Below are positions 1 through 64,000 of a DNA stretch of 64,000 bases, piece by piece. The notes under the pieces were generated by a model. The model saw only the letters and a list, made by a program, of their open reading frames with translations. It was not told where the DNA came from and did no database searches. Source of the DNA: a bacterium (lineage in GTDB: Bacteria > Patescibacteriota > CPR2 > UBA1875 > JAJYID01); assembly GCA_021787535.1 (NCBI GenBank), contig JAJYLR010000001.1, positions 492,321-556,320 of the forward strand, given 5' to 3'. Positions within the stretch are counted from its first letter, which is position 1. The number at the start of each line of letters is the position of its first letter. A program made the translations under genes and the position numbers.

Positions 1-251
1 GATTGCTCCGCTTATAGAAGTTGCTTTATACATATCCCGCAATTTTAATGCTTCCCTCAATTTCAACATCTTGTTTGTGCTCAAAAAGCCGAAATTTAGC
101 ATTAAAATCTTTTTCCTTTATAAAGCTAAAAATCATAAGTTTGAACGTAAACTGTGCTCATTTTTCCACATTTTGTTCTTGACAAAGCTTTTTCGCTCGT
201 TCAGGATAGCATTACGTGTAAAAAAACATTAGAGGAAAGGAGGTGATAGAT

Positions 252-407
252 ATGGCAGATGCAACAATGGGTTACTGTGTAAAATGCAAAGAAAAAAGAG
301 AAATGCAGGATGCACAAGAAGTTACTATGAAAAACGGCCGAAAAGCTATGAAAGGTAAATGCGGCGTTTGTGGTACTGGAATGTACAAGATTTTGGGTAA
401 AGCTTAG
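252..407 (+). CDS. small zinc-ribbon protein, DUF5679-like (51 aa)
   Basis: ATG preceded by AGGAAAGGAGGTG SD; MGYCVKCKEK...KGKCGVCGTGMYKI with two CxxC pairs, pattern typical of DUF5679 mini-proteins common in CPR genomes. Confidence 0.55.
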   Translation: MADATMGYCVKCKEKREMQDAQEVTMKNGRKAMKGKCGVCGTGMYKILGKA

Positions 408-570
408 GCTTAACTTTTTGAGAATTTAAGAGCCTGTTCAGAGTTCCATATTGAGTTAAAATTTCAATGTAAGCTGTGAACAGGCTCTTAGTCCGTTTAA
501 TAAACATATTCAGAACGGGTTCTCCACCTGCACAAAAGAAAATATACTATCTCTTGATGGCATATTTTCT

Positions 571-593
571 TGGTACCGCGTACGGGATTCGAA
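571..593 (-). other. 23-nt duplicate of tRNA-Glu 3' end (T-loop to CCA), adjacent to GCGGCTCAACCGC hairpin
   Basis: TGGTACCGCGTACGGGATTCGAA identical to 743..765; no D-arm/anticodon arm present. Confidence 0.6.
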
Positions 594-742
594 GCGGCTC
601 AACCGCTCTTTTTATATTCGATTCCAAAACAATAAAACAGTTGAAAAATTGAGACTTTTCGTTGCTTGATTTATGCGGCTTCAGACGAGTTCTCACCCAT
701 ACACACAGAAAACTGCCAAGAAAAGGATTCTTGCCAGTTTTC

Positions 743-819
743 TGGTACCGCGTACGGGATTCGAACCCGTGATCTCCTGGATGAGAACCAGGTATCCTAG
801 GCCACTAGACGAACGCGGC
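743..819 (-). tRNA. tRNA-Glu (anticodon CUC)
   Basis: cloverleaf readable on minus strand: acceptor GCCGCGU/ACGCGGU, anticodon stem CCUGG/CCAGG with loop UUCUCAU, T-loop UUCGAAU, encoded CCA; followed by hairpin CTGGCAAGAA/TTCTTGCCAG + T-run. Confidence 0.85.
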
Positions 820-1071
820 ATGACCTAGAAATTATAGCAAAAATTTGCCGATCCCTCAATGATCTGCTAAAATTCATATATGATAACAAAACGATTTTTT
901 AGCTTTTTCTTCTTTACCGGTCTTGCTTAGCGGAAGATAGTTTGAAAATTGTTCATAAAATCTTCCGCAAGGAAGATTTTTAGATTCCGGGGGTCAAACC
1001 CGGAATGACAGGGTAGAGGAAGATTTTTTTATTTGTCATGTACCATGACTAAAGTCTAGAAAGGAGATGCG

Positions 1072-1338
1072 ATGTCATCACCGGATGAACTCATTTCCAA
1101 GCTCGATCTTATGGTGATGAGGAATGAACCTATCGACAGAAAGCTTATTACTCCTATTAAAATGGAAAGGAATTTTTCTGACCTCGATATCCAGATGATG
1201 TTCGAAAAGGCGCTCGACGGAATGTGCTGGCATGCAGATCATGGCATGCCAACCGCGGTCCTCGAATACGCTCATCTAGTCGCGCACCTAAAAAATGAAA
1301 AGGAAAGAAGGGAAGCAAAAAGCATAACTCATGCGTAG
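1072..1338 (+). CDS. hypothetical small protein (88 aa)
   Basis: ORF with AAAGGAG SD 7 nt upstream; followed by intrinsic terminator; no recognisable family. Confidence 0.4.
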   Translation: MSSPDELISKLDLMVMRNEPIDRKLITPIKMERNFSDLDIQMMFEKALDGMCWHADHGMPTAVLEYAHLVAHLKNEKERREAKSITHA

Positions 1339-1360
1339 CTACCAGTGTCTTTCCCTAAGA

Positions 1361-1391
1361 AAGCCCCGAAAAAAAACGGGGCTTCTTTTTT
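1361..1391 (+). terminator. rho-independent terminator
   Basis: AAGCCCCG-A8-CGGGGCTT hairpin followed by CTTTTTT. Confidence 0.75.
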
Positions 1392-1407
1392 AGCAACCAA
1401 ATTCATT

Positions 1408-1436
1408 TTGACTAAAGCGCTTGTTTTATAGATAAT
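1408..1436 (+). promoter_or_regulatory. sigma70-like promoter TTGACT-N17-GATAAT, -10 ends 7 nt before ATG (leaderless)
   Basis: hexamers and spacing read directly; ATG of dac gene at 1444. Confidence 0.45.
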
Positions 1437-1443
1437 AGAACCC

Positions 1444-2388
1444 ATGAGAAAAAAGATTATTATAGGAGGATTGGTTCTGGCCGTCTTTTTTGTTTTGTCT
1501 CTTTCTTTCGGCAAGAAAGACAGTACTGCGAATCAGGCAAGCAATATCAATCCCAAGGTTGCAGCTCAGAAAGCAGCTTTAGAGAAAAAACAAATTGAGC
1601 AATACCGCCAAAAATACTCGCTGGACGAAGCCAACACTGCTTACAACGACTTTATGATTCAGGCCAAAGAAGGAATAGTGGTTGACGCGGAAAATGGCAA
1701 GGTTTTATACGAAAAAGACGCCCACGTGCCGCTTCCTCCGGCCTCAATTACTAAGATTTTAACCGGTACTATAGCCCTTGAAACATATGACATGAACCAG
1801 AAACTCACCGTCTCTAAGCACGCCGCCAATATGGAGGCCTATAATATGTCAACTCGGGCAGGTGAAAAACTCAAGGTCGAAGATATTATGCATGGACTCT
1901 TTATGATCTCGGCAAATGACGCGGCGGTGATTTTGGCCGAAGGAATCGACGGTAACGAAAAAACATTTATGGCTTTAATGAATGAGAAAATCAAGCTTTT
2001 GGATCTCAAAAATACAACATTTAAAAATCCTTCCGGCCTTGATGAACCAGGCCACGAGTCAAGCGCTTATGATATTTCAAAAATTACTTATTATGCCCTT
2101 AGATCACATCCGGAAATTTTAAAGTACATGGGTGATAAAGATCCTTACTCTATCGCTAAAACTGACGACAATGACGCTCACTACTGGCCCGGACATGTTT
2201 CACTGACTATGCGAACTTATCCTGAAATGCTGGGAGCAAAAACAGGGTTTACCGACAATGCTAGAAATACTTTTATTGGCGTAGCCCAAAAACAGGAACA
2301 TAAGTTTATTTTCGTCTTCATGGGTTCAGATCGCGGCAATGAAGATGCACATGCGCTCTTGAACTACGGCTTAACACATATTGAATAA
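1444..2388 (+). CDS. dacA: D-alanyl-D-alanine carboxypeptidase (peptidase S11, PBP5/6-like)
   Basis: signal/TM N-terminus; SxxK (ASITK), SxN (SAND) and KTG (KTGFT) active-site motifs. Confidence 0.85.
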   Translation: MRKKIIIGGLVLAVFFVLSLSFGKKDSTANQASNINPKVAAQKAALEKKQIEQYRQKYSLDEANTAYNDFMIQAKEGIVVDAENGKVLYEKDAHVPLPPASITKILTGTIALETYDMNQKLTVSKHAANMEAYNMSTRAGEKLKVEDIMHGLFMISANDAAVILAEGIDGNEKTFMALMNEKIKLLDLKNTTFKNPSGLDEPGHESSAYDISKITYYALRSHPEILKYMGDKDPYSIAKTDDNDAHYWPGHVSLTMRTYPEMLGAKTGFTDNARNTFIGVAQKQEHKFIFVFMGSDRGNEDAHALLNYGLTHIE

Positions 2389-2397
2389 GATTTTAGC

Positions 2398-2427
2398 TTG
2401 CCAAATCAAATATAAGTTCGTTATAAT
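2398..2427 (+). promoter_or_regulatory. putative promoter TTGCCA-N17/18-TATAAT
   Basis: read directly upstream of histidine kinase gene. Confidence 0.35.
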
Positions 2428-2455
2428 AACTTTAGTACTTATGTCTTAAATCCAA

Positions 2456-4159
2456 GTGAAGGAGGGTAATATAGAACTGGTAAGCTTGGGAGATTTAGAG
2501 GATCGGGATAAACTTGCTGATATAAGCAAATATTTTTTGTACTGCGTACTCGGACTAAATGTTATTGTTCTTCTAACTTTTTTAAGTTTAATTTTTTTGG
2601 CACGCAGCCAAGTTGGCGCAAATAATTTAGCAAAGATCACTCTAGGTATTGCCGTAACGGGAATCATCGTATTTTTCCCATCGCTGAAGGTGACTAAGAT
2701 GGAGCCAAAATATAATCTTTTGTTGCAATCATCTTTCATCTTGGCATATTTTGTAATTTTACTGGAGTTCACCGGCGGTACAGAGAGTTTATTTTATCCC
2801 CTAATTTTTCTTTTTATTATTTTGTCGGCTTTTTATTCACTGGTTGCCGGCATTTTAGTCGCAATCACTGCCTTTGCTTATTTTTTCTACCGCGAGCTAT
2901 ATTTAAATGGCCAAACATTAGCGCGCTTCTTTGTGCTAAATGGTTCCGGCCTTTTGACTCTTGCTTTAACTATAGTATTCTCTAGCTTGCTCGGCTTGAA
3001 ATATAGAAGAAGTACCTCAGAAAAATCAAGTCTTGAACAATATTCCAAAGATATCTCGGCTGATCAATCAAAAGATGAAGCAATTTTCGCTAATATCGGC
3101 GATGGCATATATGCAGTGAACACAAAAAGAGAGATGATACTTTTTAATCAAAGTGCAGAAAAGATCACTGGATGGAAATCAAAAGATACCCTTGGTCTTC
3201 CATGTAAAAAAATTATGAATTTAAAGGATGAGCAAAGCGTAAGCGTATGCGACAAGGACTGTCCGGCGCTTAGGGTTTGGAACACGGGAGAAAATATCAC
3301 GCGCGATGATCTCTGCTTTTTTGGAAATAGTAAAGAAGATTTAAGGATTGAGGGTACCTATGCTCCCATTAAGGATAAGGATGGAAAAGTCACCGGGGCA
3401 GTTTGTGTTTTTCGGGATGTGACTAAAAAGAAAGAAGTTGAGAGAATGCGCAGCGAATTTGTTTCAACAGCATCCCACGAGCTGCGTACGCCCATTACGG
3501 CAATATCCGGCTATATCGAACTGGTTTTGAATAATAAAGTCTGTACGGTTGACGACAAAGCAAAAGAATATTTAGGTAAAGCTTTTCAAACAGCCGCTTC
3601 AATGTCTAACTTAATTAAAAATCTGCTTGTCGTTACAAAAATCGAAGATAGAAAATTGCAATATAATGTCACTAATTTTTCTATGAAAGACTTGGTAGAA
3701 GAGGTAATAGAGGTTTTTCAAAATAAAGCTAGGGAGAAAAATATTGATCTCAAGTTTGAATCAAACCCGAACCTGACCGTAAAGGGTAAGGTGATTGATA
3801 GATCATTAAATGTCAAGGCCGACAAAGAACAAATCAGGGAAGTTTTGAATAACTTAATTGAAAATGCCATTAAATTTACTGCGAACGGAGGGGTGACAGT
3901 TTCGATCAGTTATGACAGCGACTTTGCAACCGTATGCGTTCGCGATAACGGAGTCGGCATACCTGAAACCGGGCAAAAGCATCTCTTTGAGAAGTTTTAC
4001 CAAGTTGATAATTCGGCCACAAGAGCAGTTGGCGGTACGGGTCTGGGACTCTATATCACAAGGGCAATTATAGAAGCGTTTGGCGGAAGAATATGGGTAA
4101 AAAGTATTGAAGGACAGGGCAGCAGTTTCTTCTTCACTGTACCCAGAGCACTTAGCTAA
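2456..4159 (+). CDS. sensor histidine kinase (multi-TM N-terminus, PAS, HisKA, HATPase_c)
   Basis: H-box STASHELRTPITAI; N/G boxes NLIENAIKFT...GTGLGLYI; several hydrophobic helices at N-terminus; GTG start as in ORF track. Confidence 0.85.
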   Translation: MKEGNIELVSLGDLEDRDKLADISKYFLYCVLGLNVIVLLTFLSLIFLARSQVGANNLAKITLGIAVTGIIVFFPSLKVTKMEPKYNLLLQSSFILAYFVILLEFTGGTESLFYPLIFLFIILSAFYSLVAGILVAITAFAYFFYRELYLNGQTLARFFVLNGSGLLTLALTIVFSSLLGLKYRRSTSEKSSLEQYSKDISADQSKDEAIFANIGDGIYAVNTKREMILFNQSAEKITGWKSKDTLGLPCKKIMNLKDEQSVSVCDKDCPALRVWNTGENITRDDLCFFGNSKEDLRIEGTYAPIKDKDGKVTGAVCVFRDVTKKKEVERMRSEFVSTASHELRTPITAISGYIELVLNNKVCTVDDKAKEYLGKAFQTAASMSNLIKNLLVVTKIEDRKLQYNVTNFSMKDLVEEVIEVFQNKAREKNIDLKFESNPNLTVKGKVIDRSLNVKADKEQIREVLNNLIENAIKFTANGGVTVSISYDSDFATVCVRDNGVGIPETGQKHLFEKFYQVDNSATRAVGGTGLGLYITRAIIEAFGGRIWVKSIEGQGSSFFFTVPRALS

Positions 4160-4210
4160 CTATTGCATTAGAAGTATTTTTTTTAGTAATATTATCTTTA
4201 GGAAATAAAT

Positions 4211-4597
4211 ATGGCAAAAGTATTACTAGTTGAAGATGATATCGCGCTCCGAGAAATTTACTCGGCCAGGTTTAGCGCAGAAAATTTCGAGGTCGTCACT
4301 GCTGACGATGGAGAACAAGCGCTTTCTCAAGCTATTAAAGAAAAGCCGGATATTATCATTCTTGATATTATGATGCCAAAAATCTCCGGTTTCGATGTTT
4401 TGGATATTTTAAGAAGCACCCCGGAAACGAAAAATACTAAAGTGATTGTTATGAGTGCTTTATCTCAAGAATCAGATATCCAGAAAGGCAGACAGCTTGG
4501 GGCAGATGCCTACCTTGTAAAATCTCAGACAACTTTATCTGACGTCATTGCTAAAACCAATGAGGTTCTTGGCGGTACCACAAACCAAGCCACTTAA
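4211..4597 (+). CDS. response regulator, stand-alone receiver (CheY-like)
   Basis: LLVEDD...D(52) IILDIMMP...KVIVMSA...GADAYLVK receiver signature; no output domain. Confidence 0.85.
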   Translation: MAKVLLVEDDIALREIYSARFSAENFEVVTADDGEQALSQAIKEKPDIIILDIMMPKISGFDVLDILRSTPETKNTKVIVMSALSQESDIQKGRQLGADAYLVKSQTTLSDVIAKTNEVLGGTTNQAT

Positions 4598-4636
4598 TCT
4601 AAATTAAATTAAGATGATTCCGAAGGGATTTTTTAT

Positions 4637-4665
4637 TTGGCTAAAAAGCTTACCACTGGTATAAT
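4637..4665 (+). promoter_or_regulatory. promoter TTGGCT-N17-TATAAT, leaderless (ATG 6 nt downstream)
   Basis: read directly. Confidence 0.45.
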
Positions 4666-4671
4666 TTGAGT

Positions 4672-5976
4672 ATGAAAAGAACACTGACCACTGATATAAA
4701 TAGACAAATTGGAAAAGAAATCACGCTTTATGGCTGGATTCACAAGCTTAGAAAACTTGGCGGCATCAGTTTTATTGTTTTGCGCGACCGTGCCGGACTG
4801 GCCCAAGCTGTTATTGATGGCGCGAGAGAAAATGATAAATTGAAAGAACTGACCACCGAAACGGTTGTGAAAATAACAGGAAAAGTTGTCAAAGAAGAGA
4901 GGGCTCCGTACGGCGCAGAACTTCATGACGCAAAGATTGAGGTGCTTTCACCGGTTAAAGAAGATATCCCGATTGCGATTAATAAAAAGGAAATAAATGT
5001 CAATCTTGATACCTTGCTTGACAACCGACCAATTACGCTAAGGAGTCCGAAACAAAGAGCGATTTTTAAAGTTCAAGCTGAAATAGTTGATGAATTCAGG
5101 AAATTTCTGACACAAGAAGGATTCACGGAGATTAACAGCCCAAGCATCGTTTCCTCCGGACTTGAAACCGGTGGAGCAGAAATGTTTGAAGTGAAATATT
5201 TCAAGCAAAAAGCATTCCTTTCCCAAAGCCCCCAGATGTACAAGCAAATTCTTGTTGGAGTTTACGAACGTGTTTTTGAAACTGCTTATATGTACCGTGC
5301 CGAAAAGCACTCTACTTCAAGACATCTCAATGAATATATGTCGCTTGACCTTGAGATGGGTTTCATAAATTCGTGGGAAGACATCATGGATCTGGAAGAA
5401 AAGTACTTAAATGTTCTCATAGAAAAATTAGGCAAAAATTGTACTGAACAGTTTGAAATGTTGGGAATCGATTTGCCGCAAATGTCAAAACGCATTCCGC
5501 GAATGAAGCTTATAGAAGCACAAGAAATATTAGAGAAAGAGTATAGGGAAAAGTGCCTTGGCGCGCCGGATCTTGATCCCAAACAGGAAAGGCAAATCTG
5601 CGAATATGCGGCAAAAAAGCACGGAAGCGAGTTTGTCTTCATTACGCATTACCCGAGCAAAAAAAGGCCTTTCTACACTTACGATGATCCGGATAATCCA
5701 AAAGAAACTTTGAGTTTTGACCTTCTTTTCCGAGGCCAGGAAGTGACAACCGGCGGACAGCGGCTGCATATTTATGAAGATTATATCAAGAAGATGAAAG
5801 ACAGGGGAATGGATCCGAAAAATTTTGAAGACTACCTGAGCGCCTTCAGGTATGGCATGCCTCCGCACGGCGGACTAGCCATAGGACTTGAACGCCTGAC
5901 GGCGCGTCTTTTGAATCTAGATAACATTCGCGAAGCTTCACTTTTCCCGCGCGACATTAACCGCCTGAGGCCATAA
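4672..5976 (+). CDS. aspS: class IIb aminoacyl-tRNA synthetase, archaeal-type aspartyl-tRNA synthetase (AspRS/AsnRS family)
   Basis: N-terminal OB anticodon-binding domain, class II motifs incl. FRGQEVTTGGQR and YGMPPHGGLAIGLERL; ~435 aa size typical of non-discriminating AspRS/AsnRS. Confidence 0.7.
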   Translation: MKRTLTTDINRQIGKEITLYGWIHKLRKLGGISFIVLRDRAGLAQAVIDGARENDKLKELTTETVVKITGKVVKEERAPYGAELHDAKIEVLSPVKEDIPIAINKKEINVNLDTLLDNRPITLRSPKQRAIFKVQAEIVDEFRKFLTQEGFTEINSPSIVSSGLETGGAEMFEVKYFKQKAFLSQSPQMYKQILVGVYERVFETAYMYRAEKHSTSRHLNEYMSLDLEMGFINSWEDIMDLEEKYLNVLIEKLGKNCTEQFEMLGIDLPQMSKRIPRMKLIEAQEILEKEYREKCLGAPDLDPKQERQICEYAAKKHGSEFVFITHYPSKKRPFYTYDDPDNPKETLSFDLLFRGQEVTTGGQRLHIYEDYIKKMKDRGMDPKNFEDYLSAFRYGMPPHGGLAIGLERLTARLLNLDNIREASLFPRDINRLRP

Positions 5977-6666
5977 ATGCTAACCGTGAGGGATAAAACA
6001 TTCGAAGGGCCGCTAGATCTTCTTTTGAATTTGATTGAGAAAGAAAAACTCGACATTTGCAAAATTTCTTTGGCAAAGATCACAAACTCCTATCTTAATG
6101 AGATTCAGAAGATTGACACATCAAATGAAAAACTAGCTGATTTTTTAATCGTAGCATCCAAGCTTTTGTATTTAAAGAGCCAAGCGGTTCTGCCGCTCCT
6201 CTCACCTAAGGAAGAAGAGGAAATTGATGATCTGGAAACGCAGCTCAAAGAATACAAAAAGTTCAAGGAACTTTCGCTAAAGTTTTCAGAAATTATCGAT
6301 CAAAACCAAAGATCTTTTGAACCGGGTGTCAGGAATTTTCAAACAGATTTGTTTCTGCCTCCGGTCGGCATAGACCTGGCATATCTAATGAATGTTTTAA
6401 ACGACGTTTTGAAGCGCATGCCAAAGAAAGAAAAGAAAGAGGAGAAAAAAATGGAAGTCAAAGTGACTCTCGAAGAAAAGCTAGAACAACTCTCTGCAAT
6501 AATCAAGAAAAATAAAAAATTTTCATTCCATCAGATTATCGAAAAATCAAAAAGCAGGGGAGAGGTGATCGTGACATTCCTCGCTCTTCTTGAAATGATT
6601 AAAAGAAAGGCTGTCAAAGTCAGCCAGACGAAAAATTTTGGCGACTTAACGGTACAAGGGATATGA
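5977..6666 (+). CDS. scpA: segregation and condensation protein A
   Basis: FEGPLDLLLNLIEKEKLDICKISLAKIT N-terminal ScpA signature. Confidence 0.85.
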   Translation: MLTVRDKTFEGPLDLLLNLIEKEKLDICKISLAKITNSYLNEIQKIDTSNEKLADFLIVASKLLYLKSQAVLPLLSPKEEEEIDDLETQLKEYKKFKELSLKFSEIIDQNQRSFEPGVRNFQTDLFLPPVGIDLAYLMNVLNDVLKRMPKKEKKEEKKMEVKVTLEEKLEQLSAIIKKNKKFSFHQIIEKSKSRGEVIVTFLALLEMIKRKAVKVSQTKNFGDLTVQGI

Positions 6667-6667
6667 G

Positions 6668-6946
6668 ATGGTTACTTTTGTCGGCCTTATAGCGTCAATC
6701 TTAACAGCAAGCGGGCTCGTACCGCAGGTGGTTAAAGGATTTATCAGAAAAAAAGTTGAAGATGTTTCCATGCTTTTTATTGTAATAGGCGGAGTCGGTA
6801 CGTTTCTGTGGTTTGTCTATGGTATATTAATTATGAACGGAGTAATCATCTTTGCAAACTCTATTAATGCCACCTGTTATGCTCTAATGTTTTTGCAAAA
6901 GGGAATTTATAAAGAAAGGGTGATGGAATGTCAAAAAACAACCTAA
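6668..6946 (+). CDS. SemiSWEET/PQ-loop family small membrane transporter (3 TM)
   Basis: 92 aa, three hydrophobic helices, GLVPQVVK PQ-motif in TM1; overlaps scpB start by 19 nt. Confidence 0.55.
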   Translation: MVTFVGLIASILTASGLVPQVVKGFIRKKVEDVSMLFIVIGGVGTFLWFVYGILIMNGVIIFANSINATCYALMFLQKGIYKERVMECQKTT

Positions 6947-7446
6947 AATCACAAATCGAAAGCCTGCTGCTTGCCTCCGGGAAGCCTATTTCTTTAAAGG
7001 AAATGGCGCATATCATTGGACAAAGCATGGCCGATATTCAAAAAGAGATTAATTCTTTGACTCAAGAATATAGGGAACGGGGGCTTCGCATTATCAAACA
7101 AGGCGAGAGTTACTTCATGACAACAGCCGGAGAAAACGCGGAAACAGTCGCCAAATTTTTAAATGAGGAGTTGCGCTATGAACTGTCGCCGGCGGCGCTT
7201 GAAGTTCTGGCAATCATAGTTTACAGGCAGCCGATTACCAGATCGGAAATAGAGAATATTCGCGGTGCCGACTCGTCCAAACCACTCAGAACTTTGATGA
7301 TAAGAGGGTTGATTTGTGAAACCGGGCGAAAAGACGCTCCCGGCCGGCCAATTCTATATGGCACAACGGTGAAAATGATGACATATCTGGGAATAGAAGA
7401 CGAGGGACAACTGCCAAAGCTAGAAGAAGTATTACCAGCAACCTAA
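6928..7446 (+). CDS. scpB: segregation and condensation protein B
   Basis: SLLLASGKPISLKEMAHIIG ... tandem winged-helix ScpB pattern. Confidence 0.85.
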   Translation: MSKNNLKSQIESLLLASGKPISLKEMAHIIGQSMADIQKEINSLTQEYRERGLRIIKQGESYFMTTAGENAETVAKFLNEELRYELSPAALEVLAIIVYRQPITRSEIENIRGADSSKPLRTLMIRGLICETGRKDAPGRPILYGTTVKMMTYLGIEDEGQLPKLEEVLPAT

Positions 7447-7460
7447 TTGCCACCCGGATT

Positions 7461-7483
7461 GTCATTCTGGCTTGGCCAGAATC
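7461..7483. repeat. short palindromic repeat GTCATTCTGGCTTGGCCAGAATC (family A)
   Basis: inverted repeat ATTCTGGC/GCCAGAAT; family recurs >=12x in window. Confidence 0.7.
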
Positions 7484-7660
7484 AATATTTTCATTTGCCT
7501 TCACTTGTCTAAACCGAGGTAGGGAAGTGAATCTACCACACTTAATTATGAAGGGGTGAGGAATGCTTTGTTGCGTAATACTACACTAATATGTATTAGT
7601 GTAGTGGTGGCCTCTCTTTTTATCATTCCCGCACACACGAAGATCTATTATAATCAACTT

Positions 7661-8422
7661 ATGCGTATCAATAAGTACATTGCTTCTTGCACTAACTTAT
7701 CCCGCCGAAAGGCCGAGGTGCTGGTTTTGACGGGCAGAATAAAAATAGATTCTTCGCCTGTCATTCCCGTCCGCCGAGAGTCGGGTAAACATCCGGCGGG
7801 AATCCAGTCAACTGCTGAGACCGTAACAAATTTAGCCACTGAAGTTAGTCCTTCTGACAAGGTATATTTAGATGACAAATTGATTACTCCCCAAAGATTT
7901 GTTTACTATGCGCTTAATAAACCGGTTGGGTACACAACAACGACTTCCGACCCACATGCCGAGAAATTGATTACCAACCTCGTCCCAAATGATCCGCCCG
8001 TTTTTCCGATCGGCCGGCTTGACAAAGACACCTCCGGACTTATATTTCTCACAAATGACGGCGACTTCGCCCAGAAAATGACTCACCCAAAATACGAGAA
8101 AGAAAAAGAGTATATCTTCCAAACTGACCGAAAATTATCTGAGGAATCACTTGAAAAATTGCGAAAAGGAATTGAACTTGATGACGGCATAACCGCACCC
8201 GCAAAAGTTAAATCCCTTGCCAAGGGATGGACCCTTGGCAGTCATTCTGGCCCTGACCAGAATCTATATTCCATCACCATTCACGAAGGCCGAAACCGCC
8301 AAATCCGCCGAATGATTGATGCCGCCTGCGCAAAGGTGATCACTTTAAAGAGAATTAGAGTAGGGGATTTTGAACTAGGGGATTTAAAAGAAGGAAAATA
8401 TCAAATCTTCAAGCCAAAATGA
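7661..8422 (+). CDS. rluB: pseudouridine synthase, RsuA/RluB family with N-terminal S4 domain (carries two in-frame palindromic-repeat insertions)
   Basis: MRINKYIASCTNLSRRKAEVLV S4 motif; FPIGRLDKDTSGLIFLTNDG catalytic Asp motif; EGRNRQIRRM; start moved to MRINKY (ORF track extension upstream unsupported). Confidence 0.8.
   Translation: MRINKYIASCTNLSRRKAEVLVLTGRIKIDSSPVIPVRRESGKHPAGIQSTAETVTNLATEVSPSDKVYLDDKLITPQRFVYYALNKPVGYTTTTSDPHAEKLITNLVPNDPPVFPIGRLDKDTSGLIFLTNDGDFAQKMTHPKYEKEKEYIFQTDRKLSEESLEKLRKGIELDDGITAPAKVKSLAKGWTLGSHSGPDQNLYSITIHEGRNRQIRRMIDAACAKVITLKRIRVGDFELGDLKEGKYQIFKPK
7760..7805. repeat. palindromic repeat GTCATTCCCG...CGGGAATC (family B) inserted in-frame in rluB S4 domain
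   Basis: GTCATTCCCGTCCGCCGAGAGTCGGGTAAACATCCGGCGGGAATC; near-identical copy (rc) at 9212..9256. Confidence 0.7.
8241..8265. repeat. palindromic repeat GTCATTCTGGCCCTGACCAGAATC in-frame in rluB
   Basis: family A copy; translated as GSHSGPDQNL inside catalytic domain. Confidence 0.7.
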
Positions 8423-8424
8423 TC

Positions 8425-8447
8425 GTCATTCTGGCTTGACCAGAATC
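8425..8447. repeat. palindromic repeat GTCATTCTGGCTTGACCAGAATC (family A)
   Basis: 3 nt after rluB stop. Confidence 0.7.
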
Positions 8448-8476
8448 TTCTTTATTTTCTCGAAAATTTTGCTATA

Positions 8477-9091
8477 ATGATTTCACTTGGAGGGAATGTA
8501 CCTTCTTTTTTAAATCTGCAAACCAACAAGGAAGGGAGCACCATGTACATGTCATTTTTAGACTTTGCTTATATCGTTGCTATGATGATAGTTATAGGCG
8601 TATCCGTAGCCATCATCATTGCGACAGCAAAGGGCAGGGGCGCGAGTGAGTTCTATTACTTCCTGCTCGGTTTAATCTCCTTCATCGGCGTATCCGGCAT
8701 CATTTTTAGAGCGCTCAGTATGGGAGGGGTTCTCGAAGGGCTGAGCAAAGAATTTACCTGGACTTTCTATATTGCCTTTCCGGCAATATCGTCTCTCGTG
8801 CTCCTTGCCGTTGTCTGTGTCCATGACGATTACGTCGATCTACAGAATGATAAAAGGGCGCTCGAAGACATCCAGAACAGTCTCGGCCATTACAAGCATG
8901 GTGATAAAGACCATAACCTTTTTGTTGCAATCAGCAACCTGCAAGGGCACGTGGCGAATCAGGAAGGGGTTATTAAGTCACAGGACGAGGAACTAGCAAA
9001 ATTAAGGAAAGATAACGATCTGCTTAGGCAAGAAATGGCAGATCTGATCGACTCTATAACCACGCCAACTGTTGAAGAAGTGCTTTCATAA
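8477..9091 (+). CDS. hypothetical membrane protein with C-terminal coiled coil
   Basis: 2-3 hydrophobic helices then heptad-like EELAKLRKDNDLLRQEMADL; start uncertain (alt. Met at 8543). Confidence 0.4.
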   Translation: MISLGGNVPSFLNLQTNKEGSTMYMSFLDFAYIVAMMIVIGVSVAIIIATAKGRGASEFYYFLLGLISFIGVSGIIFRALSMGGVLEGLSKEFTWTFYIAFPAISSLVLLAVVCVHDDYVDLQNDKRALEDIQNSLGHYKHGDKDHNLFVAISNLQGHVANQEGVIKSQDEELAKLRKDNDLLRQEMADLIDSITTPTVEEVLS

Positions 9092-9113
9092 CATCTCTCT
9101 ATTCAACAAAACC

Positions 9114-9146
9114 GAGGCCCGACTCGTTCGGGTCTCTTTCTTTTTC
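9114..9146 (+). terminator. rho-independent terminator
   Basis: GAGGCCCGAC-TCGT-TCGGGTCTC hairpin then TTTCTTTTTC. Confidence 0.7.
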
Positions 9147-9156
9147 TCGTTCTGCC

Positions 9157-9188
9157 AGTGGTACACTAGACTAGTCTAGTGTACCACT
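9157..9188. promoter_or_regulatory. perfect 32-bp palindrome AGTGGTACACTAGACTAGTCTAGTGTACCACT (candidate operator/structured element)
   Basis: sequence equals its reverse complement over 32 nt. Confidence 0.4.
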
Positions 9189-9211
9189 TCGTGGGATTTA
9201 TCCGCCAAATA

Positions 9212-9256
9212 GATTCCCACCGGATGTTTACCCGACCTTTGGCGGGCGGGAATGAC
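9212..9256. repeat. palindromic repeat family B copy (reverse orientation) plus partial GTCATTCTGAGTC copy at 9264..9276
   Basis: rc reads GTCATTCCCGCCCGCCAAAGGTCGGGTAAACATCCGGTGGGAATC, ~90% identical to 7760..7805. Confidence 0.65.
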
Positions 9257-9271
9257 AAAGGTGGACTCAGA

Positions 9272-10219
9272 ATGACATTGTTTTATAATGGTATTATGAA
9301 AACTTTGATAATAGTGGTTTTAATATTTTTAGATATCATTCCTCATGGCGTTCCATTTGTCTCTGATATCCAGAAAAGTCTTGAAAATAATGTTAAGGTG
9401 GAGACACATCAAGTAGCAGACAACACTAATGAACCACTCAACTTTTCACCTCTGCCGTACCAAAACAATAAATATTACACCCTGACCGCAAGCGCCAAAG
9501 CCTACATGGTGGTTGACATGGGCACGGGGGAGATATTGTTACACCATGCAGAGGACAGTCCTCTGCAAATCGCCAGCCTGACGAAACTAATGACTGCGCG
9601 ACTGCTTTTGAAAGATGGCGACTTATCCAAAACCATTACTGTTAGGGCAAGTGATTTAAATAAGGTCCCGGCAGAAGAAGCCAGGATGTGGCTGGCCGCG
9701 GGCGACAAAGTGACGTACAACACCCTGCTCCACGGGCTTTTAATCAACTCCGGGGCCGATGCTGCTGTAACCATTGCCGACAATCTGTACCCGGGCGGGT
9801 ATAACGAATTTATTAGCAAAATGAACGAAGAAGCGGCAAATCTCAACTTGAAAAACACCCATTTCGATAACCCCGTCGGTTGGGATAGCGCAAGCAACTA
9901 TTCCACCGCCCAAGACCTGCAAATCCTGGCAAGAACATTGCTTCAAAATGATACTTTTAAGAAAATCGTCGGCACAAAGAGCGAAACGGTCTACTCTGAG
10001 AATGGCAGACCGTACAATCTGCAAAATACCAACGAACTTCTAAACGGCACTACGGTTTTTGGCATCAAAACCGGCTTTACAAACGGTGCCGGGCAGTGCC
10101 TCATCGCTGCCGGAAAAGTCAAGGGTCAGAATGTTTTAACGGTTGTTTTGGGTACGGGAGATAGGTTTGGCCAGACAAAAAACCTTCTCGAATGGACTGA
10201 TTTAGTGTATAATTGGTAG
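9272..10219 (+). CDS. D-alanyl-D-alanine carboxypeptidase paralog (peptidase S11)
   Basis: signal-like N-terminus MTLFYNGIMKTLIIVVLIF; SxxK (ASLTK), SGAD (SxN-like), KTGFT; ORF-track N-terminal extension rejected (runs through repeats/palindrome). Confidence 0.8.
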   Translation: MTLFYNGIMKTLIIVVLIFLDIIPHGVPFVSDIQKSLENNVKVETHQVADNTNEPLNFSPLPYQNNKYYTLTASAKAYMVVDMGTGEILLHHAEDSPLQIASLTKLMTARLLLKDGDLSKTITVRASDLNKVPAEEARMWLAAGDKVTYNTLLHGLLINSGADAAVTIADNLYPGGYNEFISKMNEEAANLNLKNTHFDNPVGWDSASNYSTAQDLQILARTLLQNDTFKKIVGTKSETVYSENGRPYNLQNTNELLNGTTVFGIKTGFTNGAGQCLIAAGKVKGQNVLTVVLGTGDRFGQTKNLLEWTDLVYNW

Positions 10220-10224
10220 TCATT

Positions 10225-10249
10225 GTCATTCCGGACTTGATCCGGAATC
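10225..10249. repeat. palindromic repeat GTCATTCCGGACTTGATCCGGAATC
   Basis: family member; tandem with next. Confidence 0.65.
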
Positions 10250-10265
10250 CAGGTTTATTAGTATA

Positions 10266-10290
10266 GATCCTGAATCAAGTTCAGGATGAC
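10266..10290. repeat. palindromic repeat GATCCTGAATCAAGTTCAGGATGAC (family, reverse orientation)
   Basis: rc GTCATCCTGAACTTGATTCAGGATC. Confidence 0.6.
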
Positions 10291-10299
10291 AGAAGAATC

Positions 10300-11727
10300 A
10301 TGTACAAAGTAGCACTGATCGGAAAACCAAACGCCGGGAAAAGCACTCTTTTTAACACTTTGCTTAAAAAGAGACAAGCTATTACCACAAATATACCCGG
10401 CACAACCCGCGACTGGAACGAAGAAGCCGCTTCTTTTGATGGCTCCCAATTTATTCTAGCCGATACGGCCGGCATAGAGCTAAAAGTTCCGAAAGGCGAC
10501 GAACTGAAAGAAAAGGCCTATAAGAAAATCCGGCAAAACTTAAGCACAGCTGATCTTTTTATTTTTGTGGCAGATAGAGAAACCGGTATCACAGAAGAAG
10601 ACCGAAAAATTATTAAAGAAGTCAGAAAATATGGCAAAGACATCTTGCTTGTCGTAAATAAAATTGACAGCCCGAGGAATAAGCCATCTTTGGCAGAGTT
10701 TCATAAACTGGGACTCGGCGAACCGCTTGGGGTCTCAGCCGAGCATAAAAGGGGAATCGAAAATCTTTTGAATGAGATACAGAAACGAATTCCTTCTCCT
10801 GTCATCCCGAGCGAAGCCGAGGAATCCCTTATTAATCGAGAGAGAAATGGATTTCTCCATTCGTCACTCCTTGATGTCAGTCGAAATAACAAAGAGATCA
10901 AGGTGTCTATTCTTGGCCGGCCAAATGCCGGGAAATCATCGTTTCTAAATAAACTGATTAATGAAGAAAAGTTCATCGTCAGCGATATACCGGGTACTAC
11001 GAGAGACGTGAATTCAACTTATCTCGATCATGAAGGCCAGGTAATTAAATTTCTAGATACAGCAGGTCTCAGGCGCCGGGGCAAGATAGGCAAAATGCCC
11101 GGTAAAGGCAAGGAGGGTCTCATAGAAAAGTTCTCCGCTGACCGTGTCAGAAAAACCTTGGAAGAGTCCGACATCGCGCTTTTAGTTCTAGATCCGACCG
11201 AACCGATAACTTCACAGGATCTGCACGTGGCGGGCTATATCAAAGATGCGTATAAGGGAATCATAGTAGTTGTAAATAAATGGGATCTGGCAAAGGAAGA
11301 AAAGCTGGCTCACGGATATGATACGGTTGAGAAGTTTTCTCGCCTCGCTCAGCATAAACTCGACTTCCTGCCGTATGCGCCTATCATTTTTGTTTCTTCG
11401 CTGACCGGTAAAAACGTTTCCAAAGTTTTGGATCTTATTCTGGAAATCAAAAAAAGACGAGAACAAAAGATTCCTACCAGCGATTTAAATAGTTTATTAA
11501 ATGAGTCAATGGCTAGAAAGAAGCCGCAAAGCGTAGATAAACATCAGGTCAATATAAAATACGCCACGCAAACAGGCGTAAACCCTCCAGAGTTTATATT
11601 CTTTGCAAACTATCCTCAAAAAGTGCATTTTTCATACCGCCGATTTCTGGAAAACCGCATTCGGGAAAAGTGGGGCTTCACCGGTACCCCGATAAGAATT
11701 ATTTTCAAATCAAAAAGTAAGCCATAA
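10300..11727 (+). CDS. der: ribosome-biogenesis GTPase Der (EngA), tandem GTPase domains + KH-like domain
   Basis: two P-loops GKPNAGKST and GRPNAGKSS, DTAG motifs, NKxD (NKID/NKWD). Confidence 0.9.
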   Translation: MYKVALIGKPNAGKSTLFNTLLKKRQAITTNIPGTTRDWNEEAASFDGSQFILADTAGIELKVPKGDELKEKAYKKIRQNLSTADLFIFVADRETGITEEDRKIIKEVRKYGKDILLVVNKIDSPRNKPSLAEFHKLGLGEPLGVSAEHKRGIENLLNEIQKRIPSPVIPSEAEESLINRERNGFLHSSLLDVSRNNKEIKVSILGRPNAGKSSFLNKLINEEKFIVSDIPGTTRDVNSTYLDHEGQVIKFLDTAGLRRRGKIGKMPGKGKEGLIEKFSADRVRKTLEESDIALLVLDPTEPITSQDLHVAGYIKDAYKGIIVVVNKWDLAKEEKLAHGYDTVEKFSRLAQHKLDFLPYAPIIFVSSLTGKNVSKVLDLILEIKKRREQKIPTSDLNSLLNESMARKKPQSVDKHQVNIKYATQTGVNPPEFIFFANYPQKVHFSYRRFLENRIREKWGFTGTPIRIIFKSKSKP

Positions 11728-11732
11728 AAGTC

Positions 11733-11760
11733 TTGACAATCTCTTCACTTAGTGTATAAT
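11733..11760 (+). promoter_or_regulatory. consensus sigma70 promoter TTGACA-N16-TATAAT
   Basis: read directly. Confidence 0.5.
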
Positions 11761-11836
11761 ATAATGTCTGGTGAGAAAAGTATGGAAGCTTAACTCACCG
11801 GGCACGTACCTGAAAATCACTACCCAAGGAGGGGTC

Positions 11837-12097
11837 ATGAGTAAAACTGAAAGGTTTTGGGCAATCCTCGGTGCGGTCGGTCGAGGACTTTGGTGGTGTT
11901 TCAGACACCCAAAAGAGACGGCCGCCTCGCTCATAATATCCTTTTTCCTTTTAACTCTTTTCGTTAGCATCTTCTCTGAAAATTTAGCTAACGAAATCTT
12001 CGGTCGGGTATTATACACGATCGGAGTCCCTGTGATTATTAGCATTGCGCTATATATGATCATTGCAGGGAAGAAACCGGGGAAAAAGAAGGATTGA
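11837..12097 (+). CDS. hypothetical small membrane protein (86 aa)
   Basis: ATG with perfect AAGGAGG SD 6 nt upstream; two hydrophobic helices; lysine-rich C-terminus. Confidence 0.45.
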   Translation: MSKTERFWAILGAVGRGLWWCFRHPKETAASLIISFFLLTLFVSIFSENLANEIFGRVLYTIGVPVIISIALYMIIAGKKPGKKKD

Positions 12098-12191
12098 TGA
12101 ACCCAAAAACCAACCACAATCATGGACGGCAGAGATTTTATTGGTATCTTATACCTCTAATTCTCTCGCCGTCCTTTCTTTTGAAAAAGTA

Positions 12192-12220
12192 TTGACAAAT
12201 ATTTTTTATGATGTATAATG
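12192..12220 (+). promoter_or_regulatory. consensus sigma70 promoter TTGACA-N17-TATAAT
   Basis: read directly; drives GC-rich non-coding region. Confidence 0.55.
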
Positions 12221-12226
12221 GTAATC

Positions 12227-12587
12227 ATTGTTTGGTGTTTTACTGAGCCCATTGTCACGAAAAGAGAATCCCGAATTTCAAAAAAAGAACGTGAGTTTGA
12301 TAAGATGCCAAACATGACCTTTACACTTTCTCCTCAGTTCTCGGCGCCTCGCCGCCGCTTTGCGTTTATGCGTTCAGGGGGCGCAGGATGAAAAAAATAA
12401 GTCGAGAAGGAGAGGAGAAAGAAGCAGCGATTTTTCCGCGGAGAATCGCTGCGAGCAGTGGGAATTTTGGCAACATGAAGTCGACCGCCAATCTCACTGC
12501 ACCTCGCAAGGGATAGTTTATTTATCTGCACATGGCGGATAAATTGTTCTTGCGGGGCGAAAGGGGCGCATATGCGCCCCTTTTTTT
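12227..12587 (+). ncRNA. candidate structured non-coding RNA (~360 nt), unidentified class
   Basis: bounded by consensus promoter and strong terminator; locally GC-rich (>55%) in AT-rich genome; multiple complementary segments (CTTTCTCCTC/GAGGAGAAAG; GCAGCGATT/AATCGCTGC 9-bp stem); no convincing ORF. Confidence 0.35.
12563..12587 (+). terminator. rho-independent terminator
   Basis: 18-bp perfect palindrome GGGGCGCATATGCGCCCC followed by TTTTTTT. Confidence 0.8.
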
Positions 12588-12588
12588 A

Positions 12589-12617
12589 TTTACTTGGATT
12601 AGCCAAAACGATAAAAT
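12589..12617 (+). promoter_or_regulatory. putative promoter TTTACT-N17-TAAAAT, leaderless (ATG 7 nt downstream)
   Basis: read directly. Confidence 0.35.
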
Positions 12618-12624
12618 ATTAATT

Positions 12625-13245
12625 ATGAAAGTAAAAACGCTTATAGTAGGATTAGGAAATCCGGGTGAAAAATACGAAAAAACCCGACATAATGCAGGAT
12701 TTATGGTGCTGGACGTGCTCTGCAATAATTTTAAATTTGAAAAAAAATTTAATGCGGAAGTTTGCCGGCTCTCCTCCTGTCATTCCCGCGAAGACGGGAA
12801 TCTAGATTCTGAACAAGCCAGAATGACAAATGAAGGAGATATTATTTTGATGAAACCCCAAACCTTCATGAATTTATCAGGCGAGGCAGTCCAATCTTTT
12901 GCCGGTTATTACAAGATTCAACCAGGAAATATTTGGATAATCCACGATGATATAGATATTCCGTTTGGAGAAATTAGAGTGAAAAAAGGCGGTTCTTCGG
13001 CCGGACATAAAGGAGTTCAGTCGATAATTGAAAAAATGGGCACAGAAGATTTTTGGAGGTTTCGAGTTGGCGTTAAAAATAATGATTTAGCAAGAATAGA
13101 AACTGAGGATTTTGTACTGCAAAGATTTAACCCTGATGAAGCAGGAGTTTTGGATAAAATAATAAATTTAGCTGCAGATGAAATAAAACTGTTTTTAAAG
13201 GAGGGAACACTTGAGGCAAAAACTCTAAAATTGAATAAAAAATAA
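12625..13245 (+). CDS. pth: peptidyl-tRNA hydrolase (with in-frame palindromic-repeat insertion)
   Basis: MKVKTLIVGLGNPGEKYEKTRHNAGF ... KPQTFMNLSGEAV Pth signature; ~20-aa insert CRLSSCHSREDGNLDSEQARMT encoded by repeat 12779..12827. Confidence 0.85.
   Translation: MKVKTLIVGLGNPGEKYEKTRHNAGFMVLDVLCNNFKFEKKFNAEVCRLSSCHSREDGNLDSEQARMTNEGDIILMKPQTFMNLSGEAVQSFAGYYKIQPGNIWIIHDDIDIPFGEIRVKKGGSSAGHKGVQSIIEKMGTEDFWRFRVGVKNNDLARIETEDFVLQRFNPDEAGVLDKIINLAADEIKLFLKEGTLEAKTLKLNKK
12779..12827. repeat. compound palindromic repeat GTCATTCCCGCGAAGACGGGAATC + TAGATTCTGAACAAGCCAGAATGAC inside pth
   Basis: two family members fused; in frame. Confidence 0.7.
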
Positions 13246-13348
13246 GAAGAGAGCATAAAACTCTCTTCTTATTTTCAAAAAATCTCCCATTGATCAACAT
13301 CTGTCACGGAGACTTAGCCAAGTCACTGCCCATAGGCTGACTGGTGTG

Positions 13349-13436
13349 TTGTAGGGAGAAACCTACCAACAAGCAAGCAACTTAAAGGAGGGTGATTTAA
13401 GAAAGCTGAACTTGTTAGTAGGTTTCCGCCCTACAA
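13349..13436. repeat. long imperfect inverted repeat (25-bp arms, ~37-nt loop containing AAGGAGG)
   Basis: TTGTAGGGAGAAACCTACCAACAAG vs CTTGTTAGTAGGTTTCCGCCCTACAA. Confidence 0.45.
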
Positions 13437-13540
13437 AATCCCGCACCAAAAGGACTTTGAAATCCTTTCTTAGGTACGATAGAACATATTAACATATTAA
13501 AGTACTTATGTCAATACTTTTTTAATAAAACTCATGTTTT

Positions 13541-14641
13541 GTGCTTAAAATGAACGAAAAAAAGCTTAAAAAGAATAGAAAATATCTGCTGGCTCTGGAC
13601 ATCGCCTTGAACACTTTTGGATTTGAAAGATTGAAAAAAATAGAGAAAAGCGGTCTGAATTTTGAGGAAGTTTGGGAAATGCCCGCCGGACAGCTAAAGC
13701 AGAAATTGGGCAAATATAACTTTGTTGAAAAGTTGGCCAGCGAACGGGGGAAAATATACCCGGACACAGAGATTGAGAAACTGGAAAAACAAAAAATTGG
13801 CTTTATTACTATTTATGACGAAGAATATCCCAAAAATTTGAAGGAGATTTTCTCGCCTCCGGTTATTCTTTATTATAAGGGCGACTTAAACGTCTTAAAC
13901 GAAGTGTGTTTGGCAGTGGTGGGTTCGAGAAAATACACGACGTATGGGAAAAATGCTGCAGAAAAACTAGTTTACGGTTTATCTGAAAGCGGATTTACGA
14001 TCGTAAGCGGGATGGCCCTCGGGATAGACACATTTGCTCACACCTCTGCACTAAATGCCGAGGGTAAAACAGTAGCAGTGCTCGGATGCGGGCTTAACCA
14101 GCCATATCCTTCATCAAATACAAATCTTTTCCGGCAAATCATAAACTCCGACGGACTAGCACTTAGTGAATACATGCCGGGGAAACCGCCTCTCCCGCAG
14201 CATTTTCCAGCGAGAAACAGGATTATTTCCGGCCTTTCCAAAGGCATCCTAATAATAGAAGCGGGGATAAGGTCAGGGGCTCTTATAACCGCAAGAGATG
14301 GTCTGGAGCAAAACAAAGATATTTTTACCGTGCCCGGGCCGATATTCGGTGAATCTTCAAGCGGTACGAACCAGCTCTTGAAAATGGGAGCAAACCCGGT
14401 CACACAAGCAGAAGATATTATTGAATATTACGGCTATAAAACTAAGCCAAAGATAATATTAAAGCCGTCAAACAATACCGAAAAGGCTATTTTTGAAGCA
14501 CTGAATAAAGAAAAAATGCACGTTGATGACATTATTAAACACGCAAAACTTGAAAGCCAGCTGATTATTTCGACCTTGACACTTATGGAAATAAAAGGTA
14601 AGGTAAAAAACTTAGGAGGCATGGTTTATTGTTTAAATTAA
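13541..14641 (+). CDS. dprA: DNA processing protein DprA (Smf)
   Basis: VVGSRKYTTYGKNAAEKL...GMALGIDTFAHTSAL...VAVLGCGL Rossmann DprA core; C-terminal winged-helix extension. Confidence 0.85.
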   Translation: MLKMNEKKLKKNRKYLLALDIALNTFGFERLKKIEKSGLNFEEVWEMPAGQLKQKLGKYNFVEKLASERGKIYPDTEIEKLEKQKIGFITIYDEEYPKNLKEIFSPPVILYYKGDLNVLNEVCLAVVGSRKYTTYGKNAAEKLVYGLSESGFTIVSGMALGIDTFAHTSALNAEGKTVAVLGCGLNQPYPSSNTNLFRQIINSDGLALSEYMPGKPPLPQHFPARNRIISGLSKGILIIEAGIRSGALITARDGLEQNKDIFTVPGPIFGESSSGTNQLLKMGANPVTQAEDIIEYYGYKTKPKIILKPSNNTEKAIFEALNKEKMHVDDIIKHAKLESQLIISTLTLMEIKGKVKNLGGMVYCLN

Positions 14642-14653
14642 GTCCGCTCAATT

Positions 14654-14695
14654 GTCATTCAGACCGCTACCACTTTAGTGGAAAGTGGAGGAATC
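14654..14695. repeat. palindromic repeat GTCATTCAGACCGCTACCACTTTAGTGGAAAGTGGAGGAATC
   Basis: family termini with internal CCACTTT/AAAGTGG palindrome. Confidence 0.5.
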
Positions 14696-14772
14696 CCTCC
14701 CAAAAAAATAACCAATGACCAATTTCCAATATCCAACCAAATCCTAACTTTCAAATTATTGGAAACACAACT

Positions 14773-14796
14773 GTCATTCCCGCGAAGACGGTAATC
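14773..14796. repeat. palindromic repeat GTCATTCCCGCGAAGACGGTAATC
   Basis: one mismatch relative to copy in pth. Confidence 0.65.
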
Positions 14797-14856
14797 CAGA
14801 AAATGGCTTAGGCAATAAAAGATTCTCGTTTTTATGGCAATAACATAGTAGGAAAA

Positions 14857-15534
14857 ATGATTAACGAAACCGGAAGAAATATATATGATGAGCGGCCAGC
14901 CGATCTTGACTTAAAGGAGCATCAAGACCTAACCAATAGCCCACGTATTGAAATACTGAGAAAAGGATTTGAAGGCAGCACAAATGAACTGGAAGAGCTC
15001 CTAGAAAAGCATAATATTCCGCAAATGGTTAGTAATATAACCGGCCTGGATTGGAAAACTGCCTCTATTAAGCTAAGGCATACTGAGAGTCAGGCAGATT
15101 GGGAAGGAGATGATACTGTACTGGTAAACTTGGATCATGGGCCCTACTGCATAAGCGGCCTTTCCCATGAAATGGTTCATTTGCTTTTCCGCCAGAACAA
15201 CTGGCTTGAGTCCACTGAAATTTCTAAATTTATAGAAAATCATCCTGAAATGAGGGAATATTCTGCAGGAAAAGATGGCTATCCCATAGAACAAATGGTC
15301 GCATACCTCGTGCAGGATGAAATATGCAAGAAAATCGGTAAAAAAGAGGGTCTAAATATACTAGCCGAAACCGGCGGGCACGGAGATTTTGAAAAGATTT
15401 TAGATACAGAGTATGGTTCAGACATTAAAAAGAAGATAGGCAAAACAATGATGGAACGATGGACAAAGCTAGAAGATTATTCGGATGTGCTAAAATGGAT
15501 TGAATCATTGCTCAAGGAGATTGATAATGGCTAG
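14857..15534 (+). CDS. hypothetical protein with HEXXH motif (putative zinc metallopeptidase-like)
   Basis: SHEMVHLL HExxH; no other recognisable domain; stop overlaps topA start. Confidence 0.4.
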   Translation: MINETGRNIYDERPADLDLKEHQDLTNSPRIEILRKGFEGSTNELEELLEKHNIPQMVSNITGLDWKTASIKLRHTESQADWEGDDTVLVNLDHGPYCISGLSHEMVHLLFRQNNWLESTEISKFIENHPEMREYSAGKDGYPIEQMVAYLVQDEICKKIGKKEGLNILAETGGHGDFEKILDTEYGSDIKKKIGKTMMERWTKLEDYSDVLKWIESLLKEIDNG

Positions 15535-17512
15535 AAACCTAGTTATCGTCGAGTCGCCGGCAAAGTCGGCAACAATTGAAAAATACTTGGGGCCTGACTA
15601 CAAAGTTATGGCCAGCTATGGCCATGTCCGGGATTTGCCTAAAAGCCGGCTCGGCGTTGACGTAGAACATGACTTTGAACCGGAATATATCATTCCCATG
15701 AAGGCCAAGAAAAACCTGAACAATATTAAAAAGCAGGCAAAAGAAGCAAACATGGTGCTCCTGGCAACAGACCTTGACCGAGAAGGAGAGTCCATCGCCT
15801 GGCACATAGCCGAGTCCATCGATAACAAACATATAAAAAGAATCACTTTCTCGGAAATCACCAAGGACGCCATCCTGGAAGCCGTCAAAAATCCTGGCTC
15901 TCTAAATGAAGACCTCTTCAACGCGCAGCAAGCAAGACGTGTTCTGGACCGACTCGTCGGCTATTCTTTGAGCCCGCTGCTTTGGCAAAAAGTGCGAAGA
16001 GGACTGTCCGCCGGCCGAGTGCAATCCGTGGCTGTAAAGATAATTGTAGACCGGGAAAGAGAAATTCAAAACTTCAAACCGGAGGAATACTGGGAAATTT
16101 CTGTGGAACTGGATAAAAATCAGAGTAAATATCTCGCTCATTTAATTAAAATAGATGGAAAAAATGCAGAAATTAAAAACGAAAAGGAAGCCAAGAAAGT
16201 TGAATCAGATGTTCAAAACAAAACTTTCAAAGTCACAGATGTAACGAAGAAAGAAGTCAAAAGATCGCCGGCTCCGCCCTTTATAACCTCAACACTTCAG
16301 CAAGAGTCGGCAAGAAAACTGGGATTTTCAGCCAAGAAAACCATGATGCTCGCCCAACAGCTCTATGAAGGTATTAACGTAGGCAAAGGCAGCGAAGGCC
16401 TTATTACCTACATGAGAACAGACTCTCTAAATCTGTCGGCGCAGGCAAGAAGTCAAATTAAAGAATATCTTTTAAATAACTTCGGCAAAGATTACGTGAG
16501 CGAAAAGGCCAGAGTGTATAAAAAAAGCAAAGGCGCCCAGGAAGCGCACGAAGCTATCCGGCCGACGCACATCACCAACACTCCGGAAGCTATCAAAAGC
16601 TACCTAACGCCGGATCAGCTGAAACTTTATGCCCTGATATTTAACCGGACACTGGCTTCACAAATGTCGGATGCCAGATATATGCAAATCAGCGCCAAGA
16701 TCTCTGCCGGGAAATATCTTTTCAGGACAGGCGGAAGAGATCTGCTTTTCGACGGCTTCATGAAGGTTTACCTGGAAAAAGCAGAAGCCGAGGAAAAAGA
16801 CGCCAAGTTCTCAAATCTGAAAGAACTGGCCAAAGATGATATTTTGAAATATTTAAAGACGATTTCGGAGCAGAAGTTCACCTTAGCCCCTCCGAGGTTT
16901 ACCGAAGCGTCTTTAATTAAAGTGCTTGAAGAAAACGGCATCGGCCGGCCCTCGACTTACGCGCCGACTATTTCGACCATTATCGACCGCGGTTACGTAA
17001 AGCTGGAGGAACGGCGATTTCACCCTACCGAAATTGGTTTCATCGTTACGGATATGTTGAGTGAAAATTTCCCATTTGTCGTAAACGTAGACTTCACTGC
17101 GAACATCGAAAACGAACTTGATGAGATAGCGATCGGCAAAATGAAGTGGCAAAAAGCCATTGGCGAATTTTATCATCCTTTCAAGGAAGAGCTGGATAAA
17201 AAATCCGAGAAGATCGAGAGGGTGAAAATGCCGGAAAAGGAAACGGATGAGAAATGCGAGAAATGCGGCGGCCCGATGGTGATCAAGCTCGGAAGGTTCG
17301 GAGAGTTCATGGCCTGCAAAAATTTCCCCGAGTGTAAGTTCACCAAGGCAATCGTCAAAGGTACCGGTGTCAAATGTCCCGAGTGTGAAGAAGGAGACAT
17401 TATCGAACGAAAAACCCGGAAAGGCAGGACCTTCTGGGGCTGTTCCCGCTATCCGGACTGCAAATACGCTACCTGGCAAGACCCGCGAAAGAAAAAAGGA
17501 GCTTCAAGTTAA
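15527..17512 (+). CDS. topA: DNA topoisomerase I
   Basis: Toprim NLVIVESPAKSATIEKYLG, catalytic Tyr region GLITYMRTDS, C-terminal Cys4 zinc ribbons (CEKCGGPM, CPECEEGD). Confidence 0.9.
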   Translation: MARNLVIVESPAKSATIEKYLGPDYKVMASYGHVRDLPKSRLGVDVEHDFEPEYIIPMKAKKNLNNIKKQAKEANMVLLATDLDREGESIAWHIAESIDNKHIKRITFSEITKDAILEAVKNPGSLNEDLFNAQQARRVLDRLVGYSLSPLLWQKVRRGLSAGRVQSVAVKIIVDREREIQNFKPEEYWEISVELDKNQSKYLAHLIKIDGKNAEIKNEKEAKKVESDVQNKTFKVTDVTKKEVKRSPAPPFITSTLQQESARKLGFSAKKTMMLAQQLYEGINVGKGSEGLITYMRTDSLNLSAQARSQIKEYLLNNFGKDYVSEKARVYKKSKGAQEAHEAIRPTHITNTPEAIKSYLTPDQLKLYALIFNRTLASQMSDARYMQISAKISAGKYLFRTGGRDLLFDGFMKVYLEKAEAEEKDAKFSNLKELAKDDILKYLKTISEQKFTLAPPRFTEASLIKVLEENGIGRPSTYAPTISTIIDRGYVKLEERRFHPTEIGFIVTDMLSENFPFVVNVDFTANIENELDEIAIGKMKWQKAIGEFYHPFKEELDKKSEKIERVKMPEKETDEKCEKCGGPMVIKLGRFGEFMACKNFPECKFTKAIVKGTGVKCPECEEGDIIERKTRKGRTFWGCSRYPDCKYATWQDPRKKKGASS

Positions 17513-17542
17513 TGGCTATATCGTGCAAAATATGAGCATTTT

Positions 17543-17570
17543 GTCATTCTGAGCGCAGCCAAAGAATTAG
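17543..17570. repeat. palindromic repeat GTCATTCTGAGCGCAGCCAAAGAATTAG
   Basis: family termini. Confidence 0.5.
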
Positions 17571-17618
17571 AAAGGCGACGACACTGCTTTACTAAACTAC
17601 ATTAGTTTATTAAAAAAG

Positions 17619-17641
17619 TTCGAATCCGATAAGATCCACCA
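17619..17641 (+). other. orphan 23-nt tRNA 3'-end fragment (TTCGAATCCGATAAGATCCACCA)
   Basis: T-loop + T-stem 3' strand + acceptor 3' strand + CCA; no matching 5' half upstream; cognate tRNA not in window. Confidence 0.5.
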
Positions 17642-17772
17642 GATTTGTGTCTTGATATAATATCTTGCCTTAATAACTTTTTTCTTTAACATTATAATAT
17701 TGATAGGTTAGATTATAAGTGTTATAATACATTTTTACTGGTACCTTTTCCAATCTGACTAAGGAGATTCTT

Positions 17773-18363
17773 ATGTCAATCAATCAAATGGCTGAAACAA
17801 AGATTATCCAAGAAGCCAAGGAATATTTCCTTCTTACCTTAGAAGAAATGCCGAAACTCTTAGGAGATATCCTTTCAAAACATCTGCAAATCATGCCGAA
17901 ATGGACCGAAAAAATCCTCACGATGTATTCCGAAGCTGATCCGGAAATCGTGGGAATAGCAGCATGGTTCCATGATATTGGATATCTGGACTGCGAAAAT
18001 TTCTCCGAAGATGATCATGCGGTGTACTCTGAGAGAAGGGTGATAGATTTTCTGGTTGATCGCAGTTACCCGCAGGATAATCTCGAAAAAATAGCGCATT
18101 GCATCCGCGCCCATCGCTGTCGCGATATTCAACCTATTACTCTTGAAGCAAAGATTATCGCTGTAGCCGACTCCGCCAGTCATCTCACTGACTACGCTTA
18201 TATCAATCTCATTCAGTTGGAGAGTAGGGAATATGCTTTGCAGAAATTGAAACGAGATTATCGAGATCTCGGTCTTCTGCCTGAGGTAAAGGCAGAATTA
18301 AATCAACTTTATGCAGCATGGTTGCAGTTGATAGCATGTTTTCCTGAATGGAAAATAGCATAA
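17773..18363 (+). CDS. HD-domain phosphohydrolase-like protein
   Basis: AAWFHDIGY HD motif and upstream His; AAGGAG SD. Confidence 0.55.
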   Translation: MSINQMAETKIIQEAKEYFLLTLEEMPKLLGDILSKHLQIMPKWTEKILTMYSEADPEIVGIAAWFHDIGYLDCENFSEDDHAVYSERRVIDFLVDRSYPQDNLEKIAHCIRAHRCRDIQPITLEAKIIAVADSASHLTDYAYINLIQLESREYALQKLKRDYRDLGLLPEVKAELNQLYAAWLQLIACFPEWKIA

Positions 18364-18389
18364 GATCAAAACCAAGGTCTTTAAAACTC

Positions 18390-18413
18390 ACGCCCGGGTC
18401 AATGCCCGGGCGT
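18390..18413 (+). terminator. rho-independent terminator
   Basis: ACGCCCGGG-TCAAT-GCCCGGGCGT perfect hairpin then T-rich tract. Confidence 0.7.
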
Positions 18414-18447
18414 AGTTCATTTGATTTAAAATTTATCAAAAAAACAT

Positions 18448-18477
18448 TTGACATTTGAACTTGAGTTGTGCTATAAT
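18448..18477 (+). promoter_or_regulatory. consensus sigma70 promoter TTGACA-N17-(C)TATAAT
   Basis: read directly. Confidence 0.55.
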
Positions 18478-18494
18478 ATGGTTCAGATATTAGA

Positions 18495-18517
18495 AATCTG
18501 AATTCTGAATTCAGATT
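18495..18517. promoter_or_regulatory. 23-bp palindrome AATCTGAATTC-T-GAATTCAGATT in 5'UTR (candidate operator)
   Basis: 11-bp perfect arms around single central base, immediately downstream of promoter. Confidence 0.4.
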
Positions 18518-18536
18518 ATCGAAAAACAAGACAATT

Positions 18537-19607
18537 ATGGCAAAAATGCAAACAACATTGAAAAACAAAGATCTGGCAGGAGGAAAACAAGGAGATTTTA
18601 GCCAGATGGCTGCTTTAGTGTTGTCAAGAAATATCCTAAAAAAGGAACGGGATATCAATGTCCTTACAGAAAGATATGGCATAAAGGGCGAGAAACCCAA
18701 AACACTCGAGGCAATAGGAAAAAAACTGGGAGTCACTAGGGAAAGGGTGAGACAGATTGAAAAAGCAGCACTCACAAAAATCGAAAAACAAGCGTCGAAA
18801 ATAGAAAAAATTCAGAGCTTTCACCAAAAACTCGATAAAAAGATCGAGGATTTTGGCGGCCTTGTAAATGAAGAGAGGTTAATCTCCGCTTTTATTGAAA
18901 CAAAGAAACAAAATCCAGCGGAAGTTAATGCCTTTTTATTGCTTGTTCAGTTAGACACTAAGCTGATGCGCCACGGCGAGAGTAAAGAAACAAGAAACTA
19001 CTGGATTTTGAAAAAAGCTGATCAGAAAAAATTCCTCGAGCTTTCAAAAGAAATTAATAATCTCTTGGAGAGAAAGAAAAAAGTTATTAGCGCCGAAGAT
19101 ATAGCGAAAGAATTATCCGCTTCTCGGGTAACGATCGAGTCACTTTTGTGGATTAAGAAAAATACGCTTCAAACCGAGGAGAAAAAATGGGGGCTCATTA
19201 CTTGGCGCGAAGTAAACCCGAAAAGTATCAAAGACAAAACATATATCATTATGAAGAAGCATAAAAAACCGCTTCATTACAGTGAAATAACAAAGAAAAT
19301 CCTAGCACACAGACTTCAAAAAAGACCGGTTACTAAGCAAGCGGTACATAATGAACTGATAAGAGACGATAGATTTGTCCTGATAGGCCGAGGTATTTAT
19401 GCACTCAGTGAATGGGGCTATAAACCCGGGGTTGTCGAAGAGGTAATCGTTGAAATCCTGCGTGAAGCCGGCCACCCGATGCACAAAAATGAAATTATTG
19501 AACACGTTAAAAAACACAGAATTGTCAAAGAAACAACTGTTATCTTAAATCTGCAGAGGAATACTTTTAAAAGGGTAGCCAGAGCAACTTATACATTAGC
19601 AGACTAA
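18537..19607 (+). CDS. DNA-binding protein: N-terminal sigma-70 region-4-like HTH, C-terminal HARE-HTH (RNAP delta-like) domain
   Basis: ERYGIKGEKPKTLEAIGKKLGVTRERVRQIEKAALTKI = sigma r4 signature; C-terminus HYSEITKKIL...DDRFVLIGRGIYALSEWGY = HARE-HTH pattern. Confidence 0.5.
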   Translation: MAKMQTTLKNKDLAGGKQGDFSQMAALVLSRNILKKERDINVLTERYGIKGEKPKTLEAIGKKLGVTRERVRQIEKAALTKIEKQASKIEKIQSFHQKLDKKIEDFGGLVNEERLISAFIETKKQNPAEVNAFLLLVQLDTKLMRHGESKETRNYWILKKADQKKFLELSKEINNLLERKKKVISAEDIAKELSASRVTIESLLWIKKNTLQTEEKKWGLITWREVNPKSIKDKTYIIMKKHKKPLHYSEITKKILAHRLQKRPVTKQAVHNELIRDDRFVLIGRGIYALSEWGYKPGVVEEVIVEILREAGHPMHKNEIIEHVKKHRIVKETTVILNLQRNTFKRVARATYTLAD

Positions 19608-19692
19608 TTTAGGTTGGTGGGTGATTAGGTTAGTAGGTTAACAGAAAAAGACCCAATATACCAACACACCCATTAACCCATTAACCAAAACT

Positions 19693-22600
19693 ATGTTTGA
19701 AATCTTAATTTATATTTTAAAGGGAATTTTTCAGCTTTTAATGTGGACGTGGTGGATTATAGTGCCCATCATTGCCATCATCGCTTTTCAAAATCATAGA
19801 AAAACCAAATGGGTGGAGAAGCTTGAAAGTATTGTACTCTCAGTCAGAATACCTAAAAATAGCGAAAAAGGACCTACATCAGCTGAAATGATGTTTGCCA
19901 GCCTTCATGGTATTTTAAAACCGATTCAAGATCTCAAAAAAGAAGGCGCCATACAAGAACATATAAGCTTTGAAATGGTTGCGGACGCTAAGTCTATTAC
20001 ATTCTATGTATGGACTCCTAAACACTTGCAAAATTTTGTTGAGGGACAAATTTATGCGCAATACCCTACAGCTGAAATATCAGCAGTCGATGATTACTCA
20101 AAAAATATCGATGTGGACCATGACGGAATAGACGACTGCGTCGCAGGATGTGAACTGAAACTTGTGAGACCGGACTATTTTCCAATTAAAACTTTTGTGA
20201 ACTTTGAAGTAGATCCTCTGGCTGGGATAACCGGCGCATTATCTAAAATAGAGAATGCAGATGAAAAAATGTGGATTCAAATTCTTACAAGGCCTGTCTC
20301 AGATAGTTGGAGAGATAAAGGACTTGCATACGCTGAAAATTTAAAAAATGGAACCGGACCAAGCCTCTTCACAAAGGCAGGAATCACACATGGCCTGATA
20401 ACGCTTCCAATTACAATCCTGCATGGAATCTTCAATGTTATAATGCCAGCTGAAGATTCAAAAGGCGGAGGAGGAGACCAAAAACTGCCGCACAATGTGG
20501 AAACATCGCTCGCATGCCTGGAGGAAAAAGCGAACAAGCTTGGGTATCAGGTTAAAATCAGATTAGTGTATGTAGCAAAGTCTAGAGAATTGGCTCGCCA
20601 ACACTTAAGGATTACAGCCGGTGCCTTCAAGCAGTTTAATACGACAATAGGTAATGGGTTTGCGCCAACAAAGATTAAAACCGGAAGAGATGTTTTGGAG
20701 GAGTACCGTGCCCGGCTTTTTACAGATAAAGGATTTGTTTTAAATATTGAAGAAGTGGCCTCGCTTTACCATCTTCCTCATGCATCCGTAGAAACCCCAA
20801 ACATAGTCTGGACTTCATCTAAAAAGGGTGAACCGCCTGCGAATCTTCCTTATGAAGGAATGGTTGCGCCAGAAGACCTCACAGTTTTTGCTGAAACAAC
20901 TTTCAGGGGACAACCTAAAAGATTTGGAATAAAAAAAGACGATAGAAGAAGACATATGTATATTATCGGTAAAAGTGGTACCGGCAAATCAAAACTTTTA
21001 GAGATTCTGGCGGTAGATGATATCGAAAGAGGGCAGGGTGTCGGAATAGTCGATCCTCATGGAGAACTTGTCCATGATGTTTTAAAAAGAATACCTGCAC
21101 ACAGGGTTAATGATGTAGTTTATGTCAATCCAGCAGACAAAGATTTCCCGGTCGGTTTTAACCCATTGGAAACCACGCCAGAGTTTAGAGAAGAAACAAC
21201 ATCGGGTTTTGTCGTCGCTCTGGAACGGCTCTTCGGCTATAGCTGGGGTCCGCGTCTTGAGTATGTCCTGAGATATACTGTCTTAGCCCTTACTTATACC
21301 GAAGATGCTACCATGCTTTCAATCATCAGAATGCTGACTGACAAAGATTATAGAAAAAAGGTTCTGGAACGGGTAGAAGACCCTGTTGTAAAAACTTTCT
21401 GGCTTAAAGAATGGACTACATATAATGACCGATTTCAGGCAGAAGCAGTGGCTCCAATTTTAAATAAGGTCGGACAGTTCACTGCTTCGCCGATTATTCG
21501 AAATATTGTCGGACAAGCTAAGGGTACCATAGACTTCGCCGAAGCAATCAATAACCAAAAAATCTTGTTAGTCGACCTTTCGACTGGAAAAATAGGGGAG
21601 GATAACGCCGAACTTTTAGGTTCATTTATCATTACAAAACTTCAACTTGCCGCTATGGCCAGGTCAAAGATAAGACCGGAAGACAGAAAAGATTTTTATC
21701 TGTATGTTGATGAGTTTCAAAACTTTGCTACTAAATCTTTCGCCACAATCCTGTCTGAAGCCAGAAAATACAAGCTCAATCTAACATTGGCAAACCAGTA
21801 CATCGCTCAAATGGAAGAGACAGTCCGAGATGCTGTTTTTGGCAATGTCGGCTCGCTGATATCATTTAGGGTCGGGGCAACGGATGCTTCTTATTTAGAA
21901 AGAGAATTCAGTCCTGTCTTTGAGAAAAACGATCTCATTAATCTCGATAATCAGCATTTGTACCTTAATATGCTCATCGACGGTGTCACAACCATACCTT
22001 TCAGCGCTAAAACTATCAATGTGGCCGCTCCGGATCCGGCAAAAGATAATACTGAAAAAATTGTCCAAGCTTCAAGAGAGAGGTATAGTATCTCGAGACA
22101 GGAGATAGAAGATAAGATCACCAAATGGACCAATATTGATAAAATTGATATCGGCGCCAGAATGGATAAACAGGAAAAATCAAGATTTGAAAAAACTAAT
22201 GAAGAAATTGAACAAGAAGCGCGGATAAAAAAGAGCAGTCAATTTAAAAGAACCGATCCACAGAAAAGTACTAAACAAAATCCTGAAACGATCCAGGTTA
22301 AAAAGAGTGTTGATCCGGAAGAACTAAAGAAAATTATTCAGAAAGTAACCCGTCCCACCACTCAAAGCCAGAGCTTGGCAAAAGGAAGCAGCGACGAAAA
22401 TAAGCAAGAATCCCAAGACAATGTAAATCAAGTGAGGGGAGTTCAAAATGTCCAAAATGCACCTATACTTAAGAAAATTCAAGAGATCACTAATAAAGAA
22501 TCTGCACAGCCGTCAAACAAGATTCCAAACAAAGTAGAAGAAACAATTCGAGAAAAGCTTGCAAAACAAGCTTTAAGCGACAGCCCCAAAAACCGGGAAT

Positions 22601-23169
22601 CTATCGATCAAAAGACCGGCAAAGGCAGTCAAAACCAAGCATCTCAAGAGCAGCAGCCGAAAAAAACTCAGCCAGCGAGTATCGAAATTTCAAAAACATT
22701 CACGCCTGCAGCAAAATGGCAGGATAATAATATAAAAAGCAATATCGCAGCTCCAGCTCAAAAGCAGGACACGAAAAAGAACAAAGAACCGGAGGTCAAG
22801 ACGCAGCAAGACAATGAGATAAAAAAAGGCGGGCCTTCCGGCAATCAAGCTGAGCAAGAAAAGCCGCTTCAGAACAAGGTTAAGCCCTCAATTAAAATTA
22901 CAAGATTTACCGGCGCTGCTTCAGCGGAGAAGGCAGAATTTCCAAAGCAAGAACAAAAAACCCAGGAAGCGCCGCAAAAAAAGCTAAGCGACACCGATAA
23001 AGAACCCAATCAAGGCCAAGATAAAAGAGTAATTAATCCTGTAGGCATACCGGCTATCATGATGAAGAGGTTTATCCCGGATGATGAAAATATTAGAAAG
23101 TTGACTAGGGAAGAGTTCCTGAAACTTCAAGAGATACAGCCCAACGAGAAGATTATCATTATTGACTAG
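19693..23169 (+). CDS. membrane-anchored P-loop ATPase, TraD/VirD4 type IV coupling protein-like (also DUF87/HerA-like), with ~350-aa disordered K/Q/E-rich C-terminal tail
   Basis: N-terminal TM helices; Walker A IIGKSGTGKS, DPHGEL, Walker B FYLYVDEFQNF, ARKYKLNLTLANQYIAQ; residues ~800-1158 low complexity. Confidence 0.55.
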   Translation: MFEILIYILKGIFQLLMWTWWIIVPIIAIIAFQNHRKTKWVEKLESIVLSVRIPKNSEKGPTSAEMMFASLHGILKPIQDLKKEGAIQEHISFEMVADAKSITFYVWTPKHLQNFVEGQIYAQYPTAEISAVDDYSKNIDVDHDGIDDCVAGCELKLVRPDYFPIKTFVNFEVDPLAGITGALSKIENADEKMWIQILTRPVSDSWRDKGLAYAENLKNGTGPSLFTKAGITHGLITLPITILHGIFNVIMPAEDSKGGGGDQKLPHNVETSLACLEEKANKLGYQVKIRLVYVAKSRELARQHLRITAGAFKQFNTTIGNGFAPTKIKTGRDVLEEYRARLFTDKGFVLNIEEVASLYHLPHASVETPNIVWTSSKKGEPPANLPYEGMVAPEDLTVFAETTFRGQPKRFGIKKDDRRRHMYIIGKSGTGKSKLLEILAVDDIERGQGVGIVDPHGELVHDVLKRIPAHRVNDVVYVNPADKDFPVGFNPLETTPEFREETTSGFVVALERLFGYSWGPRLEYVLRYTVLALTYTEDATMLSIIRMLTDKDYRKKVLERVEDPVVKTFWLKEWTTYNDRFQAEAVAPILNKVGQFTASPIIRNIVGQAKGTIDFAEAINNQKILLVDLSTGKIGEDNAELLGSFIITKLQLAAMARSKIRPEDRKDFYLYVDEFQNFATKSFATILSEARKYKLNLTLANQYIAQMEETVRDAVFGNVGSLISFRVGATDASYLEREFSPVFEKNDLINLDNQHLYLNMLIDGVTTIPFSAKTINVAAPDPAKDNTEKIVQASRERYSISRQEIEDKITKWTNIDKIDIGARMDKQEKSRFEKTNEEIEQEARIKKSSQFKRTDPQKSTKQNPETIQVKKSVDPEELKKIIQKVTRPTTQSQSLAKGSSDENKQESQDNVNQVRGVQNVQNAPILKKIQEITNKESAQPSNKIPNKVEETIREKLAKQALSDSPKNRESIDQKTGKGSQNQASQEQQPKKTQPASIEISKTFTPAAKWQDNNIKSNIAAPAQKQDTKKNKEPEVKTQQDNEIKKGGPSGNQAEQEKPLQNKVKPSIKITRFTGAASAEKAEFPKQEQKTQEAPQKKLSDTDKEPNQGQDKRVINPVGIPAIMMKRFIPDDENIRKLTREEFLKLQEIQPNEKIIIID

Positions 23170-23554
23170 AGAGAAAACTCAATAAATGTAGGGAAGAGCA
23201 GGGTATTATTCACACTAATCGGTTAATATTTTATCAGCCGGACTCTTAATATTTCTATTCAAATCAAGTAATAAAAAAGTGGATTCTCTCCCCTTTTTCA
23301 AATGTAAAATTTTTAGCGCAAGCCAACTAAAGAAGCAAAGACGGCTGTAATATTTTAATTAAATAAAACAATAAACTCTTACCTCTATTCTAGAGCTGAG
23401 GGTCAAGAACTCAAAAGAAAAATATCAAAATTCACCCAAAACACTTGAAAATTCTAAGAAAGAAGGTAAGGTAACCCCGATGGACATAATGTCGTACAAT
23501 GTATCTTATGCGACATTTCGCTTACATATGCTGCGATACCTTATTTTGATCTTC

Positions 23555-24373
23555 TTACTTATAAAAAACCCTGTCTTTAATGCGCATATCCATATATGTA
23601 AGATGGTGGCCTTTAATCTCCGGGCTGTTGATAGCAGCTGCTAGATTTGCAAGTTCATGCGCCGGATCCCTTGTAGTATCAAAGGTAATATAAAAACCAA
23701 GCGTCGTTTGAACAACCGCCTCATTAAAATTATCATTAATTTCTATTTTCGTAATTTTAGCCCCCGTATCTTTAGTAAAGTTTTGGTTTAAATATTGAAT
23801 AAACCTAATAAACTCAGGAGTTACCATGCTCTTCCCTATTTCGACAGGCAGATTTTTTTTATCTTCGATTGTTACAAGATCGTTTCTCTTACCTGGTGCC
23901 ACTCCTACCACCTTGCCTTTTTCATCCACTAAATAATATTTCCCGCCGCTTAACCACTCAAGTTCCAAAACATATTCATCTAGATTAACGCTAATTCTGT
24001 CGGGATAATGTTTAGTAATTTTTAATGTTTTTAAAGCATACTTTTTCTTTAAATTTCTTTCCGCGCCATCCGTATCGAAAAAGAGAATATTGCCCTTAAA
24101 AAATTCTTTTTCCATACTAGCATTAATATCGGAGATAATTTGATCAGAAGAGAGTTCCCTTGTCCCTTTAACATCCACTGTCTTAACTCTAAAAACCCCG
24201 GAAAAAAGGATGAGATACAAAATGCCAGCCATTGATAAAAAGACAAGCGGGTAATATAAGCGAGTCATATCAAAACCGTCGGGTTCTTCTATTTCTGTAC
24301 GCTTATATACAAGTTTATTGCGGCTCTGCAATCTTTTTATTTTACCGGCCCTTCTCCCCTGCTGCCCTCTCAT
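23555..24373 (-). CDS. ftsQ: cell division protein FtsQ-like (POTRA)
   Basis: single N-terminal TM then POTRA-like region; last gene of dcw cluster. Confidence 0.7.
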   Translation of the reverse strand: MRGQQGRRAGKIKRLQSRNKLVYKRTEIEEPDGFDMTRLYYPLVFLSMAGILYLILFSGVFRVKTVDVKGTRELSSDQIISDINASMEKEFFKGNILFFDTDGAERNLKKKYALKTLKITKHYPDRISVNLDEYVLELEWLSGGKYYLVDEKGKVVGVAPGKRNDLVTIEDKKNLPVEIGKSMVTPEFIRFIQYLNQNFTKDTGAKITKIEINDNFNEAVVQTTLGFYITFDTTRDPAHELANLAAAINSPEIKGHHLTYMDMRIKDRVFYK

Positions 24374-25526
24374 CGCGAACCCTTTCTCTTTGTTCTCTCT
24401 TATAATAATTGATTAAATGTTCGGCAATGATTTTTGCCGCATCTTCTTTGTAAAAACTATGAATTTTTTCCGATAAATATCCCAGTTCATCCGGATCTTC
24501 TAGAAGCTTGTCTGCTTGTCTAAAAAGTTTTTCCGGCGTTAAATGACTCTGAAGCATCACATAAGCAGCGCCTTCTCTAGAATATGCCTTGGCGTTTGCT
24601 AGCTGATGATCGCCTGCCGATGACTCAAGAGGAATAATGATGGCCGGTTTTTTCATGGCAGCTATTTCAGTCAAGGCATTATTCCCAGCCCTTGATATAA
24701 TAAGGTCAGAGATACTGTAAGCGTCCTTGAGTTCATTAGTCAGAAAACTAAAAAGCCGGTATCTTTCAAGATGATTATATGTTCTGCTCTTATATTCCAG
24801 CCAATCGTAATCCAAATCTCCTGAGAGATGGATGACCTGATATTTTTCCAAATAATTTTCTAATTTCTGGGAAAAAACCTCATTAATCTTTCTCGCGCCC
24901 TGGCTGCCGCCTAAAATAAGAATGGTTTTTAGTTTTCTATCAAAATCAAATGTTTTATAGGCCTCTTTCTTATCACCCAAAAGCAAACCGCGTCTCAGAG
25001 GATTACCTGAATAGATCAGCCGTTCCCTATTCATCTCAGGGAAATTTTCTAATGGATATGAAACAAAAATCCTTCGAGCTTTCTTAGCCAGAATCCTATT
25101 AGAAAGACCTGAGATAATATCAGATTCATGGATAAAATATGGATACCTTTTTATACGGCAAGCCAGACCGATAGGAAGACTGACATATCCGCCTTTCAAA
25201 AAAACCATGTCAGGATCTTCTGCTTTTAAAATTTTAAAAGCATCAAAAATCCCTCGGATGAAATTTATAAAGTCGAAAAGGTTTTTAAGAAAAGTAGTAG
25301 GATTTAATATATTCAAAATCATACTTCGATAGTATCTTCTGAATTTCCCGCTATGGATAGATAGAGTCTTGATATCTGCTTGAGGAATCAGCTTCTCTTC
25401 AATACCCCCCTTGGAGCCGACATACGTTAAATTGATATCCTGTTTTCTCGCTCTCAGCTCTTCAGCAACTGCTAAAAGCGGTGCGACGTGCCCTCCTGAT
25501 CCTCCTCCTGCTATAATAACTTTCAT
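24342..25526 (-). CDS. murG: UDP-GlcNAc:lipid I N-acetylglucosaminyltransferase MurG
   Basis: MKVIIAGGGSGGHVAPLLAVAEEL G-loop; GT28 C-terminal domain; start placed at MKVII. Confidence 0.9.
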   Translation of the reverse strand: MKVIIAGGGSGGHVAPLLAVAEELRARKQDINLTYVGSKGGIEEKLIPQADIKTLSIHSGKFRRYYRSMILNILNPTTFLKNLFDFINFIRGIFDAFKILKAEDPDMVFLKGGYVSLPIGLACRIKRYPYFIHESDIISGLSNRILAKKARRIFVSYPLENFPEMNRERLIYSGNPLRRGLLLGDKKEAYKTFDFDRKLKTILILGGSQGARKINEVFSQKLENYLEKYQVIHLSGDLDYDWLEYKSRTYNHLERYRLFSFLTNELKDAYSISDLIISRAGNNALTEIAAMKKPAIIIPLESSAGDHQLANAKAYSREGAAYVMLQSHLTPEKLFRQADKLLEDPDELGYLSEKIHSFYKEDAAKIIAEHLINYYKREQRERVRDERAAGEKGR

Positions 25527-26653
25527 TTTCTGTCCTCTCCTAAAGTTTTTCTGGAAATATTTAATAAGATACCGCAAGACGCGATAACCATTGCCACAGA
25601 AGTGCCACCAAAACTTATAAACGGTAATGTCACCCCAGTTAAAGGCAGAAGCGATAAAGCAGCGGCAATATTTAAAATAGCTTGAAAAACAATCCAGCTT
25701 GTTATCCCTACGGCAAGCAAACGCGTATACATATCGCGCGCGTTTCCGGCAATTCTAAAGCCATAATAACCAAAGAGCGCAAAAAGGACGGTAATAACAG
25801 CTGTACCGATAAGACCTCCTTCCTCACCGATAATTGCAAAGATCGAGTCTGTAGCCGCTTCGGGCAAATATCTGTATTTTTGCAGTGATTGGCCGAAACC
25901 TTTACCTATTAATCCTCCTGATCCTATTGCAATCAACGCTTGTTTAGTCTGATAACCGGCCGCATGATTGGCATAAGCCCCAGGATTTAAAAATACTAAG
26001 AATCTCTGCATTCTATAAGGAGAAACTTTAATAAGCAAAAGAAGACCTGCCGCCCCGGCCGCCAAAAGCGAGAGAAGATGACTTATTTTTGCCCCGGAAA
26101 CAAAGTACATCACACCAGCAATCATGATAATCACAATCAGAGTACCCATATCCGGCTGCGCCATGATTAAAATGCCCATTAACCCCAGAAGAGCCAGAAA
26201 AGGCAAAAGTCCGCTCGTCAGATCTCTCACTTCGCGCCCCTTTTTCTCAAAGAGAGCGGCCAGATAAACAATAACTGAAAATTTTAGAAAATCAGACGGC
26301 TGAATCTGAATAGGACCGATGTCAATCCATCTGCGCGCGCCTCCATGTTCCACGCCTACATGTGGAATAAAAACAGCTATAAGAACGAGAATGCTGGCAA
26401 CGAGCATCGGAAATGCCAGTTTTTTCCAATATTCCACGTCAATTTTATAGAAAATGCCCATTAAAACAAAGCCGGTGATAATGCTAAAAACTTGCTTTAC
26501 AAACATATAACGTGAATCGCCGTACTGCTGGAAACTGATTACGCTTGAAGCTGATGAAAGAAAAATTATACCGGCGACAACAAGGAACATGATAACGATA
26601 AAGAGGCGGAAATCCGGAGAAGTTTTTCTAAGGCGGTGTCTAAAAGTACTCAT
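25523..26653 (-). CDS. ftsW: SEDS-family peptidoglycan glycosyltransferase FtsW
   Basis: 10-TM profile, position in dcw cluster between mraY and murG. Confidence 0.85.
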   Translation of the reverse strand: MSTFRHRLRKTSPDFRLFIVIMFLVVAGIIFLSSASSVISFQQYGDSRYMFVKQVFSIITGFVLMGIFYKIDVEYWKKLAFPMLVASILVLIAVFIPHVGVEHGGARRWIDIGPIQIQPSDFLKFSVIVYLAALFEKKGREVRDLTSGLLPFLALLGLMGILIMAQPDMGTLIVIIMIAGVMYFVSGAKISHLLSLLAAGAAGLLLLIKVSPYRMQRFLVFLNPGAYANHAAGYQTKQALIAIGSGGLIGKGFGQSLQKYRYLPEAATDSIFAIIGEEGGLIGTAVITVLFALFGYYGFRIAGNARDMYTRLLAVGITSWIVFQAILNIAAALSLLPLTGVTLPFISFGGTSVAMVIASCGILLNISRKTLGEDRK

Positions 26654-26654
26654 T

Positions 26655-27689
26655 CTAGCTGCCTCCGGATATAAATCTGAGTATCACCCCCAAAACTGCG
26701 GCGAAAGCGCCGATAATCCAAAACCTCATTGTTACCTTTGTCTCAGGCCATCCTTTAGCTTCAAAATGATGATGAATAGGAGCAACAATAAAGATCTTCT
26801 TCTTTTTCAGGGCCTTCCAAGAAATAATTTGCAGTAGAGAAGAACCGGCTTCAACGACAAATATTAACCCAATGATAGGCAGCACTAGGGCAGAATTCGT
26901 CAGCATAGCAATAACTCCAAGCGCAGCTCCTAAAGAAATCGCGCCTGTGTCTCCCATGAAAAATCGTGCCGGATAAATATTAAACCATGTGTAGGCCAAA
27001 ATCGCGCCAACCAAAGTTCCGCAGAAAGCCGCAATACCATAGTTGCCCTGAAAAAATGCAATGACAAGGTATGCAAAGAAAGATGTGGCAAGCAGCCCGC
27101 CTGATAGCCCATCCAAACCATCTGTAATATTAACTGCATTGGCGGTAGCAACAAAAACCAAAATAAAAAAGGGCACATATAGCCAGCCAACTTCTAGGTT
27201 GCCGTTAAAAGGAATGTTAATAGCATTGTGGCCAAGTTTTACATAAAACCAATACGCTCCCAAAAAGGCGATAAGAAGCAGCCAGCTCATTTTTACTTTT
27301 GCTTTCATGCCCGCTACTCCGCCTTCAGATCTCACATTGATAATGTCATCAAAAATTCCAAGAATACCTACAGAAACAAGTGCGAAAAGCGGAAGCCATG
27401 TTTGAGATCTGTCTAAATTAAAAAATAAAGTCAAAATAAGCACCGTACCCCAGATGAGCACACCGGCCATAGTCGGAATGTTTCGTTTGTGTTTCTCGCC
27501 ATGTAGTTTTTGAAAGATTTTAGCTTTTTCTCCATCCACTGTCTTAGTTCTGATTTTCTTCCACCACTCATGTTTATAGGCAAAATGGGTGTAAACCGGT
27601 GTCAAAACCATAGCTAATACAAATGCTCCCGCGCTTAAGAGCCCTATCTTTAATATTTGAGATATCATTTCAGGATTTGTTATATTCAT
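26655..27689 (-). CDS. mraY: phospho-N-acetylmuramoyl-pentapeptide transferase MraY
   Basis: polytopic membrane protein with DD/NxxD motifs (NITDGLDGL), cluster context. Confidence 0.9.
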   Translation of the reverse strand: MNITNPEMISQILKIGLLSAGAFVLAMVLTPVYTHFAYKHEWWKKIRTKTVDGEKAKIFQKLHGEKHKRNIPTMAGVLIWGTVLILTLFFNLDRSQTWLPLFALVSVGILGIFDDIINVRSEGGVAGMKAKVKMSWLLLIAFLGAYWFYVKLGHNAINIPFNGNLEVGWLYVPFFILVFVATANAVNITDGLDGLSGGLLATSFFAYLVIAFFQGNYGIAAFCGTLVGAILAYTWFNIYPARFFMGDTGAISLGAALGVIAMLTNSALVLPIIGLIFVVEAGSSLLQIISWKALKKKKIFIVAPIHHHFEAKGWPETKVTMRFWIIGAFAAVLGVILRFISGGS

Positions 27690-27756
27690 AAATAAAACCT
27701 TTAGTTAATGGGGACTTCAGTTAATGAGTTCATTAGGTTTTGCCTAGTTCCTTGAG

Positions 27757-29007
27757 CTATCTCCTCTCCCATTCTTTTCCTTGCCTGGGCAACCTTCGAA
27801 AGGCGCTTTCAGGACTTTTCATGACTATTTTAACTGCCTTTTCCATTCTTGACGCATTCTGGGAACCTTTAAAAAGCACTATATCTCCGCTTTGCAAAAT
27901 CTCCTTCACATACTTTCCCGCAATAGCTGAGCCATTAAAACTATAAACATTTTCTTCTGCTAAACCCGCGTCAATTGCAGACTTAGCTAAGTATTTTTTA
28001 CTTATATCTCCTACCGTTACTAGAATATCACATTTTCCAACTAAATATGAGCCGATTTTCTGATGGGCCTCTTTTGCTTGTCCGCCTAATTCGCCCATAG
28101 CGCCTAGAACAGCGATCTTTCTTTTGCCAGGAAATTTTTCTAAAACATCTAAAGCGTTTTTCATGGAAGCCGGACTTGCGTTATAAGAGTCGTCTAAAAT
28201 AACCGAGCCGCTTGCCCCTTCAATAATATTTATTCTACCTCTCACCGGCAGATATTTTCCCAATGCGGAAACTATAAGATTTGAGTCAATTTTCTCCGAG
28301 ACGCCAACAGCGATTGCTGCGGCAAACGAGTACAAAAGATGTTCCCCGACAGCATTTGATTTGATTTCCAAGACCTTATCATAAACTTTGAAACGGTTTA
28401 AAGAACTGTGACTGTCAAAACTTTGCCCTATAATTTTTATCTCATTTGATTTTCTTCCGAAGGTTATCTTTCGCACTCCTTGCGGAACGGCCATCTTAGC
28501 GGTAAATTCATTATCTGTGTTTATAATTGCAGCGCCGCCTTCTGCGAGCGCCGATAATATTTTTGCCTTCTCTTTTGCAACATTATTAACCGTGCCAAAC
28601 TTTTCCAGATGTACGCCGGAAACATTAGTGATAATGGCAATATCCGGTTTAACTAAGTTAGTCAAATATTTAATGTCGCCCGGCCTATCTGCACCCATTT
28701 CTAAGACTGCATAATCATAATTGCGCTTTTTAAGAGCTTCAAGCGGTAAAAGCAGCATTAAAATAAACCAGCCAAGTTTTGACCGGGGAATTTTTCTCTC
28801 CAAAAGTATAAGCGGCAAACCAAACTCGGTGTTGTAACCTTCCTCTACGAAAGAAAGAACCTTGTATTTTTCCTGTAATACTAAAGAAACGGCCTTCTTA
28901 GTTGAGGTCTTTCCTACACTGCCGGTAATCGCTATGATGCGATAATGATTTCTCGCAATCGCTGCCTTAGTAGCTGCGCCTAATATAGTTTTTGCAATTT
29001 TTTTCAT
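27757..29007 (-). CDS. murF: Mur ligase, UDP-MurNAc-tripeptide--D-Ala-D-Ala ligase MurF
   Basis: ITGSVGKTSTK P-loop of Mur ligases; position between ftsI and mraY. Confidence 0.8.
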   Translation of the reverse strand: MKKIAKTILGAATKAAIARNHYRIIAITGSVGKTSTKKAVSLVLQEKYKVLSFVEEGYNTEFGLPLILLERKIPRSKLGWFILMLLLPLEALKKRNYDYAVLEMGADRPGDIKYLTNLVKPDIAIITNVSGVHLEKFGTVNNVAKEKAKILSALAEGGAAIINTDNEFTAKMAVPQGVRKITFGRKSNEIKIIGQSFDSHSSLNRFKVYDKVLEIKSNAVGEHLLYSFAAAIAVGVSEKIDSNLIVSALGKYLPVRGRINIIEGASGSVILDDSYNASPASMKNALDVLEKFPGKRKIAVLGAMGELGGQAKEAHQKIGSYLVGKCDILVTVGDISKKYLAKSAIDAGLAEENVYSFNGSAIAGKYVKEILQSGDIVLFKGSQNASRMEKAVKIVMKSPESAFRRLPRQGKEWERR

Positions 29008-29010
29008 TTT

Positions 29011-30738
29011 CTACTTGCTCTCTGTCGGCGGAACCTGATAATAGTTGAGAAGCTTTTGCAGCATTTCCCCAACTGTTGGCGCAGCCGAAAGCTCTGCCCA
29101 ATCTACATTTTTGGGTTCGTCAATCTTTGCCATCACTACAAATCTCGGATTTTCAGCGGGTGCAAAGCCGATAAACGAACCAATTTCTCTATTAGCATAA
29201 TAACCTCCTTGAGGATCAGGTACTTGGGCCGTACCGGTCTTGCCGGCCACTTTGTATCCGGGTACTTTAGCTAAGTGACCCTCACCATGATCCACTGTAT
29301 CCACAAGCATTTGAGTGAGTTTTGCCGCTGCCTCTTCGGAAATAACTTGCTTGCCGGGTTTTTCATCACCGCCTCCAACATCTTGCCCATTGGCAACCTT
29401 GCCTTCTATAAGATAGGGCTCTATCATCTTACCATCATTTGCAATAGCTGAATATGCAGTAATCATTTGGAGAGGCGTCACAGCAATACTTTGTCCGAAA
29501 CTCATAGTTGCATAGGTATGATCATTTGAATCAGCCGGCTTGTTCAAGATACCGCCCGCTTCAGTACCCTGTGGCGCTTCGATACCCGTAGGCAAACCAA
29601 AGCCAAATTTTTTTAGATAATTATAAAATAAATCCTTGCCAAGCAACCTTTGGACATAAGTGGCGCCAGTATTCAAGGAATATTCCAAAACAAATGTCAT
29701 ATTAACATTCCCATATGCCTTTAAAAGGGCATTTTTGATAGTATATCCATCTAAAGTAATACTTCCAGTATCGGTAAAAGGAGTGTCTGGTTCTATTTTT
29801 CCTGTATCCAATCCCGCCGCCATGGTAATCGCTTTAAAGATTGATCCCGGCTCATAGACATTGCTAATGGCCGAGTTTTTAAACAGAGAATAATCTTTAA
29901 CATCATTATAGTTGTTTGGATCAAAAGAGGGATTATTTGCCATAGCCAAAATAGCGCCGTTTTTAGGATCCATGACAATAATTGATCCGGACTTCCCTCC
30001 ATACTTTTTAATCGCACTCGCAAGCGTTTCTTCGGCCATAGCTTGAACATCGCGATTAATTGTAAGGACAATATCTTGGCCATCTTTTGCCGGCACCGAG
30101 ACATCTCTGCCGGTAAGAATCTTATTTCCCAGAGAATCAGACTCTGCCTTATAAAGACCGGGCGTACCTTTCAGTTCATCATTAAAATATTGCTCAATAC
30201 CTCCAACACCGTTGTCATCTCCATTTACATATCCGAGAACCTGGCTGGCCAAGGTGTTCTCCGGGTAAACTCTCCATGGCTCTGGTTCCAAACCTATTGA
30301 TGGATCATTTAGATCTTTTATGCTTTGAGTTTCCTGATCACTGATTTTTCTTTTTATGGGAATATATCTTTTTGACTGAGAAGTGTTAAAAAGATTTAAG
30401 ATATCATCTTTTTTCATTTTTAAAATTTCAGCTAGATTTTCAGCTGTTTTATCTTGGTCTTTACTGTTTGCGAGATCCACAAAAACCTTATTCAGTGTTA
30501 TATTAGTTGCCAAAGGATATAGATTACCATCCATATCTTTAACATAGATATTGCCTCTTTTGGGCTGAATCTCGTACTCTGACCAATGCTGGCTATTAGC
30601 AGCTTGAGCATATGTCTGATGCTCTAGGACCTGTAGTTGGAATAGCCGAAATAAAATTGCCGCGCTCGCTAAAATAATGAAAAAGAACAAGTATTTTGTT
30701 CTTTTTCTTTGTAATTGTGTATCGGTATGACTAATCAT
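29011..30738 (-). CDS. ftsI: penicillin-binding protein 2/3 transpeptidase (FtsI)
   Basis: N-terminal TM, dimerisation domain, transpeptidase SxxK (SIFK), SxN, KTGT motifs. Confidence 0.85.
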   Translation of the reverse strand: MISHTDTQLQRKRTKYLFFFIILASAAILFRLFQLQVLEHQTYAQAANSQHWSEYEIQPKRGNIYVKDMDGNLYPLATNITLNKVFVDLANSKDQDKTAENLAEILKMKKDDILNLFNTSQSKRYIPIKRKISDQETQSIKDLNDPSIGLEPEPWRVYPENTLASQVLGYVNGDDNGVGGIEQYFNDELKGTPGLYKAESDSLGNKILTGRDVSVPAKDGQDIVLTINRDVQAMAEETLASAIKKYGGKSGSIIVMDPKNGAILAMANNPSFDPNNYNDVKDYSLFKNSAISNVYEPGSIFKAITMAAGLDTGKIEPDTPFTDTGSITLDGYTIKNALLKAYGNVNMTFVLEYSLNTGATYVQRLLGKDLFYNYLKKFGFGLPTGIEAPQGTEAGGILNKPADSNDHTYATMSFGQSIAVTPLQMITAYSAIANDGKMIEPYLIEGKVANGQDVGGGDEKPGKQVISEEAAAKLTQMLVDTVDHGEGHLAKVPGYKVAGKTGTAQVPDPQGGYYANREIGSFIGFAPAENPRFVVMAKIDEPKNVDWAELSAAPTVGEMLQKLLNYYQVPPTESK

Positions 30739-30771
30739 TTACATAAGTCCCGAGGTATGCCGGTTACAATG

Positions 30772-31110
30772 CTAGCGATTGACGGCAACACCCGTCGCAG
30801 AATTTACATAATCTACTTGCTTTGTCGGCACCATATCCGTTTTTGGCACATCTTTTTGAATTGACTCGACAGACTGTAATCTTGCTGCTTCAACTTGCAA
30901 TATCTGGTTTTCATCGGTCAACTCCTTCTTTTTCTGTTCCAGCTTCGCAATTTGGTCATTTGTCATAGTCATTTGGTTTCTCTGGGAAAGGAGAAAAATA
31001 AAAAGAGGAAGAATAACAAATACTGCCGTAAAGACAATAGTCATTTTACCCATCTTGAATTGCCTTTTATAACTTTTATTAAATTTTTTCTTTTTCTTTC
31101 TGTCTCTCAT
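30772..31110 (-). CDS. ftsL: FtsL-like cell division protein (single TM + coiled coil)
   Basis: basic N-terminus, TM helix, leucine-heptad periplasmic segment; between rsmH and ftsI. Confidence 0.5.
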   Translation of the reverse strand: MRDRKKKKKFNKSYKRQFKMGKMTIVFTAVFVILPLFIFLLSQRNQMTMTNDQIAKLEQKKKELTDENQILQVEAARLQSVESIQKDVPKTDMVPTKQVDYVNSATGVAVNR

Positions 31111-31236
31111 TTTAATCTCCTTTGTTTTTTGTTTTTAATCACCCTCCTTTAAGGTGTTTGTTTGTAAAATCGTTGTAATTGATGTATCGCTTCGCTTAAG
31201 GAAATGGCCTGTTTTCTTCCTTATAAACTTATTAAC

Positions 31237-32181
31237 TTACAACTTTATCACTACTCTCAGTTTTGCGCTTCGAGCACGCGGATTTTCTAGTATTTCCTCT
31301 GAACTTGCAACAATCGGTTTTCTTGTTACAATTTTTAATCTTTTTTTGTGGTTGCATTTGCAAGTCGGAAACTCCGGCGGACAAATACATCCTTTTGCCT
31401 CTTGCTGAAAAAAGTCTTTCACTATACGATCTTCGAGTGAATGAAATGTAATCACTGCCAATCTACCTTTTGTAACCAGCAAATCCACCGCCTGAGGCAA
31501 AAACTTCTCCAAATGCCCTAACTCGTCATTAACCTCTATCCGAAGTGCCTGAAATACTTTTGTAGCGGGATGGATTTTACCGATTTTAATGCTCTTTGCA
31601 TGGTAGATATCTCTAACTAGTTCAGCAAGCTGTACAGTTTCTTTGAAAGGATTTTTCTTTCGTCTCTGAACAATTTTTGCAGCTATGGTTTTCGATAATC
31701 TCTCCTCGCCATATCGGCTCAATATATCGGCTAATTGCTGTTCGCTATATCTCGCCAAAATATCTGCTGCTGTTACTTCCCTGCTCTGATCCATTCTCAT
31801 GTCAAGCGGTCCGGTATTTTTAAATGAAAATCCTCTCTCCGGTTCATCAAGTTGAATAGAAGAAACACCGATATCGGCCAAAATCCCATTTGCCTTCATA
31901 AATCCTTTTTCCTGAGCAATTTTTCCAACCTCGGAAAAATTTGCCTTTTCTAAGGTTAGATTTGAATACCTAGCTTGTAAATTGGCCCCCGACCAATTTA
32001 AAGCCCCAATATCTTGATCTAATCCCAAGAGTTTCCCATAAGGTCCGATTTTCTTTAAGATAGCTTCTGTATGACCGCCAAACCCCACCGTTGCGTCAAT
32101 GTAGACTTGCCCGGGTTTCGGGTCAAGCAAGCGGATAACTTCTTGTAAAAGTACGCTCTTATGTATTTTTTTCTTTTCCAT
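31237..32181 (-). CDS. rsmH: 16S rRNA (cytosine1402-N4)-methyltransferase RsmH (MraW)
   Basis: HKSVLLQEVIRLL...YIDATVGFGGHTEAIL SAM motif; ITFHSLEDRIVK. Confidence 0.9.
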   Translation of the reverse strand: MEKKKIHKSVLLQEVIRLLDPKPGQVYIDATVGFGGHTEAILKKIGPYGKLLGLDQDIGALNWSGANLQARYSNLTLEKANFSEVGKIAQEKGFMKANGILADIGVSSIQLDEPERGFSFKNTGPLDMRMDQSREVTAADILARYSEQQLADILSRYGEERLSKTIAAKIVQRRKKNPFKETVQLAELVRDIYHAKSIKIGKIHPATKVFQALRIEVNDELGHLEKFLPQAVDLLVTKGRLAVITFHSLEDRIVKDFFQQEAKGCICPPEFPTCKCNHKKRLKIVTRKPIVASSEEILENPRARSAKLRVVIKL

Positions 32182-32410
32182 AAGTACCCGGCAGCAACCA
32201 AATGTGTTAGAACTTTTTCAGTTCTTATTTTTATTTTTGTTTTTTAGAACAAAAAGCAGGATTTTATTGGGCTTAAATTTTTGAGAACAACCCGCCAGCG
32301 GGCGGATTAAATTTAAGAGATGGATGTTGTTTTATTAAAGCCTTAAACAGACTTCTTAGGTTCGTGATTACTACCGGATATCTACGGAAAATATTTAGTT
32401 TTCAATGTGC

Positions 32411-32842
32411 TTACATTCCAAAGGAATCAAGCTGTTCTGCAATCTGGCCGGAATCTTTTTCGATCCTCGACTGATACTCTTCCCATTCTTTTACATCCCA
32501 GATTTCAATTCTTGAATAAACTCCCACAACTACGGCATTAGTTTTGAGCCCGGCAAATTCTCTCAAGTTTTGCGGAATGTTTATTCTTCCCTGTCTGTCA
32601 AGATTACAATCATTTGCGCCTGCTAGAACCATTCGTGAGAATGCTCTGGCATTTCCTTTGGTATAAGGCATGTTGGCGATCTCAGATGCTATTTTCTCCC
32701 ATTCATCGCGCGTATAAATCACAAGCGCGTTTTCCAGACCTTTAGTGATCACTACTCCACTAGCAAGTTTCCCTCTAAACTTTGCCGGAAGAGCCAGTCT
32801 TCCTTTCTCATCTATTGAATGTTTGTATTCTCCGATAAACAT
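32411..32842 (-). CDS. mraZ: transcriptional regulator MraZ
   Basis: MFIGEYKHSIDEKGRLALPAKFR ... tandem SpoVT/AbrB-like halves; start placed at MFIGEY. Confidence 0.85.
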   Translation of the reverse strand: MFIGEYKHSIDEKGRLALPAKFRGKLASGVVITKGLENALVIYTRDEWEKIASEIANMPYTKGNARAFSRMVLAGANDCNLDRQGRINIPQNLREFAGLKTNAVVVGVYSRIEIWDVKEWEEYQSRIEKDSGQIAEQLDSFGM

Positions 32843-33010
32843 CTTTGTTCCCCACTTTTCACCACTTTCTCCCATTTTATACCACTTATGACCACTGTGT
32901 AAAGACTTTTTTGCTTATGCCCCCACTTTCTGTATCCTTTTAAAAGCGGTTTCAATGCACTGACTTTTTTTGCTTATACAGAGGTAAATATTAGACTTTA
33001 TTAAGCAAAT

Positions 33011-33044
33011 CAAAAAAGAACAGCTTTTAAAGCTGTTCTTTTGT
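33011..33044 (-). terminator. rho-independent terminator downstream of rplA
   Basis: AAGAACAGCTTT-TAA-AAGCTGTTCTT perfect hairpin flanked by A/T runs. Confidence 0.65.
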
Positions 33045-33096
33045 ATACTAGTTTTCCACAGGTATTATTGCATAGAATATTGAATTTTAAATAAAT

Positions 33097-33930
33097 TTAC
33101 ACTAAAACCTTAATCCCAGGTCCCATTGTTGTTGCTAAGGTAATAGACTGAATGTAAGTACCTTTGGCGCCAGATGGCTTGGCATGCTTTAATGCATCCA
33201 TGAATGTATTGTAATTTGTCTCCAGCTTCTTTTCATCAAAAGAAACCTTGCCTATTACTTGATGAACTATCGCATTTTTATCTAACTTGAACTCAACCCT
33301 GCCTGCTTTAAGCTCTTTGACGGCCTTTGTTACGTCAGGTGTAACCGTTCCCGCTTTCGGATTTGGCATCAAACCTTTGGTCCCGAGAATTTTACCCAGT
33401 TTACCAACTTTCGCCATCATATCCGGAGTGGCTACCAGCGTATCAAAGTCCAGTTTTCCTTTTTCAATTTCAGCTATAAGAGAGTCGCCGCCCACTTTAT
33501 CAGCTCCGGCTCCTTTTGCCTCTTTCTCTTTATTCGAATCACAAATTACTGCAACTCTCTTTGTCTTCCCGGTTCCCTCAGGAAGCACTACAGTTCCTCT
33601 GAGCTGCTGGTCTCCTTTTGAAGGGTCTAAACCTAATCTGACATGTATTTCAACCGAAGAATCAAACTTCGTCGTTGAAGTCTTCTGAATAAGACTCATG
33701 GCCTCTTCAACCGTGTAATATTTATCTATTTCTAAAAGCTCAGTAACTTTCCTATATTTTTTGGAATGCTTTCGCTCTTCTTTTGAAAGTTTATTTTTTT
33801 CTTCTTTGGCTTTAGCGGCTTTTGTAACCGGTTTCTCGGATTTTTTGGCAGTTACTTTCTTCCCTGTCTTAACTTTTACCTCTTTTAATTCTGGTGTTTC
33901 TTTAGTCTCGGTTTCTTTCTTCTTTGGCAT
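33097..33930 (-). CDS. rplA: 50S ribosomal protein L1 with lysine-rich N-terminal extension
   Basis: conserved L1 core from [22 protein letters not shown]...; start set at MPKKKETE with AAAGGAG SD; longer ORF-track start runs through a palindromic repeat. Confidence 0.8.
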
Positions 33931-34038
33931 TTTTTCTCCTTTACCCTTCCGTAGCTTTAGCGTAGGAGGGTCGTGGTCCAAACGGCTATCGCCTCCCACA
34001 TTAATTATAGTTCTCATTTTTAAGGGATTTCTCCGCTC

Positions 34039-34066
34039 GTCACTCCGTGAAGTCGGTCGGAATGAC
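34039..34066. repeat. palindromic repeat GTCACTCCGTGAAGTCGGTCGGAATGAC (family, reverse orientation)
   Basis: rc GTCATTCCGACCGACTTCACGGAGTGAC. Confidence 0.5.
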
Positions 34067-34115
34067 AAGCCTGAGATTATACTCAATACACAATACCGAA
34101 TACTCTATACTAACT

Positions 34116-34541
34116 TTATTTTTCTACCTCGACACCCATACTGCGGGCAGTGCCGGCAATGATCTTTTCTGCTTGCTCTATGGAGTTGGCATTTAAATCT
34201 TCCATTTTCGCTTCCGCAACACGGCGCACTTGTTCTTGAGTCATCTTCCCCACCTTCTCTTTCTTCGATGAACCAGAACCCTTTTTTAAATTGATTTCCT
34301 TTTTTATAAGCTCTGCTGCCGGCGGCTGTTTGGTTATAAAGTCAAACGTCCTATCTTCATAAACTGTTATCACAACAGGAAGCTTAGTGCCTGTCATTTC
34401 CCGAGTCTTTTCGTTAAAGGCGGTACAGAAATCCATAATATTTAAACCATGCTGGCCCAGTGCCGGACCAACCGGAGGCGCAGGATTTGCCTGACCTGCT
34501 ATAACTTGTAGTTTGATTTTTGTCTTAATTTTCTTTGCCAT
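34116..34541 (-). CDS. rplK: 50S ribosomal protein L11
   Basis: [36 protein letters not shown]. Confidence 0.93.
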
Positions 34542-34586
34542 TTCTTTTTCCTTATTACCTTACCAACTAATCTCTTATTAACTAAC

Positions 34587-35129
34587 CTATACTTTTTTAA
34601 CCTGCAACGAGTCGAGTTCAACCGGTGTTTCTCTGCCGAACATACTAACGAGAACTTTAATCTTGCCTTTTTCCTCATCCACCGAGTCAACTGTGGCATC
34701 AGAACCTTTAAACGGTCCGTCTGTCACATTAACAAGATCGCCTTTTCGAAGATCAATCTTGTATTTCGGTTCCTCGACACCCATTCTTTTCTGAATATTT
34801 TTAATCTCTTTCTCTGAAAGAGGGATCGGCGTAGTACCTGAACCGATAAAACCGGTCACTTGGGGAGTATTTCTGACAATATACCAGGAGTGATCAGTCA
34901 CAATCATTTCAACCAGAACATAACCCTGGAAGATTTTCTTTTCTACAACACGTCTTTTACCATTTCTAATCTCAATGGTTTTCTCTTTCGGGACAATTAC
35001 ATCAAAGATGAGATCCTGCATGCCTAAGCTTTCTGTCCTTTGGCGCAAGTTCTCCGCTACTTTCTCCTCATAACCTGAGTAAGTGTGAAGCGCATACCAG
35101 TTTTTACCTTCAGAATGTTGTTTTGCCAT
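34587..35129 (-). CDS. nusG: transcription antitermination factor NusG
   Basis: WYALHTYSGYEEKVAENL NGN domain; C-terminal KOW (GDLVNVTDGPFKG). Confidence 0.9.
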   Translation of the reverse strand: MAKQHSEGKNWYALHTYSGYEEKVAENLRQRTESLGMQDLIFDVIVPKEKTIEIRNGKRRVVEKKIFQGYVLVEMIVTDHSWYIVRNTPQVTGFIGSGTTPIPLSEKEIKNIQKRMGVEEPKYKIDLRKGDLVNVTDGPFKGSDATVDSVDEEKGKIKVLVSMFGRETPVELDSLQVKKV

Positions 35130-35174
35130 ATAATATTGCTCCTTTGTCCTTCCGTAACCCCTGGCGCAGGAGGA

Positions 35175-35456
35175 TTACTTTAGTATAAACGATAAACCTT
35201 TTAATAAGACGAAATCGACAGCACCCAGAAATATTGCAACGGCTCCTGAAATGATGATAACGGCAATAGTCATATTCAAAGTAGTTCTTCTATCCGGCCA
35301 TACAACCTTCAGAAGTTCGTTTTTCGATTCTATGAAGTATTTTAAACTTTGCTTTACCTTTTTCATTATTTCCAACTGCCTCTTTAGAACATGGACTTTG
35401 TTATCCTTGTCGGAATTGTTGAATCGCTTCGCTTGCGGGAATTGTTTGTTGCTCAT
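35175..35456 (-). CDS. secE: preprotein translocase subunit SecE
   Basis: 93 aa, single C-terminal TM, KVVWPDRRTT motif, position upstream of nusG. Confidence 0.8.
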   Translation of the reverse strand: MSNKQFPQAKRFNNSDKDNKVHVLKRQLEIMKKVKQSLKYFIESKNELLKVVWPDRRTTLNMTIAVIIISGAVAIFLGAVDFVLLKGLSFILK

Positions 35457-35539
35457 CCCCTCATTTCCTACAATTCCATCATTTCCAACATATTTCAGTA
35501 TTTTAAAAAAGCCTCTCGGCTTCTATGCTTAATATGGTA

Positions 35540-35872
35540 CTAAATTTCACTGGATTTGTCAAATGTTTTATGGGATGGGCTCGGGCGCTTTTGCGCCCGA
35601 GTTTTTGCACCTAGACTATTTTGCTTTTTTAATTCTTCTATCGAGAAGATATTATATGACCAGAAACAGCCCTGCACGAAACCTAACCATCGATGAGCTT
35701 TGTCTGTTTTACATATGTTTTGATATTCTCTTATCTTTTGGCACATCCAAAGCACATGACATATCCTCGCTTGATCAGTTCCAGCCAGGTTATTTTCTTC
35801 CAGAGAAAAACCTTTCGTCTCTAAAATCCTCTCATAATCTTGAATAATTTTTAGAAACTTCCTTTCATCCAT
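35540..35872 (-). CDS. hypothetical protein (110 aa)
   Basis: ORF only; no family recognised. Confidence 0.35.
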   Translation of the reverse strand: MDERKFLKIIQDYERILETKGFSLEENNLAGTDQARICHVLWMCQKIREYQNICKTDKAHRWLGFVQGCFWSYNIFSIEELKKQNSLGAKTRAQKRPSPSHKTFDKSSEI

Positions 35873-35874
35873 GC

Positions 35875-36072
35875 CTATCCCGCATCATAATAGCGAATAA
35901 ACTGTCCGCACTTACAGTAAATGTCGCCATCGTTAAAGAAAATATTGTAGTTTTTCACCTCCCAATCCTCTACTCCGGAGCCACACTTGGGACATTTGTC
36001 AATCTGCGAAGTGTTTATACCATGCATCATTCCGCTCACAAAAGTAGTTTTAGTTTCCTTTTCTTTAGCCAT
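35875..36072 (-). CDS. hypothetical zinc-ribbon protein
   Basis: CPKCGSG...CKCGQF two Cys pairs; start placed at MAKEKETK with SD-like AGGGGAAG. Confidence 0.4.
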   Translation of the reverse strand: MAKEKETKTTFVSGMMHGINTSQIDKCPKCGSGVEDWEVKNYNIFFNDGDIYCKCGQFIRYYDAG

Positions 36073-36180
36073 CTTCTTCCCCTTTCCTTTGTTTAGGTGC
36101 AAAATCATTTTCTTACCTATAACACCAAAGCAAAAGCAAGGAGTTCTGACTCAAAAATATTTGAGTAAATAACAGTATGC

Positions 36181-36837
36181 TTGGGGTATAATGGAGATAT
36201 GAATTGGATTCAGAAGGAAATTTTTAGAAAACTAGTTCTAAGTGATGAGCTTCGTTATACAGAACTAAAACCCGAAAGTGTCGAAGGCAATCTCTTCACT
36301 TATCATTTAAATCAATTAGTCTATGACGGCTATGTCACGAAAATAGATAAAAAATATACTTTATCGGAAACTGGGAAGTCTTACGTCAGTTCCATGAGTT
36401 TGGCAACCGGAGCTAAAAGAAAACAGCCTAAAATAGTTGTCATGATTGCCGGAAAAAATGAAAATGGCGAGTTTTTGCTTTTCAAATGGAAAAGGCAACC
36501 GTATAGAGAGCTAGTCAGTTTTCCATTTGGGAAAGTCCAGTATGGCAAACCAGTTCTCGATCTAACCAAAAAAGAACTCGACTGGAAAACAGGACTTAAA
36601 GGCGATTTAAGATACCAGGGAGATATTTATGTACAAACAACAAATGAACATTATCTCGCCCATATTTTTAAATTAAGCGCATTGAGCGGAAAAATTGGAT
36701 CAAATGGCATCCTAGGAAAACCTTTTTGGGGCAAAGTTGAAGAATTAAACGAAAATGAACTGATTCCCGGTTTCAAAGCAATCGTGGAGATCCTGGAAAC
36801 CAAAAAACCTCCATATTTGGAAGAAGTTATAACCTAG
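36181..36837 (+). CDS. putative regulator with N-terminal winged-helix domain and C-terminal Nudix-like fold
   Basis: IQKEIFRKLVLSDELRYTEL...YHLNQLVYDGYV wHTH pattern; C-terminal half degenerate Nudix-like. Confidence 0.35.
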   Translation: MGYNGDMNWIQKEIFRKLVLSDELRYTELKPESVEGNLFTYHLNQLVYDGYVTKIDKKYTLSETGKSYVSSMSLATGAKRKQPKIVVMIAGKNENGEFLLFKWKRQPYRELVSFPFGKVQYGKPVLDLTKKELDWKTGLKGDLRYQGDIYVQTTNEHYLAHIFKLSALSGKIGSNGILGKPFWGKVEELNENELIPGFKAIVEILETKKPPYLEEVIT

Positions 36838-36857
36838 ATTCTATAAATAATTAACTC

Positions 36858-37382
36858 TTATGTTTTTATTCCCTCTAAAGGTAACTGAAGTAAAGCTTTT
36901 CTTAAATTTAAAAACGGCAAGATTTCCTTTTTCCCCTCATAAATCTCAGCTTTTATTACACAACCATTCTGATCATAAATATTAGAAATTACCTTCTCTT
37001 TATCAAAGATCATTGTGTCGCCTGCTGGCAGTTGAATATCTCCGATTTTTTTGCAATCAATAAGATATATATTTTCACCAACCAAAGGGATATTTATATT
37101 TTTATAACACTCTATCTCCCACTTGATATAATCGCTTAGAGGATAATCTACCACATGAATCCTGATTTTCTTTACGTTCTCCTTACCCTCGGCCCATGGT
37201 TTGGCATTTTCTTTCATTATTCTGAGCGATTTTTCCCGATCACCAGCCAGCCAGCTGTCAAGCGACGGCCCGTTATCTTCGCCGTAAAACTGCAGAACTT
37301 CAACTTTAAAAAACTCTTCCTGCATTTCATTCCAAAAAGAGTTAAAAGTCTGGTCAAGATCTTTTTCATCGATGATTTTCAT
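36858..37382 (-). CDS. hypothetical protein (174 aa)
   Basis: ORF only, convergent with preceding gene. Confidence 0.35.
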   Translation of the reverse strand: MKIIDEKDLDQTFNSFWNEMQEEFFKVEVLQFYGEDNGPSLDSWLAGDREKSLRIMKENAKPWAEGKENVKKIRIHVVDYPLSDYIKWEIECYKNINIPLVGENIYLIDCKKIGDIQLPAGDTMIFDKEKVISNIYDQNGCVIKAEIYEGKKEILPFLNLRKALLQLPLEGIKT

Positions 37383-37390
37383 AAAAAATT

Positions 37391-37413
37391 TGGCAGGGGT
37401 GGCAGGCTTCGAA
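37391..37413 (-). other. 23-nt duplicate of tRNA-Trp 3' end, adjacent to GCGGCTCAGCCGC hairpin
   Basis: TGGCAGGGGTGGCAGGCTTCGAA identical to 37570..37592. Confidence 0.6.
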
Positions 37414-37569
37414 GCGGCTCAGCCGCCAGTTTGCAAATACCTTATACTTAATACATTTAGCTTATTTTAGCATAAAATCAATCAATTTTCGATTTTGGCG
37501 TCTTCATAACAGTTTCTCAGCTACCACCCTACAAAACAAGAACCCCATCAAAAGATGGGAACCTTGTCT

Positions 37570-37645
37570 TGGCAGGGGTGGCAGGCTTCGAACCCGCGAC
37601 CTTCGGTTTTGGAGACCGACGCTCTACCAACTGAGCTACACCCCT
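37570..37645 (-). tRNA. tRNA-Trp (anticodon CCA)
   Basis: AGGGGUG...CACCCCU acceptor, D-arm GCUCAGUUGGUAGAGC, anticodon loop CUCCAAA, T-loop UUCGAAG, encoded CCA; terminator hairpin CCCATC/GATGGG downstream. Confidence 0.85.
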
Positions 37646-37662
37646 AAAAAGTCCTTTTGGGA

Positions 37663-37827
37663 CTATTTTATCTCTTTATGAACGGTATGCTTTTTGTCTC
37701 TTTTACAGTATTTATTCAATTCCAACTTATCGGTAGTATTTCTATCGTTCTTCTTGGTTGTATAATTCCTCTCCTTGCATTCCTTACATTCAAGAGTAAT
37801 AATTTTCCGTGGTCCTTTCTTTGCCAT
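37663..37827 (-). CDS. rpmG: 50S ribosomal protein L33
   Basis: [27 protein letters not shown]... CxxC pairs; start at MAKKG (longer ORF runs into tRNA-Thr). Confidence 0.8.
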
Positions 37828-37853
37828 TTTATCCTTTCTATTAGTTATCTCTC

Positions 37854-37929
37854 TGGAGCCCACCACCGGGATTGAACCGGTGACCTCATCCTTACCATGG
37901 ATGCGCTCTACCAACTGAGCTAGGTGGGC
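37854..37929 (-). tRNA. tRNA-Thr (anticodon GGU)
   Basis: GCCCACC/GGUGGGC acceptor, anticodon stem CAUCC/GGAUG loop AUGGUAA, T-loop UUCAAAU, encoded CCA. Confidence 0.85.
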
Positions 37930-37949
37930 AAAATACTAGTAATATCTTT

Positions 37950-38210
37950 TTATCGCCATTCCCTAGATATTAGCTTCAATTTTTTTTCATGTGACCACTT
38001 CTTAGCCTGTATTTCCCTTTGTCTAGCCTCTGATTTACTGCCAAAAGGTTGCGACACATAAACTAGCTCAAATGGTCCTTGGTCTACTGCAAATTTAGCG
38101 CCATTACCAGAGTTGTGCTTTTTAATTCTCTCCACCAGATCAGTAGTCATGCCCACATATAACCTATTTGTCCTCGCTTTAGCTAAATAAATATACCATG
38201 GTTTCATCAC
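37950..38210 (-). CDS. GIY-YIG nuclease family small protein
   Basis: WYIYLAKARTNRLYVGMTTDLVERIKKHNSG GIY-YIG motif. Confidence 0.7.
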   Translation of the reverse strand: MMKPWYIYLAKARTNRLYVGMTTDLVERIKKHNSGNGAKFAVDQGPFELVYVSQPFGSKSEARQREIQAKKWSHEKKLKLISREWR

Positions 38211-38335
38211 AAATATTTCTTTATGGGCCTCTCGATAAACTCGAGGTCATTCGACTCTTCCAAACTCAAACCCTCCTAATTAATGATAATTCATCTAATA
38301 TCTTGGCTTGCCATGAGCGAACATAGTGAGTCGAA

Positions 38336-38421
38336 TGGTGGCGGGGGAGGGATTCGAACCCCCGAAGGCAAATGCCAGCAGATTTACAGTCTGCCCCGGT
38401 TGACCGCTTCGGTACCCCGCC
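38336..38421 (-). tRNA. tRNA-Tyr (anticodon GUA), long variable arm
   Basis: GGCGGGG/CCCCGCC acceptor, anticodon loop CUGUAAA, extended variable arm, T-loop UUCGAAU, CCA. Confidence 0.85.
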
Positions 38422-38503
38422 AGGTTTAATTAATAATTATTGATTAAAAATTCACAATTTTAGGAATATTTTAATTATGAATTTATTAATTTTTAATTGT
38501 CAC

Positions 38504-38578
38504 TGGAGCCGCCTGTCGGATTTGAACCGACGACCTACTGTTTACAAAACAGTTGCTCTACCACTGAGCTAAGGCGGC
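38504..38578 (-). tRNA. tRNA-Thr (anticodon UGU)
   Basis: GCCGCCU/AGGCGGC acceptor, anticodon stem ACUGU/ACAGU loop UUUGUAA, T-loop UUCAAAU, CCA. Confidence 0.85.
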
Positions 38579-38659
38579 AAAAATACTGAAATATTATACT
38601 CGTTTTTGCTTCCCTGGTCAATTATAATAGTAACATCAATTAATATAACTAGCCATCTT

Positions 38660-39913
38660 ATGCCAAAAATAAAGTCAGAATTCCCCAGCGGTTTTTTATG
38701 GGGTGCTAGTACATCAGCGCATCAGGTTGAAGGCGGCACGTATAATCAATGGGACCGTTGGGAAATGAAAAATGCCGAAAGATTGGCCGGTGAAGCTGAA
38801 CAGGCATTATCGCACTGGCTGCCTAACTGGAATCGTATTAAACCGCAAGCTCAAAATATTCAAAATTATATTAGCGGACGCACCTGTGATCATTGGAACC
38901 GTTACGAGGAAGATGTCCGCTTAGCTAAATCACTGGGCATGAACGCATATCGCTTCTCTATCGAATGGTCCCGTGTTGAACCTCAAGAAGGACAGTTTAG
39001 CCGAGAGGCAATCAAACACTACCAGCAAATGATTGATTCATTGAGAAAGCATGATATTCAACCATTTGTTACGTTGTGGCACTGGACAGTGCCTTTATGG
39101 TTCGAGGATGGGGGCGGCTGGAAAAATAGCAATGCTCCGGATCAGTTTGCAAGTTTCGTGTCATATGTTGGAAAAAACTTAAAGGGAGTGCAGTTTTGGA
39201 TTACCTTAAATGAACCTAATGTTTATATATACTTCTCACTTCTAAAAGCCGCCTGGCCCCCTCAAAATAGAAGCTTCCGGGCTGCACAGAAGGCTCGGCG
39301 CAATCTGGCTCGCGGACATCGTTTGGCTTATAAAATACTCAAATCATTCTCTGATGAATTTCAGGTGGGTTTATCGGAAAACCTTGCTTGGTTTGAGTTA
39401 GGTGATAACTCTCCAACTACCTATGTGAACAAACTGGTAAATGAACGCCTCAGCCATTACTTCTTTCGGCATAATATCTCAAAGATGGATTTTATCGGTT
39501 TAAACCATTATTTTCACAATCGTTTGAAGGGATGGAAACAAAATCAAAATGCAAATAAAAAACTATCTGATCTGGGCTGGGAACTATATCCTGAGGGGCT
39601 TTACCATGCTGCTCAGACTGCTTCAGCTTACAAAAAACCAATATATATTACAGAGCATGGCTTAGCAGACGCCGAAGATAAAAATCGCAAATGGTTTTTA
39701 ACTGAAAGCTTAAGAGAATTGTCAAGAGCGATCAGCGAAGGTGCGGATGTGCGCGGTTATATGCACTGGTCACTTTTGGACAATTTTGAATGGGCTTATG
39801 GATTCTGGCCTCGTTTCGGCCTCATTGAGGTTGATTATAAAACGTTAAAGCGTACAGTACGTCCGTCTGCGAAAGAGTATGCTCAGATAATTCAGCAGAA
39901 TGGAGTAAAGTAA
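38660..39913 (+). CDS. glycoside hydrolase family 1 (beta-glucosidase-like)
   Basis: FLWGASTSAHQVEGG, YRFSIEWSRVEP, acid/base TLNEP, nucleophile region YITEHG (variant of ITENG). Confidence 0.8.
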   Translation: MPKIKSEFPSGFLWGASTSAHQVEGGTYNQWDRWEMKNAERLAGEAEQALSHWLPNWNRIKPQAQNIQNYISGRTCDHWNRYEEDVRLAKSLGMNAYRFSIEWSRVEPQEGQFSREAIKHYQQMIDSLRKHDIQPFVTLWHWTVPLWFEDGGGWKNSNAPDQFASFVSYVGKNLKGVQFWITLNEPNVYIYFSLLKAAWPPQNRSFRAAQKARRNLARGHRLAYKILKSFSDEFQVGLSENLAWFELGDNSPTTYVNKLVNERLSHYFFRHNISKMDFIGLNHYFHNRLKGWKQNQNANKKLSDLGWELYPEGLYHAAQTASAYKKPIYITEHGLADAEDKNRKWFLTESLRELSRAISEGADVRGYMHWSLLDNFEWAYGFWPRFGLIEVDYKTLKRTVRPSAKEYAQIIQQNGVK

Positions 39914-39938
39914 GAAAAGAAATGATCGCGCATAAATT

Positions 39939-40694
39939 TCACTCCCGTCTGGCGAGCTGCCTTTTTACATCAGCATCTTCAGGGTCTATCTCTAAAATAT
40001 GAGTTAAGACGCGAGTGTATTTATCAGACTGCCCATTATCTTTATAAGCATCAGCCAGCATTTTGAGATGTTTAACATTTGGCTCCGCTTCAAGCGATGT
40101 CAAGCTCTCTAATGCTTTCACGGCCAATTTTTTATCCTTATTTTTTTTTGCAGCCAGAGCCAGGTTGATATAACGGCCGCTTGCATTAGGATTGATAGCA
40201 ACAGCTTTTTCGAATGCGGAGACAGCATTTTTATAATCTCTCATTTTTAAATAGCTAAGTCCCAGATTATTAAATGCTGTGTCGTTAACCGGATCATACT
40301 CCACTGTTTTTTGAAAAGCATTCACAGCATCCTCGAGATTATTTTCTTTAAAGAAGATATTTCCAAGCGCAAGATAAGCATGGTGGTTTTTTCTATCAGC
40401 TTTTATAGCATCGATCAGCAGTTTTTCAGCTTCTCGCAAATTACCTTGTTCAAGTTCGCTATGAGCATCAGAAATCAGCCGATCGGCGCCCTTCTCGTCA
40501 TTTGATTCTTCCTCCAGAAGCCCTTCTTCGATAAGTTCTTCTTTGTCAGCATCCGGCGACTCCTTTTTTTGTTTTTCTACAGGTTGAGCTTCTTTTTCTT
40601 GCACTAAAGTATCTTCCATATCACGGAAGTTGATTTTTCGAACTAGGTAATAAGATACGCCGGCAATAATTGCAAAAGTTATAATTTCCCACAT
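39939..40694 (-). CDS. TPR-repeat protein with N-terminal TM anchor
   Basis: repeated AxxxG/AYxxLG 34-residue motifs (HAYLALGNIFF, AFNNLGLSYL, ...). Confidence 0.7.
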   Translation of the reverse strand: MWEIITFAIIAGVSYYLVRKINFRDMEDTLVQEKEAQPVEKQKKESPDADKEELIEEGLLEEESNDEKGADRLISDAHSELEQGNLREAEKLLIDAIKADRKNHHAYLALGNIFFKENNLEDAVNAFQKTVEYDPVNDTAFNNLGLSYLKMRDYKNAVSAFEKAVAINPNASGRYINLALAAKKNKDKKLAVKALESLTSLEAEPNVKHLKMLADAYKDNGQSDKYTRVLTHILEIDPEDADVKRQLARRE

Positions 40695-41360
40695 TTACTT
40701 TTTCTCCTTTGCTGTTTTTCTATCTTTATGACCATTTTCATAAGCTAAGCAGCACATAAGTTTTCCGCAGATACCGGAAACTTTACTTGCATTTCTCGAC
40801 CCCTCAAACTGTTCTCTCACCATATCCATAGAGATATTATCGAGCTTGGTCAGAAAATTCTTACAGCATATCGGCCTTCCGCAAGGTCCGAAGCCGTCCA
40901 AAACTCTCGCTTCATCGCGCTGGCCCATCTGCCGAAATAAAACAGTTTTCTGAAGCTGCCTGGACATCTCTCTAACTAAATTTCGAAAGTCCACTCTGGA
41001 GTCAGCGGTAAAGTAGAAAGTCACTTTCTCGCCGTCCAGGGAAAACTCAAAGTCAACGAACTTCATGGGTAATCCATGCTCCTCCGTTTTTTTTCTAAAA
41101 ACTTCGATGTAGCCCTGGTGGTCTTCTTTTAATCTTTCAAGTCGCGCTACATCCTTTTCACTTAAAATTCTTTGAATTCCTTTCAGCGGTTCGTCTTTTG
41201 AGCTTTTCACCTGTTTATCCGTATACCTCACTTTGCCTGCTTCTTCCCCGTATGCGGTCTCGACGAGAACAAAATCTCCAATCCTCACATCTCCTTCGGG
41301 CGCGCGAAAATCATAAATTTTGATACCTGATCGAAACTGTACCCCTATAGCTTTTGACAT
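40695..41360 (-). CDS. ricT: PSP1/RicT (YaaT) family regulatory protein
   Basis: IGVQFRSGIKIYDFRAPEGDVRIGDFVLVETAYGEEAGKV; C-terminal Cys cluster GPCGRPICC...GICGKLMCC; adjacent to holB as in Bacillus. Confidence 0.8.
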   Translation of the reverse strand: MSKAIGVQFRSGIKIYDFRAPEGDVRIGDFVLVETAYGEEAGKVRYTDKQVKSSKDEPLKGIQRILSEKDVARLERLKEDHQGYIEVFRKKTEEHGLPMKFVDFEFSLDGEKVTFYFTADSRVDFRNLVREMSRQLQKTVLFRQMGQRDEARVLDGFGPCGRPICCKNFLTKLDNISMDMVREQFEGSRNASKVSGICGKLMCCLAYENGHKDRKTAKEKK

Positions 41361-42175
41361 TATAACTCCATATTTAAAACTAAATTTTCTAAGACAAACT
41401 TAGCCGAAACGTTTGCCCTAAGGTAACCTCGCGATTTCTGTACCAGTTCCAAAGCTTTTATAATATTGCGTTCATTATCTTTATTCTGAAGCAGCTCGTT
41501 TCTTAAATCCATTTCCAGACTATCCAAAAGGTCTTTTGCTAAATTCTTATCCTTTGCATACCTTTGAATGATGGCAAATTTTTCAAAAATTTTTTTACTT
41601 TTACTAAAAATAGTCTGAAGCTCTTGATTGTCTATTTTATCAAATCCCACCTCGGCTTTTGTGCCAAAGTTGATCATCTGGCTTCTGGATGTAATCGTTT
41701 CCGGCAAAAGAGTTTTATCCGGGACAGTCATGATAATAACACTGTTTTCCGGCGGCTCCTCCAATATTTTCAGCATAGCATTGGCGCTTTCTTCGGTTAA
41801 AAAATGAGAATCTTTGATGATTGCGACCTTATGCGCAGCTTGATATGGCTTCAGAAACAAATTCCTCTGTAGATCTCTAATCTCGGCGATTTTAATCGCG
41901 CCTTCTCCGCCCAATTTAATTAAATCGGGATGATTGCCTGCCTCTATCAGCTTGCAATTTCTGCAAGTTGAACAAGCTGTATCGCTTCCCTCTGCACATA
42001 GAACAGCTTTTGCAAAGTCGAGAGCCGCGCCAAGTTTCCCGGTTCCTTCCTGCCCGGCAAAAAGCATAAAATGAGTAAACTCTCTGCTCCTCAGCTGATT
42101 TTTTAAATATTTATCCTGCACTATTTTTGCCATAACTTGTGATAAATTATAGCAGTTTATAGTTAAAAAATCCAT
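41360..42175 (-). CDS. holB: DNA polymerase III delta' subunit
   Basis: HFMLFAGQEGTGKLGAALDFAKAVLC + CSTCRNCKLIEAGNHPDL zinc module; alternative start MAKIVQ at 42133. Confidence 0.75.
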   Translation of the reverse strand: MDFLTINCYNLSQVMAKIVQDKYLKNQLRSREFTHFMLFAGQEGTGKLGAALDFAKAVLCAEGSDTACSTCRNCKLIEAGNHPDLIKLGGEGAIKIAEIRDLQRNLFLKPYQAAHKVAIIKDSHFLTEESANAMLKILEEPPENSVIIMTVPDKTLLPETITSRSQMINFGTKAEVGFDKIDNQELQTIFSKSKKIFEKFAIIQRYAKDKNLAKDLLDSLEMDLRNELLQNKDNERNIIKALELVQKSRGYLRANVSAKFVLENLVLNMEL

Positions 42176-42187
42176 TGAACTATAGTT

Positions 42188-43045
42188 TTACAAAATTTTT
42201 TCCAAATCCTCAGGCAAATCTGATTTGAAATGGTATTTTTTACCAAATAATTCAAACGCCAGTTCATGAGCATGAAGAAACTGCCTTTTTAATAATCCCA
42301 AGGAATCGCCTTTTTTGCCATATGCTTTATCCCTCACAACCGGATAACCGATCCCGGCAAAGTGAACGCGAATCTGATGCGTCCTGCCGGTAATAATGCG
42401 AACCTTCAAATAACTCATATTAGCAATGTATTTTATTAGTTCATACTTTGTTAGCGCTTCCCGGCCGGATACGCTCGCTTCCATTTTTTTGCGGTCTTTT
42501 TCGCTGCGTTTAATAGGAATATCAATACTTCCCTTCTCCGGTTGAATTTTTCCCCAAACTAAAGTGAGATATGTCTTTTCAAATTTCCTGTCTTTAATCA
42601 GTTTTTTTAATTCTTGCTCTGACTTTGAATTTTTTGCGAAAACTATCAGTCCTGATGTATCTTTATCAAGCCGATGTACTACCCCCGGCCGTTCTTCATC
42701 TGAAACTTGCATCTTATCTTTGATAGCATCAAGCAAAGTACCGCTTTTATGGCTTTCATCGGGGTAAACAACAATACCAGGTTGTTTATTCAAGACAATA
42801 ATATTTTCATCTTCATAGATGATATCGATGGCCGGCTTTTCCGCCTCCTTTTGGGGTATTTCCTCTTTCACAATTATCTTGTCACCCTGGACAACTATTT
42901 TGTTCGGTTTCGCCTTTTGGCTATTAACTAAAACTAATGCTGTTTTAATCTTTTTCTGGGCTTGGCTTCTTGTAATACCTAAGAGACTTGATACTACCGC
43001 ATCAAGTCTCCCTCCCTCGCCTTTATAAATTATATGCTTCGTCAT
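42188..43045 (-). CDS. rluD: RluA-family pseudouridine synthase (RluD/RluC-like) with S4 domain
   Basis: HRLDKDTSGLIVFAKN catalytic motif; N-terminal S4-like segment. Confidence 0.8.
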   Translation of the reverse strand: MTKHIIYKGEGGRLDAVVSSLLGITRSQAQKKIKTALVLVNSQKAKPNKIVVQGDKIIVKEEIPQKEAEKPAIDIIYEDENIIVLNKQPGIVVYPDESHKSGTLLDAIKDKMQVSDEERPGVVHRLDKDTSGLIVFAKNSKSEQELKKLIKDRKFEKTYLTLVWGKIQPEKGSIDIPIKRSEKDRKKMEASVSGREALTKYELIKYIANMSYLKVRIITGRTHQIRVHFAGIGYPVVRDKAYGKKGDSLGLLKRQFLHAHELAFELFGKKYHFKSDLPEDLEKIL

Positions 43046-44062
43046 TTAGCTGACTTTGTCCGTTACTTTCTCTAGTTGTTGCCTATTGCCCATTAAAATT
43101 AATCTGTCATTTAGAGCTAAGATCTCATTGCCGGCCGGATTAATTGTACTAGTACCGTCAACTCTATTAATTGCCAAAATTGAAACGCAGTTTTCCACTT
43201 GATTTAAATAAAACGAAACTGGCCTGTTAATATACTCTGATCTTGGCCCGATTTGCAGTTCCTCGATCTGCAGCTCATCATGCTTGCCGTCAACAATTAC
43301 GTCAAGAAAATCTACAACAGCAGGCCGAAGTGCCATAGTCGCCATATGATATCCGGCTATTTGCGCAGGCATCGTCACTTTGTTCGCACCCGCTTTCTTC
43401 ATTTTGGCAATCCCTTCCTCTCTTTCAGCGCGAGCAATAATGAAAACATCCGGGTTTAAAGATCTGGCTGACAGTACTATATATAAGCTATCCACTTCTG
43501 AGCCGGGTACTACAATGACAGACTTCGCTTTTAGAATGCCTGCTTTAAGCAAAGTCTTTTCTTCTGTCGGATCTCCATTGACCGCTAAAAAGCCGCTGTC
43601 TTCAGCATTTTTAGCTTCTTTCGGATCCCTATCTACGATAACAAATTTCTTTTTTTCATCTGATAACTCCTCGGCGATTTGTTTTCCGACTCTGCCATAA
43701 CCGCAAATAATGAAGTGATCATGGCAGGCGTCTATTGTTTTTTTCATAACCCTCCTTTTTCTGTTTTCTTTAAAGGTCCCTTCAAAAAGATATTCTGCAG
43801 CAAACTTTATTACATATGCTACAATAATATAACTTCCTAAAATTAGGATAAGTATGAGAATTTGTACTGGGAAAGGTTCTAGTGTCTCATGATAGAAATG
43901 TTCCAGAAGAACGCTAATGGTCTGATAGAAAGCATTCCATGGAGAGAAATCCTTTAATATCATAAATCCAGCTGTCCCTATTGTCAAAAGAGCAACAATC
44001 ACCAGCGCTAAAACTTTCAGCACATCGTTTTGGGATTCTTCTTTGCCTATACCCTCCTTCAT
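43046..44062 (-). CDS. membrane protein with two TM helices and tandem RCK (TrkA-N/TrkA-C) domains; K+ channel-like
   Basis: HFIICGYGRVGKQIAEEL Rossmann GxGxxG; N-terminal helices; no canonical TVGYG filter. Confidence 0.55.
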   Translation of the reverse strand: MKEGIGKEESQNDVLKVLALVIVALLTIGTAGFMILKDFSPWNAFYQTISVLLEHFYHETLEPFPVQILILILILGSYIIVAYVIKFAAEYLFEGTFKENRKRRVMKKTIDACHDHFIICGYGRVGKQIAEELSDEKKKFVIVDRDPKEAKNAEDSGFLAVNGDPTEEKTLLKAGILKAKSVIVVPGSEVDSLYIVLSARSLNPDVFIIARAEREEGIAKMKKAGANKVTMPAQIAGYHMATMALRPAVVDFLDVIVDGKHDELQIEELQIGPRSEYINRPVSFYLNQVENCVSILAINRVDGTSTINPAGNEILALNDRLILMGNRQQLEKVTDKVS

Positions 44063-44134
44063 AGCTTTTATTATAGCGTTTTACACTATAAAGAACAATA
44101 TAATCAAGAAGCTAAAGTTTGATCATTTTCAATA

Positions 44135-44551
44135 CTAACGTTTTGAGAACTGAGGGGCCTTGCGAGCGCGCTTGAGCCCGTATTTTTTTCTCTCCTTTGC
44201 CCTTGGATCGCGAGTCAGAAAGCCCGATTTTCTAAGAGTAGTCTTATTGCTTTCATCATATATAACCAAAGCTCTCGATATGCCGTGGTTAATCGCATCA
44301 ATTTGTGCCCTCTTCCCTCCGCCGGCTACAATAGCTGAAATATCAAATTTATCTTTCAAACCCAGTGTTTCCAGCGGAACAAAAATAGAGTCCTGATCGA
44401 GAGGATTTGTAAAATATTCTTTATAATCTTTGCCGTTTATAATTACCTGGCCTTTACCTGAGTAAATCCTCACTCTGGCCACTGCCTCTTTTCTTCTGCC
44501 GACTGCGCAAAAGTATTTACCTTTGAAATCTACAATATTTTCATTAGCCAT
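44135..44551 (-). CDS. rpsI: 30S ribosomal protein S9
   Basis: C-terminal ...RKAPQFSKR. Confidence 0.93.
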   Translation of the reverse strand: MANENIVDFKGKYFCAVGRRKEAVARVRIYSGKGQVIINGKDYKEYFTNPLDQDSIFVPLETLGLKDKFDISAIVAGGGKRAQIDAINHGISRALVIYDESNKTTLRKSGFLTRDPRAKERKKYGLKRARKAPQFSKR

Positions 44552-44558
44552 TATTTTC

Positions 44559-45008
44559 TTAACCTCTTAACCTTCCTTTTTCAATCTTTAGTTCAACGGG
44601 CTTCTGCGCCTCATGGTCATGATCTTGGCCTCGATAAACCCTGAGTTTTTTCATAAACTCTTTCTGCAACCTGTTTTTTGGCAGCATTCCGCGAACTGCA
44701 TGTTCTATTACATACTCCGGCTTTTTTGCAATCATATCTTTAAATGCTGTTTCTTTGAGACCGCCCGGATACCAGCTATGAGAATAATATTTCTTATCCT
44801 GAAATTTATTGCCGCTCACTTTCACCTTAGCTGCATTAATAATTATTAAATGATCACCCATATCCATATGCGGCGAAAAACTCGGTTTGCCTTTGCCTCT
44901 TAAGATATCGCTGGCAAGCACCGCTAGTTTGCCTAAAGTCTGGCCTTCGGCGTCAATTAAAAGCCATCGCCTTTCTACATCGCCTTGTTTCGCTATATAT
45001 GTTTTCAT
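44559..45008 (-). CDS. rplM: 50S ribosomal protein L13
   Basis: MKTYIAKQGDVERRWLLIDAEGQTLGKLA. Confidence 0.93.
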   Translation of the reverse strand: MKTYIAKQGDVERRWLLIDAEGQTLGKLAVLASDILRGKGKPSFSPHMDMGDHLIIINAAKVKVSGNKFQDKKYYSHSWYPGGLKETAFKDMIAKKPEYVIEHAVRGMLPKNRLQKEFMKKLRVYRGQDHDHEAQKPVELKIEKGRLRG

Positions 45009-45466
45009 TTCTTTTTCTCCGTAACTTTTTTCTCAGCCGGTTTTTTTGCGGTTTTCTTATCTTTAGTATCTTTCGCTTGATTATCTTTATCTTTTTTCAC
45101 CAGTTGCTCGGTGTCTAAAAGTTCTATAAGAGCCATCTCAGCGTTATCCCCCACCCGCGGACCGATTTTTGTAATCCTGAGATAACCACCTTGTCTTTTT
45201 CCATACAAAGGCGCAAGCTCTTTGAGAAGTTTCTGGCTGGCATTCACATCAAGAAAATAAGAGTTAAGCTTTCGAATGGCTGCGAGATCCCCCTTCTTTG
45301 CCACTGTAATCATTTTCTCTAGTTGCGGACGGATTGCCTTTGCCTTCGGCAAGGTTGTTTTGACTTTTTCATGCAGAACAATAGAAGTTGCCAAGTTTCT
45401 AAGCATCAATTCTCTTGGTTGCTTTTCCCTTCCTAATTTTCTTGTGTTAATACCATGTCTATGCAT
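45005..45466 (-). CDS. rplQ: 50S ribosomal protein L17 (K-rich C-terminal extension)
   Basis: MHRHGINTRKLGREKQPRELMLRNLATSI. Confidence 0.9.
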   Translation of the reverse strand: MHRHGINTRKLGREKQPRELMLRNLATSIVLHEKVKTTLPKAKAIRPQLEKMITVAKKGDLAAIRKLNSYFLDVNASQKLLKELAPLYGKRQGGYLRITKIGPRVGDNAEMALIELLDTEQLVKKDKDNQAKDTKDKKTAKKPAEKKVTEKKK

Positions 45467-46424
45467 CTTGGCTATTGTCCTCTTCTTTCTTGTCTGTTAA
45501 AAGTCCGAGTTCATCAAGTTTTTCCAGTACTTCTTCATATGCTTTTGCTCCAAATCCTTTCAGATTCTTCAGTTCATCAAGACTTCTTTTTAAAATATCA
45601 TCAACAGTCTTGATATCATTATTAAGAAGAGCATTAGTAGTTCTTGGAGAAAGGTTGATTTCTTCTACCATAATGCCGGATGATTGATTATCACCATCTA
45701 TTTCCGCAACTTCCGGCTTTCTCACTGTAGCAGATTCTTTGCCGCTTAATACCAGAAAATGATCCACTAGAATCTCAGATGATTTCTGTACTGCCTCCTC
45801 AGGAGTCACCGTACCATCGGTTTCAATTTCTAAGATAAGCTTGTCAAGGTTAGTCATCTGTCCGACACGAGTACTTTCAACATTATATCTGACTCTTCTA
45901 ACCGGTGAATAAAGCGCGTCAAGAGCGATAAAACCGACCCCCGTCTTTTCTTTCTTTCTTTTTTCCGCTGTCACATATCCGCGGCCTCGATCAATGCAAA
46001 GCTCCACATCAAACTTTGCCTTTTTATTATCCAAAGTGGCAATATGCAGATCAGGATTTACAACTTCTACGTTTTGATTTGTTTTAATATCCGCCGCCGT
46101 CACTTTAGCCGGTCCCGTTTTCGAGAGTGTTATATACTGCGGTTCATCAAAGTCGGACACTGCTTTCACTCTCAGCTGCTTCAAGTTCATCATTATTTCT
46201 ACAACATCCTCTTTAATATTAGGTATAGTAGAAAACTCATGAAGCACACCTTCAATCTTAGCTGAAGTCACAGCCGCGCCATCCAAAGACGACAAAAGCA
46301 CTCTCCTTAAAGAATTACCTAAAGTCATGCCGTAACCCGGGTGCAGGGGTTCGATCGCAAAGACAGCAGTATTGCCCTTTGACTCTAGCTTTTTAATTTC
46401 CGGAAGTTGTATTTCGTATAACAC
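45459..46424 (-). CDS. rpoA: DNA-directed RNA polymerase subunit alpha
   Basis: N-terminal dimerisation domain + C-terminal alpha-CTD; position after rpsD. Confidence 0.92.
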   Translation of the reverse strand: MLYEIQLPEIKKLESKGNTAVFAIEPLHPGYGMTLGNSLRRVLLSSLDGAAVTSAKIEGVLHEFSTIPNIKEDVVEIMMNLKQLRVKAVSDFDEPQYITLSKTGPAKVTAADIKTNQNVEVVNPDLHIATLDNKKAKFDVELCIDRGRGYVTAEKRKKEKTGVGFIALDALYSPVRRVRYNVESTRVGQMTNLDKLILEIETDGTVTPEEAVQKSSEILVDHFLVLSGKESATVRKPEVAEIDGDNQSSGIMVEEINLSPRTTNALLNNDIKTVDDILKRSLDELKNLKGFGAKAYEEVLEKLDELGLLTDKKEEDNSQDA

Positions 46425-46465
46425 TTTTCTCCCTTCTGGCCCCGCATTTAGCGGTTCAAGCCATA

Positions 46466-47092
46466 TTATTTAGAATATAATTCAACAATTAGTTGTTCTT
46501 GAATATTTGGATCAAGGTCTTCCCTTGCCGGCACTGACTTTACTTCTCCTCTCAGCTTAGCTAGATCGACTATAAGCCAGCTTATTTCAATGGTATCTTT
46601 TTTATCTTTCATTCGAGAGAAGTAAGGGTTTTTCTGACTGGATTTTTTTACTTCCAGTTTGTCACCGGCTTTCAGTTCATATGAAGGAACATCGACCTTC
46701 TTACTATTAACCGTGAAGTGCCCATGCCCGACAATCTGCTTTGCGGTCCTTCTGGATGGTGCAAAACCCATTCTATAAACTACATTATCAAGACGCATTT
46801 CCAGAGTTTGCAGCAAAAGTTCACCAGTAAGGCCGCGTTTTCTCTCAGCTTTCTTATAGTAGTTTCTAAATTGTTTCTCTAAAACGCCATAAATCCTTTT
46901 AACCTTTTGCTTTTCTCGAAGTTGGATGCCGTAATCGCTCATCTTTCTCCTACCGGAAGCCAGGCCGTGTATGCCTGGAGCATATGACCTTCTGAAAACC
47001 GCGCATTTCTGGGAGGAGCATCTCTCTCCTTTTAAGAAGAGTTTTTCGCCTTCCCGGCGGCATTGTCTGCATTGTTCTTGAATCTTTGCCAT
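46466..47092 (-). CDS. rpsD: 30S ribosomal protein S4
   Basis: N-terminal Cys4 (CRQCRREGEKLFLKGERCSSQKC) and S4 domain. Confidence 0.93.
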   Translation of the reverse strand: MAKIQEQCRQCRREGEKLFLKGERCSSQKCAVFRRSYAPGIHGLASGRRKMSDYGIQLREKQKVKRIYGVLEKQFRNYYKKAERKRGLTGELLLQTLEMRLDNVVYRMGFAPSRRTAKQIVGHGHFTVNSKKVDVPSYELKAGDKLEVKKSSQKNPYFSRMKDKKDTIEISWLIVDLAKLRGEVKSVPAREDLDPNIQEQLIVELYSK

Positions 47093-47135
47093 TAAATTTT
47101 TACCCTAATAATTTTACTTTTGAATTTTGAATTAA

Positions 47136-47528
47136 TTAAACTCTCCTCGGTTTCTTAGCCCTGCAACCGTTATGAGGAAGTGGTGTAACATCTTTAATCG
47201 ATTTTACATATACGCCTAAAGCTTGAAGCGCTCTGACAGCCATATCTCTGCCGGAACCAACACCTTTCACATAAACATCAACTTCTGAGAGTCCATATGG
47301 CTTTGCTTTTGTGATCGCTGCTTCCATAGCAACCTGGGCGGCATATGGGGTGGACTTTCTTGAACCTTTAAACCCGGCTGCTCCTGCTGAACCGGAAGCG
47401 ATAACATTGCCACTTTCATCAGTAATAGAAATCACTGTATTATTAAATGTAGCCTTAATATGAACAGCGCCTTTTGTAACTGTTTTTTTAGTCTTATGTC
47501 TTTTTTTCGTTGTAACTTTCTTTGCCAT
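47136..47528 (-). CDS. rpsK: 30S ribosomal protein S11
   Basis: [28 protein letters not shown]. Confidence 0.93.
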
Positions 47529-47605
47529 ATGAATTGTTTTAACTGTTCAAAATGTTCTAACTGTTCTTTATCAATAATTTCAACATTCAAACATTTTTAA
47601 CATTA

Positions 47606-47992
47606 TTAAGTTTTTGCTGCCGGTTTTTTCCTTCCACTTCCTACAGTAACTCGCTTGCTTCTTTTAGTTCTGGAATTTGTTTTTGTCCTTTGTCCTCTCA
47701 CAGGCAAGCTAAGTTTATGTCTTAATCCTCTGTATGTGCCAACTGCTTTTAATCTCTGAATGTTTTGGCTGGTTGCTCTTCTAAGCTCACCTTCTATAGA
47801 ATAATTTTTAGTAATATAATCCCTGAGCTTTGTAATCTCCGTATCCGTCAGTTCTTTGGTGCGTTTATCGGGACTAATCCCGGTATTTACCAATATCTTT
47901 TGGCTGCGAGTCAGTCCAATGCCATAAATATACTGAAGCGATGCTTCAATTCTTTTTTCTTCCGGTATATTTACTCCTGCTATTCTTGCCAT
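47606..47992 (-). CDS. rpsM: 30S ribosomal protein S13
   Basis: MARIAGVNIPEEKRIEASLQYIYGIG. Confidence 0.93.
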   Translation of the reverse strand: MARIAGVNIPEEKRIEASLQYIYGIGLTRSQKILVNTGISPDKRTKELTDTEITKLRDYITKNYSIEGELRRATSQNIQRLKAVGTYRGLRHKLSLPVRGQRTKTNSRTKRSKRVTVGSGRKKPAAKT

Positions 47993-48084
47993 TTTAATTT
48001 GTTGAGATTATTATATCGCTTCGCTTGTGGGAATTGTTTTTTCGTCTCCAACGTCTCGAACAGTTCCAACAACTCTAGTATTAT

Positions 48085-48198
48085 TTATCCTTGCCTTTGT
48101 TTGTGTTTAGGATTTTCACAAATAACCCTAACCACACCTCTACGTCTGATGACCTTGCATTTTGAACAAATTTTTTTAACCCCTGCTCTAACTTTCAT
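48085..48198 (-). CDS. rpmJ: 50S ribosomal protein L36 (37 aa; below ORF-track threshold)
   Basis: own translation of minus strand: [37 protein letters not shown]. Confidence 0.9.
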
Positions 48199-48502
48199 CT
48201 TTTATCTCTTGTGTTGGATCCGACTGATCGTCAGAACCTCCCTTGTTTTCATTATTTTCTGTTTCTTCTTGCCTTTTCGGCTTTTCCTTGTGTCTATATG
48301 TAATCCTGCCCTTTGTCAGGTCATAAGGCGTCATCTCAACCGTCACCTTGTCACCCGGCAGAATTTTTATATAATGCATTCTCATCTTCCCGGAAATATG
48401 CGCCAAAATAATATGCCCGTTCTCTAGCTCTACTTTAAACATTGCATTCGGAAGAGTTTCGAGGACGGTTCCTTCTACTTCAATTACTTCCTTTGTACTC
48501 AT
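48188..48502 (-). CDS. infA: translation initiation factor IF-1 with ~30-aa acidic C-terminal tail
   Basis: [35 protein letters not shown]1-like core. Confidence 0.9.
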
Positions 48503-48587
48503 TGCCTAAAAATTTCCTTTATCTGATTTTCGTGCGCTAAACATTATTATACATGAAAGCGCATTAAATTACAACATTTTTTTAATA

Positions 48588-49898
48588 CTAAACAATTTCC
48601 TCATAGCTTCTGGTAATAATCTGGGCTTTCAGCTGGTTTGCTATCTCTATGGCTACTGCAACTACGATCAATATACCGGTACCGCCGATAGCTATATTCT
48701 GATCGGCAGCAAAAAATATTCTCATGACAAATGGAAAGACAGCAATAATACTAAGAAATATTGCCCCCCAAAGAGTCACTCTCATAATTAGGTAACTCAA
48801 ATATTTTTCTGTTTGTGTTCCCGGCCTGATTCCCGGAATAAAACCCCCTTGCTTTTGCAGATTTTCGGCTACATCTTTGGGTTTGAAGTATAGGAATGTC
48901 GAGAAAAAGGTAAAACCGAAGATCAAAACAAAATATAGTACTGCATAAGATATAGTCGTGGTTGCAAAGGTGGTTTTAATAAAGTCGGCAGCATTTTTAA
49001 CCCACATAGTCTTTGCGTTTGATAAAAATCCGATTACCTGAGGTATATTCATGAATGCCCCGGCAAAGATAATCGGAATCACTCCTGCCATATTAAGCCG
49101 AAGCGGCAGATGAGTATCTATACCGCCGTAGAGCTTTGTGCCGCGCATCCTTTTGGCATAGGAAATCGGTACCTTTCTTTTAGCTTCTGTAATAAAGACA
49201 ATAGCCGCCACCATCACAAGCGCCAGAACTGTTATCCCGCCATATTTCACGACAGATGCTGTATCAAAACTACCGCTCGAAAAAATATTTGATACGGCAT
49301 TTCCAACATATTGAGGAAGCCGTGCGATAATACCGGCAAAGATAATAATAGAAATACCATTTCCTAAACCTTTTTCCGTTACGAGTTCTCCTAACCACAT
49401 CAGAAAGAGCGTACCGGCGGTAATAGATAAGAGCATTATAAACCACCCGAAAATATTCACATGGGCAAGCAAGGTTTTATTGCTTACGTTATTAAGCAAG
49501 GTGATCATACCGAATCCTTCAATAAAACACAGCGGAACAGTCAGATATCGCATATACTGATTCAACTTTTTTCTATCCTCAGTGTCTTTGTTCATCTCCT
49601 CGAACTTTGGAAAGACAATTGTGAGAAGCTGTATCATAATTGAAGCGGTAATGTATGGGCCGAGCCCCATCAGTGCAACCGAAAATCTTGATGTTCCTCC
49701 TCCGGAGAACAAATCAAATAAAGGAAATAGGCTATTTTTGGAAGAAAATGCCTGATTAAAAAAGTTTTTTAGATCATCTGTTGACGGCCCGGGTATCGGG
49801 ATATGGGAAAAAACTCTAAAGATAACAAGTATAAAAAGAATAAATAAAATCTTTTTGATAAGATCTTTGTTTTTTAAGACTTTTATCCAGTAGTTCAT
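48588..49898 (-). CDS. secY: preprotein translocase subunit SecY
   Basis: 10-TM profile, position after rplO. Confidence 0.92.
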   Translation of the reverse strand: MNYWIKVLKNKDLIKKILFILFILVIFRVFSHIPIPGPSTDDLKNFFNQAFSSKNSLFPLFDLFSGGGTSRFSVALMGLGPYITASIMIQLLTIVFPKFEEMNKDTEDRKKLNQYMRYLTVPLCFIEGFGMITLLNNVSNKTLLAHVNIFGWFIMLLSITAGTLFLMWLGELVTEKGLGNGISIIIFAGIIARLPQYVGNAVSNIFSSGSFDTASVVKYGGITVLALVMVAAIVFITEAKRKVPISYAKRMRGTKLYGGIDTHLPLRLNMAGVIPIIFAGAFMNIPQVIGFLSNAKTMWVKNAADFIKTTFATTTISYAVLYFVLIFGFTFFSTFLYFKPKDVAENLQKQGGFIPGIRPGTQTEKYLSYLIMRVTLWGAIFLSIIAVFPFVMRIFFAADQNIAIGGTGILIVVAVAIEIANQLKAQIITRSYEEIV

Positions 49899-49952
49899 TT
49901 ATTGCCTATCAATTACTAATTAAAACAAATCCGCGAATTAATATACCAGATG

Positions 49953-50426
49953 TTATTCTGTTTTTTCGTTCTTTCGGTCTTTTGTTGATTGGCGCTTAGC
50001 CAATTTATTAACCTTGCCGCCTTTTTTCACAATCTCTTTTTCTGCCTTTTCCGAAATATGCTCAACTGATACTTCTACTGCTTTATCAAGCTTACCGTTT
50101 GCCAAAACTTTAACCGGTAACTTGGTATTCTCAATAATTCCTTTTTCGAGAAGTTTTTCTTTGGTGACTTTGCCGCTGAACTGGTTTAAATCAGACAGAT
50201 TGACAACTTGATTTTTGGGCCGGCGGGACTTGAATCCTTTAAGCTTGGGTACTCTCTGAATAAGCGGCATCTGGCCTCCTTCGAAACCAACTCTCACCTT
50301 GCCGCCGGATCTTGATTTCTGGCCCTTTGTACCTCGTCCGGAGGTTTTCCCCAAACCGCTTCCTATACCTCTGCCAACCCTTTTGCTTGTTTTGCTTTTA
50401 ATACTGGATAGTCCGTGTAGATTCAT
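49953..50426 (-). CDS. rplO: 50S ribosomal protein L15
   Basis: G/K-rich N-terminus [20 protein letters not shown]. Confidence 0.92.
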
Positions 50427-51010
50427 TTTTTACCTTTCGCTTTTTCCTTAGATTTAACGGTTTTTTTTGCCTTGCTTTCCGTTTCTTTTTTCGTTTTAAC
50501 TGCTTCCGGCTTTTGTTTTTTCTCTTTTTTTAATGCTTGCCCTTCTCTTTCTGATAAGCTTTTTAATGCCTCGAAAGTTGCATAAACGTTATTAATCTTG
50601 TTTGATGACCCGATCATCTTAGACAGGATGTCTGTAATACCGGACACCTCAACTACCGCCCTTACCGCGCCGCCGGCTATCACACCCGTACCGGGATGCG
50701 CCGGTTTCAAGAATACTTTAGCGCCGCAATATTCTTTCATAACCTCATGAGGAATACTAGTTTCGTGAATGTTGATAGTCACCAAGTTTTTCTTTGCCTG
50801 CGCCACAGCTTTTTGAATAGCCAAAACCACCTGAGAAGCTTTAGCGACTCCCACACCAACTCTGCCTTTTCTATCGCCGATAACAACAGTAGCTCGAAAT
50901 CTAAGCCGCCGGCCGCCTTTTACCACTCTCGTGACACGATCAATTTGGACAACCTTTTCTTCAAACTCCTTCGGTTCTCTTTCAAATGTTCTGCGTATAT
51001 TTTCTGCCAT
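50423..51010 (-). CDS. rpsE: 30S ribosomal protein S5 (K-rich C-terminal extension); no rpmD follows
   Basis: dsRBD + S5 C-domain ([15 protein letters not shown]...). Confidence 0.92.
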
Positions 51011-51034
51011 ATTATTTTTCCTAATTTTATGCTG

Positions 51035-51391
51035 CTAAAATTCTAATCCGCTTTCACGAGCGCCTTCTGCTATAGCTTTAACTCTTCCGTGATAAAGCTT
51101 GCCTCCGCGATCAAAGACGGCTTTTCTAATATTTTTCGCCTTGGCTCTCTGTCCTAATGTCTTTCCTATCTGCTTTGCAACTTCGGCTTTGGTCCCGGCG
51201 ATTTTCTTTGTCCCTTTCTCATAGTCACTAGCTGAAACAAGAGTTTTACCTGTGGTGTCATCAATAATCTGGGCAAAGATATGCTTGTTCGACGAAAAAA
51301 CAGAAATACGCGGACACTTGCTTGTGCCATATATTTTAAATCTGACTCTTCTTTTTCTGGATTGCCTGTTTTGGACTTTTTTGCTTTTCAT
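51035..51391 (-). CDS. rplR: 50S ribosomal protein L18
   Basis: order and conserved C-terminus [17 protein letters not shown]. Confidence 0.92.
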
Positions 51392-51438
51392 TTTTATTCC
51401 TTAGTAACTCACTAACTTCAAACTTATAAACTAATGTG

Positions 51439-51975
51439 CTATTTGCCTGCCGCTTTTCCGGCTTTTCTCTTTATTACTTCATCTGAATACCTTATACCCT
51501 TGCCTTTATAAGGTTCTGGTTTTCTGACTTTTCTAATATCAGCAGCAAACTGGCCGACACACTGTTTATCGCTTCCTGATATGGTGATAGTGTTTTTCTG
51601 GACCTTTGTTTCCAAACCTTCAGGAACAGCCATTTCCACAGGTTTGTTATAGCCCATATGCAAAACAAGTTTTCTTCCATCCACCGCAGCTCTATAACCC
51701 GTTCCTTTAAACTCTAATTTTTTATCAAAACCTTCACTCACACCTTGTACCATATTAGCGATTAATGTCCTGGTTAAACCCCACATGGCACCGGCTTCTT
51801 TAGTATCTTCTTTTTTGGAAACTAGAATTTGGTTTTCTGAAACTTTGACGTCTACTTTTTTGTTTTTAACAAAATTAAGCTCGCCTTTGGGGCCTTTGAC
51901 CGAAATTTGGCTGCCCGAAAGACTAACGCTCACCCCTTCTTTAATTTCTATTGGTAGTTTTCCTATTCTTGACAT
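51439..51975 (-). CDS. rplF: 50S ribosomal protein L6
   Basis: MSRIGKLPIEIKEGVSVSLSG. Confidence 0.93.
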   Translation of the reverse strand: MSRIGKLPIEIKEGVSVSLSGSQISVKGPKGELNFVKNKKVDVKVSENQILVSKKEDTKEAGAMWGLTRTLIANMVQGVSEGFDKKLEFKGTGYRAAVDGRKLVLHMGYNKPVEMAVPEGLETKVQKNTITISGSDKQCVGQFAADIRKVRKPEPYKGKGIRYSDEVIKRKAGKAAGK

Positions 51976-52006
51976 TTTAAATTTCCTAATCTCTCATTTA
52001 TCTCAC

Positions 52007-52393
52007 TTAATATATCGTACAAATTATTTCACCGCCAAGCCCTAGTTTTTTTGCCTCTGATCCTGCCATTACTCCTTTTGAGGTAGAAACAATAACCATC
52101 CCCATTCCCTGCAGAACAGTCGGAATATCACTCTTTTTCGTATAGACTCTGCATCCGGGTTTGGAAACTCTTTCAATCTTTTTCGGCTGTTTTTGGCCGG
52201 CTGAAAGCATCACTTCTATATAACCGGACTCTTCTTTAGACACGCTAAAATCTTGAATATATTCCTTCCTCTTCATCACGTTAAGAACATCTCTTTTAAG
52301 TCGAGAGTCAGGTACAAGAACGCTTTTCTTTTCAACCATATAAGCGTTTCTTATTCGTGTTAACATATCTGCTATTGGATCATTTACTGCCAT
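52007..52393 (-). CDS. rpsH: 30S ribosomal protein S8
   Basis: DPIADMLTRIRNA. Confidence 0.93.
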   Translation of the reverse strand: MAVNDPIADMLTRIRNAYMVEKKSVLVPDSRLKRDVLNVMKRKEYIQDFSVSKEESGYIEVMLSAGQKQPKKIERVSKPGCRVYTKKSDIPTVLQGMGMVIVSTSKGVMAGSEAKKLGLGGEIICTIY

Positions 52394-52405
52394 ATTTTTC
52401 TCCTT

Positions 52406-52591
52406 TTACCAACTTGATTTTGTTACGCCTGGTATTTCACCCTTATTTGCCATTTCTCTAAAACAAATACGGCAAAGCTCAAACTGCCTCATATATCCCC
52501 TGGGTCTTCCGCAAGCTTTACATCTGGCAACCTTTCGAGTTGAATGTTTAGGTTTTCTCTCTGATTTTACTACTAACGCTTTTTTTGCCAT
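52406..52591 (-). CDS. rpsN: 30S ribosomal protein S14 type Z (zinc-binding, 61 aa)
   Basis: [23 protein letters not shown]. Confidence 0.92.
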
Positions 52592-52599
52592 ATCTTCTC

Positions 52600-53139
52600 C
52601 TATTTTTTAAAAGGAAATCCCATATTGCTTAATAATTCTTTTGCTTCTTCATCCGTTTCAGCTGTAGTTTTAATATTAATCTGGATGCTAAAGGGATGCG
52701 GGAATTTATCATACGGTACCTCAGGGAAAATGCCGTGATCTTTGATCCCTAAACTGTAGTTTCCATGACCGTCAAATGCACCTGTTTTTAAACCTCTGAA
52801 GTCTCGAACACGCGGCAATGCGATGCTTATAAGGCGATCAAGAAAATCATACATCTTTTCGCCTCTTAAGGTCACTTTAGCGCCTATTTCCATCTCTTCT
52901 CGTATCTTAAACCCGGCAATTGACTTTTTAGCTTTAGTTTTGACCGGCGCCTGACCGGTAATAATTTTTAATCCTTCAATCACATCGTCCAATTCTTTTG
53001 AATCTTTAGCCCCCCGCCCGACTCCGGCATTAATAAAAACACAGTCGATTTTCGGAATCTGCATAACATTCTTATAACCAAACTGGCTTTTCAGTTTGTC
53101 TTTAATTTCTTTTTTATATAAATCTAATGTTTGTGACAT
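52600..53139 (-). CDS. rplE: 50S ribosomal protein L5
   Basis: order; conserved L5 core. Confidence 0.92.
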
Positions 53140-53152
53140 ATCTAAATCCCAA

Positions 53153-53473
53153 TTAACTTAATAACTCTTTGCCGCATTTTCTGCAGATTCTCTCTTTATT
53201 TCCGTTTTTTAAAACTTTAAAACCAACTTTGTTTGATTTGTTGCAACCCGGACAAATGACCTGAATGTTTGAAATATCAACCGGAGATGCCTTTTCAACA
53301 ATACCTCCCTGCGGGTTTGACGAATTGCCTTTGACTGCTTTTTTCATAACATTGATGCCTTCTACGATTGCCTTTTTTTCTTTTGGCATCACAGTTAAAA
53401 CTTTGCCGGATTTTCCTCGATCTTTCCCCGTCAAGATGTAAACTTTATCTCCTTTTTTGATTTTTACTTTCAT
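53153..53473 (-). CDS. rplX: 50S ribosomal protein L24 with C-terminal Cys4 zinc-ribbon extension
   Basis: KOW KIKKGDKVYILTGKDRGKSGKV; C-terminal CPGC...CRKC. Confidence 0.9.
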   Translation of the reverse strand: MKVKIKKGDKVYILTGKDRGKSGKVLTVMPKEKKAIVEGINVMKKAVKGNSSNPQGGIVEKASPVDISNIQVICPGCNKSNKVGFKVLKNGNKERICRKCGKELLS

Positions 53474-53508
53474 TTTTATTCCTAAATTCCTAATTACTTA
53501 ACTTCTAG

Positions 53509-53877
53509 CTAAAGCACTTCCGGAGCCAGAGAGACAATTTTCATATAGCCTTTTTCTCGCAGTTCTCTTGCTACCGGCCCGAAAATCCTGGTTCCTCGTG
53601 GCTGCCCGTCTTTATTGATGATAACTGCTGCATTATCGTCAAATCTGATAGTTGACCCATCTTTTCTTCTATAACCGCTTCTGGCTCTGACTACTACCGC
53701 CCGCACTACTTCCTTTTTCTTAACCGTGCCTTGCGGAATAGCGGTTTTTACACTGCAGGTAATGATATCGCCCACTCGAGCATATCTTCGCCTTGTGCCG
53801 CCAAGAACCTTGATGCACATTATCTCCTTTGCACCAGTGTTATCAGCCACTTTTAACTTTGTTTGCATCTGTATCAT
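53509..53877 (-). CDS. rplN: 50S ribosomal protein L14
   Basis: [27 protein letters not shown]. Confidence 0.94.
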
Positions 53878-54125
53878 TTCTTACTTCCTTTTTCTTCTAT
53901 AACTTTCCATCTTTTGTTTTTGCTCTCCGGCTTTGTTTCCTGAATTTCGACAATGTCTCCTTCTTTATGTCCCAGAGTGTCTGCCGCCATGAATTTAGTC
54001 GAAACCTTATATTGTTTACGATAAATAGGATGAGTTTTGACTCTGTCAACTCTAACAACTACGGTTTTATCTTGTTTTGCGGAAACAACTGTTCCTTTTA
54101 ATATTCTGGTCATTTTTTCTCTCAT
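53874..54125 (-). CDS. rpsQ: 30S ribosomal protein S17
   Basis: [27 protein letters not shown]. Confidence 0.93.
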
Positions 54126-54168
54126 TCTTTGAATAACTCCGACCGAAGCGTCGGAGCTTCATTATTAA

Positions 54169-54396
54169 TTATTTCTTAATTTCCTTATCTGCCTTGTTTT
54201 CTTCTGATACCAACTCTCTCTGCCTTTTGACTGTCAAAGCTTTTGCGATATCTTTCTTGATAGACCTAAGCTCACGAACTTTGTTCGATTCCTTGGTTCT
54301 TACGTCAAATGACAGTTTAAGCAATTTGCCTTTGGAATCGTTGATAAACTTATCCAGTTCCTTGTCTTTTTTCTCTGCTATTTCTTTAATCTTCAT
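54169..54396 (-). CDS. rpmC: 50S ribosomal protein L29
   Basis: position and helical K/E-rich 75-aa protein. Confidence 0.85.
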
Positions 54397-54817
54397 TTTT
54401 TACCTCTTGAATAGTCTTCATTACTACCTTTGTCTTCATAGGCAGCTTATGTGAAGCCAGTCGCAGAGCTTCCTTGGCCGCTTCTTCGCTGATACCATCC
54501 ATTTCGAAAATTATTCTTCCCGGCTTTACAGTATAAACGAAATGATCAGGTGAACCTTTGCCTTTTCCCATGCCAACTTCGTTTGGTTTTTTTGTAACCG
54601 GCTTATCGGGAAACACTCTAATCCAGATCTTGCCGCCGCGTTTGACTGATCTTGTCATTGCCCTCCTTGCTGCTTCAATCTGTCTTGAATTCAGCCAAGC
54701 AGGTTCAGTGGCCTTCAGCCCGTATCGGCCAAATGAAATTTCATTGCCTCTCGTGGATTTGCCGGTTTGAGGATTTTTTTGGCTTTTTCTAAATTTTGTC
54801 TTTTTCGGCATTAACAT
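54386..54817 (-). CDS. rplP: 50S ribosomal protein L16
   Basis: [11 protein letters not shown]...[12 protein letters not shown]. Confidence 0.93.
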
Positions 54818-55470
54818 TATTTTTTCTCTCCGGCTTTATTCCTAGTAACTGAACCGTCATAAATCCAAACTTTTATACCTATCACTCCATATGTTGTGTT
54901 TGCTTCAGCTGTGCCATAGGCAATGTCTGTGCGAATGGTTTGCAAGGGAATTTTTCCTTCTGAGGTAAACTCGCTTCTGGCAATTTCGGCTCCATTTAAT
55001 CTTCCCGAAACCATTACCTTCACTCCTTTAGCTCCGGCTTTAAGCGCTTTATCAACCGCCTGTTTTATAGCCCTTTTATAAGCCATTCTTCTCTCAAGCT
55101 GTGAGGCAATATTCTCAGCAACCAGCTTTGGATTAATCTCCGGATTTCTAATTTCTTCAATATTGATATCTTTTACTTGACCTTTAACTATTTTCTGAAG
55201 GTTTTTCTTGAGTTCCTGAGCTCCTGATCCTCCGCGACCAATCAAAACTCCGGGCCTTGAGGTATAAATATTTAGAGAAACCTGGTTTGCATTTCTTTCT
55301 ATTTCAACTCGAGCTACGCCTGCTTTTCGCCCCAGGTTTTTCATAATAAAGTTTCTAAGCTTAATATCCTCATGCAACTTTTGAGAATAATCTTTATCAG
55401 CATACCATTTGCTTGACCAGTCTTTGGATACTTGCAATCTAAAACTTATTGGACTAACTTTATGACCCAT
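54817..55470 (-). CDS. rpsC: 30S ribosomal protein S3
   Basis: [26 protein letters not shown] domain. Confidence 0.93.
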
Positions 55471-55904
55471 TACTTACCTTCCTCCACTTTTACTTTTGCC
55501 GTCTTTTTTACATTTTCTTTTTTATCATTAACACTATCTTTTTTGTTTTCCGCTGTTTTTTTAACCGGCTTTTCCTTACCTTCCAGAACGATAGTTACAT
55601 GAGAAGTCCTCTTTCTTATTGCGCTTGCCATACCTCTGGCACGGGGACGGTGGCGTTTCAATGTCGGCCCTTCGTCTATCATAATCGTTGAAATCAAAAG
55701 ATCTTTTTTATCCATGCCGTGATTATTTTCAGCATTGGCAACGGCTGACTTTAAAGTTTTTTCTATAAGTCTGGCCGCCTTTTTAGGAGTAAATTTCAAA
55801 ATATCAAAGGCACGGTTAGTGTTTTCCCCTCTAACCATATCAGCGACCAATCTTGTTTTTCTTGCTGAAATTCTATTGTATTTTGATACTGCTTTAACTT
55901 TCAT
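55470..55904 (-). CDS. rplV: 50S ribosomal protein L22 (C-terminal K-rich extension)
   Basis: [22 protein letters not shown]. Confidence 0.92.
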
Positions 55905-55951
55905 CTTCTTAATTTAATCCTTAGTAACTTACCAACTTATGAACTTATGAA

Positions 55952-56230
55952 CTACTTCCCCTTTGCTTGTTCTTTAGCCATTTTACCGCCATGCCCTCTA
56001 AACTTTCTAGTCGGCGCAAACTCGCCAAGCTTATGTCCTACCATATCTTCAGTCACAAAAACCTGCACATGAATTTTACCGTTATGGACTCCAAAAGTAT
56101 GTCCTACCATTTCAGGAGAAATACTGGATCTTCTGGCCCATGTTTTAATGATTTTTTTGTCTGCATTAGCAAGAACCTTCTTCAATAATTTTTCGTCCAC
56201 ATAAGGACCTTTTTTAAGCGATCTAGACAT
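55952..56230 (-). CDS. rpsS: 30S ribosomal protein S19
   Basis: [19 protein letters not shown] ... [10 protein letters not shown]. Confidence 0.94.
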
Positions 56231-56283
56231 TCTTCTTCTGCTCCTTTTTGGAAATTGTTAATTGGAAATCGATCATTTTCAAC

Positions 56284-57111
56284 CTACCTCTTCCTTCCTC
56301 TAACTATCATTTTTGATGACCGTGCTTTTCTGTTTCTGGTTTTAAATCCAAGCGCGGGCATCCCCCAAGGAGTCTTTGGATGAACCAAACCGATATCTGT
56401 TCCGCCTTCACCGCCTCCATGAGGGTGATCAACCGGATTCATAGCTTTACCGCGAACAGTCGGACGAATACCCATATGCCTTTTTCTTCCGGCTTTTCCG
56501 ACTTTGATATTTTTGTGTTCCGGATTTGAAACCTCGCCAACCTGTGCCAAACATTCTTTCAGAACAAGCCGTTGTTCACCTGAGGGAAGCTTCACTTGAA
56601 CATACTTGCCTTCTTTTGCCATAAGCTGAGCTCGCGCCCCAGCACTTCGAGCTAACTGCCCGCCTTTACCGGGGATAAGTTCGATATTATATATTACGGT
56701 ACCAACAGGAATGTCTTTTAGCGACATGCGATTGCCGCTTCTCACATCAGCTTTTTCACCGGCCATTATTTTTTTGCCGACACGAGCATTTTTCGGCGCT
56801 ATCATATAAAATTTCCCGCCGCCTGTTTTCTCTACAAGAGCAATACGGGCATTTCTGTTCGGGTCATACTCAATAGCCGTGATTTTTCCTTCGATATTGC
56901 CTGTCATCTTAAAGTCAATAATGCGATATTTCCTCTTTGCTCCTCCACCTCTGTGCCTTACTGTAATTTTACCTTGAGCGTTACGGCCGGCTTTTTTCTT
57001 TATCACAGTAACTAAAGATTTTTCCGGTTTCTTTTTGGTAATATCCAAAAAGTCGTCCATACTCATCTTTCTTCTTGCATTGGTTGTAGGTTTTACAAAC
57101 TTTACTGCCAT
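56284..57111 (-). CDS. rplB: 50S ribosomal protein L2
   Basis: conserved C-terminus HPHGGGEG... Confidence 0.94.
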
Positions 57112-57396
57112 TTAAATCCCCTTAAACTCCTCAATCTTATCGCCTTTCTTAACAGTCACATATGCTTTCTTAAAATCCGATCTTTTGCCAAACTTTCTTC
57201 CTACTCTTTTTACCTTACCTTTCATAACAACTGTTTGAATATTTACAACTGTGACTTTAAAAAGTTTCTCAATTGCCTTTGCTATTTCAATCTTATTCGC
57301 ACGGCTATCTACCACAAAAACATATTTTCCTTCCTCAGCTTTTGCAAAACTTTTCTCGCTTATAACCGGCCTTTTTAAAATTTTTGTTGTTTCCAT
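57112..57396 (-). CDS. rplW: 50S ribosomal protein L23
   Basis: ILKRPVISEKS. Confidence 0.92.
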   Translation of the reverse strand: METTKILKRPVISEKSFAKAEEGKYVFVVDSRANKIEIAKAIEKLFKVTVVNIQTVVMKGKVKRVGRKFGKRSDFKKAYVTVKKGDKIEEFKGI

Positions 57397-58013
57397 TATT
57401 TATCCCCCTTAACTGATCCTAAAGAATTGCCTAAAAATACAATCTTTTTAGCCCAAAGCACATCGTAAACATTCATATTTTTCTTTACGCAAACCTTTAC
57501 TCCGGTTTTTAAATTCCTTAAACTTTTAGTAATTTTTTCATCTGATTCTTCTGTTACAACTAATACATTTCTGTCTAACCCTATTTTTTTAAATAAATCA
57601 GCAAATACCTTTGTAGAAGGTTTTTCAAGCTTTATTGCCTTTATCGCCAGGATATCTTCGTTTTTCTTCGTTGCAAGGGCCGCGGCCAGTGCGGCCTGGG
57701 CTTTCTTCTTTGGCATTTTCAGTTTGAAGCTTTGCTCGCCGGTCGGGCCAAATGTCACTCCGCCTCCGCGCCAAATAGGTGATCGGTTTGATCCTGCTCT
57801 GGCTCTGCCTGTGCCTTTCTGCCTCCACGGCTTCTTGCCTCCGCCTGAAACTTCGGACCTGTCAAGCGTGTTGGCCGGAGCTTGTCTTTTATTGGATGAA
57901 ATAATATAAACTGCCTCGGTCACAAGAGCCGGGTTGACTTTCCCGTCAAAAAGTTTGGTATTTAAACTTTCTGCCGTCTTTTTCCCTGTTTTATCGTAAA
58001 CTGCTACTTTCAT
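57396..58013 (-). CDS. rplD: 50S ribosomal protein L4
   Basis: GGGKKPWRQKGTGRARAGS. Confidence 0.93.
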   Translation of the reverse strand: MKVAVYDKTGKKTAESLNTKLFDGKVNPALVTEAVYIISSNKRQAPANTLDRSEVSGGGKKPWRQKGTGRARAGSNRSPIWRGGGVTFGPTGEQSFKLKMPKKKAQAALAAALATKKNEDILAIKAIKLEKPSTKVFADLFKKIGLDRNVLVVTEESDEKITKSLRNLKTGVKVCVKKNMNVYDVLWAKKIVFLGNSLGSVKGDK

Positions 58014-58092
58014 CTTACAATGTTTGAATTGTTGGATCGCTTCGCTTGCAGAAATTGTTTGTTTTCACCTTCCAACATTTCTTTCAACTCCT

Positions 58093-58728
58093 TCAATTAC
58101 AACTTCTTATTAAAAGTAATGACTTTTTAGGCCCTGGTACGGCACCTCGAATAGCTAGAATGTTGTTTTCTTTATCTACTTTGCCAACTTTCAGGTTTTT
58201 CACTGTAACGCGAGAATGCCCCATCTGGCCCGGCATCTTCATTCCTTTGAAAACATGTTGGGGATACATAGCGCCGATCGAACCCGGTTTTCGCTGATTT
58301 CTGGAACCATGTGTCATGGGTCCGCGATGGAAACCATGTCTTTTGATGGTTCCGGCGAAACCCTTGCCCTTGCTTAATCCTGAAACGTTTATCTTCTCTC
58401 CTTCATCAAAAATATTGCAGGTTATTTCATCTCCGACTTTTATGTTTTCTGTGTTTATTTTAACTTCCTGCAAATATTTTGATTGTGATTTTGATGTTTT
58501 AAGATGCCCTTTTAAGGGTTTGGAAATCTTTTTAGCCAATCCAAAACCAATCTGTACGGCCTCATATCCATCTTTGTCCATAGACTTAATCTGGGTCACT
58601 GTGCAAGGTCCTGCTTCAACCAAAGTAATAGGAACTATTTCACCGCTTTCTGCGAAATAGTTTGTCATACCTATTTTCCTAGCCAATATCGCCTTCATTT
58701 TTCCAGACAAAAAAAACGTTTTCGACAC
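58093..58728 (-). CDS. rplC: 50S ribosomal protein L3
   Basis: ILARKIGMTNYF...KGKGFAGTIKRHGFHRGPMTHGS. Confidence 0.93.
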   Translation of the reverse strand: MSKTFFLSGKMKAILARKIGMTNYFAESGEIVPITLVEAGPCTVTQIKSMDKDGYEAVQIGFGLAKKISKPLKGHLKTSKSQSKYLQEVKINTENIKVGDEITCNIFDEGEKINVSGLSKGKGFAGTIKRHGFHRGPMTHGSRNQRKPGSIGAMYPQHVFKGMKMPGQMGHSRVTVKNLKVGKVDKENNILAIRGAVPGPKKSLLLIRSCN

Positions 58729-58843
58729 ATGGATAGTTTCCCTAAGGACTTTTCCATACCCCGACGGTTAAATATTCATTCCGTTATATTGCAATAACTT
58801 AAAAGATTATAAGGCTTCTCACACTAAAAGTCAACTCTAAAAC

Positions 58844-59386
58844 CTACTGTCTACGTTTTTTTTTAAAAATATTCAAAGGAATCAAAAGTATTTTCTTTGC
58901 TTCGGCCTTTACTGGAACATTCCAACCTATTTTTTCTTTAGCTTGAATCATCGAAAGCAGTTGAAAAGGATGAAGTTTAGTGAAATTGCCTTCAAAAGCG
59001 TGTTTTATCTTTTTTCTATCGTCTTTTGGCAACAATTTTTTGAGTTCATCTTTGATAGTCGAAGGAGTAAAAATATAAATATCAGTTATACCTTTTCGTT
59101 TAATAATATCATCCAGGATTTTATCCATTTCCTTCAAAAAACGGTGCCTGATTTCAACTTTGTTTGTCTCAAGAACAGACCCGGATTCTAAAACCCTGCC
59201 ATGCCCGGCAGTTTCAAAAAATCCTTCTTTATCTGAATAGTGTGGATATAGAAGCTTGAACTCTCCTATTTTTTCTATTCTGCCATTTTTAGCAATATAG
59301 AAATCAGCTTCGTGAAGGCCGGTAACGACAATTAAAGCTTTTTGATTTTGGAACTGTGGCAAATCTCTGGTTATCTTCATAATCAA
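58844..59386 (-). CDS. hypothetical protein (180 aa); speculative eRF1/Pelota-like fold
   Basis: ORF only; part of non-ribosomal block inserted between rplC and rpsJ. Confidence 0.4.
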   Translation of the reverse strand: MIMKITRDLPQFQNQKALIVVTGLHEADFYIAKNGRIEKIGEFKLLYPHYSDKEGFFETAGHGRVLESGSVLETNKVEIRHRFLKEMDKILDDIIKRKGITDIYIFTPSTIKDELKKLLPKDDRKKIKHAFEGNFTKLHPFQLLSMIQAKEKIGWNVPVKAEAKKILLIPLNIFKKKRRQ

Positions 59387-59434
59387 AAATATAACAAATA
59401 TTATACAAATTTTATTTGTTTAATTTTATAAATT

Positions 59435-59471
59435 AGACCCCCAGAGTGTGAACACCCTGAGGGTCTTTTTT
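59435..59471. terminator. hairpin + T-run (bidirectional terminator-like)
   Basis: AGACCCCCAGAGTGTG-AAC-ACCCTGAGGGTCT imperfect stem then TTTTTT. Confidence 0.5.
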
Positions 59472-59476
59472 AGAAA

Positions 59477-60184
59477 CTACTTGCGATGCCCAATAAATGA
59501 AAGGTTGGGTATCGACTCCTCGGCTTCCTCCACACCATCTATAACCAGATTCTCCTGTGTCCCTACTACAGCACCGCATTTTATGCAGAAACTGGTATAG
59601 ATGTGTTTATACCCTGAGGTTGCAGGAGGGGTAACCAAAGGACCTGCTTGCCCAACTGCCTCAAGCTGGCCTCCCACAAGACGCATTTTCCCGCGGCGTC
59701 TAGGCTGACAACTCTCAACCGTATAGATGGAACCGGTTTTCTCAACTTTCGAACGGCATGGTTTTCCGTCAATGTGTCCTCCACAGAGTGGTTTCATATT
59801 CTCGGGTTTGCCTTGCTGATAGCAAGCACCCCAGAGGTATGAAGGCCGAAATGCCTCGGCATAGGTCAGTATGTCTTGAGGCGGCCTACCCGCAATGCAT
59901 ACAACATTCTCAACTCCTCTACCATTGCCGAATGTGTGATCAGCCGGAAGACTAATCGAGATCTCAGGCAAATCAAACTCGATGTACATCCCTTGCGCTT
60001 TCACAAGTAGAGACTGCCTGAAAGTCTGTAATTGTACTGTCCCCCCCTTCCCGCTAGATAAACCAAAGAGTTTAAAAGATCTGAGATGCCGGCAAGCATG
60101 ACATGACCCAAGCAATGGATAAGGATTCCCTTCTCTGTCAGCGGATTTGTAATAACTTTCTGCTGTGACACTAGTATCGTCCAT
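59477..60184 (-). CDS. hypothetical Cys-containing protein (235 aa), moderately GC-elevated (~48%)
   Basis: only long ORF in any frame here; Cys pairs (CHAC, CIKCG); no family recognised. Confidence 0.35.
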   Translation of the reverse strand: MDDTSVTAESYYKSADREGNPYPLLGSCHACRHLRSFKLFGLSSGKGGTVQLQTFRQSLLVKAQGMYIEFDLPEISISLPADHTFGNGRGVENVVCIAGRPPQDILTYAEAFRPSYLWGACYQQGKPENMKPLCGGHIDGKPCRSKVEKTGSIYTVESCQPRRRGKMRLVGGQLEAVGQAGPLVTPPATSGYKHIYTSFCIKCGAVVGTQENLVIDGVEEAEESIPNLSFIGHRK

Positions 60185-60193
60185 GATATCTCC

Positions 60194-60556
60194 TTAATCT
60201 TCGGCTGTCAGTAAAAAATCGAGGTCAAGTGATACAGTTGCCAGCAAGGCGTCTTGATAATTTTTGACTCCCGAAAGACAAATAAAACCCGGATGGCTAA
60301 AATCAGGATCCTCGTCGTGATTGTTAAAATATATCACGCTTCCGGTCGACGTTTGGCAAAGGTAAACATCATGACGGTCTTTTAGCTTAAAAACTCTTCT
60401 TTCTCCCAAAAAAGTACAAAATCGACATCCGCTATCCGGACCTCCGCATTTGATTTTCTCTACAGGGAAAAAATCTTTTTTCAAAAGTCCCATCGTATCC
60501 CCTCTCTCAATCTTGAGTAGTTCATTTGAAAAGTTGCACATAAAAAAGGAGGCCAC
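60194..60556 (-). CDS. hypothetical Cys-containing protein (120 aa)
   Basis: GTG start with GGGAGG SD; CGGPDSGCRFC motif; no family recognised. Confidence 0.3.
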   Translation of the reverse strand: MASFFMCNFSNELLKIERGDTMGLLKKDFFPVEKIKCGGPDSGCRFCTFLGERRVFKLKDRHDVYLCQTSTGSVIYFNNHDEDPDFSHPGFICLSGVKNYQDALLATVSLDLDFLLTAED

Positions 60557-60684
60557 CCCTCCCTTTTATGAATTTATTTAAATCAAATTTACCACAAACT
60601 TTTTCAAGGTGTCAAATCTGTCCCATTGAAATATGGAATTTCGCTCAATTCGTCAGTTAAACTTGTCAAAACAAGATAAAATTT

Positions 60685-61164
60685 CTACTCTAAAATCGGG
60701 TGTTTTTTGACAAAGTTATGATTTTTCCACCACTTTTCGAGACCTAAATATTGTCCGGCGCCGACTGAAGCCAGGGTCAGTAAAACAAGGATGTAAATGA
60801 TGTGTTCGTCAATGAATGGATTAGTTTTGATTGGCATCACGCTAAGCCAGATTAGAAACATCAACACTGATCCCACGTAAGCAGACAGTTTCATATGAGT
60901 ACCAAGCAAAAACCCAATTCCCGCAAAAAGCAGTCCCAGTATGAAAAGCCAGTCAACCAAGGGATTGCCTGCCATACTATGAAATGTAGAAGCAAATGGT
61001 CCATGAACGCTCTTTAAATACCCGGCTGTAGGCGAAACCCCATCGATCCATGCCTTGCCGGCTTTGGTAGCATACCCCAAGCCAAATATTTTATCCAGCC
61101 CAGCCCAGAAAAGTATCCACCCTATTGCGATCCTTAAAAGTCCGAATAAATATTCTTTTTTCAT
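60685..61164 (-). CDS. DoxX-family integral membrane protein
   Basis: 4 TM helices, LLRIAIGWILFWAGLDKI DoxX signature. Confidence 0.7.
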   Translation of the reverse strand: MKKEYLFGLLRIAIGWILFWAGLDKIFGLGYATKAGKAWIDGVSPTAGYLKSVHGPFASTFHSMAGNPLVDWLFILGLLFAGIGFLLGTHMKLSAYVGSVLMFLIWLSVMPIKTNPFIDEHIIYILVLLTLASVGAGQYLGLEKWWKNHNFVKKHPILE

Positions 61165-61263
61165 TTTTTACTCCTTTAACCCTTATTTGTAAGGATTTTA
61201 ATAAATCTAAGCTTATAATAGCTTAACATAAACATATTACAATACTTTTTTTGGATTTGAAAA

Positions 61264-61289
61264 GGGCCGGCGCGCATGCGCGCCGGCCC
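61264..61289 (-). terminator. GC-rich rho-independent terminator (26-bp perfect palindrome)
   Basis: GGGCCGGCGCGCATGCGCGCCGGCCC followed on minus strand by TTTTCAAATCCAAAAAAAG. Confidence 0.65.
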
Positions 61290-61326
61290 TTAGGCGAGAA
61301 TATGTTACTTTCTCACCTTGTTACTT

Positions 61327-61932
61327 TCAGCGAGTGTTGAAATGCTCCGCCAGTTTCGCGGTATCGATTTCAACAGATTCCACAGAGATTTTCACCCCAA
61401 GAAGCCCCGGAATCTCCATTGCCTTGCATACCCCATCGGCCTCTTCGACAACCGGTTTCACGATGAAGACGTAGCCGTGAGAGTGAGAAATCTCCACGGA
61501 AGTTCCCGCTTTGATCACCTCGCCAGTCGAGGAGATCAAATAAATCGGAGTCGCCCCGACCATGACCCGGGCCATCATTGCACCGCCTCTGCCCTCATGG
61601 CAGATATCCTGGTCCATGATGGCCGTCTTCACACTCTTCCTCGGCTTTCTCTGCCAAGGCTTTGTGGACTGCACTCCGAGAAGCATACACAGATCTTCGG
61701 CAGAATTGACCACCGTTGAACCGCCCTTCTTCTGGCCGGCCTTCGGCTTGAACAGCTCCAGTCCGACTCCATTTCTGCCGTTCAGTCTTGCAACCACCCT
61801 GGTGTTTAACTGGATTGGAGCACCAGTGTGGTTATTGATGAACATTTTCCCGGTCTTGCTGTTGCCGATCGTGAGACCGTCCGTGGGTACTACAAACCCA
61901 CGGATCTTGACATGCTTCGGGTTGTTGCTCAT
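61327..61932 (-). CDS. hypothetical protein (201 aa) in a 52-55% GC compositional island
   Basis: long ORF, strong GC3 bias unlike neighbours; no family recognised. Confidence 0.4.
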   Translation of the reverse strand: MSNNPKHVKIRGFVVPTDGLTIGNSKTGKMFINNHTGAPIQLNTRVVARLNGRNGVGLELFKPKAGQKKGGSTVVNSAEDLCMLLGVQSTKPWQRKPRKSVKTAIMDQDICHEGRGGAMMARVMVGATPIYLISSTGEVIKAGTSVEISHSHGYVFIVKPVVEEADGVCKAMEIPGLLGVKISVESVEIDTAKLAEHFNTR

Positions 61933-62029
61933 GACAACCTCCTGATTGCACGGCTAACCTTTTGTAGCCGAATAGAAAAGTCTAACATAAAATCTTCATG
62001 TTGTCAATGTTTTTATGCTTCAATTTGCG

Positions 62030-62064
62030 TAAAAATCAAAGAAACCCGCAAATTGCGGATTTCT
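62030..62064 (-). terminator. hairpin terminator-like element directly after rpsJ
   Basis: GAAAcCCGC-AAATT-GCGGaTTTC stem, T-rich on both sides. Confidence 0.4.
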
Positions 62065-62094
62065 TTTTCAGTCTCTAACCAAAGTTAGAATAAA

Positions 62095-62418
62095 TTACAT
62101 TTTAATTTCGATATTCACACATGATGGCAGAGAAAGTTCCATAAGAGTATCGATCGTCTTTGCTGTCGGTTCTGTGATGTCGATTAATCTCTTGTGAGTT
62201 CGCATTTCAAACTGCTCCCGAGAGTTTTTATCAATATTTGAAGCACGGTTCACCGTCATTGATTTTCTCTCGGTCGGAAGCGGGATAGGTCCATGAACTT
62301 GTGCTCCGCTTCTTTCCGCCGTCTCGATGATCTGTTTGGCTGACTGATCTATCAGCTTATGATCATAAGACTTTAGTTTGATGCGTATTCTTTGCTTTTC
62401 TTTTGTCTCTGTTGCCAT
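62095..62418 (-). CDS. rpsJ: 30S ribosomal protein S10
   Basis: [41 protein letters not shown]. Confidence 0.94.
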
Positions 62419-62442
62419 TTGTTAATGTGCTTAATATCTTTC

Positions 62443-63624
62443 TTATTTTGTAATCTTTGATACGACACCTGCTCCAACTGTTCGGCCGCCTTCACGGATA
62501 GCAAATCTAAGTCCTTCTTCGATAGCAACCGGCTGGATAAGTTTAACATTCATAGTGATCTCATCGCCGGGCATAACCATCTCTACCTTTTCAGGCAAGA
62601 TTACTTCACCAGTAACATCAGTGGTTCTGATGTAGAACTGCGGTTTGTAACCTTTGAAAAATGGAGTATGCCGTCCGCCTTCTTCTTTGGTCAAGATATA
62701 TGCTGATGCTTCAAACTCTGTGTGAGGTGTAATAGTACCCGGCTTTGCCAGAACTTGTCCTCTTTCAATACCGGTTTTCTCAACGCCTCGGAGAAGAACA
62801 CCTGCATTATCTCCGGCTTGGCCTGAATCAAGTGATTTCTTAAACATTTCAATACCGGTTACAGTTGTTTTTTTGGTCGGCTTTAGTCCAACCATTTCAA
62901 CTTCATCACCAACTTTGACCTGGCCTCTCTCGATTCTTCCTGTCGCAACAGTACCTCTTCCTTTGATAGAGAAAACATCTTCTACCGGCATAAGGAATGG
63001 CTTATCTATATCTCTTTTCGGTTCAGGAATATATGAGTCAAGAGCGTCCATCAGATCCATAATTGCTTTCTCTTGTGTCTCGTCGCCTTCAAGAGCTTTG
63101 AGAGCGCTTCCTCGAACAATAGGAATATCTTTTCCGGGGAATTCATATTTAGTCAAAAGCTCTCGGATTTCTTCCTCAACAAGATCAAGCATTTCAGGGT
63201 CATCAACCTGATCAACTTTGTTCATGAAAACTACAATGTAAGGCACACCAACTTGGCGGGCAAGCAGGATGTGCTCTCTGGTCTGAGGCATCGGTCCGTC
63301 AGCGGCTGAAACCACTAGGATAGCTCCGTCCATCTGAGCTGCGCCGGTAATCATGTTTTTCACATAGTCAGCATGTCCCGGACAGTCAACGTGAGCATAG
63401 TGCCTTTTATCTGTTTCATATTCAACATGAGCGGTAGCAATGGTAATACCACGTTCCCGCTCTTCCGGAGCATTGTCAATCTGGTCGAATTTCTTAACCT
63501 CAGCTTTTCCTTGCTTTCCAAGCACTGCCAAAATAGCCGCTGTCAAAGTAGTCTTGCCATGATCGACATGTCCGATAGTACCGACATTAATATGCGGTTT
63601 GGTTCTTTCAAATTTTTCTGCCAT
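62443..63624 (-). CDS. tuf: elongation factor Tu
   Basis: [27 protein letters not shown]-motifs. Confidence 0.96.
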
Positions 63625-63746
63625 ATCGCGTCTCCTTTTTCCCTGCCGAGATTATCGAAAGCAGGTTTCCTTTATTTGTTATTTAATTTTTTATATAAGC
63701 TACCGGTATATTTTACTCTAGTTTTTTATTTTTTGCAAGCGGGTTT

Positions 63747-64000
63747 TTATTCTGTACTCCCTTTGCCTCGTTTTGATTTAATTTCCTCTGCAACATTACC
63801 CGGAACTTCTTCATAATGGTCGAATTCCATGGAATATGCCGCTCTGCCTTGAGACATAGACCTAAGTGTTGTTGCATAACCAAACATTTCCGCTAGCGGC
63901 ACATGCGCATCAATAATTTTAGAGCCCAGCCGATCTTCCATTTTCTGGATTCTGCCGCGTTTTGAGTTTATATCGCCCATGACATCTCCCATAAATTCTT
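63747..64000 (-). CDS. fusA: elongation factor G, C-terminal part (gene continues beyond window end)
   Basis: [36 protein letters not shown]-terminus; str-operon order fusA-tuf. Confidence 0.85.

What the first reader, a model, noticed from the sequence alone, without database searches (positions are those of the whole stretch)
37391..37645. Second instance: tRNA-Trp with an identical 23-nt 3'-end copy 156 nt downstream and the same hairpin module
Seen: TGGCAGGGGTGGCAGGCTTCGAA occurs at 37570..37592 (the tRNA) and again at 37391..37413, the latter followed by GCGGCTCAGCCGC. The architecture matches the tRNA-Glu locus: same 23-nt boundary (T-loop start to CCA), similar spacing, and the same GCGGCTCARCCGC hairpin. 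Two independent loci sharing a non-tRNA module argues for a specific element or process rather than chance.
Basis: seen in the sequence. Interest (0 to 1): 0.7.

Follow-up and report, generated by a model that had tools for sequence, protein, structure and literature searches.

The report
Mini non-coding cassettes behind tRNA genes
Two tRNA genes in this window are each followed by a 150-180 bp gene-less DNA cassette that ends in a fixed hairpin and an exact copy of the tRNA's last 23 bases; the same cassette sits behind at least six different tRNAs in a small group of uncultivated bacteria, and looks like a very small, previously undescribed insertion element whose enzyme is unknown.

Summary
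tRNA-Trp (37570-37645, minus strand) and tRNA-Glu (743-819, minus strand) are each followed by an exact second copy of bases 54-76 (T-loop to CCA). The copy lies 156 nt (Trp) or 149 nt (Glu) downstream and directly follows GCGGYTGAGCCGC.

It is one family. I found 12 distinct modules behind Trp, Glu, Arg, Tyr, Lys and probably Ser tRNAs, all in low-GC uncultivated genomes related to candidate division WS5.

Every module has the same order:
- a terminator;
- an "X box", a degenerate inverted copy of the same tRNA's T-arm and acceptor strand, with the loop changed to TGAGAAC, then TGAAGNCGC;
- a 62-74 nt AT-rich spacer of free sequence;
- the hairpin;
- the 23-mer.

No module contains a gene or has a recombinase nearby, and none matches an Rfam family.

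Two close relatives (flank 94% identical) differ by exactly one 182-bp module. Truncated older units follow two modules.

Best reading (about 0.42): a non-autonomous cassette inserted by site-specific recombination in the T-loop, which restores the tRNA and displaces its old 3' end. Main rival: a small RNA gene with a tRNA-like 3' end. The enzyme, and how one cassette family matches many tRNAs, remain unexplained.

The parts
37570..37645 (-). tRNA-Trp(cca). Its last 23 nt (37570-37592, T54 to A76) are the proximal copy of the repeat.
   Evidence: ARAGORN; Rfam tRNA, 70.4 bits; pattern search.
37533..37569 (-). Terminator hairpin plus T-run directly after the CCA (agacaaggttcccatcttttgatggggttcttgtttt). 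The 30-nt core is identical to the terminator that follows the distal copy in relative L019.
   Evidence: Terminator scan; sequence; alignment with L019.
37520..37532 (-). X box, 5' segment (gtagggtggtagc). It is an imperfect inverted repeat of the T-stem and acceptor 3' strand of tRNA-Trp, and so also of the distal copy.
   Evidence: RNAduplex with the cognate copy -17.4 kcal/mol against about -8 for non-cognate; local alignment to the reverse complement of the tRNA.
37498..37519 (-). X box core: loop TGAGAAA, then ctgtta, then the conserved TGAAGACGC.
   Evidence: Pattern search, 1 mismatch to the family consensus; family alignment; coordinates.
37427..37497 (-). Spacer of 71 nt, 24% GC. Its length is conserved across the family but its sequence is not. 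It holds an extended -10 promoter-like site, and 15 nt (TTGATTTTATGCTAA) are shared with a stretch just upstream of the DUF6879 gene in L027.
37414..37426 (.). Invariant 13-bp palindromic hairpin motif, GCGGCTGAGCCGC on the tRNA strand, abutting the distal copy.
37391..37413 (-). Distal exact copy of tRNA-Trp bases 54-76 (TTCGAAGCCTGCCACCCCTGCCA). The DUF6879 gene starts 8 nt further on.
743..819 (-). tRNA-Glu(ctc). Its last 23 nt (743-765) are the proximal copy of the repeat.
708..742 (-). Terminator-like 17-bp inverted repeat (94% complementary) plus T-run directly after the CCA of tRNA-Glu.
   Evidence: Inverted repeat I2; coordinates.
675..707 (-). X box of the Glu module: tgtgtgtatggg, TGAGAAC, tcgtc, TGAAGCCGC.
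   Evidence: (cognate duplex -14.5 kcal/mol).
607..674 (-). Spacer of 68 nt, 25% GC. It is unrelated in sequence to the spacer of the otherwise 88% identical L017 module.
594..606 (.). Hairpin motif GCGGTTGAGCCGC on the tRNA strand. This is the only variant in the family; it gives a G.U pair on the tRNA strand and a C.A mismatch on the other.
571..593 (-). Distal exact copy of tRNA-Glu bases 54-76 (TTCGAATCCCGTACGCGGTACCA).
498..570 (-). Truncated second unit: another terminator-like hairpin (534-570), then a diverged X box (gtgcaggtggagaacccgttctgaatatg) with no hairpin or copy. I read it as the remnant of an older module.
   Evidence: Inverted repeat I4. The same arrangement occurs in L021, where 27 of 27 nt of the X core are repeated.

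Best explanation
Each module is a small (about 150-180 bp), gene-less insertion cassette that sits at the 3' end of a tRNA gene. I infer that it entered by conservative site-specific recombination with the crossover in the T-loop (TTCGAA).

The cassette brings its own replacement for tRNA bases 54-76 and a terminator, so the tRNA stays intact. The tRNA's original 3' end is pushed to the far side. There it survives as the 23-nt copy joined to the cassette's fixed end, the hairpin GCGGCTGAGCCGC. In integrase terms, the tRNA is attL and hairpin plus copy is attR.

The conserved primary-sequence motifs (hairpin, TGAGAAC, TGAAGNCGC) would be the sites the recombination machinery needs. The AT-rich spacer only has to keep its length. 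The enzyme is not in the cassette and must act in trans. New insertions land next to the tRNA and push older units outward, where they decay.

Shown: the discrete unit bounded by the 23-bp repeat; the conserved end motifs; empty and occupied sites; truncated outer units; and the absence of genes.

Inferred: the type of recombinase, the crossover point, any excised intermediate, and how the cassette comes to match each tRNA.
For: 1. The repeat runs exactly from T54 to A76 at all six tRNA types. It is perfect in 11 of 12 distinct modules. Partial tRNA copies flanking an insert are the accepted hallmark of integrase-mediated insertion into tRNA genes.

2. Empty and occupied sites exist in close relatives. 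L037 has tRNA-Glu followed directly by 'tataaaaattccatacggaa...'. L042 has a 182-bp module between the CCA and that same flank. The flank is 160/170 identical and the tRNA 76/77.

3. In L042 the distal copy carries 2 substitutions (21/23) while the tRNA's own end is intact. This is expected if the distal copy is a displaced, non-functional 3' end.

4. Truncated second units (terminator plus X box only) follow the copy in the window's Glu locus and in L021. This fits successive insertions at one site.

5. Module types do not follow host relatedness. L042, whose flank resembles L037 and L017, carries the L002-type module (85% in terminator plus X). L017 carries the window-type module (88%). The window's post-tRNA terminator is 30/30 identical to L019's post-copy terminator, although the neighbouring protein is only 62% identical.

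6. What is conserved is primary sequence. The hairpin is identical in 11 of 12 modules, alongside TGAGAAC and TGAAGNCGC. The tRNA-derived helices decay in several members. This fits protein or DNA recognition better than a conserved RNA fold.

7. There is no ORF in any module and no Rfam match.
Against: No recombinase or transposase was found. Of the ten genes checked next to or near the modules in seven related loci, none was one; an IS630-like HTH ORF lies in L005 but not beside its module. No such family recurred among 53 larger ORFs of those loci, and none was among 20 mid-sized ORFs of the window.

No larger parent element with this hairpin end turned up in 185,579 species genomes, JGI metagenomes, IMG/VR, phages or plasmids.

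One cassette family serving six tRNAs needs either six enzyme specificities or an enzyme that reads only the shared T-loop. Neither is shown.

The X box, an inverted cognate-specific pseudo-T-arm with a changed loop, has no role in a textbook att site.

A double-stranded circle of about 170 bp would be very strained.

Modules are identical between samples of the same species, so no ongoing excision is visible.

The empty site in L037 could equally come from precise deletion between the 23-bp repeats. The mismatch between module type and host tree could come from differential loss out of tandem arrays.
Confidence: 0.42

Rival explanations
1. The module is a small RNA gene whose product carries a tRNA-like handle. 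The X-box 5' segment pairs with the copied T-stem and acceptor strand, giving a 9-12 bp mimic of the acceptor/T-arm helix with a free NCCA tail. The RNA would then be trimmed and stabilised like a tRNA (RNase P at the 5' end, tRNA-type trimming back to CCA at the 3' end). The spacer would be the variable payload. The 23-nt repeat would be there for function, not as a recombination scar.
For: - Cognate X-5'/copy duplexes average -13.8 kcal/mol against -7.9 for non-cognate pairs, and the closing stem appears in the minimum-energy fold of at least 6 of 10 modules.
- Most departures from perfect complementarity are U.G pairs on the tRNA strand (my reading of the sequences).
- The one hairpin variant (GCGGTTGAGCCGC) keeps pairing only on that strand.
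- By my reading of the flanks, 9 of 10 copies are followed by a terminator-like hairpin and T-run, as the tRNA itself is.
- Spacer length is constrained to 62-74 nt.
- The hairpin and copy are conserved although neutral DNA between these hosts is saturated.
Against: - Fold z-scores are modest, from -0.2 to -3.5.
- The closing stem is weak in L005, L007, L021 and L027.
- The local X hairpin cannot form in the three Trp modules (sequences), so no helix apart from the hairpin is universally kept.
- A terminator-like hairpin sits between the tRNA and the module in most cases, leaving no room for a promoter before the X box.
- Promoter-like sites in the spacer are no commoner on one strand than the other.
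- The payload is unrelated between the window and L017, so it has no conserved target.
- A structural mimic would not need 23/23 identity.
- The module is dispensable in a close relative (L037) and is decaying in L042.
- No Rfam family matches.
Confidence: 0.22
2. The modules are dead scars. Ordinary prophages or genomic islands once integrated into these tRNA genes, and later deletions removed everything except the two att arms.
For: Partial tRNA repeats and degenerate remnants next to tRNA genes are common after integration. The regions behind these tRNAs are variable. The window has a GIY-YIG ORF where L019 has 4 nt and L005 has a module. The DUF6879 and wHTH-NUDIX genes are shuffled between the window, L019 and L027.
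Against: Independent deletions would not leave the same 84-95 nt distance from X loop to hairpin in 11 modules at six tRNAs. Dead scars would not keep an identical hairpin and near-identical X core across hosts whose neutral DNA is saturated. No intact parent element with this end exists in any collection scanned.
Confidence: 0.12
3. Target recognition by nucleic-acid pairing. The cassette's own X box (complementary to the tRNA gene's 3' strand) and its 23-mer (identical to it) act as guides. A single trans-acting enzyme, or a reverse-transcription and template-switch process that starts at the tRNA's CCA end, could then place cassettes at many different tRNAs. This is analogous to IS110 bridge RNAs, group II intron EBS/IBS pairing, or the tRNA-matching guide of type V-K CRISPR transposons.
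For: Three cassette segments are specific to the neighbouring tRNA at all six tRNA types, while everything between them is universal. The X box reads like a cDNA of tRNA positions 49 to about 72. The hairpin directly precedes a 23-nt target-identical stretch, which is the layout of Cas12/TnpB-type guides (my own knowledge, not tested).
Against: No reverse transcriptase, IS110-type, TnpB/Cas12 or TnsB-type gene is near any module. No ωRNA, bridge-RNA or intron family matches in Rfam. The supposed scaffold (the spacer) is not conserved. The guide-like X segment is degenerate in four modules.
Confidence: 0.1
4. Local duplication only. The 3' part of each tRNA gene was duplicated by replication slippage or fold-back at the terminator and then homogenised by gene conversion. 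The hairpin would simply be a terminator for antisense transcription.
For: The X box mirrors the tRNA's 3' third across the terminator, as fold-back priming would produce. On the opposite strand, the Glu hairpin followed by CTTTTTATAT passes the terminator scan.
Against: Independent duplications at six tRNAs could not create the same hairpin, the same TGAGAAC loop and the same TGAAGNCGC motif. The Trp hairpin is not called as a terminator on either strand. The hairpin occurs nowhere else in the window as a terminator.
Confidence: 0.04

Closest known systems
Integrase-mediated insertion of prophages, genomic islands and tycheposons into tRNA genes, with T-loop-type att sites
   Same: The direct repeat is the 3' part of the tRNA, starting in the T-loop and running to the CCA. 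The tRNA is restored by element-borne sequence. Repeated insertions push older units outward. Sites are present or absent among relatives.
   Different: Known elements are kilobases long (9-23 kb) and encode their integrase. These modules are 150-180 bp with no gene, and no parent element was found. One family serves at least six tRNAs. Each module carries an inverted pseudo-T-arm (the X box).
CIMEs (cis-mobilizable elements): att-flanked elements that have lost their recombination and transfer genes
   Same: They are bounded by attL- and attR-like repeats, lack an integrase, and would depend on an enzyme supplied in trans. The concept is as listed for ICEberg and from my own knowledge.
   Different: CIMEs are recognisable deletion derivatives of a resident ICE or IME and are usually kilobases long. 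Here there is no related autonomous element, and the size is uniform and minimal.
Integron cassettes (attC) and CTX-phage/IMEX folded single-strand att sites
   Same: These are small units that accumulate in arrays at one site. Their recombination sites are defined by imperfect inverted repeats around a variable centre, with deliberately mismatched central bases. The TGAGAA versus TTCGAA loops flanked by complementary arms recall this (my own knowledge; anatomy).
   Different: There is no integron integrase, attI or dif context. Only one arm of the would-be folded site pairs. Integron junctions share 6-7 nt, not 23. None of this could be tested here.
tRNA-like domains in bacterial non-coding RNAs (tmRNA, YrlA Y RNAs)
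   Same: An acceptor/T-arm-like helix would be formed by the two ends of a longer RNA, with T-loop bases and a 3' NCCA. One search lists the Y RNA paper PMC4201824.
   Different: No Rfam model matches. The T-stem 5' strand is not next to the T-loop. The helix is not conserved in all members. The sequence copies the neighbouring tRNA exactly rather than mimicking a generic one.
tRNA-matching homing guide of type V-K CRISPR-associated transposons
   Same: A short hairpin-forming repeat remnant is followed directly by a stretch identical to a tRNA gene's 3' region, located downstream of that tRNA (my own knowledge).
   Different: No Cas12k/TnsB/TnsC/TniQ genes, CRISPR array or transposon ends are present. 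The copy lies 150 nt rather than kilobases from the tRNA.

Membership tests
tRNA-integrating integrative element (tyrosine-integrase att system) | The element is flanked by direct repeats made of the 3' part of the target tRNA gene, with one complete and one partial tRNA. | tested here: met
   Exact 23-nt repeats, T54 to A76, at both window loci and in 9 of the 10 other distinct modules. L042 is the exception, at 21/23.
tRNA-integrating integrative element (tyrosine-integrase att system) | An integrase gene lies inside the element, next to one att site. | tested here: not met
   No ORF in the modules. No integrase in the flanking genes checked by Pfam, and none recurring among 53 larger ORFs of the related loci.
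tRNA-integrating integrative element (tyrosine-integrase att system) | Empty (attB) and occupied sites exist among related genomes, with boundaries exactly at the repeat. | tested here: met
   L037 empty against L042 occupied: 182-bp difference, flank 160/170 identical.
tRNA-integrating integrative element (tyrosine-integrase att system) | Excision to a circular form carrying attP, catalysed by the integrase. | not testable with these tools
   This needs raw reads or experiments. Contigs of the same species from different samples carry identical modules.
CIME (cis-mobilizable element) | Flanked by att sites and lacking recombination and transfer genes. | tested here: met
CIME (cis-mobilizable element) | Derived from, and sharing att sites with, a related autonomous ICE, IME or prophage. 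| tested here: not met
   Every family match to hairpin plus TTCGAA plus N14 plus CCA in the genome and metagenome collections is the short form, and IMG/VR gave no match at all. Nothing similar in phages or plasmids.
MITE or other transposase-driven miniature element | Family-constant terminal inverted repeats, plus a short target-site duplication at varied sites. | tested here: not met
   The inverted repeat (X 5' segment against the copy) changes with the tRNA. The duplication is always the same 23 tRNA positions, and sites are only tRNA 3' ends.
Known RNA families (Rfam 15: tRNA-like, tmRNA, Y RNA, ωRNA, ribozymes, riboswitches) | A covariance-model match at or near the gathering score. 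| tested here: not met
   Only the five tRNAs pass in the window. Permissive scans of both modules give only chance-level hairpin hits.
   On the tRNA strand the hairpin is followed by TTCGAA, not a T-run. On the other strand only the Glu copy passes the scan. The motif occurs only at the two tRNA-fragment sites in 64 kb.
RNA-guided systems (CAST homing guide, TnpB/IscB ωRNA, IS110 bridge RNA) | The guide RNA gene lies adjacent to its effector or recombinase gene. | tested here: not met
   No such gene lies beside any of the modules whose neighbours were checked, nor among the window ORFs checked.

The most novel reading that the evidence does not exclude
The cassette is retargetable. Its internal X box (an inverted copy of the neighbouring tRNA's T-arm and acceptor strand, with a deliberately inactive loop) and its 23-mer specify the target by base pairing or by folding into a mimic of the tRNA gene. 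One trans-acting enzyme could then insert gene-less cassettes behind many different tRNAs. That would be a new, minimal kind of nucleic-acid-guided or structure-guided site-specific recombination in candidate-phylum bacteria.
Probability: 0.12. Interest if true: 0.9.

Novelty: new variant of a known kind. Interest (0 to 1): 0.6.

Why it matters
If these are insertion cassettes, they would, as far as I know, be the smallest tRNA-targeting integrative units described. They carry nothing but their own recombination signals, yet they are matched to at least six different tRNAs.

That raises a concrete and testable question: how is target specificity reset? The candidates are many enzymes, one enzyme that reads only the universal T-loop, or guidance by the cassette's own inverted tRNA copy.

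If instead they are RNA genes, they would be a natural case of a tRNA handle used to process and stabilise a small RNA.

Either way there is a practical point. They create partial tRNA copies that can confuse tRNA annotation and island-boundary calling in small genomes of uncultivated bacteria.

Tried and rejected
- **Chance or a common terminator.** Rejected. There are 0 expected matches for the 23-mer, the hairpin occurs only at the two sites, and all 19 high-GC database hits lack a second copy of their 23-mer.
- **A known RNA family.** Rejected. Rfam found nothing, at gathering scores or in permissive mode.
- **A hidden protein gene in the module.** Rejected. Only spurious short ORFs appear. 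The shared 'FEAAQP' peptide merely reflects the conserved motif.
- **An adjacent recombinase.** Looked for and not found near the modules or in the window.
- **A link to the neighbouring DUF6879 gene.** Rejected. In L019 that gene lies 2 kb away, and it is absent from the non-Trp loci.
- **A link to the GIY-YIG ORF behind tRNA-Tyr.** No homologue in any related locus.
- **A phage or plasmid origin.** No meaningful blastn hit, and the viral contig scan was empty.
- **A promoter in the spacer driving the hairpin and copy.** Promoter-like sites occur in 6 of 10 modules on the tRNA strand and 4 of 10 on the other. That is not significant in 25% GC sequence.
- **The spacer as an acquired, spacer-like sequence.** No informative matches of 12 nt or longer elsewhere, apart from the one stretch shared with L027 just upstream of its DUF6879 gene.
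- **A T-box reading of AGGGTGGTA in the Trp X box.** Dismissed as a by-product of the tRNA-Trp sequence, because the other modules lack it.
- **A well-folded RNA.** Only weakly supported.
- **Fetching the window strain's neighbours by exact protein look-up.** This returned only short identical contigs.
Full report
**1. Observation**

The 23-mer TGGCAGGGGTGGCAGGCTTCGAA occurs exactly twice in the window, at 37391-37413 and 37570-37592. This holds even with 3 mismatches allowed, and none is expected by chance. The second occurrence is the 3' end (T-loop to CCA) of tRNA-Trp(cca), 37570-37645 on the minus strand.

The distal copy lies 156 nt downstream of the tRNA and directly abuts GCGGCTCAGCCGC at 37414-37426. 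tRNA-Glu(ctc), 743-819 on the minus strand, shows the same thing. Its own last 23 nt are repeated at 571-593, next to GCGGCTCAACCGC at 594-606, with a gap of 149 nt. The hairpin motif is found nowhere else in the 64 kb.

**2. Anatomy, read on the tRNA strand**

Both intervals share more than the hairpin. After the CCA the order is as follows.

- (a) A terminator-type hairpin with a T-run (Trp 37533-37569; Glu 708-742).
- (b) An "X box", in four pieces:
  - a 12-13 nt segment that is an imperfect reverse complement of the same tRNA's T-stem and acceptor 3' strand;
  - the loop TGAGAAC (TGAGAAA in the Trp module);
  - about 5 nt that mostly repeat the tRNA's T-stem 3' strand;
  - the conserved TGAAGNCGC (Trp 37498-37532; Glu 675-707).
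- (c) An AT-rich spacer (71 and 68 nt, 24-25% GC).
- (d) The 13-nt palindromic hairpin.
- (e) The exact copy of bases 54-76.

Behind the Glu copy there is another terminator-like hairpin and a diverged X box (498-570), but no further hairpin or copy.

**3. The family outside the window**

I scanned one genome for each of 185,579 species for the hairpin, TTCGAA, 14 free bases and CCA. This gave 25 loci.

- Eighteen are high-GC (52-68%) with no second copy of their 23-mer, and are chance matches.
- Seven are low-GC (39-43%) contigs from five unclassified "bacterium" MAGs.
- Six of the seven carry a tRNA whose last 23 nt are identical to the copy, 148-182 nt upstream (23-mer start to start). The seventh (L007) starts inside a module.

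The tRNAs are Glu(ctc) twice, Arg(cct), Tyr(gta), Trp(cca) and Lys(ttt). L007's copy looks like a Ser acceptor end, which is my own reading. The JGI metagenome scan added one more Trp module (L027) and one chance hit. IMG/VR gave nothing. Protein-guided look-ups added a further Glu module (L042, with L043 showing the same sequence) and copies identical to known ones from other samples.

That makes 12 distinct modules, including the two in the window. SecY places the host near candidate division WS5 (76% identity), with Patescibacteria next at 60-63%.

**4. What is conserved and what is not**

- The hairpin is identical in 11 of 12 modules. The one variant, the window's Glu module with C changed to T, keeps a G.U pair on the tRNA strand only.
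- TGAGAAC and TGAAGNCGC vary at one or two positions.
- The distance from X loop to hairpin is 84-95 nt in 11 modules.
- The copy equals the tRNA in 11 of 12 modules.
- The spacer is not conserved. The window and L017 Glu modules are 88% identical in terminator plus X box, but at shuffle level (57% against 58±4) in the spacer. L002 and L042 are 85% identical in terminator plus X box and 68% in the spacer.

The hosts are well diverged. NusG is 87-95% identical, a penicillin-binding peptidase 84-89%, a histidine kinase 56-67%, and the neighbouring 218-aa protein 62%. Unconstrained DNA should therefore be saturated. The hairpin, X core and copy are being kept by some constraint.

**5. The segments specific to each tRNA**

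The X 5' segment pairs with the cognate copy at -13.8 kcal/mol on average, against -7.9 for non-cognate combinations. Pairing is strong for Trp (window, L019), all Glu modules and Arg. It is weak for L005, L007, L021 and L027.

Local alignment shows that the X box is best described as an inverted copy of tRNA positions 49 to about 72, with TTCGAA changed to TGAGAA. For example, L002 has GCGTATGGG-TGAGAACCCGTTAT against GCGTACGGGATTCGAACCCGTGAT.

From the sequences, the small X hairpin can form in the Glu, Arg, Tyr and Lys modules but not in the three Trp modules. No helix except the hairpin is therefore universal.

**6. Not a known RNA, and no gene**

Rfam finds only the five tRNAs at gathering scores. 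In permissive mode it finds nothing but chance hairpin hits. RNA folding z-scores are -0.2 to -3.5.

The modules hold no credible ORF. The ten genes checked next to or near the modules are unrelated to each other (DUF6879, wHTH-NUDIX, GNAT, TPR, an IS630-like HTH ORF and unknowns). None is a recombinase, and no such family recurs among 53 larger ORFs of the related loci. Twenty mid-sized ORFs of the window are housekeeping genes, including the cell-division cluster, DprA, Pth, RpoA and EF-Tu. Phage and plasmid collections hold nothing similar.

**7. Evidence that the module is a discrete, gained-or-lost unit**

- **Empty against occupied.** L037 has tRNA-Glu followed at once by 'tataaaaattccatacggaattttttt', a promoter and a gene. 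L042 has the same flank (160/170 identical; tRNA 76/77), but with a 182-bp module between the CCA and that flank. L017 has the same terminator behind its copy.
- **A decaying copy.** In L042 the distal copy has two substitutions (TTCGAATCCCGTACGCAGTTCCA) and the X core has one. The distal copy can therefore decay while the tRNA stays intact.
- **A partial loss.** At the Trp locus, L030 has the tRNA, the first terminator, a remnant of the X 5' segment (gtgtgtggtagtc) and then the second terminator. It lacks everything from TGAGAAC to the copy.
- **Variable sites.** L005's divergent tRNA-Trp (T-loop TTCGAGT) has no module. tRNA-Tyr carries a module in L005. In L019 it is 4 nt from the next tRNA, and in the window it is followed by a GIY-YIG ORF.
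- **Truncated outer units.** Terminator plus X box follows the copy in the window's Glu locus and in L021, where 27/27 nt of the X core are repeated.
- **Mismatch with the host tree.** L042, close to L037 and L017, carries the L002-type module, while L017 carries the window type. The window's post-tRNA terminator is 30/30 identical to L019's post-copy terminator.
- **Stability within species.** Contigs of the same species from different samples carry identical modules.

**8. Interpretation**

A direct repeat of the tRNA's 3' part, starting in the T-loop and bounding an insert, is the classical footprint of site-specific integration into a tRNA gene. The literature held here describes it for elements of 9-23 kb and for tycheposons. 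It also describes newer insertions pushing older ones outward.

Five observations fit a very small non-autonomous cassette of that kind:

- the clean empty and occupied pair;
- the decaying distal copy;
- the truncated outer units;
- module types that do not follow the host tree;
- conservation of primary-sequence motifs rather than helices.

In that reading the tRNA is attL and hairpin plus copy is attR. The element-borne 54-76 segment plus terminator keeps the tRNA functional.

Several things are not shown:

- the enzyme;
- the crossover point (I infer TTCGAA, which is palindromic and shared by all target tRNAs found, although my search pattern required it);
- any excised form;
- how three cassette segments come to match each tRNA;
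- the role of the X box. One possibility is an extra binding site whose changed loop prevents harmful recombination with the tRNA. That is speculation.

The empty site could also come from precise deletion between the repeats. The mismatch with the host tree could come from differential loss out of tandem arrays.

**9. Rivals**

- **A small RNA with a tRNA-like handle.** This explains the cognate pairing, the U.G-biased substitutions, the terminator-like hairpins behind the copies and the length-constrained spacer. It is weakened by non-universal helices, modest fold scores, a terminator-like hairpin between tRNA and module, a non-conserved payload, and dispensability in a close relative.
- **Dead scars of large elements.** These cannot explain the uniform size and conserved motifs.
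- **Guide-based or reverse-transcription mechanisms.** These would neatly explain the cognate segments, but no supporting gene was found.
- **Purely local duplication.** This cannot create the shared non-tRNA motifs.

**10. Verdict**

The feature is real, recurrent and specific. It is a family of gene-less modules at tRNA 3' ends in a narrow clade of uncultivated bacteria related to WS5. It is absent from Rfam, and four full-text literature searches turned up no description of it.

It is closest to att-flanked integrative elements, but it fails the integrase-within-element criterion. It also has features no textbook att site has: the X box, service to many tRNAs, and its minimal size. I file it as a new variant of a known kind, with moderate confidence (0.42) in the insertion-cassette mechanism and interest of about 0.6.

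Noticed in passing
window 37950-38210 (minus strand), between tRNA-Tyr (38336-38421) and tRNA-Thr (37854-37929): A free-standing 86-aa GIY-YIG nuclease-domain ORF fills the gap between two tRNAs. In relative L019 those tRNAs are only 4 nt apart, and in L005 the gap holds a module. The intergenic space behind tRNA-Tyr is therefore an insertion hot spot. No homologue of this ORF occurs in any related locus fetched.
   Followed up: partly
window 35540-37382, between the Trp module and secE: A variable four-gene block (DUF6879, a 218-aa wHTH/NUDIX-like protein on the opposite strand, and 77-aa and 110-aa ORFs) sits where many bacteria have tRNA-Trp directly before secE-nusG. Gene order and content differ in L019, L027 and L030. 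DUF6879 starts 8 nt after the 23-mer copy with no visible ribosome-binding site. A 15-nt promoter-like stretch just upstream of L027's DUF6879 gene lies inside the window's module spacer.
   Followed up: partly
window 33097-34086 (minus strand): Ribosomal protein L1 is 329 aa long. The Pfam domain covers only residues 134-323, leaving an N-terminal extension of about 130 aa with no match.
   Followed up: no
L005 4692-5360 (minus strand), between rpmG and a divergent tRNA-Trp: A 223-aa ORF with IS630-type and homeodomain-like HTH matches. It may be a transposase fragment. It lies next to a tRNA-Trp whose sequence (T-loop TTCGAGT) differs from the Trp tRNA of the other genomes and which has no module.
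   Followed up: no
window 427-490: A 17-bp inverted repeat (94% complementary, 30-nt loop) lies between the truncated second X box and the end of the convergent gene at 407. It is probably that gene's terminator. It draws several chance microRNA-model hits in permissive Rfam mode.
   Followed up: no
window 37620-37638 and 37904-37922: A 19-nt exact repeat, CGCTCTACCAACTGAGCTA. It is simply the shared D-arm and acceptor region of tRNA-Trp and tRNA-Thr(ggt), not part of the module.
   Followed up: yes

Follow-up and report, generated by a model that had tools for sequence, protein, structure and literature searches.

An old, lineage-wide break between rpsJ and rplC is the probable origin of a variable-cargo slot in a Saccharimonadia-type ribosomal protein gene cluster

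The S10-spc-alpha cluster is a textbook case of gene order frozen by selection, and a locus at which S10 and L3 stand kilobases apart raises the question of whether the intervening genes are a recent acquisition or an old trait of the lineage. In the 64-kb window (the whole stretch of DNA analyzed here), which comes from a tiny-genome member of the Patescibacteria, probably of the Saccharimonadia, the interval between rpsJ and rplC occupies 58699-62094, or 3396 bp counted from the revised rplC start, and holds five genes on the minus strand, together with three strong hairpins and a promoter close to consensus (Table 1). The ORF coordinates agree with a previous sequence-only reading in placing five minus-strand ORFs here with S10 and L3 on either side, and the ORF calls bear out that genes for non-ribosomal proteins separate the two, although "non-ribosomal" is an inaccurate label for the 180-aa protein, a homologue of ribosomal A-site factors. 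That reading took the block to be a horizontally acquired insertion. We favor a different answer, to which we assign a probability of roughly 70%: the rpsJ-rplC junction marks an operon break that is old, is shared across the lineage and serves as a slot for variable cargo; it is not a recent insertion.

Table 1. Features of the rpsJ-rplC interval and its flanks (window coordinates); promoters and terminators are predictions.
Feature	Position	Strand	Description
rpsJ (S10)	62095..62418	-	Pfam Ribosomal_S10, E 6e-36
Terminator-like hairpin	62038..62066	-	13 bp plus U tract, directly 3' of rpsJ; -16.9 kcal/mol, z -3.7
Promoter-like site	61979..62007	-	TTGACA-17-TAGACT, upstream of p201; 10/12 consensus match only, TG-extended
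p201	61327..61932	-	Lineage-restricted protein; GC3-rich, mRNA over-structured
Terminator-like palindrome	61262..61291	-	Perfect 15+15, GC-rich, 3' of p201; -29.1 kcal/mol, z -4.4, then UUUUC
DoxX-family membrane protein	60685..61164	-	Pfam DoxX, 30.9 bits (cut-off 23.6)
p120	60194..60493	-	99 aa from ATG 60493 (MGLLKK), the probable start; small Cys-rich domain D1, CxxC...V/I-C-L-x-G
p235	59477..60184	-	235-aa Cys-containing protein
Hairpin	59435..59471	-	14 bp, 3' of p235; -25.1 kcal/mol, z -5.8; U tract weak
p180	58844..59380	-	178 aa; standalone baeRF-1/Balon-like: aeRF1 middle (M) domain plus basic C-terminal tail
rplC-operon promoter	58806..58834	-	TTGACT-17-TATAAT, 11/12 matches
Conserved rplC leader	58699..58805	-	Hairpin 58763-58723, U8 tract 58716-58709, then ATG 58698
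rplC (L3)	58093..58698	-	Pfam Ribosomal_L3; first gene of uninterrupted rplC-rplD-rplW-rplB-rpsS... cluster

Synteny with related genomes is the evidence that bears most directly on this question. The sequence-only reading had held that the same genes in all close relatives would mark a lineage trait, and this is largely what we observed: the split is seen in each Saccharimonadia-type relative whose contig carries both genes. In a modest sample of about 11 Saccharimonadia-type loci, grouped on a basis other than phylogeny and accompanied by one locus from elsewhere in the CPR, the S10-to-L3 gap measures 1.4–6.2 kb in 10 of the 10 that carry both genes (1404-6196 bp in L003, L006, L008, L010, L024, L032, L033, L037 and L038, and 4.4 kb in L089). 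The gap is 153 bp in a Parcubacteria locus, 28–265 bp in about 58 loci from other, non-Patescibacteria phyla, and has a median of 55 bp in a background of 66 metagenome loci. The statement that the two genes adjoin in virtually all bacteria is therefore roughly right but too strong, as 4 of 75 background metagenome loci have a gap of more than 500 bp. L3 is absent within 2-8 kb in 9 of the 75, six of which share one S10 identity value and probably represent a single taxon. Such splits arise sporadically in other lineages too, and this clade is not the only one to which a hot-spot explanation could apply. Nevertheless, the presence of the split in every sampled relative indicates that the trait is old in the lineage and did not come from a recent insertion of foreign DNA.

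The source contig is metagenome-derived, and the split could conceivably come from chimeric assembly at either junction or at both. However, independent assemblies reproduce the gene order. One of these (L001) is 100% identical over 61254-58747, rplC promoter and leader included, and repeats the order DoxX-p120-p235-p180-leader. Another (L002) covers p201-DoxX-p120...p180-L3 and runs through to L4, L006 reproduces S10-p201-DoxX, and the whole of tuf-S10-cargo-L3 is covered by L006, L003 and L089. Assembly error is excluded for all practical purposes.

The alternative of a single five-gene module, acquired horizontally and placed only recently within this genome's S10 operon, accords with the way the cargo differs from relative to relative, where the gap also houses Trp-repressor-like, NUDIX, Aminotran_4, NTPase_1, MgsA/RarA, RNase H, MIP (aquaporin), DUF308, ABC-F, RRM, GT2 and DJ-1 genes. 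Yet much of the cargo is shared: DoxX and p180 each with five relatives, p201 with three and p120 with one or two, DoxX and p180 being the cargo common within the family, and all four genes occupy the same positions in genomes with only ~70% L3 identity. Relative to L002 (93% L3 identity) the window is collinear, with the sole exception falling exactly at the p235 gene, the only interval gene unique to the window. For p235 itself we found no full-length homologue among 5.8 billion protein clusters other than its own, and this, too, is compatible with foreign origin. Base composition provides another argument for import, and the GC-rich island that had been noted at the 201-aa ORF is real: p201 has a GC content of 0.54 and a GC3 of 0.67 (z about 4.4), compared with 0.41 ± 0.03 and 0.395 ± 0.06 for 54 ORFs of the window, and is followed by a GC-rich palindrome. 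However, p201 is GC3-rich in three genomes despite saturated synonymous sites, unlike un-ameliorated transfer, pointing to a maintained composition rather than recent import. Its mRNA folds with z-scores of -4.4, -3.7 and -3.3 in three genomes, and its homologues are confined to three clusters plus L006. The p235 gene combines a GC content of 0.49, with the excess in codon positions 1 and 2, with normal GC3, whereas DoxX, p120 and p180 are typical of the genome in composition, GC3 included. A search for mobility genes returned no integrase or transposase and no phage or defence matches, the junctions have no flanking repeats of at least 14 nt nor att-like repeats, and the nearest tRNA gene is 20 kb away. 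Finally, hairpins and promoters cut the block into separate units. Taken with the split in all relatives, these observations make recent insertion of one module highly improbable. The genes themselves are real, as dN/dS ranges from 0.05 to 0.23 across the cargo (0.11-0.23 for p201, 0.07 for DoxX, and 0.05 for p120 against L002).

The p120 and p235 genes form a fast-evolving Cys-rich/zinc-ribbon pair that appears to be translationally coupled. The start of p120 is most likely ATG 60493 instead of 60556, as in the L002 orthologue, and the protein is homologous to the first domain of a 224-aa protein in L089 (E 5e-8). This two-domain L089 protein gives a single tblastn HSP across 60493-59813 (E 6e-6), and its second domain, D2, matches the N-terminal half of p235 (E 0.034). 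In L002 a 113-aa Zn-ribbon ORF takes the place of p235; a Zn-ribbon profile matches p235 residues 131-208 (P 0.009), and the L008 Zn-ribbon protein matches 59728-59561 (E 0.012). Based on these alignments, p235 may tentatively be described as a second p120-like domain (D2, residues ~1-125) fused to the small 2xCxxC zinc-ribbon protein (~131-208) found in the same slot in relatives. The 235-aa "ORFan" is best annotated as a probable domain fusion.

The sequence-only reading also likened the block to one membrane thiol/redox system built around DoxX with Cys-rich partners, on the pattern of mycobacterial DoxX-SodA-SseA. The DoxX protein is a true member of its family (PF07681), scoring above the gathering threshold and having the hydrophobic sequence of a polytopic membrane protein; it is the most conserved cargo gene in this family of bacteria, with orthologues of 64-83% identity in L002, L003, L004, L006 and L008. 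Moreover, small Cys proteins (p120, p235 or a Zn-ribbon) follow DoxX in the window, L002, L006 and L008. However, NUDIX and class IV aminotransferase genes come after DoxX in L003 and L004, L089 lacks DoxX yet retains the Cys-rich genes, and in the window the DoxX–p120 spacer is 128 bp and contains a promoter-like site. No SOD or rhodanese domain is encoded by any neighboring ORF in the 64-kb window, and the 2xCxxC patterns are zinc-ribbon-like, usually structural. The DoxX-family membrane protein is thus the common feature with the mycobacterial system; SodA and the rhodanese SseA are missing, and the zinc-ribbon-like neighbors vary among relatives. A redox module is very unlikely.

How the interval is transcribed can be approached from its punctuation. 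The hairpins had been proposed to divide the block into sub-units, and this holds. All three fold far better than shuffled sequences. Since its promoters and terminators are predictions from consensus match or folding energy only, the interval is best described as about four or five separately punctuated units with predicted boundaries. Upstream, rpsJ lies 24 bp downstream of tuf (62443-63624) and in effect closes the str/tuf unit. The intergenic region downstream of rpsJ is conserved in L006, which also keeps the palindrome after p201 (at 6689-6723), and a promoter-like site at 59452-59423 overlaps the hairpin after p235. We propose that rpsJ became the terminal gene of the tuf unit, with the short spacer before it and a terminator after it, and that the rplC-rplD-... 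operon would restart with a promoter of its own and a structured leader. The gap between these units would then be a permissive slot in which genes may be gained, lost, split and fused over time, occupied here by p201, DoxX, the p120-p235 pair and, immediately upstream of the rplC promoter, p180.

The rplC end of the interval supports such a restart. The L3 start is ATG 58698 (MKAILARK), replacing GTG 58728, because the spacer from the upstream GTG/ATG is 7, 9, 10, 11 or 12 nt in seven relatives and does not keep to multiples of 3; rplC start codons are thus mis-called in these genomes. A separate rplC promoter had been predicted within 58729..58843, and TTGACT-17-TATAAT is found there, with both hexamers conserved in seven relatives; the genes downstream of rplC are contiguous. 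Between promoter and start codon lies a leader whose helix consists of 12 pairs, 5 of them with compensatory changes (RNAalifold). In the alignment 93% of cells in the helix are paired, compared with 33-50% in slid controls, and the covariation score was reached by 0 of 500 shuffles. A covariance model detects the leader in L089 and L004, both outside the training set, and places it in one family-level clade. Rfam covariance models run on the whole window gave only tRNAs at gathering score and, at 58600-62200 (leader and GC-rich islands), only chance-level matches, so the leader belongs to no Rfam family. It is a conserved covarying structure in the 5' UTR of a ribosomal protein operon, as expected in position and shape of an attenuator-type leader, and the hairpin and U8 tract may act as an autoregulatory attenuator of the rplC operon. 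The E. coli S10 leader, which is bound by L4 (PMC3616713), likewise has a hairpin and U tract in the 5' UTR of an operon encoding L3 and L4. In contrast to it, the leader described here is upstream of rplC rather than rpsJ, its ligand is putative and it has no match in Rfam.

The gene that abuts this promoter, p180, had been considered to lack a recognizable family, which is incorrect. Its start is ATG 59380 rather than 59386, as all homologues begin there, and its family comprises members of 145-185 aa in ~830 clusters at 50% identity. Among 20 family members, 9 match baeRF_family12 (best E 5.6e-10) and 8 match Host_attach (best E 1.5e-12); the window protein itself is below gathering for both, with 20.1 bits (cut-off 27.7) and 18.5 bits (cut-off 26.7), respectively. 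We take Pfam baeRF_family1-12 and Host_attach to be its known relatives. About 141 aa of p180 align to a single domain of 360-437 aa chains and have the aeRF1 middle-domain (RNase-H-like) fold, which makes p180 a single-domain homologue of aeRF1, Pelota and Balon, an assignment that combines the family-level matches with a model of pLDDT 70.8 in which the most conserved loop is of low confidence. The motifs YSDKEGFF and GSV-E are invariant. There is no GGQ motif: the loop before helix 69-96 has an invariant G67-S68 and V69/E71 and no Gln, and, judging from topology, we infer that it is positionally equivalent to the GGQ loop. Patescibacteria have reduced genomes and episymbiotic, often dormant lifestyles, for which ribosome preservation is important.

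Standalone baeRF-1 core domains are predicted to bind large-subunit rRNA or the A site non-catalytically (Burroughs & Aravind 2019, PMC6514570), and translation is inhibited by homologues of Balon, which bind at the A site (Helena-Bueno et al. 2024, PMC10901736). By analogy, p180 may bind the ribosome at the A site/peptidyl-transferase region without catalysis, as a hibernation/rescue-type factor. The Balon survey left out proteins under 300 aa (PMC10901736). Whereas Balon has three domains, p180 has one, without the N-terminal decoding-site and C-terminal EF-Tu-binding domains, and therefore Balon's EF-Tu-dependent mode does not apply as such. Loops are reportedly poorly conserved in most baeRF-1 families, but those of p180 carry strongly conserved motifs. 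Furthermore, its neighbor is not HPF/RaiA or a stress gene as for Balon, but rplC, directly upstream of which p180 is found wherever present (L002-L005 and L089). In each of two genomes, a distant family member has RNase R on one side and YchF on the other; another distant homologue (P0023) lacks translation-related neighbors. In L002 p180 is frameshifted, which implies either that the gene may be dispensable or that this MAG may be error-prone. As a very small Balon relative, p180 is of a size that permits a direct test of ribosome binding, and 180-aa proteins annotated "hypothetical" or "host attachment" should be relabeled baeRF-1/Balon-like.

The constant position of this Balon/aeRF1-like gene suggests a further alternative, in which the slot serves specifically as a "translation accessory" locus whose cargo is kept next to rplC because it acts on ribosomes. 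In L037-L041 (UBA4664-type genomes) the gap is occupied by an ABC-F ATPase, and in other relatives the candidates are RRM and NTPase/GTPase-like proteins, with an RRM protein after S10 in L010 and one of the NTPase_1 family in L089. However, DoxX, aquaporin, DUF308, aminotransferase, glycosyltransferase, DJ-1 and MgsA/RarA are unlinked to translation, and this explanation is unlikely. More tentatively than for the operon break itself, one might possibly see in the ~145-185 aa single-domain Balon/aeRF1-M proteins a minimal hibernation/rescue class of Patescibacteria, acting independently of EF-Tu and of any decoding-site domain, with the gene at the head of the rplC operon and the previously undescribed autoregulatory leader jointly controlling ribosome supply and silencing at a locus that arose when rpsJ was detached in archaeal-like fashion.

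In archaea, uS10 is encoded apart from uL3-uL4-uL23 (PMC10833476), and here S10 is likewise detached from L3-L4-L23-L2. Also as in archaea (PMC10833476), S10 follows an elongation-factor gene and the L3 cluster opens its own unit; unlike in archaea (PMC10833476), only ~3.4 kb separates the two units, which share a strand and enclose variable cargo. We found no evidence for archaeal ancestry of the arrangement, which is most simply regarded as convergent. Within bacteria, the str-S10-spc-alpha cluster of Proteobacteria and Bacilli has multigene insertions at borders between its operons (PMC6735719, PMC8046335), and the present locus resembles these in that non-ribosomal genes are tolerated long-term in a conserved super-cluster of translation genes. 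However, those insertions lie between operons, whereas the break described here parts the first gene from the second in a set that E. coli keeps as one operon, and, unlike them, it is fixed clade-wide and accompanied by an rplC promoter and leader that would be newly evolved. Such a clade, its first operon junction permanently open, its rpsJ moved to the tuf unit and its rplC equipped with a newly evolved promoter and leader, would be a natural experiment on the constraints of ribosomal operon architecture.

The minus strand of the window carries, in order, tuf, rpsJ, five ORFs (p201, DoxX, p120, p235 and p180), and then rplC, rplD, rplW, rplB, rpsS and the genes that follow, unbroken. Pfam identified S10, L3 and DoxX, the last at 30.9 bits against a cut-off of 23.6, and a first Pfam pass gave no above-threshold match for p201, p120, p235 or p180. 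NCBIfam, PHROGs and PADLOC added no family for the five cargo proteins; none of the five matched a defence system in PADLOC, and PHROGs returned no meaningful match. The positions assigned to the five ORFs by the sequence-only reading are correct, with minor corrections to the starts of rplC, p120 and p180. Translation of rplC begins at ATG 58698 (MKAILARK), and the longest-ORF start, GTG 58728, is not real. The spacer between the upstream GTG or ATG and the rplC ATG differs by 7, 9, 10, 11 or 12 nt across relatives, and because this variation is not in triplets the stretch upstream of the ATG cannot be coding. Automated annotation has probably over-extended L3 by ~10 residues in the clade (58696-58728 in the window). 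The start of p120 is ATG 60493 (99 aa), matching its orthologue in the closest relative, L002, and that of p180 is ATG 59380 (178 aa), matching all homologues. With the corrected starts, the rpsJ-rplC interval is 3396 bp. Three hairpins that had been proposed to delimit sub-units are real, folding better than shuffled sequences with z-scores of -3.7, -4.4 and -5.8; the first two have a U-rich tail and the third only a weak one. A promoter-like site lies 5' of each unit, the best of which (11/12, 58834-58806) precedes rplC.

Coordinates of the rpsJ-rplC region in the window and of corresponding features in other loci
Feature	Locus	Position	Strand	Remark
tuf	window	62443-63624	-	5' of rpsJ
tuf-rpsJ spacer	window	62419-62442	-	24 bp
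rpsJ (S10)	window	62095-62418	-	Pfam
p201 + palindrome	window	61262-61932	-	
p201 region	L002	209-844		
p201 region	L006	5978-6723		
p201 region	L170	250-855		
rplC promoter + leader	window	58699-58834	-	TTGACT-17-TATAAT, ~110 nt, hairpin, U8, start codon
rplC promoter + leader	L002	2981-3100		
rplC promoter + leader	L003	7883-8006		
rplC promoter + leader	L004	2514-2622		
rplC promoter + leader	L005	432-549		
rplC promoter + leader	L006	7886-8006		
rplC promoter + leader	L007	87-211		
rplC promoter + leader	L008	2705-2829		
rplC promoter + leader	L089	4941-5061		
p180 homologue between RNase R and YchF	L085	4097-7565		
p180 homologue between RNase R and YchF	L086	3330-6798		
p180 homologue between RNase R and YchF	L088	4082-8576		
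Gap with MgsA/RarA	L009	3949-5163		
Gap with MgsA/RarA	L024	6339-7565		
Gap with MgsA/RarA	L032	6251-7507		
Gap with MgsA/RarA	L033	4635-5738		
UBA4664-type gap	L037	5701-7344		
UBA4664-type gap	L038	5702-7345		
UBA4664-type gap	L039	27-1379		
UBA4664-type gap	L041	18-1403		

An L3 probe retrieved 80 loci from species-representative genomes, onto which S10, L3, EF-Tu and the five cargo proteins were mapped. In Bacillota and other phyla, about 58 loci in all, S10 and L3 are 28-265 bp apart, and the distance in L044, a Parcubacteria locus, is 153 bp. Wherever a Saccharimonadia/Patescibacteria-type locus has both genes (L003, L006, L008, L010, L024, L032, L033, L037 and L038), the gap extends over 1404-6196 bp, and in the relative L089 it covers 4.4 kb; no S10 is found within 8 kb upstream of L3 in L009. 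An S10-query metagenome scan found no close relatives (≤72% identity) and was used as a background sample only; in this independent set of 66 loci the median gap is 55 bp and exceeds 500 bp in 4, with 9 further loci having no L3 within 2-8 kb, 6 of which are probably one taxon. By the distances in both samples, rpsJ and rplC normally lie close together, are sometimes apart in other lineages, and are systematically separated in this clade. Among the papers covered, our literature search returned no report of a split between rpsJ and rplC in Saccharibacteria or CPR. Small insertions at this junction were also seen in unrelated lineages, consisting of an SMR/EamA-like transporter with a lipoprotein-like ORF in L141 (8323-9304) and a NUDIX gene in L135 (1955-2461). 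L003, L090 and L135 all have a NUDIX gene in such a gap.

The sequence-only reading had explained the interval as a single horizontally acquired module. That genes split rpsJ from rplC, and that rplC has its own promoter, both stand, but acquisition of one module does not, as the synteny comparison finds genes at this site in the sampled relatives too and the cargo turns over. No mobility genes, att-like repeats or adjacent tRNA were found at the locus. The tRNA genes elsewhere in the window, a minus-strand cluster at 37570-38578 (Trp-CCA, Thr-GGT, Tyr-GTA and Thr-TGT) and a separate minus-strand tRNA-Glu-CTC at 743-819, are unrelated to the finding. A chimeric assembly is excluded for practical purposes, because all junctions recur in independent assemblies (L001, at 100% identity, L002, L003, L006 and L089). 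Judged from these comparisons of gene order, the operon break at rpsJ|rplC is clade-wide and ancient, with genes turning over in the interval, and is not one inserted module.

In the family of the window, where L3 identity is about 70%, the first slot of the interval is occupied by a Trp-repressor-like gene or p201, and the next by DoxX or NTPase_1; NUDIX plus a class IV aminotransferase, or Cys-rich genes, then follow, and p180 is last. L002, with 93% L3 identity, is collinear with the window except at exactly the p235 gene. Cargo of the Saccharimonadales type comprises RNase H, aquaporin, DUF308, MgsA/RarA, GT2 and DJ-1, that of the UBA4664 type includes an ABC-F ATPase, and L010 carries an RRM protein. 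In more distant Saccharimonadales-type genomes the gap is consistently filled by the MgsA/RarA AAA+ ATPase and then an ORF of 81-111 aa, indicating that this branch has a conserved cargo of its own. UBA4664-type gaps hold an ABC-F-type double ABC ATPase and a DUF4870-like membrane protein; the ABC-F class includes ribosome-binding translation factors.

In the window's family p180 always lies directly upstream of rplC. The window protein by itself gives only sub-threshold matches to baeRF families 12, 5 and 10 and to Host_attach; with its family of 19 close homologues the matches reach E 1.5e-12 for Host_attach and 5.6e-10 for baeRF_family12, and the family profile weakly matches the central domain of Pelota. 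We read p180 as a single-domain protein of the baeRF-1/Balon-like type (baeRF, bacterial aeRF1-like), related to the ribosome hibernation factor Balon. An exhaustive profile search yielded 828 representative clusters, almost all of them proteins of 145-185 aa that stand alone. In the loop before a long helix, p180 carries two invariant motifs, YSDKEGFF and GSV-E; by topology, this loop would correspond in position to the GGQ loop. Since the loop has no glutamine, canonical GGQ catalysis is unlikely. Families of baeRF-1 reduced to the core domain have been described, with non-catalytic A-site binding predicted for them (Burroughs & Aravind, PMC6514570). For full-length homologues of Balon, A-site binding and inhibition of translation have been shown, in a study that dropped all sequences under 300 aa (PMC10901736). 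Most likely, then, p180 would act as a non-catalytic ribosome-binding factor. Two distant Patescibacteria have the p180 homologue flanked by RNase R (RNB) and by YchF, a ribosome-associated ATPase, an RNA/translation quality-control neighbourhood recurring in two different genomes; the homologue of a third lacks neighbours linked to translation. The L002 orthologue is split by a frameshift (2404-2941), and is a pseudogene unless the break is an error of the MAG, whose coverage is low (~7x). The p180 gene, which heads the rplC operon, comes from a large and experimentally untouched family.

At the other end of the interval, homologues of p201 number only three or four, come without exception from near relatives and in each case directly follow rpsJ; searches of phages, IMG/VR and JGI metagenomes found no relatives. 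The structure model of p201 is unusable (pLDDT 31.8). Substitutions in p201, DoxX and p120 are third-position-biased with dN/dS of 0.05-0.23, and by these signatures the three are protein-coding genes. Hidden structured RNAs in place of the two GC-rich 'ORFs' were considered and rejected: Rfam gave no match at gathering score or at E≤5, and for p201 the dN/dS and third-position bias indicate a coding gene. GC3 of p201 is 0.67 compared with 0.395±0.06 for the window, and homologues retain 0.54 and 0.64 despite saturated dS, so that 0.54-0.67 is kept in genomes of ~40% GC. In all three genomes the p201 mRNA is 3.3-4.4 sd more stably folded than shuffles, and the antisense strand 5.3 sd more so, which is not seen in the L3 and p235 controls. 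A global conserved RNA structure is not supported despite these strongly negative z-scores, and was rejected, because the RNAalifold covariation term for 4 sequences was positive (unfavourable), with many pairs breaking in L006. A perfect 15+15 GC-rich palindrome follows p201 and is kept in L006. p201 is a real gene, and something maintains its GC content and self-complementarity.

DoxX is a bona fide family member (dN/dS 0.07) and directly follows S10/p201 in five relatives. The interval is not a DoxX redox system, and the likeness to mycobacterial DoxX-SodA-SseA fails, as the locus has no SOD or rhodanese partner and the downstream neighbours vary. Its neighbour p120 is strongly constrained (dN/dS 0.05) and bears the signature CxxC...[VI]-C-L-x-G. 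A 224-aa protein of L089 consists of two p120-like domains, D1 and D2, which match p120 at E 5e-8 and 0.002, respectively. This protein gives one tblastn HSP across window 60493-59813 (E 6e-6) that covers p120, continues past the p120 stop codon and, without a change of frame, takes in 124 codons of p235. Between D2 and the N-terminal half of p235 the match is at E 0.034 and includes a shared C-[WY]-Q-Q ending, and the p120-domain profile matches p235 weakly (hhalign P 0.15). The D2 assignment in p235 is accordingly tentative, resting on the pairwise E of 0.034, the one continuous HSP and synteny. Over its C-terminal ~105 residues, p235 aligns with the small 2xCxxC proteins found in this slot in L002, L006 and L008 (hhalign P 0.009; tblastn E 0.012). 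As these individually weak signals agree in register and synteny, we mildly favour reading p235 as a fusion of D2 with a zinc ribbon (ZnR), its gene boundaries having shifted between relatives. The arrangement so read is (D1-D2)(ZnR) in L089, (D1)(D2-ZnR) in the window and (D1)(ZnR) in L002, suggestive of gene fission and fusion among small Cys-rich domains. In L089 (3200-4211) the Zn-ribbon ORF after the D1-D2 protein is frameshifted. Only p235 itself was found in the protein database, with no phage relatives, and PDB sequence searches with p201, p235 and p120 gave chance-level matches only.

The separate promoter predicted for rplC is borne out by the consensus site, both hexamers of which are kept, together with a leader of about 110 nt, in seven relatives with L3 only about 70% identical. 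Within the leader lies a 12-bp hairpin (58763-58723), after which come GAAAAG-U8 and the start codon, and RNAalifold finds five compensatory pairs. In a ten-sequence alignment 93% of cells pair, compared with 33-50% when the partners are slid, and the covariation score was reached by 0 of 500 shuffles. A covariance model built from seven training sequences recovers L089 (119 bits) and L004 (46 bits), both outside the training set, and has no hits among distant Saccharimonadia or in other phyla. No Rfam family matches this covarying leader. It has the same shape as attenuator-type ribosomal-protein leaders, a hairpin and U tract before the L3/L4 operon, and is a candidate leader of that kind limited to a family-level clade.

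On the other side of the break, the spacer between tuf and rpsJ is 24 bp in the window and 29-43 bp in 6 of 8 relatives with both genes, and a predicted terminator lies directly 3' of rpsJ. Given the short spacer and this terminator, rpsJ seems to have become part of the tuf/str unit, and it would be expressed as the last gene of that unit. The S10 operon appears consistently re-partitioned across a Patescibacteria clade in an archaeal-like manner. In archaea, uS10 is always apart from uL3-uL4-uL23 (PMC10833476), the same partition as that described here, and we regard the likeness of layout as convergence.

Follow-up and report, generated by a model that had tools for sequence, protein, structure and literature searches.

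Single genes of atypical composition at hot spots flanked by core genes, patchily distributed among close relatives (accessory genomic islets and ORFans), are the closest described counterparts of the locus analysed here, a single-gene cassette with an atypical GC content at third codon positions (GC3). It is common practice to take compositional outliers of this kind for foreign DNA that arrived recently. The classical expectation for such DNA, the amelioration model of Lawrence and Ochman, is contrary to what we describe for this cassette, whose composition has not decayed. At the level of the transcript, the nearest described parallels are mRNAs stabilized by a 5'-terminal stem-loop together with a strong terminator hairpin at the 3' end, of which the ompA leader of Escherichia coli and the aprE and ermC leaders of Bacillus subtilis are examples. 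The cassette lies in a stretch of 64,000 nt (the window), of which a first-pass annotation had described the ORF as recently acquired from a high-GC donor. We argue below that the usual reading of an outlier as recent foreign DNA fails for this gene.

The ORF occupies 61327..61932 on the minus strand. Its GC content is 0.536 (0.530, 0.416 and 0.663 at codon positions 1, 2 and 3), against a mean GC of 0.406 (sd 0.033) and a mean GC3 of 0.390 (sd 0.058) over the window's 63 long ORFs; i.e. it lies ~4 (GC) and ~4.7 (GC3) standard deviations from the gene means. That it is a compositional outlier, as first annotated, is borne out, with GC3 and codon usage clearly apart from those of the 63 window ORFs, amongst which the next GC3 value is 0.519. 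The excess in GC, put by the annotation at about 15 percentage points, is real but smaller: in 600-nt windows the ORF has a GC content of 0.528 and its two sides 0.415 and 0.397, a difference of 11-13 points. GC3 is high throughout the CDS (0.52-0.80 per 25 codons) and nearly all codon families are shifted to G- and C-ending codons. Outside the cassette the GC content sinks to 0.23-0.33; around the CDS, higher values (0.40-0.60) are confined to the leader, the terminator hairpin and the 40 nt that come first after the stop codon. The EF-Tu and ribosomal protein genes use AT-ending codons and, since these are surely highly expressed, high expression alone does not demand a high GC3 here.

We take the ORF to be a genuine protein-coding gene under purifying selection, because dN/dS is 0.14-0.23 among the three closest copies, third-position changes dominate (17, 14 and 61 differences at codon positions 1, 2 and 3 in the same copies), and the indels among orthologues are whole codons throughout. 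It is hardly credible that the region is instead a GC-rich structured RNA, or that the coding frame is the antisense ORF at 61562..61945 on the plus strand. Structured RNAs do form GC-rich islands in AT-rich genomes, but Rfam gave no match at gathering or E-value thresholds, and in a five-locus alignment analysed with RNAalifold only the leader hairpin and the terminator helices carry compensatory changes; within the CDS there are no conserved helices and the covariation term is unfavourable (+5.7). A structured RNA was on these grounds not supported. Antisense ORFs of 127-133 aa are present, and dN/dS alone cannot tell the strands apart, as the third positions of the antisense frame coincide with those of the sense frame. 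Against an antisense gene, which was rejected, codon shuffles show stops in that frame just as often, and the antisense ORF is interrupted in loci L004 and L005, whilst the sense ORF is intact in all copies, with codon-sized indels and its own promoter, Shine-Dalgarno sequence and terminator.

Homologues were sought by word-indexed searches of 5.8 billion proteins and an exhaustive profile search of 1.84 billion representatives, and in GTDB genomes, JGI metagenomes, IMG/VR, phages and plasmids. The family consists of five clusters in the protein databases, to which locus L007 adds a sixth copy, 1 aa different from cluster P0002. P0002 itself (loci L002 and L007) is 85% identical to the window protein, P0003 (L001 and L003) 70-71% identical, and P0004 and P0005 (L004 and L005) ~47% identical; the database gene call at L004 is too short, the true ORF being L004:9734-10426. 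The GTDB, JGI, IMG/VR, phage and plasmid collections gave no further homologue, and the genome scan returned the L001 species again. In all collections searched, family members are confined to AT-rich genomes, with a GC content of 0.39-0.43 at the loci. The rpsJ gene is directly upstream of the ORF in the window, L002/L007, L004 and L005, and a 159-aa DoxX gene is downstream at all loci. The contigs of L001 and L003 begin inside an rve-type transposase just upstream of the ORF promoter. In the hosts, the gene for S5 is directly followed by that for L15, with no L30 gene; together with the length of the source contig (636 kb), this makes bacteria of the CPR/Patescibacteria type probable. As judged from these searches, the ORF is a member of a tiny orphan family limited to a small clade of AT-rich bacteria, and the locus thereby flags an undescribed protein family.

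The predicted protein has 201 aa and a pI of 9.6 (9.1-9.9 in the orthologues). A basic N-domain (pI 10.5) is joined by a variable linker rich in Lys, Arg, Pro and Ser (approximately residues 86-104, pI 12) to an acidic, beta-rich C-domain (pI 5.2); we detected no internal duplication of the two halves of the protein. Sequence and profile searches against Pfam, NCBIfam, PHROGs, PADLOC and PDB returned nothing significant, in agreement with the annotation's view that the protein shows no recognisable motifs, and PADLOC matched no defence model to the ORF or its window neighbours. Structure prediction with AF2 from three sequences was useless (pLDDT 31.7) and from five sequences marginal (mean pLDDT 52.5); the C-domain (approximately residues 100-180) was modelled as five consecutive strands at pLDDT 60-77. 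With this low-confidence model, Foldseek found no significant match in PDB or BFVD (best E-values 0.045-0.07, TM-scores of at most 0.2). The weak top matches are almost all OB-fold nucleic-acid binders, amongst them uS17/eS11, HIN-200, cold-shock domains, anticodon domains of aminoacyl-tRNA synthetases, SSB and IF1. There is also a sub-threshold Pfam match to NfeD (PF01957) over residues 134-160, seen in two of the five members (E-value 0.06; a score of 14 bits, where 29.1 is the cut-off), which agrees with the weak OB-fold matches. H7, H35, C82 and H112 are invariant in the orthologue alignment and might, speculatively, form a metal site. Our guess, made with low confidence, is that a basic protein with two beta-rich domains and a linker may bind nucleic acid (RNA) and may possibly be related to translation.

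A weak local resemblance of the stretch KPWQRK to L4 had been judged coincidental, and this judgement holds: the stretch is not conserved in the orthologues, which have TNPRQRK, KPWYKPRK or KPSAPKRQ. Identity as L4 (uL4), which would call for a match to the Ribosomal_L4 profile and a conserved KPWRQKGTGRAR loop, was rejected, there being no Pfam or NCBIfam match and the KPWQRK stretch being variable. The true L4 gene is at 57396..58013.

On the minus strand, the window carries the end of fusA, tuf and rpsJ, then a gap of ~3.3 kb, and then rplC, rplD and the remaining ribosomal protein genes. rplC has a strong promoter of its own (58834..58806), which argues that the S10 operon is split in this organism. 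The ORF is the first gene in the rpsJ-rplC gap, and the slot that its cassette occupies runs from the rpsJ terminator to the DoxX gene. The terminator scan placed the intrinsic terminator of rpsJ at 62038..62066 (minus strand; AAAGAAAUCCGCAAUUUGCGGGUUUCUUU and a U-run), where it parts rpsJ from the cassette. It folds at -16.9 kcal/mol (z = -5.8), is near-identical in L002/L007 and L008, and differs in L004/L005 and L006.

Downstream of this terminator is a predicted sigma-70-type promoter (61979..62007, minus strand) with TTGACA, a spacer of 17 nt and the extended -10 element TG-n-TAGACT. It matches the consensus at 10 of 12 positions in addition to the TG, ranks in the top three within the 20 kb scanned, and is kept at all orthologous loci. 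The 5' leader then forms a stem-loop (61949..61972, minus strand; CGGCUA-CAAAAGGU-UAGCCG) whose first base is 1-3 nt away from where the transcript is predicted to start. Its stem has 6 bp, with a compensatory change from C-G to U-A in L004/L005 and from A-U to G-U in L001, and it occurs once in the window; it probably serves as an mRNA stabilizer. The Shine-Dalgarno sequence AGGAGG (61939..61944, minus strand) stands 6 nt 5' of the ATG, partly within a small hairpin with an AGGA loop, and its GGAGG is invariant at all loci. The CDS of the 201-aa orphan protein is followed by a predicted intrinsic terminator at 61258..61291 on the same strand, and beyond that by a promoter-like site of the DoxX gene (61215..61242, minus strand; TTGTAA, 16 nt, TATTAT), at which the segment of high window-L007 similarity has its 3' limit. 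A 19-nt direct repeat found at both sides of the unit is the shared extended -10 promoter motif and nothing more. We therefore describe, from its predicted signals, what appears to be a self-contained monocistronic unit of ~0.8 kb, promoter to terminator. It would open with a strong promoter and a stem-loop at the 5' terminus, continue with a strong ribosome-binding site and the CDS, and close with a terminator whose G-C hairpin is very stable; the combination of strong promoter, 5' hairpin, strong Shine-Dalgarno sequence and 3' hairpin suggests that the unit is organized to yield a monocistronic mRNA that is stable and well translated.

The terminator hairpin contains the palindrome that had been annotated as 26 bp and GC-only. 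The palindrome is real, at 61264..61289 (GGGCCGGCGCGC-AT-GCGCGCCGGCCC), but with its central AT it has 24 G+C in 26 positions, and it is perfect over 30 bp (61262..61291). On the coding (minus) strand it folds into a mostly G-C stem of 13 bp with a 4-nt loop (-29.1 kcal/mol), 37 nt past the stop codon and followed by UUUU. No other terminator-like hairpin in the 64 kb is as stable, the runner-up folding at -19.7 kcal/mol. The contrast drawn by the annotation, that other terminators in the window are mixed in AT and GC, is roughly true, although some other terminator-like stems are also GC-rich, at 8 bp only. The position of the terminator is conserved, and 4-5 pairs of its stem have changed in a compensatory manner across L001, L002 and L004/L005. 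In the window, CAAAU follows the UUUU, and two of the U residues could pair with the AA at the base of the stem; this U-run of four is below the rule of the terminator scan (at least 5 T in 8), and L004/L005 have UUUUUU. By its stem, position and covariation the hairpin fits an intrinsic terminator, with a U-tract that is short in the window. Half of the palindrome has no second copy in the window, and the terminal repeat of the insertion sequence (IS) in L001 and L008 has no copy there.

The GC bias is present in every copy of the gene. GC and GC3 are 0.536 and 0.663 in the window, 0.546 and 0.634 in L002, 0.537 and 0.636 in L004, and 0.541 and 0.655 in L005, with the lowest values in L001 (0.498 and 0.542); neighbouring genes at the five loci have a GC3 of 0.28-0.51. 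All copies also carry a promoter and leader that are AT-rich and of native type. The gene is also old in its place. Between the window and L001 the ORF has an amino-acid identity of 0.71 and a dS of 0.84, inside the range of 0.5-1.8 for the 12 flanking genes (amino-acid identity 0.83-0.95), so the gene was already in their common ancestor, and a recent arrival in the window genome is not supported. When the window copy is compared with that of L004, two-fold sites have reached saturation (identity 0.49; ~0.55 expected at saturation) and four-fold sites are 0.53 identical. An excess of synonymous constraint was considered on the strength of the four-fold sites and dropped, as two-fold sites are saturated and there is no clear excess over neighbouring genes.

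We compared these values with a two-state decay model that takes its equilibrium from the neighbours (0.33-0.38) and half the pairwise dS as elapsed divergence, using rough NG86 distances. For the deep split, a gene that started at a GC3 of 1.0 would have reached 0.45-0.49 today, against an observed 0.64-0.66; for the window/L001 split, a start of at least 0.95 would be required. As the model falls short even from a GC3 of 1.0, the bias would seem to be maintained, at or near stationarity. Synonymous changes polarized by parsimony since the window/L002 split number 21 from A/T to G/C (W>S) and 15 in the opposite direction (S>W), where decay predicts about three-quarters S>W; such a count leans to W>S by its nature, as seen in a control on the neighbours, and we give it little weight. 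GC3 has persisted too long for passive decay, i.e. something maintains it, and GC-rich codon usage is, as we read these comparisons, an old and maintained property of the gene in every host and not a remnant of foreign origin.

The cassette is nevertheless mobile within the clade. Exact look-ups with EF-Tu and S10 brought three further loci. Between the window and L007, the ORF has an amino-acid identity of 0.86 and a dS of 0.57, whilst the flanking genes have identities of 0.70-0.90 and a dS that is >2 or undefined (for tuf, identity 0.96 and dS 1.16). Four-point tests on dN group the ORF as ((window, L007), (L001, L004)) and L3 and other flanking genes as ((window, L001), (L007, L004)). Because the window-L001 comparison gives the ORF no special synonymous constraint, the low window-L007 dS argues that the cassette was transferred between lineages after their split. 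A sliding profile places the tract of high window-L007 similarity from ~61990 to ~61200, with identity falling from ~0.85 to ~0.70 near 61200.

The EF-Tu proteins of L006 and L007 are identical, and outside S10 and DoxX the dS between the two loci is 0.03-0.52, mostly ~0.2. The ORF is present in L007, and its place in L006 is taken by an AT-rich TrpR-like gene (GC3 0.32); likewise, a NUDIX gene in L006 takes the position of a 149-aa ORF in L007. The L006-L007 dS climbs to 0.72-0.81 within DoxX and over the 3' part of rpsJ, the pattern expected of recombination through the flanking genes. At L008 the S10 protein of the window is followed by an ABC-F gene bracketed by ~80-bp palindromic repeats that match the end of the L001 IS, so that IS (rve) and MITE-like repeats are found at the slot in both L001 and L008. 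Taken together, the loci indicate that the rpsJ-rplC gap is a variable hot spot of gene exchange in the clade, and support the view that the cassette is accessory, dispensable and exchanged horizontally within the clade, which argues against a core ribosomal role for the ORF. Recombination in the conserved genes at either side would let lineages of the clade swap the cassette, which could also be lost from the slot or replaced there.

What, then, keeps GC3 high? Recent import from a high-GC organism, with GC3 as the un-ameliorated signature of the donor, would suit a strong compositional outlier that is orphan, accessory, mobile and, in L001, adjoined by an IS element, but we regard it as very improbable. 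In the sister lineage L001 the gene occupies the same site and its dS equals that of the flanks, which removes "recent" from the annotated acquisition. The high-GC donor falls too: no homologue was found outside the clade in any collection searched, the family occurs only in AT-rich genomes, its deeply diverged copies (down to 47% amino-acid identity) are equally GC-rich (GC3 0.54-0.66), and the sequences around the CDS (promoter, leader, 3' UTR) are AT-rich and of native type. What survives of the annotation is the foreign or mobile part, in the weaker sense of exchange within the clade as recorded by the tree conflict. An unsampled GC-rich reservoir (plasmid, phage or partner organism) that re-seeds the slot before decay would accommodate both the demonstrated horizontal movement and replacement at the slot and a GC3 too high for a single ancient import, and the lowest GC3, in L001, could then mean a longer residence. 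We consider it improbable, as the IMG/VR, phage, plasmid and metagenome collections gave no match, the window/L001 divergence fits vertical descent, and the flanks of all copies have the same AT-rich promoter, leader and DoxX promoter, so that the unit looks native to AT-rich genomes.

Similarly improbable is GC-biased gene conversion at a recombination hot spot, with no selection on the gene. Recombination is documented at the locus and the adjoining rpsJ has a GC3 (0.42-0.51) somewhat raised over other ribosomal protein genes, but the enrichment ends sharply at the CDS borders. In L006 the slot is filled by an AT-rich TrpR-like gene, and DoxX is ordinary, so the bias belongs to the gene and not the place, and gene conversion is improbable as the only cause. 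Control at the level of codons, in which rare G/C-ending codons slow or gate translation (for folding or through tRNA dependence), is consistent with a shift that affects nearly all codon families uniformly along the CDS, and a GAG-specific tRNA-Glu(CUC) in the window implies that dedicated tRNAs for G-ending codons exist. The strong promoter, strong Shine-Dalgarno sequence and stabilizing hairpins point to a high output and not a throttled one, and we give codon control slightly less credence again than gene conversion. Most likely, we infer, is selection on the transcript, in which a requirement for a stable, well-expressed mRNA would hold GC3 up; host RNases favouring AU-rich RNA are a proposed pressure, and the hairpins at both ends would fit as protection. 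The CDS folds more stably than its synonymous-codon shuffles in the five orthologues (z = -4.2, -4.0, -3.7, -2.4 and -3.1), at the edge of the distribution for 23 control genes (mean -0.8, sd 1.4, minimum -3.45) and hence suggestive only; none of the helices predicted within the CDS is conserved in the five-locus alignment.

On balance, and with modest confidence, we favour selection on the transcript as part of the following account: a genuine gene of an orphan family, in an accessory, self-contained cassette that is swapped within the clade, carries an old GC bias that is maintained, likeliest by selection of this kind. A bolder form, which we put forward tentatively and regard as doubtful, is that the gene encodes a clade-specific protein of new fold whose synonymous GC is actively kept by mRNA-level selection (a "GC armour") despite saturating divergence and transfer. 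Were this so, the locus would be a natural, gene-specific case tied to a new nucleic-acid-binding factor beside ribosomal protein genes. More generally, an outlier signature in every copy, in AT-rich hosts only and with no GC-rich source found, points to a force that acts on the synonymous sites of this gene in particular; should it be selection for mRNA stability or expression, the gene would offer a natural test case for transcript tuning in reduced-genome (CPR-type) bacteria.

Of the described systems, units of the REP/RAYT and IS200/IS605 kind resemble the cassette in their size (~0.8 kb), single ORF, hairpins at both ends and GC-rich perfect palindrome, but the palindrome here is single-copy in the window and is predicted to act as a terminator. 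An IS200/IS605 TnpA or RAYT was rejected as the identity of the protein: there is no Y1_Tnp match, and the HSH...Y motif (150-154) is not conserved in L004/L005, where H150 and H152 vary. The C-domain recalls the small beta-barrels of the NfeD C-terminal and OB-fold type in its five predicted strands and its weak Pfam and Foldseek matches, although the 14 bits are far under the cut-off and no fold match is significant at this low model confidence. As in genomic islets, the tree of the ORF conflicts with those of the flanking core genes, and IS/MITE elements are present at the slot; atypical composition and patchy presence (L007 vs L006) are likewise found, but recency in the window genome and an identifiable donor of matching composition are not. 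The cassette further differs from islets in having no mobility gene, and in an atypical composition that is undecayed across copies only 47% identical. Compared with the ompA, aprE and ermC mRNAs, its predicted transcript has a leader hairpin of 6 bp and a GC-enriched coding body; as in those mRNAs, a hairpin stands a few nucleotides from the predicted 5' end, ahead of a strong Shine-Dalgarno sequence and, at the other end, a very stable 3' hairpin.

The gap between rpsJ and rplC (58729..62094) was a hot spot of variable gene content in the clade when the window was compared with five loci from related AT-rich genomes (L001, the sister lineage by its flanking genes; L004; L008; and the near-identical strains L006 and L007). 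Genes for TrpR-like, NUDIX, class IV aminotransferase, ABC-F and zinc-ribbon proteins, a 149-aa ORF and an rve-type IS element were found there in various relatives. The DoxX gene was the only gene common to all loci spanning the slot, i.e. the variable place between rpsJ and DoxX that holds the GC-rich orphan gene (the ORF; 61327..61932, minus strand) in the window.

In L008, an ABC-F gene directly follows rpsJ and is bounded on both sides by palindromic repeats, each about 80 bp long (TGTAAAGGTCTCGAGCATCTTG...; L008:8324-8630 and 10288-10456). These match the terminal sequence adjoining the rve transposase fragment upstream of the ORF in L001 (L001:540-670). The two loci may represent adjoining parts of one arrangement. 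The window contained no copies of the repeat.

Nearer to rplC, a 235-aa ORF (59477..60184, minus strand) also had a raised GC content (0.486). It had no family match and was a singleton in the protein collection. Its position is taken by a double zinc-ribbon gene of 113-118 aa in the relatives L001, L003 and L004, loci to which the region showed no similarity at either the DNA or the protein level. Directly upstream of rplC, a 180-aa gene (58844..59386, minus strand) weakly matched the Host_attach and baeRF (bacterial eRF1-like) families, with E values of about 1e-3 that fall short of the cut-offs. In L001 and L003 the counterpart of this gene consists of two separate ORFs, suggestive of a frameshift or a pseudogene.

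rpsJ ends at a separate terminator (62038..62066, minus strand), and rplC is preceded by a near-consensus promoter of its own (TTGACT, 17 nt, TATAAT; 58806..58834, minus strand); therefore, the classical S10 operon is divided into separate transcription units here. Elsewhere in the window, the S5 and L15 genes (49953..51010, minus strand) overlap by 4 nt without an intervening L30 gene, as in L004 and L005; such an arrangement is recognised as characteristic of genomes of the CPR/Patescibacteria type.

A second palindrome similar in design to the terminator of the ORF (AAAGGGGCGC-ATAT-GCGCCCCTTT followed by TTTT; 12560..12583, plus strand) is shorter and weaker (-18.4 kcal/mol). Its place is not 3' of a gene end but in the initial 50 nt of an ORF (12532..13245, plus strand). 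The Shine-Dalgarno sequence of the GC-rich ORF is itself held in a small hairpin (GCAAUC-AGGA-GGUUGU; 61933..61950, minus strand). With AGGA in its loop, this hairpin bears a superficial likeness to a CsrA-type site. GGA is absent from the upstream leader loop.
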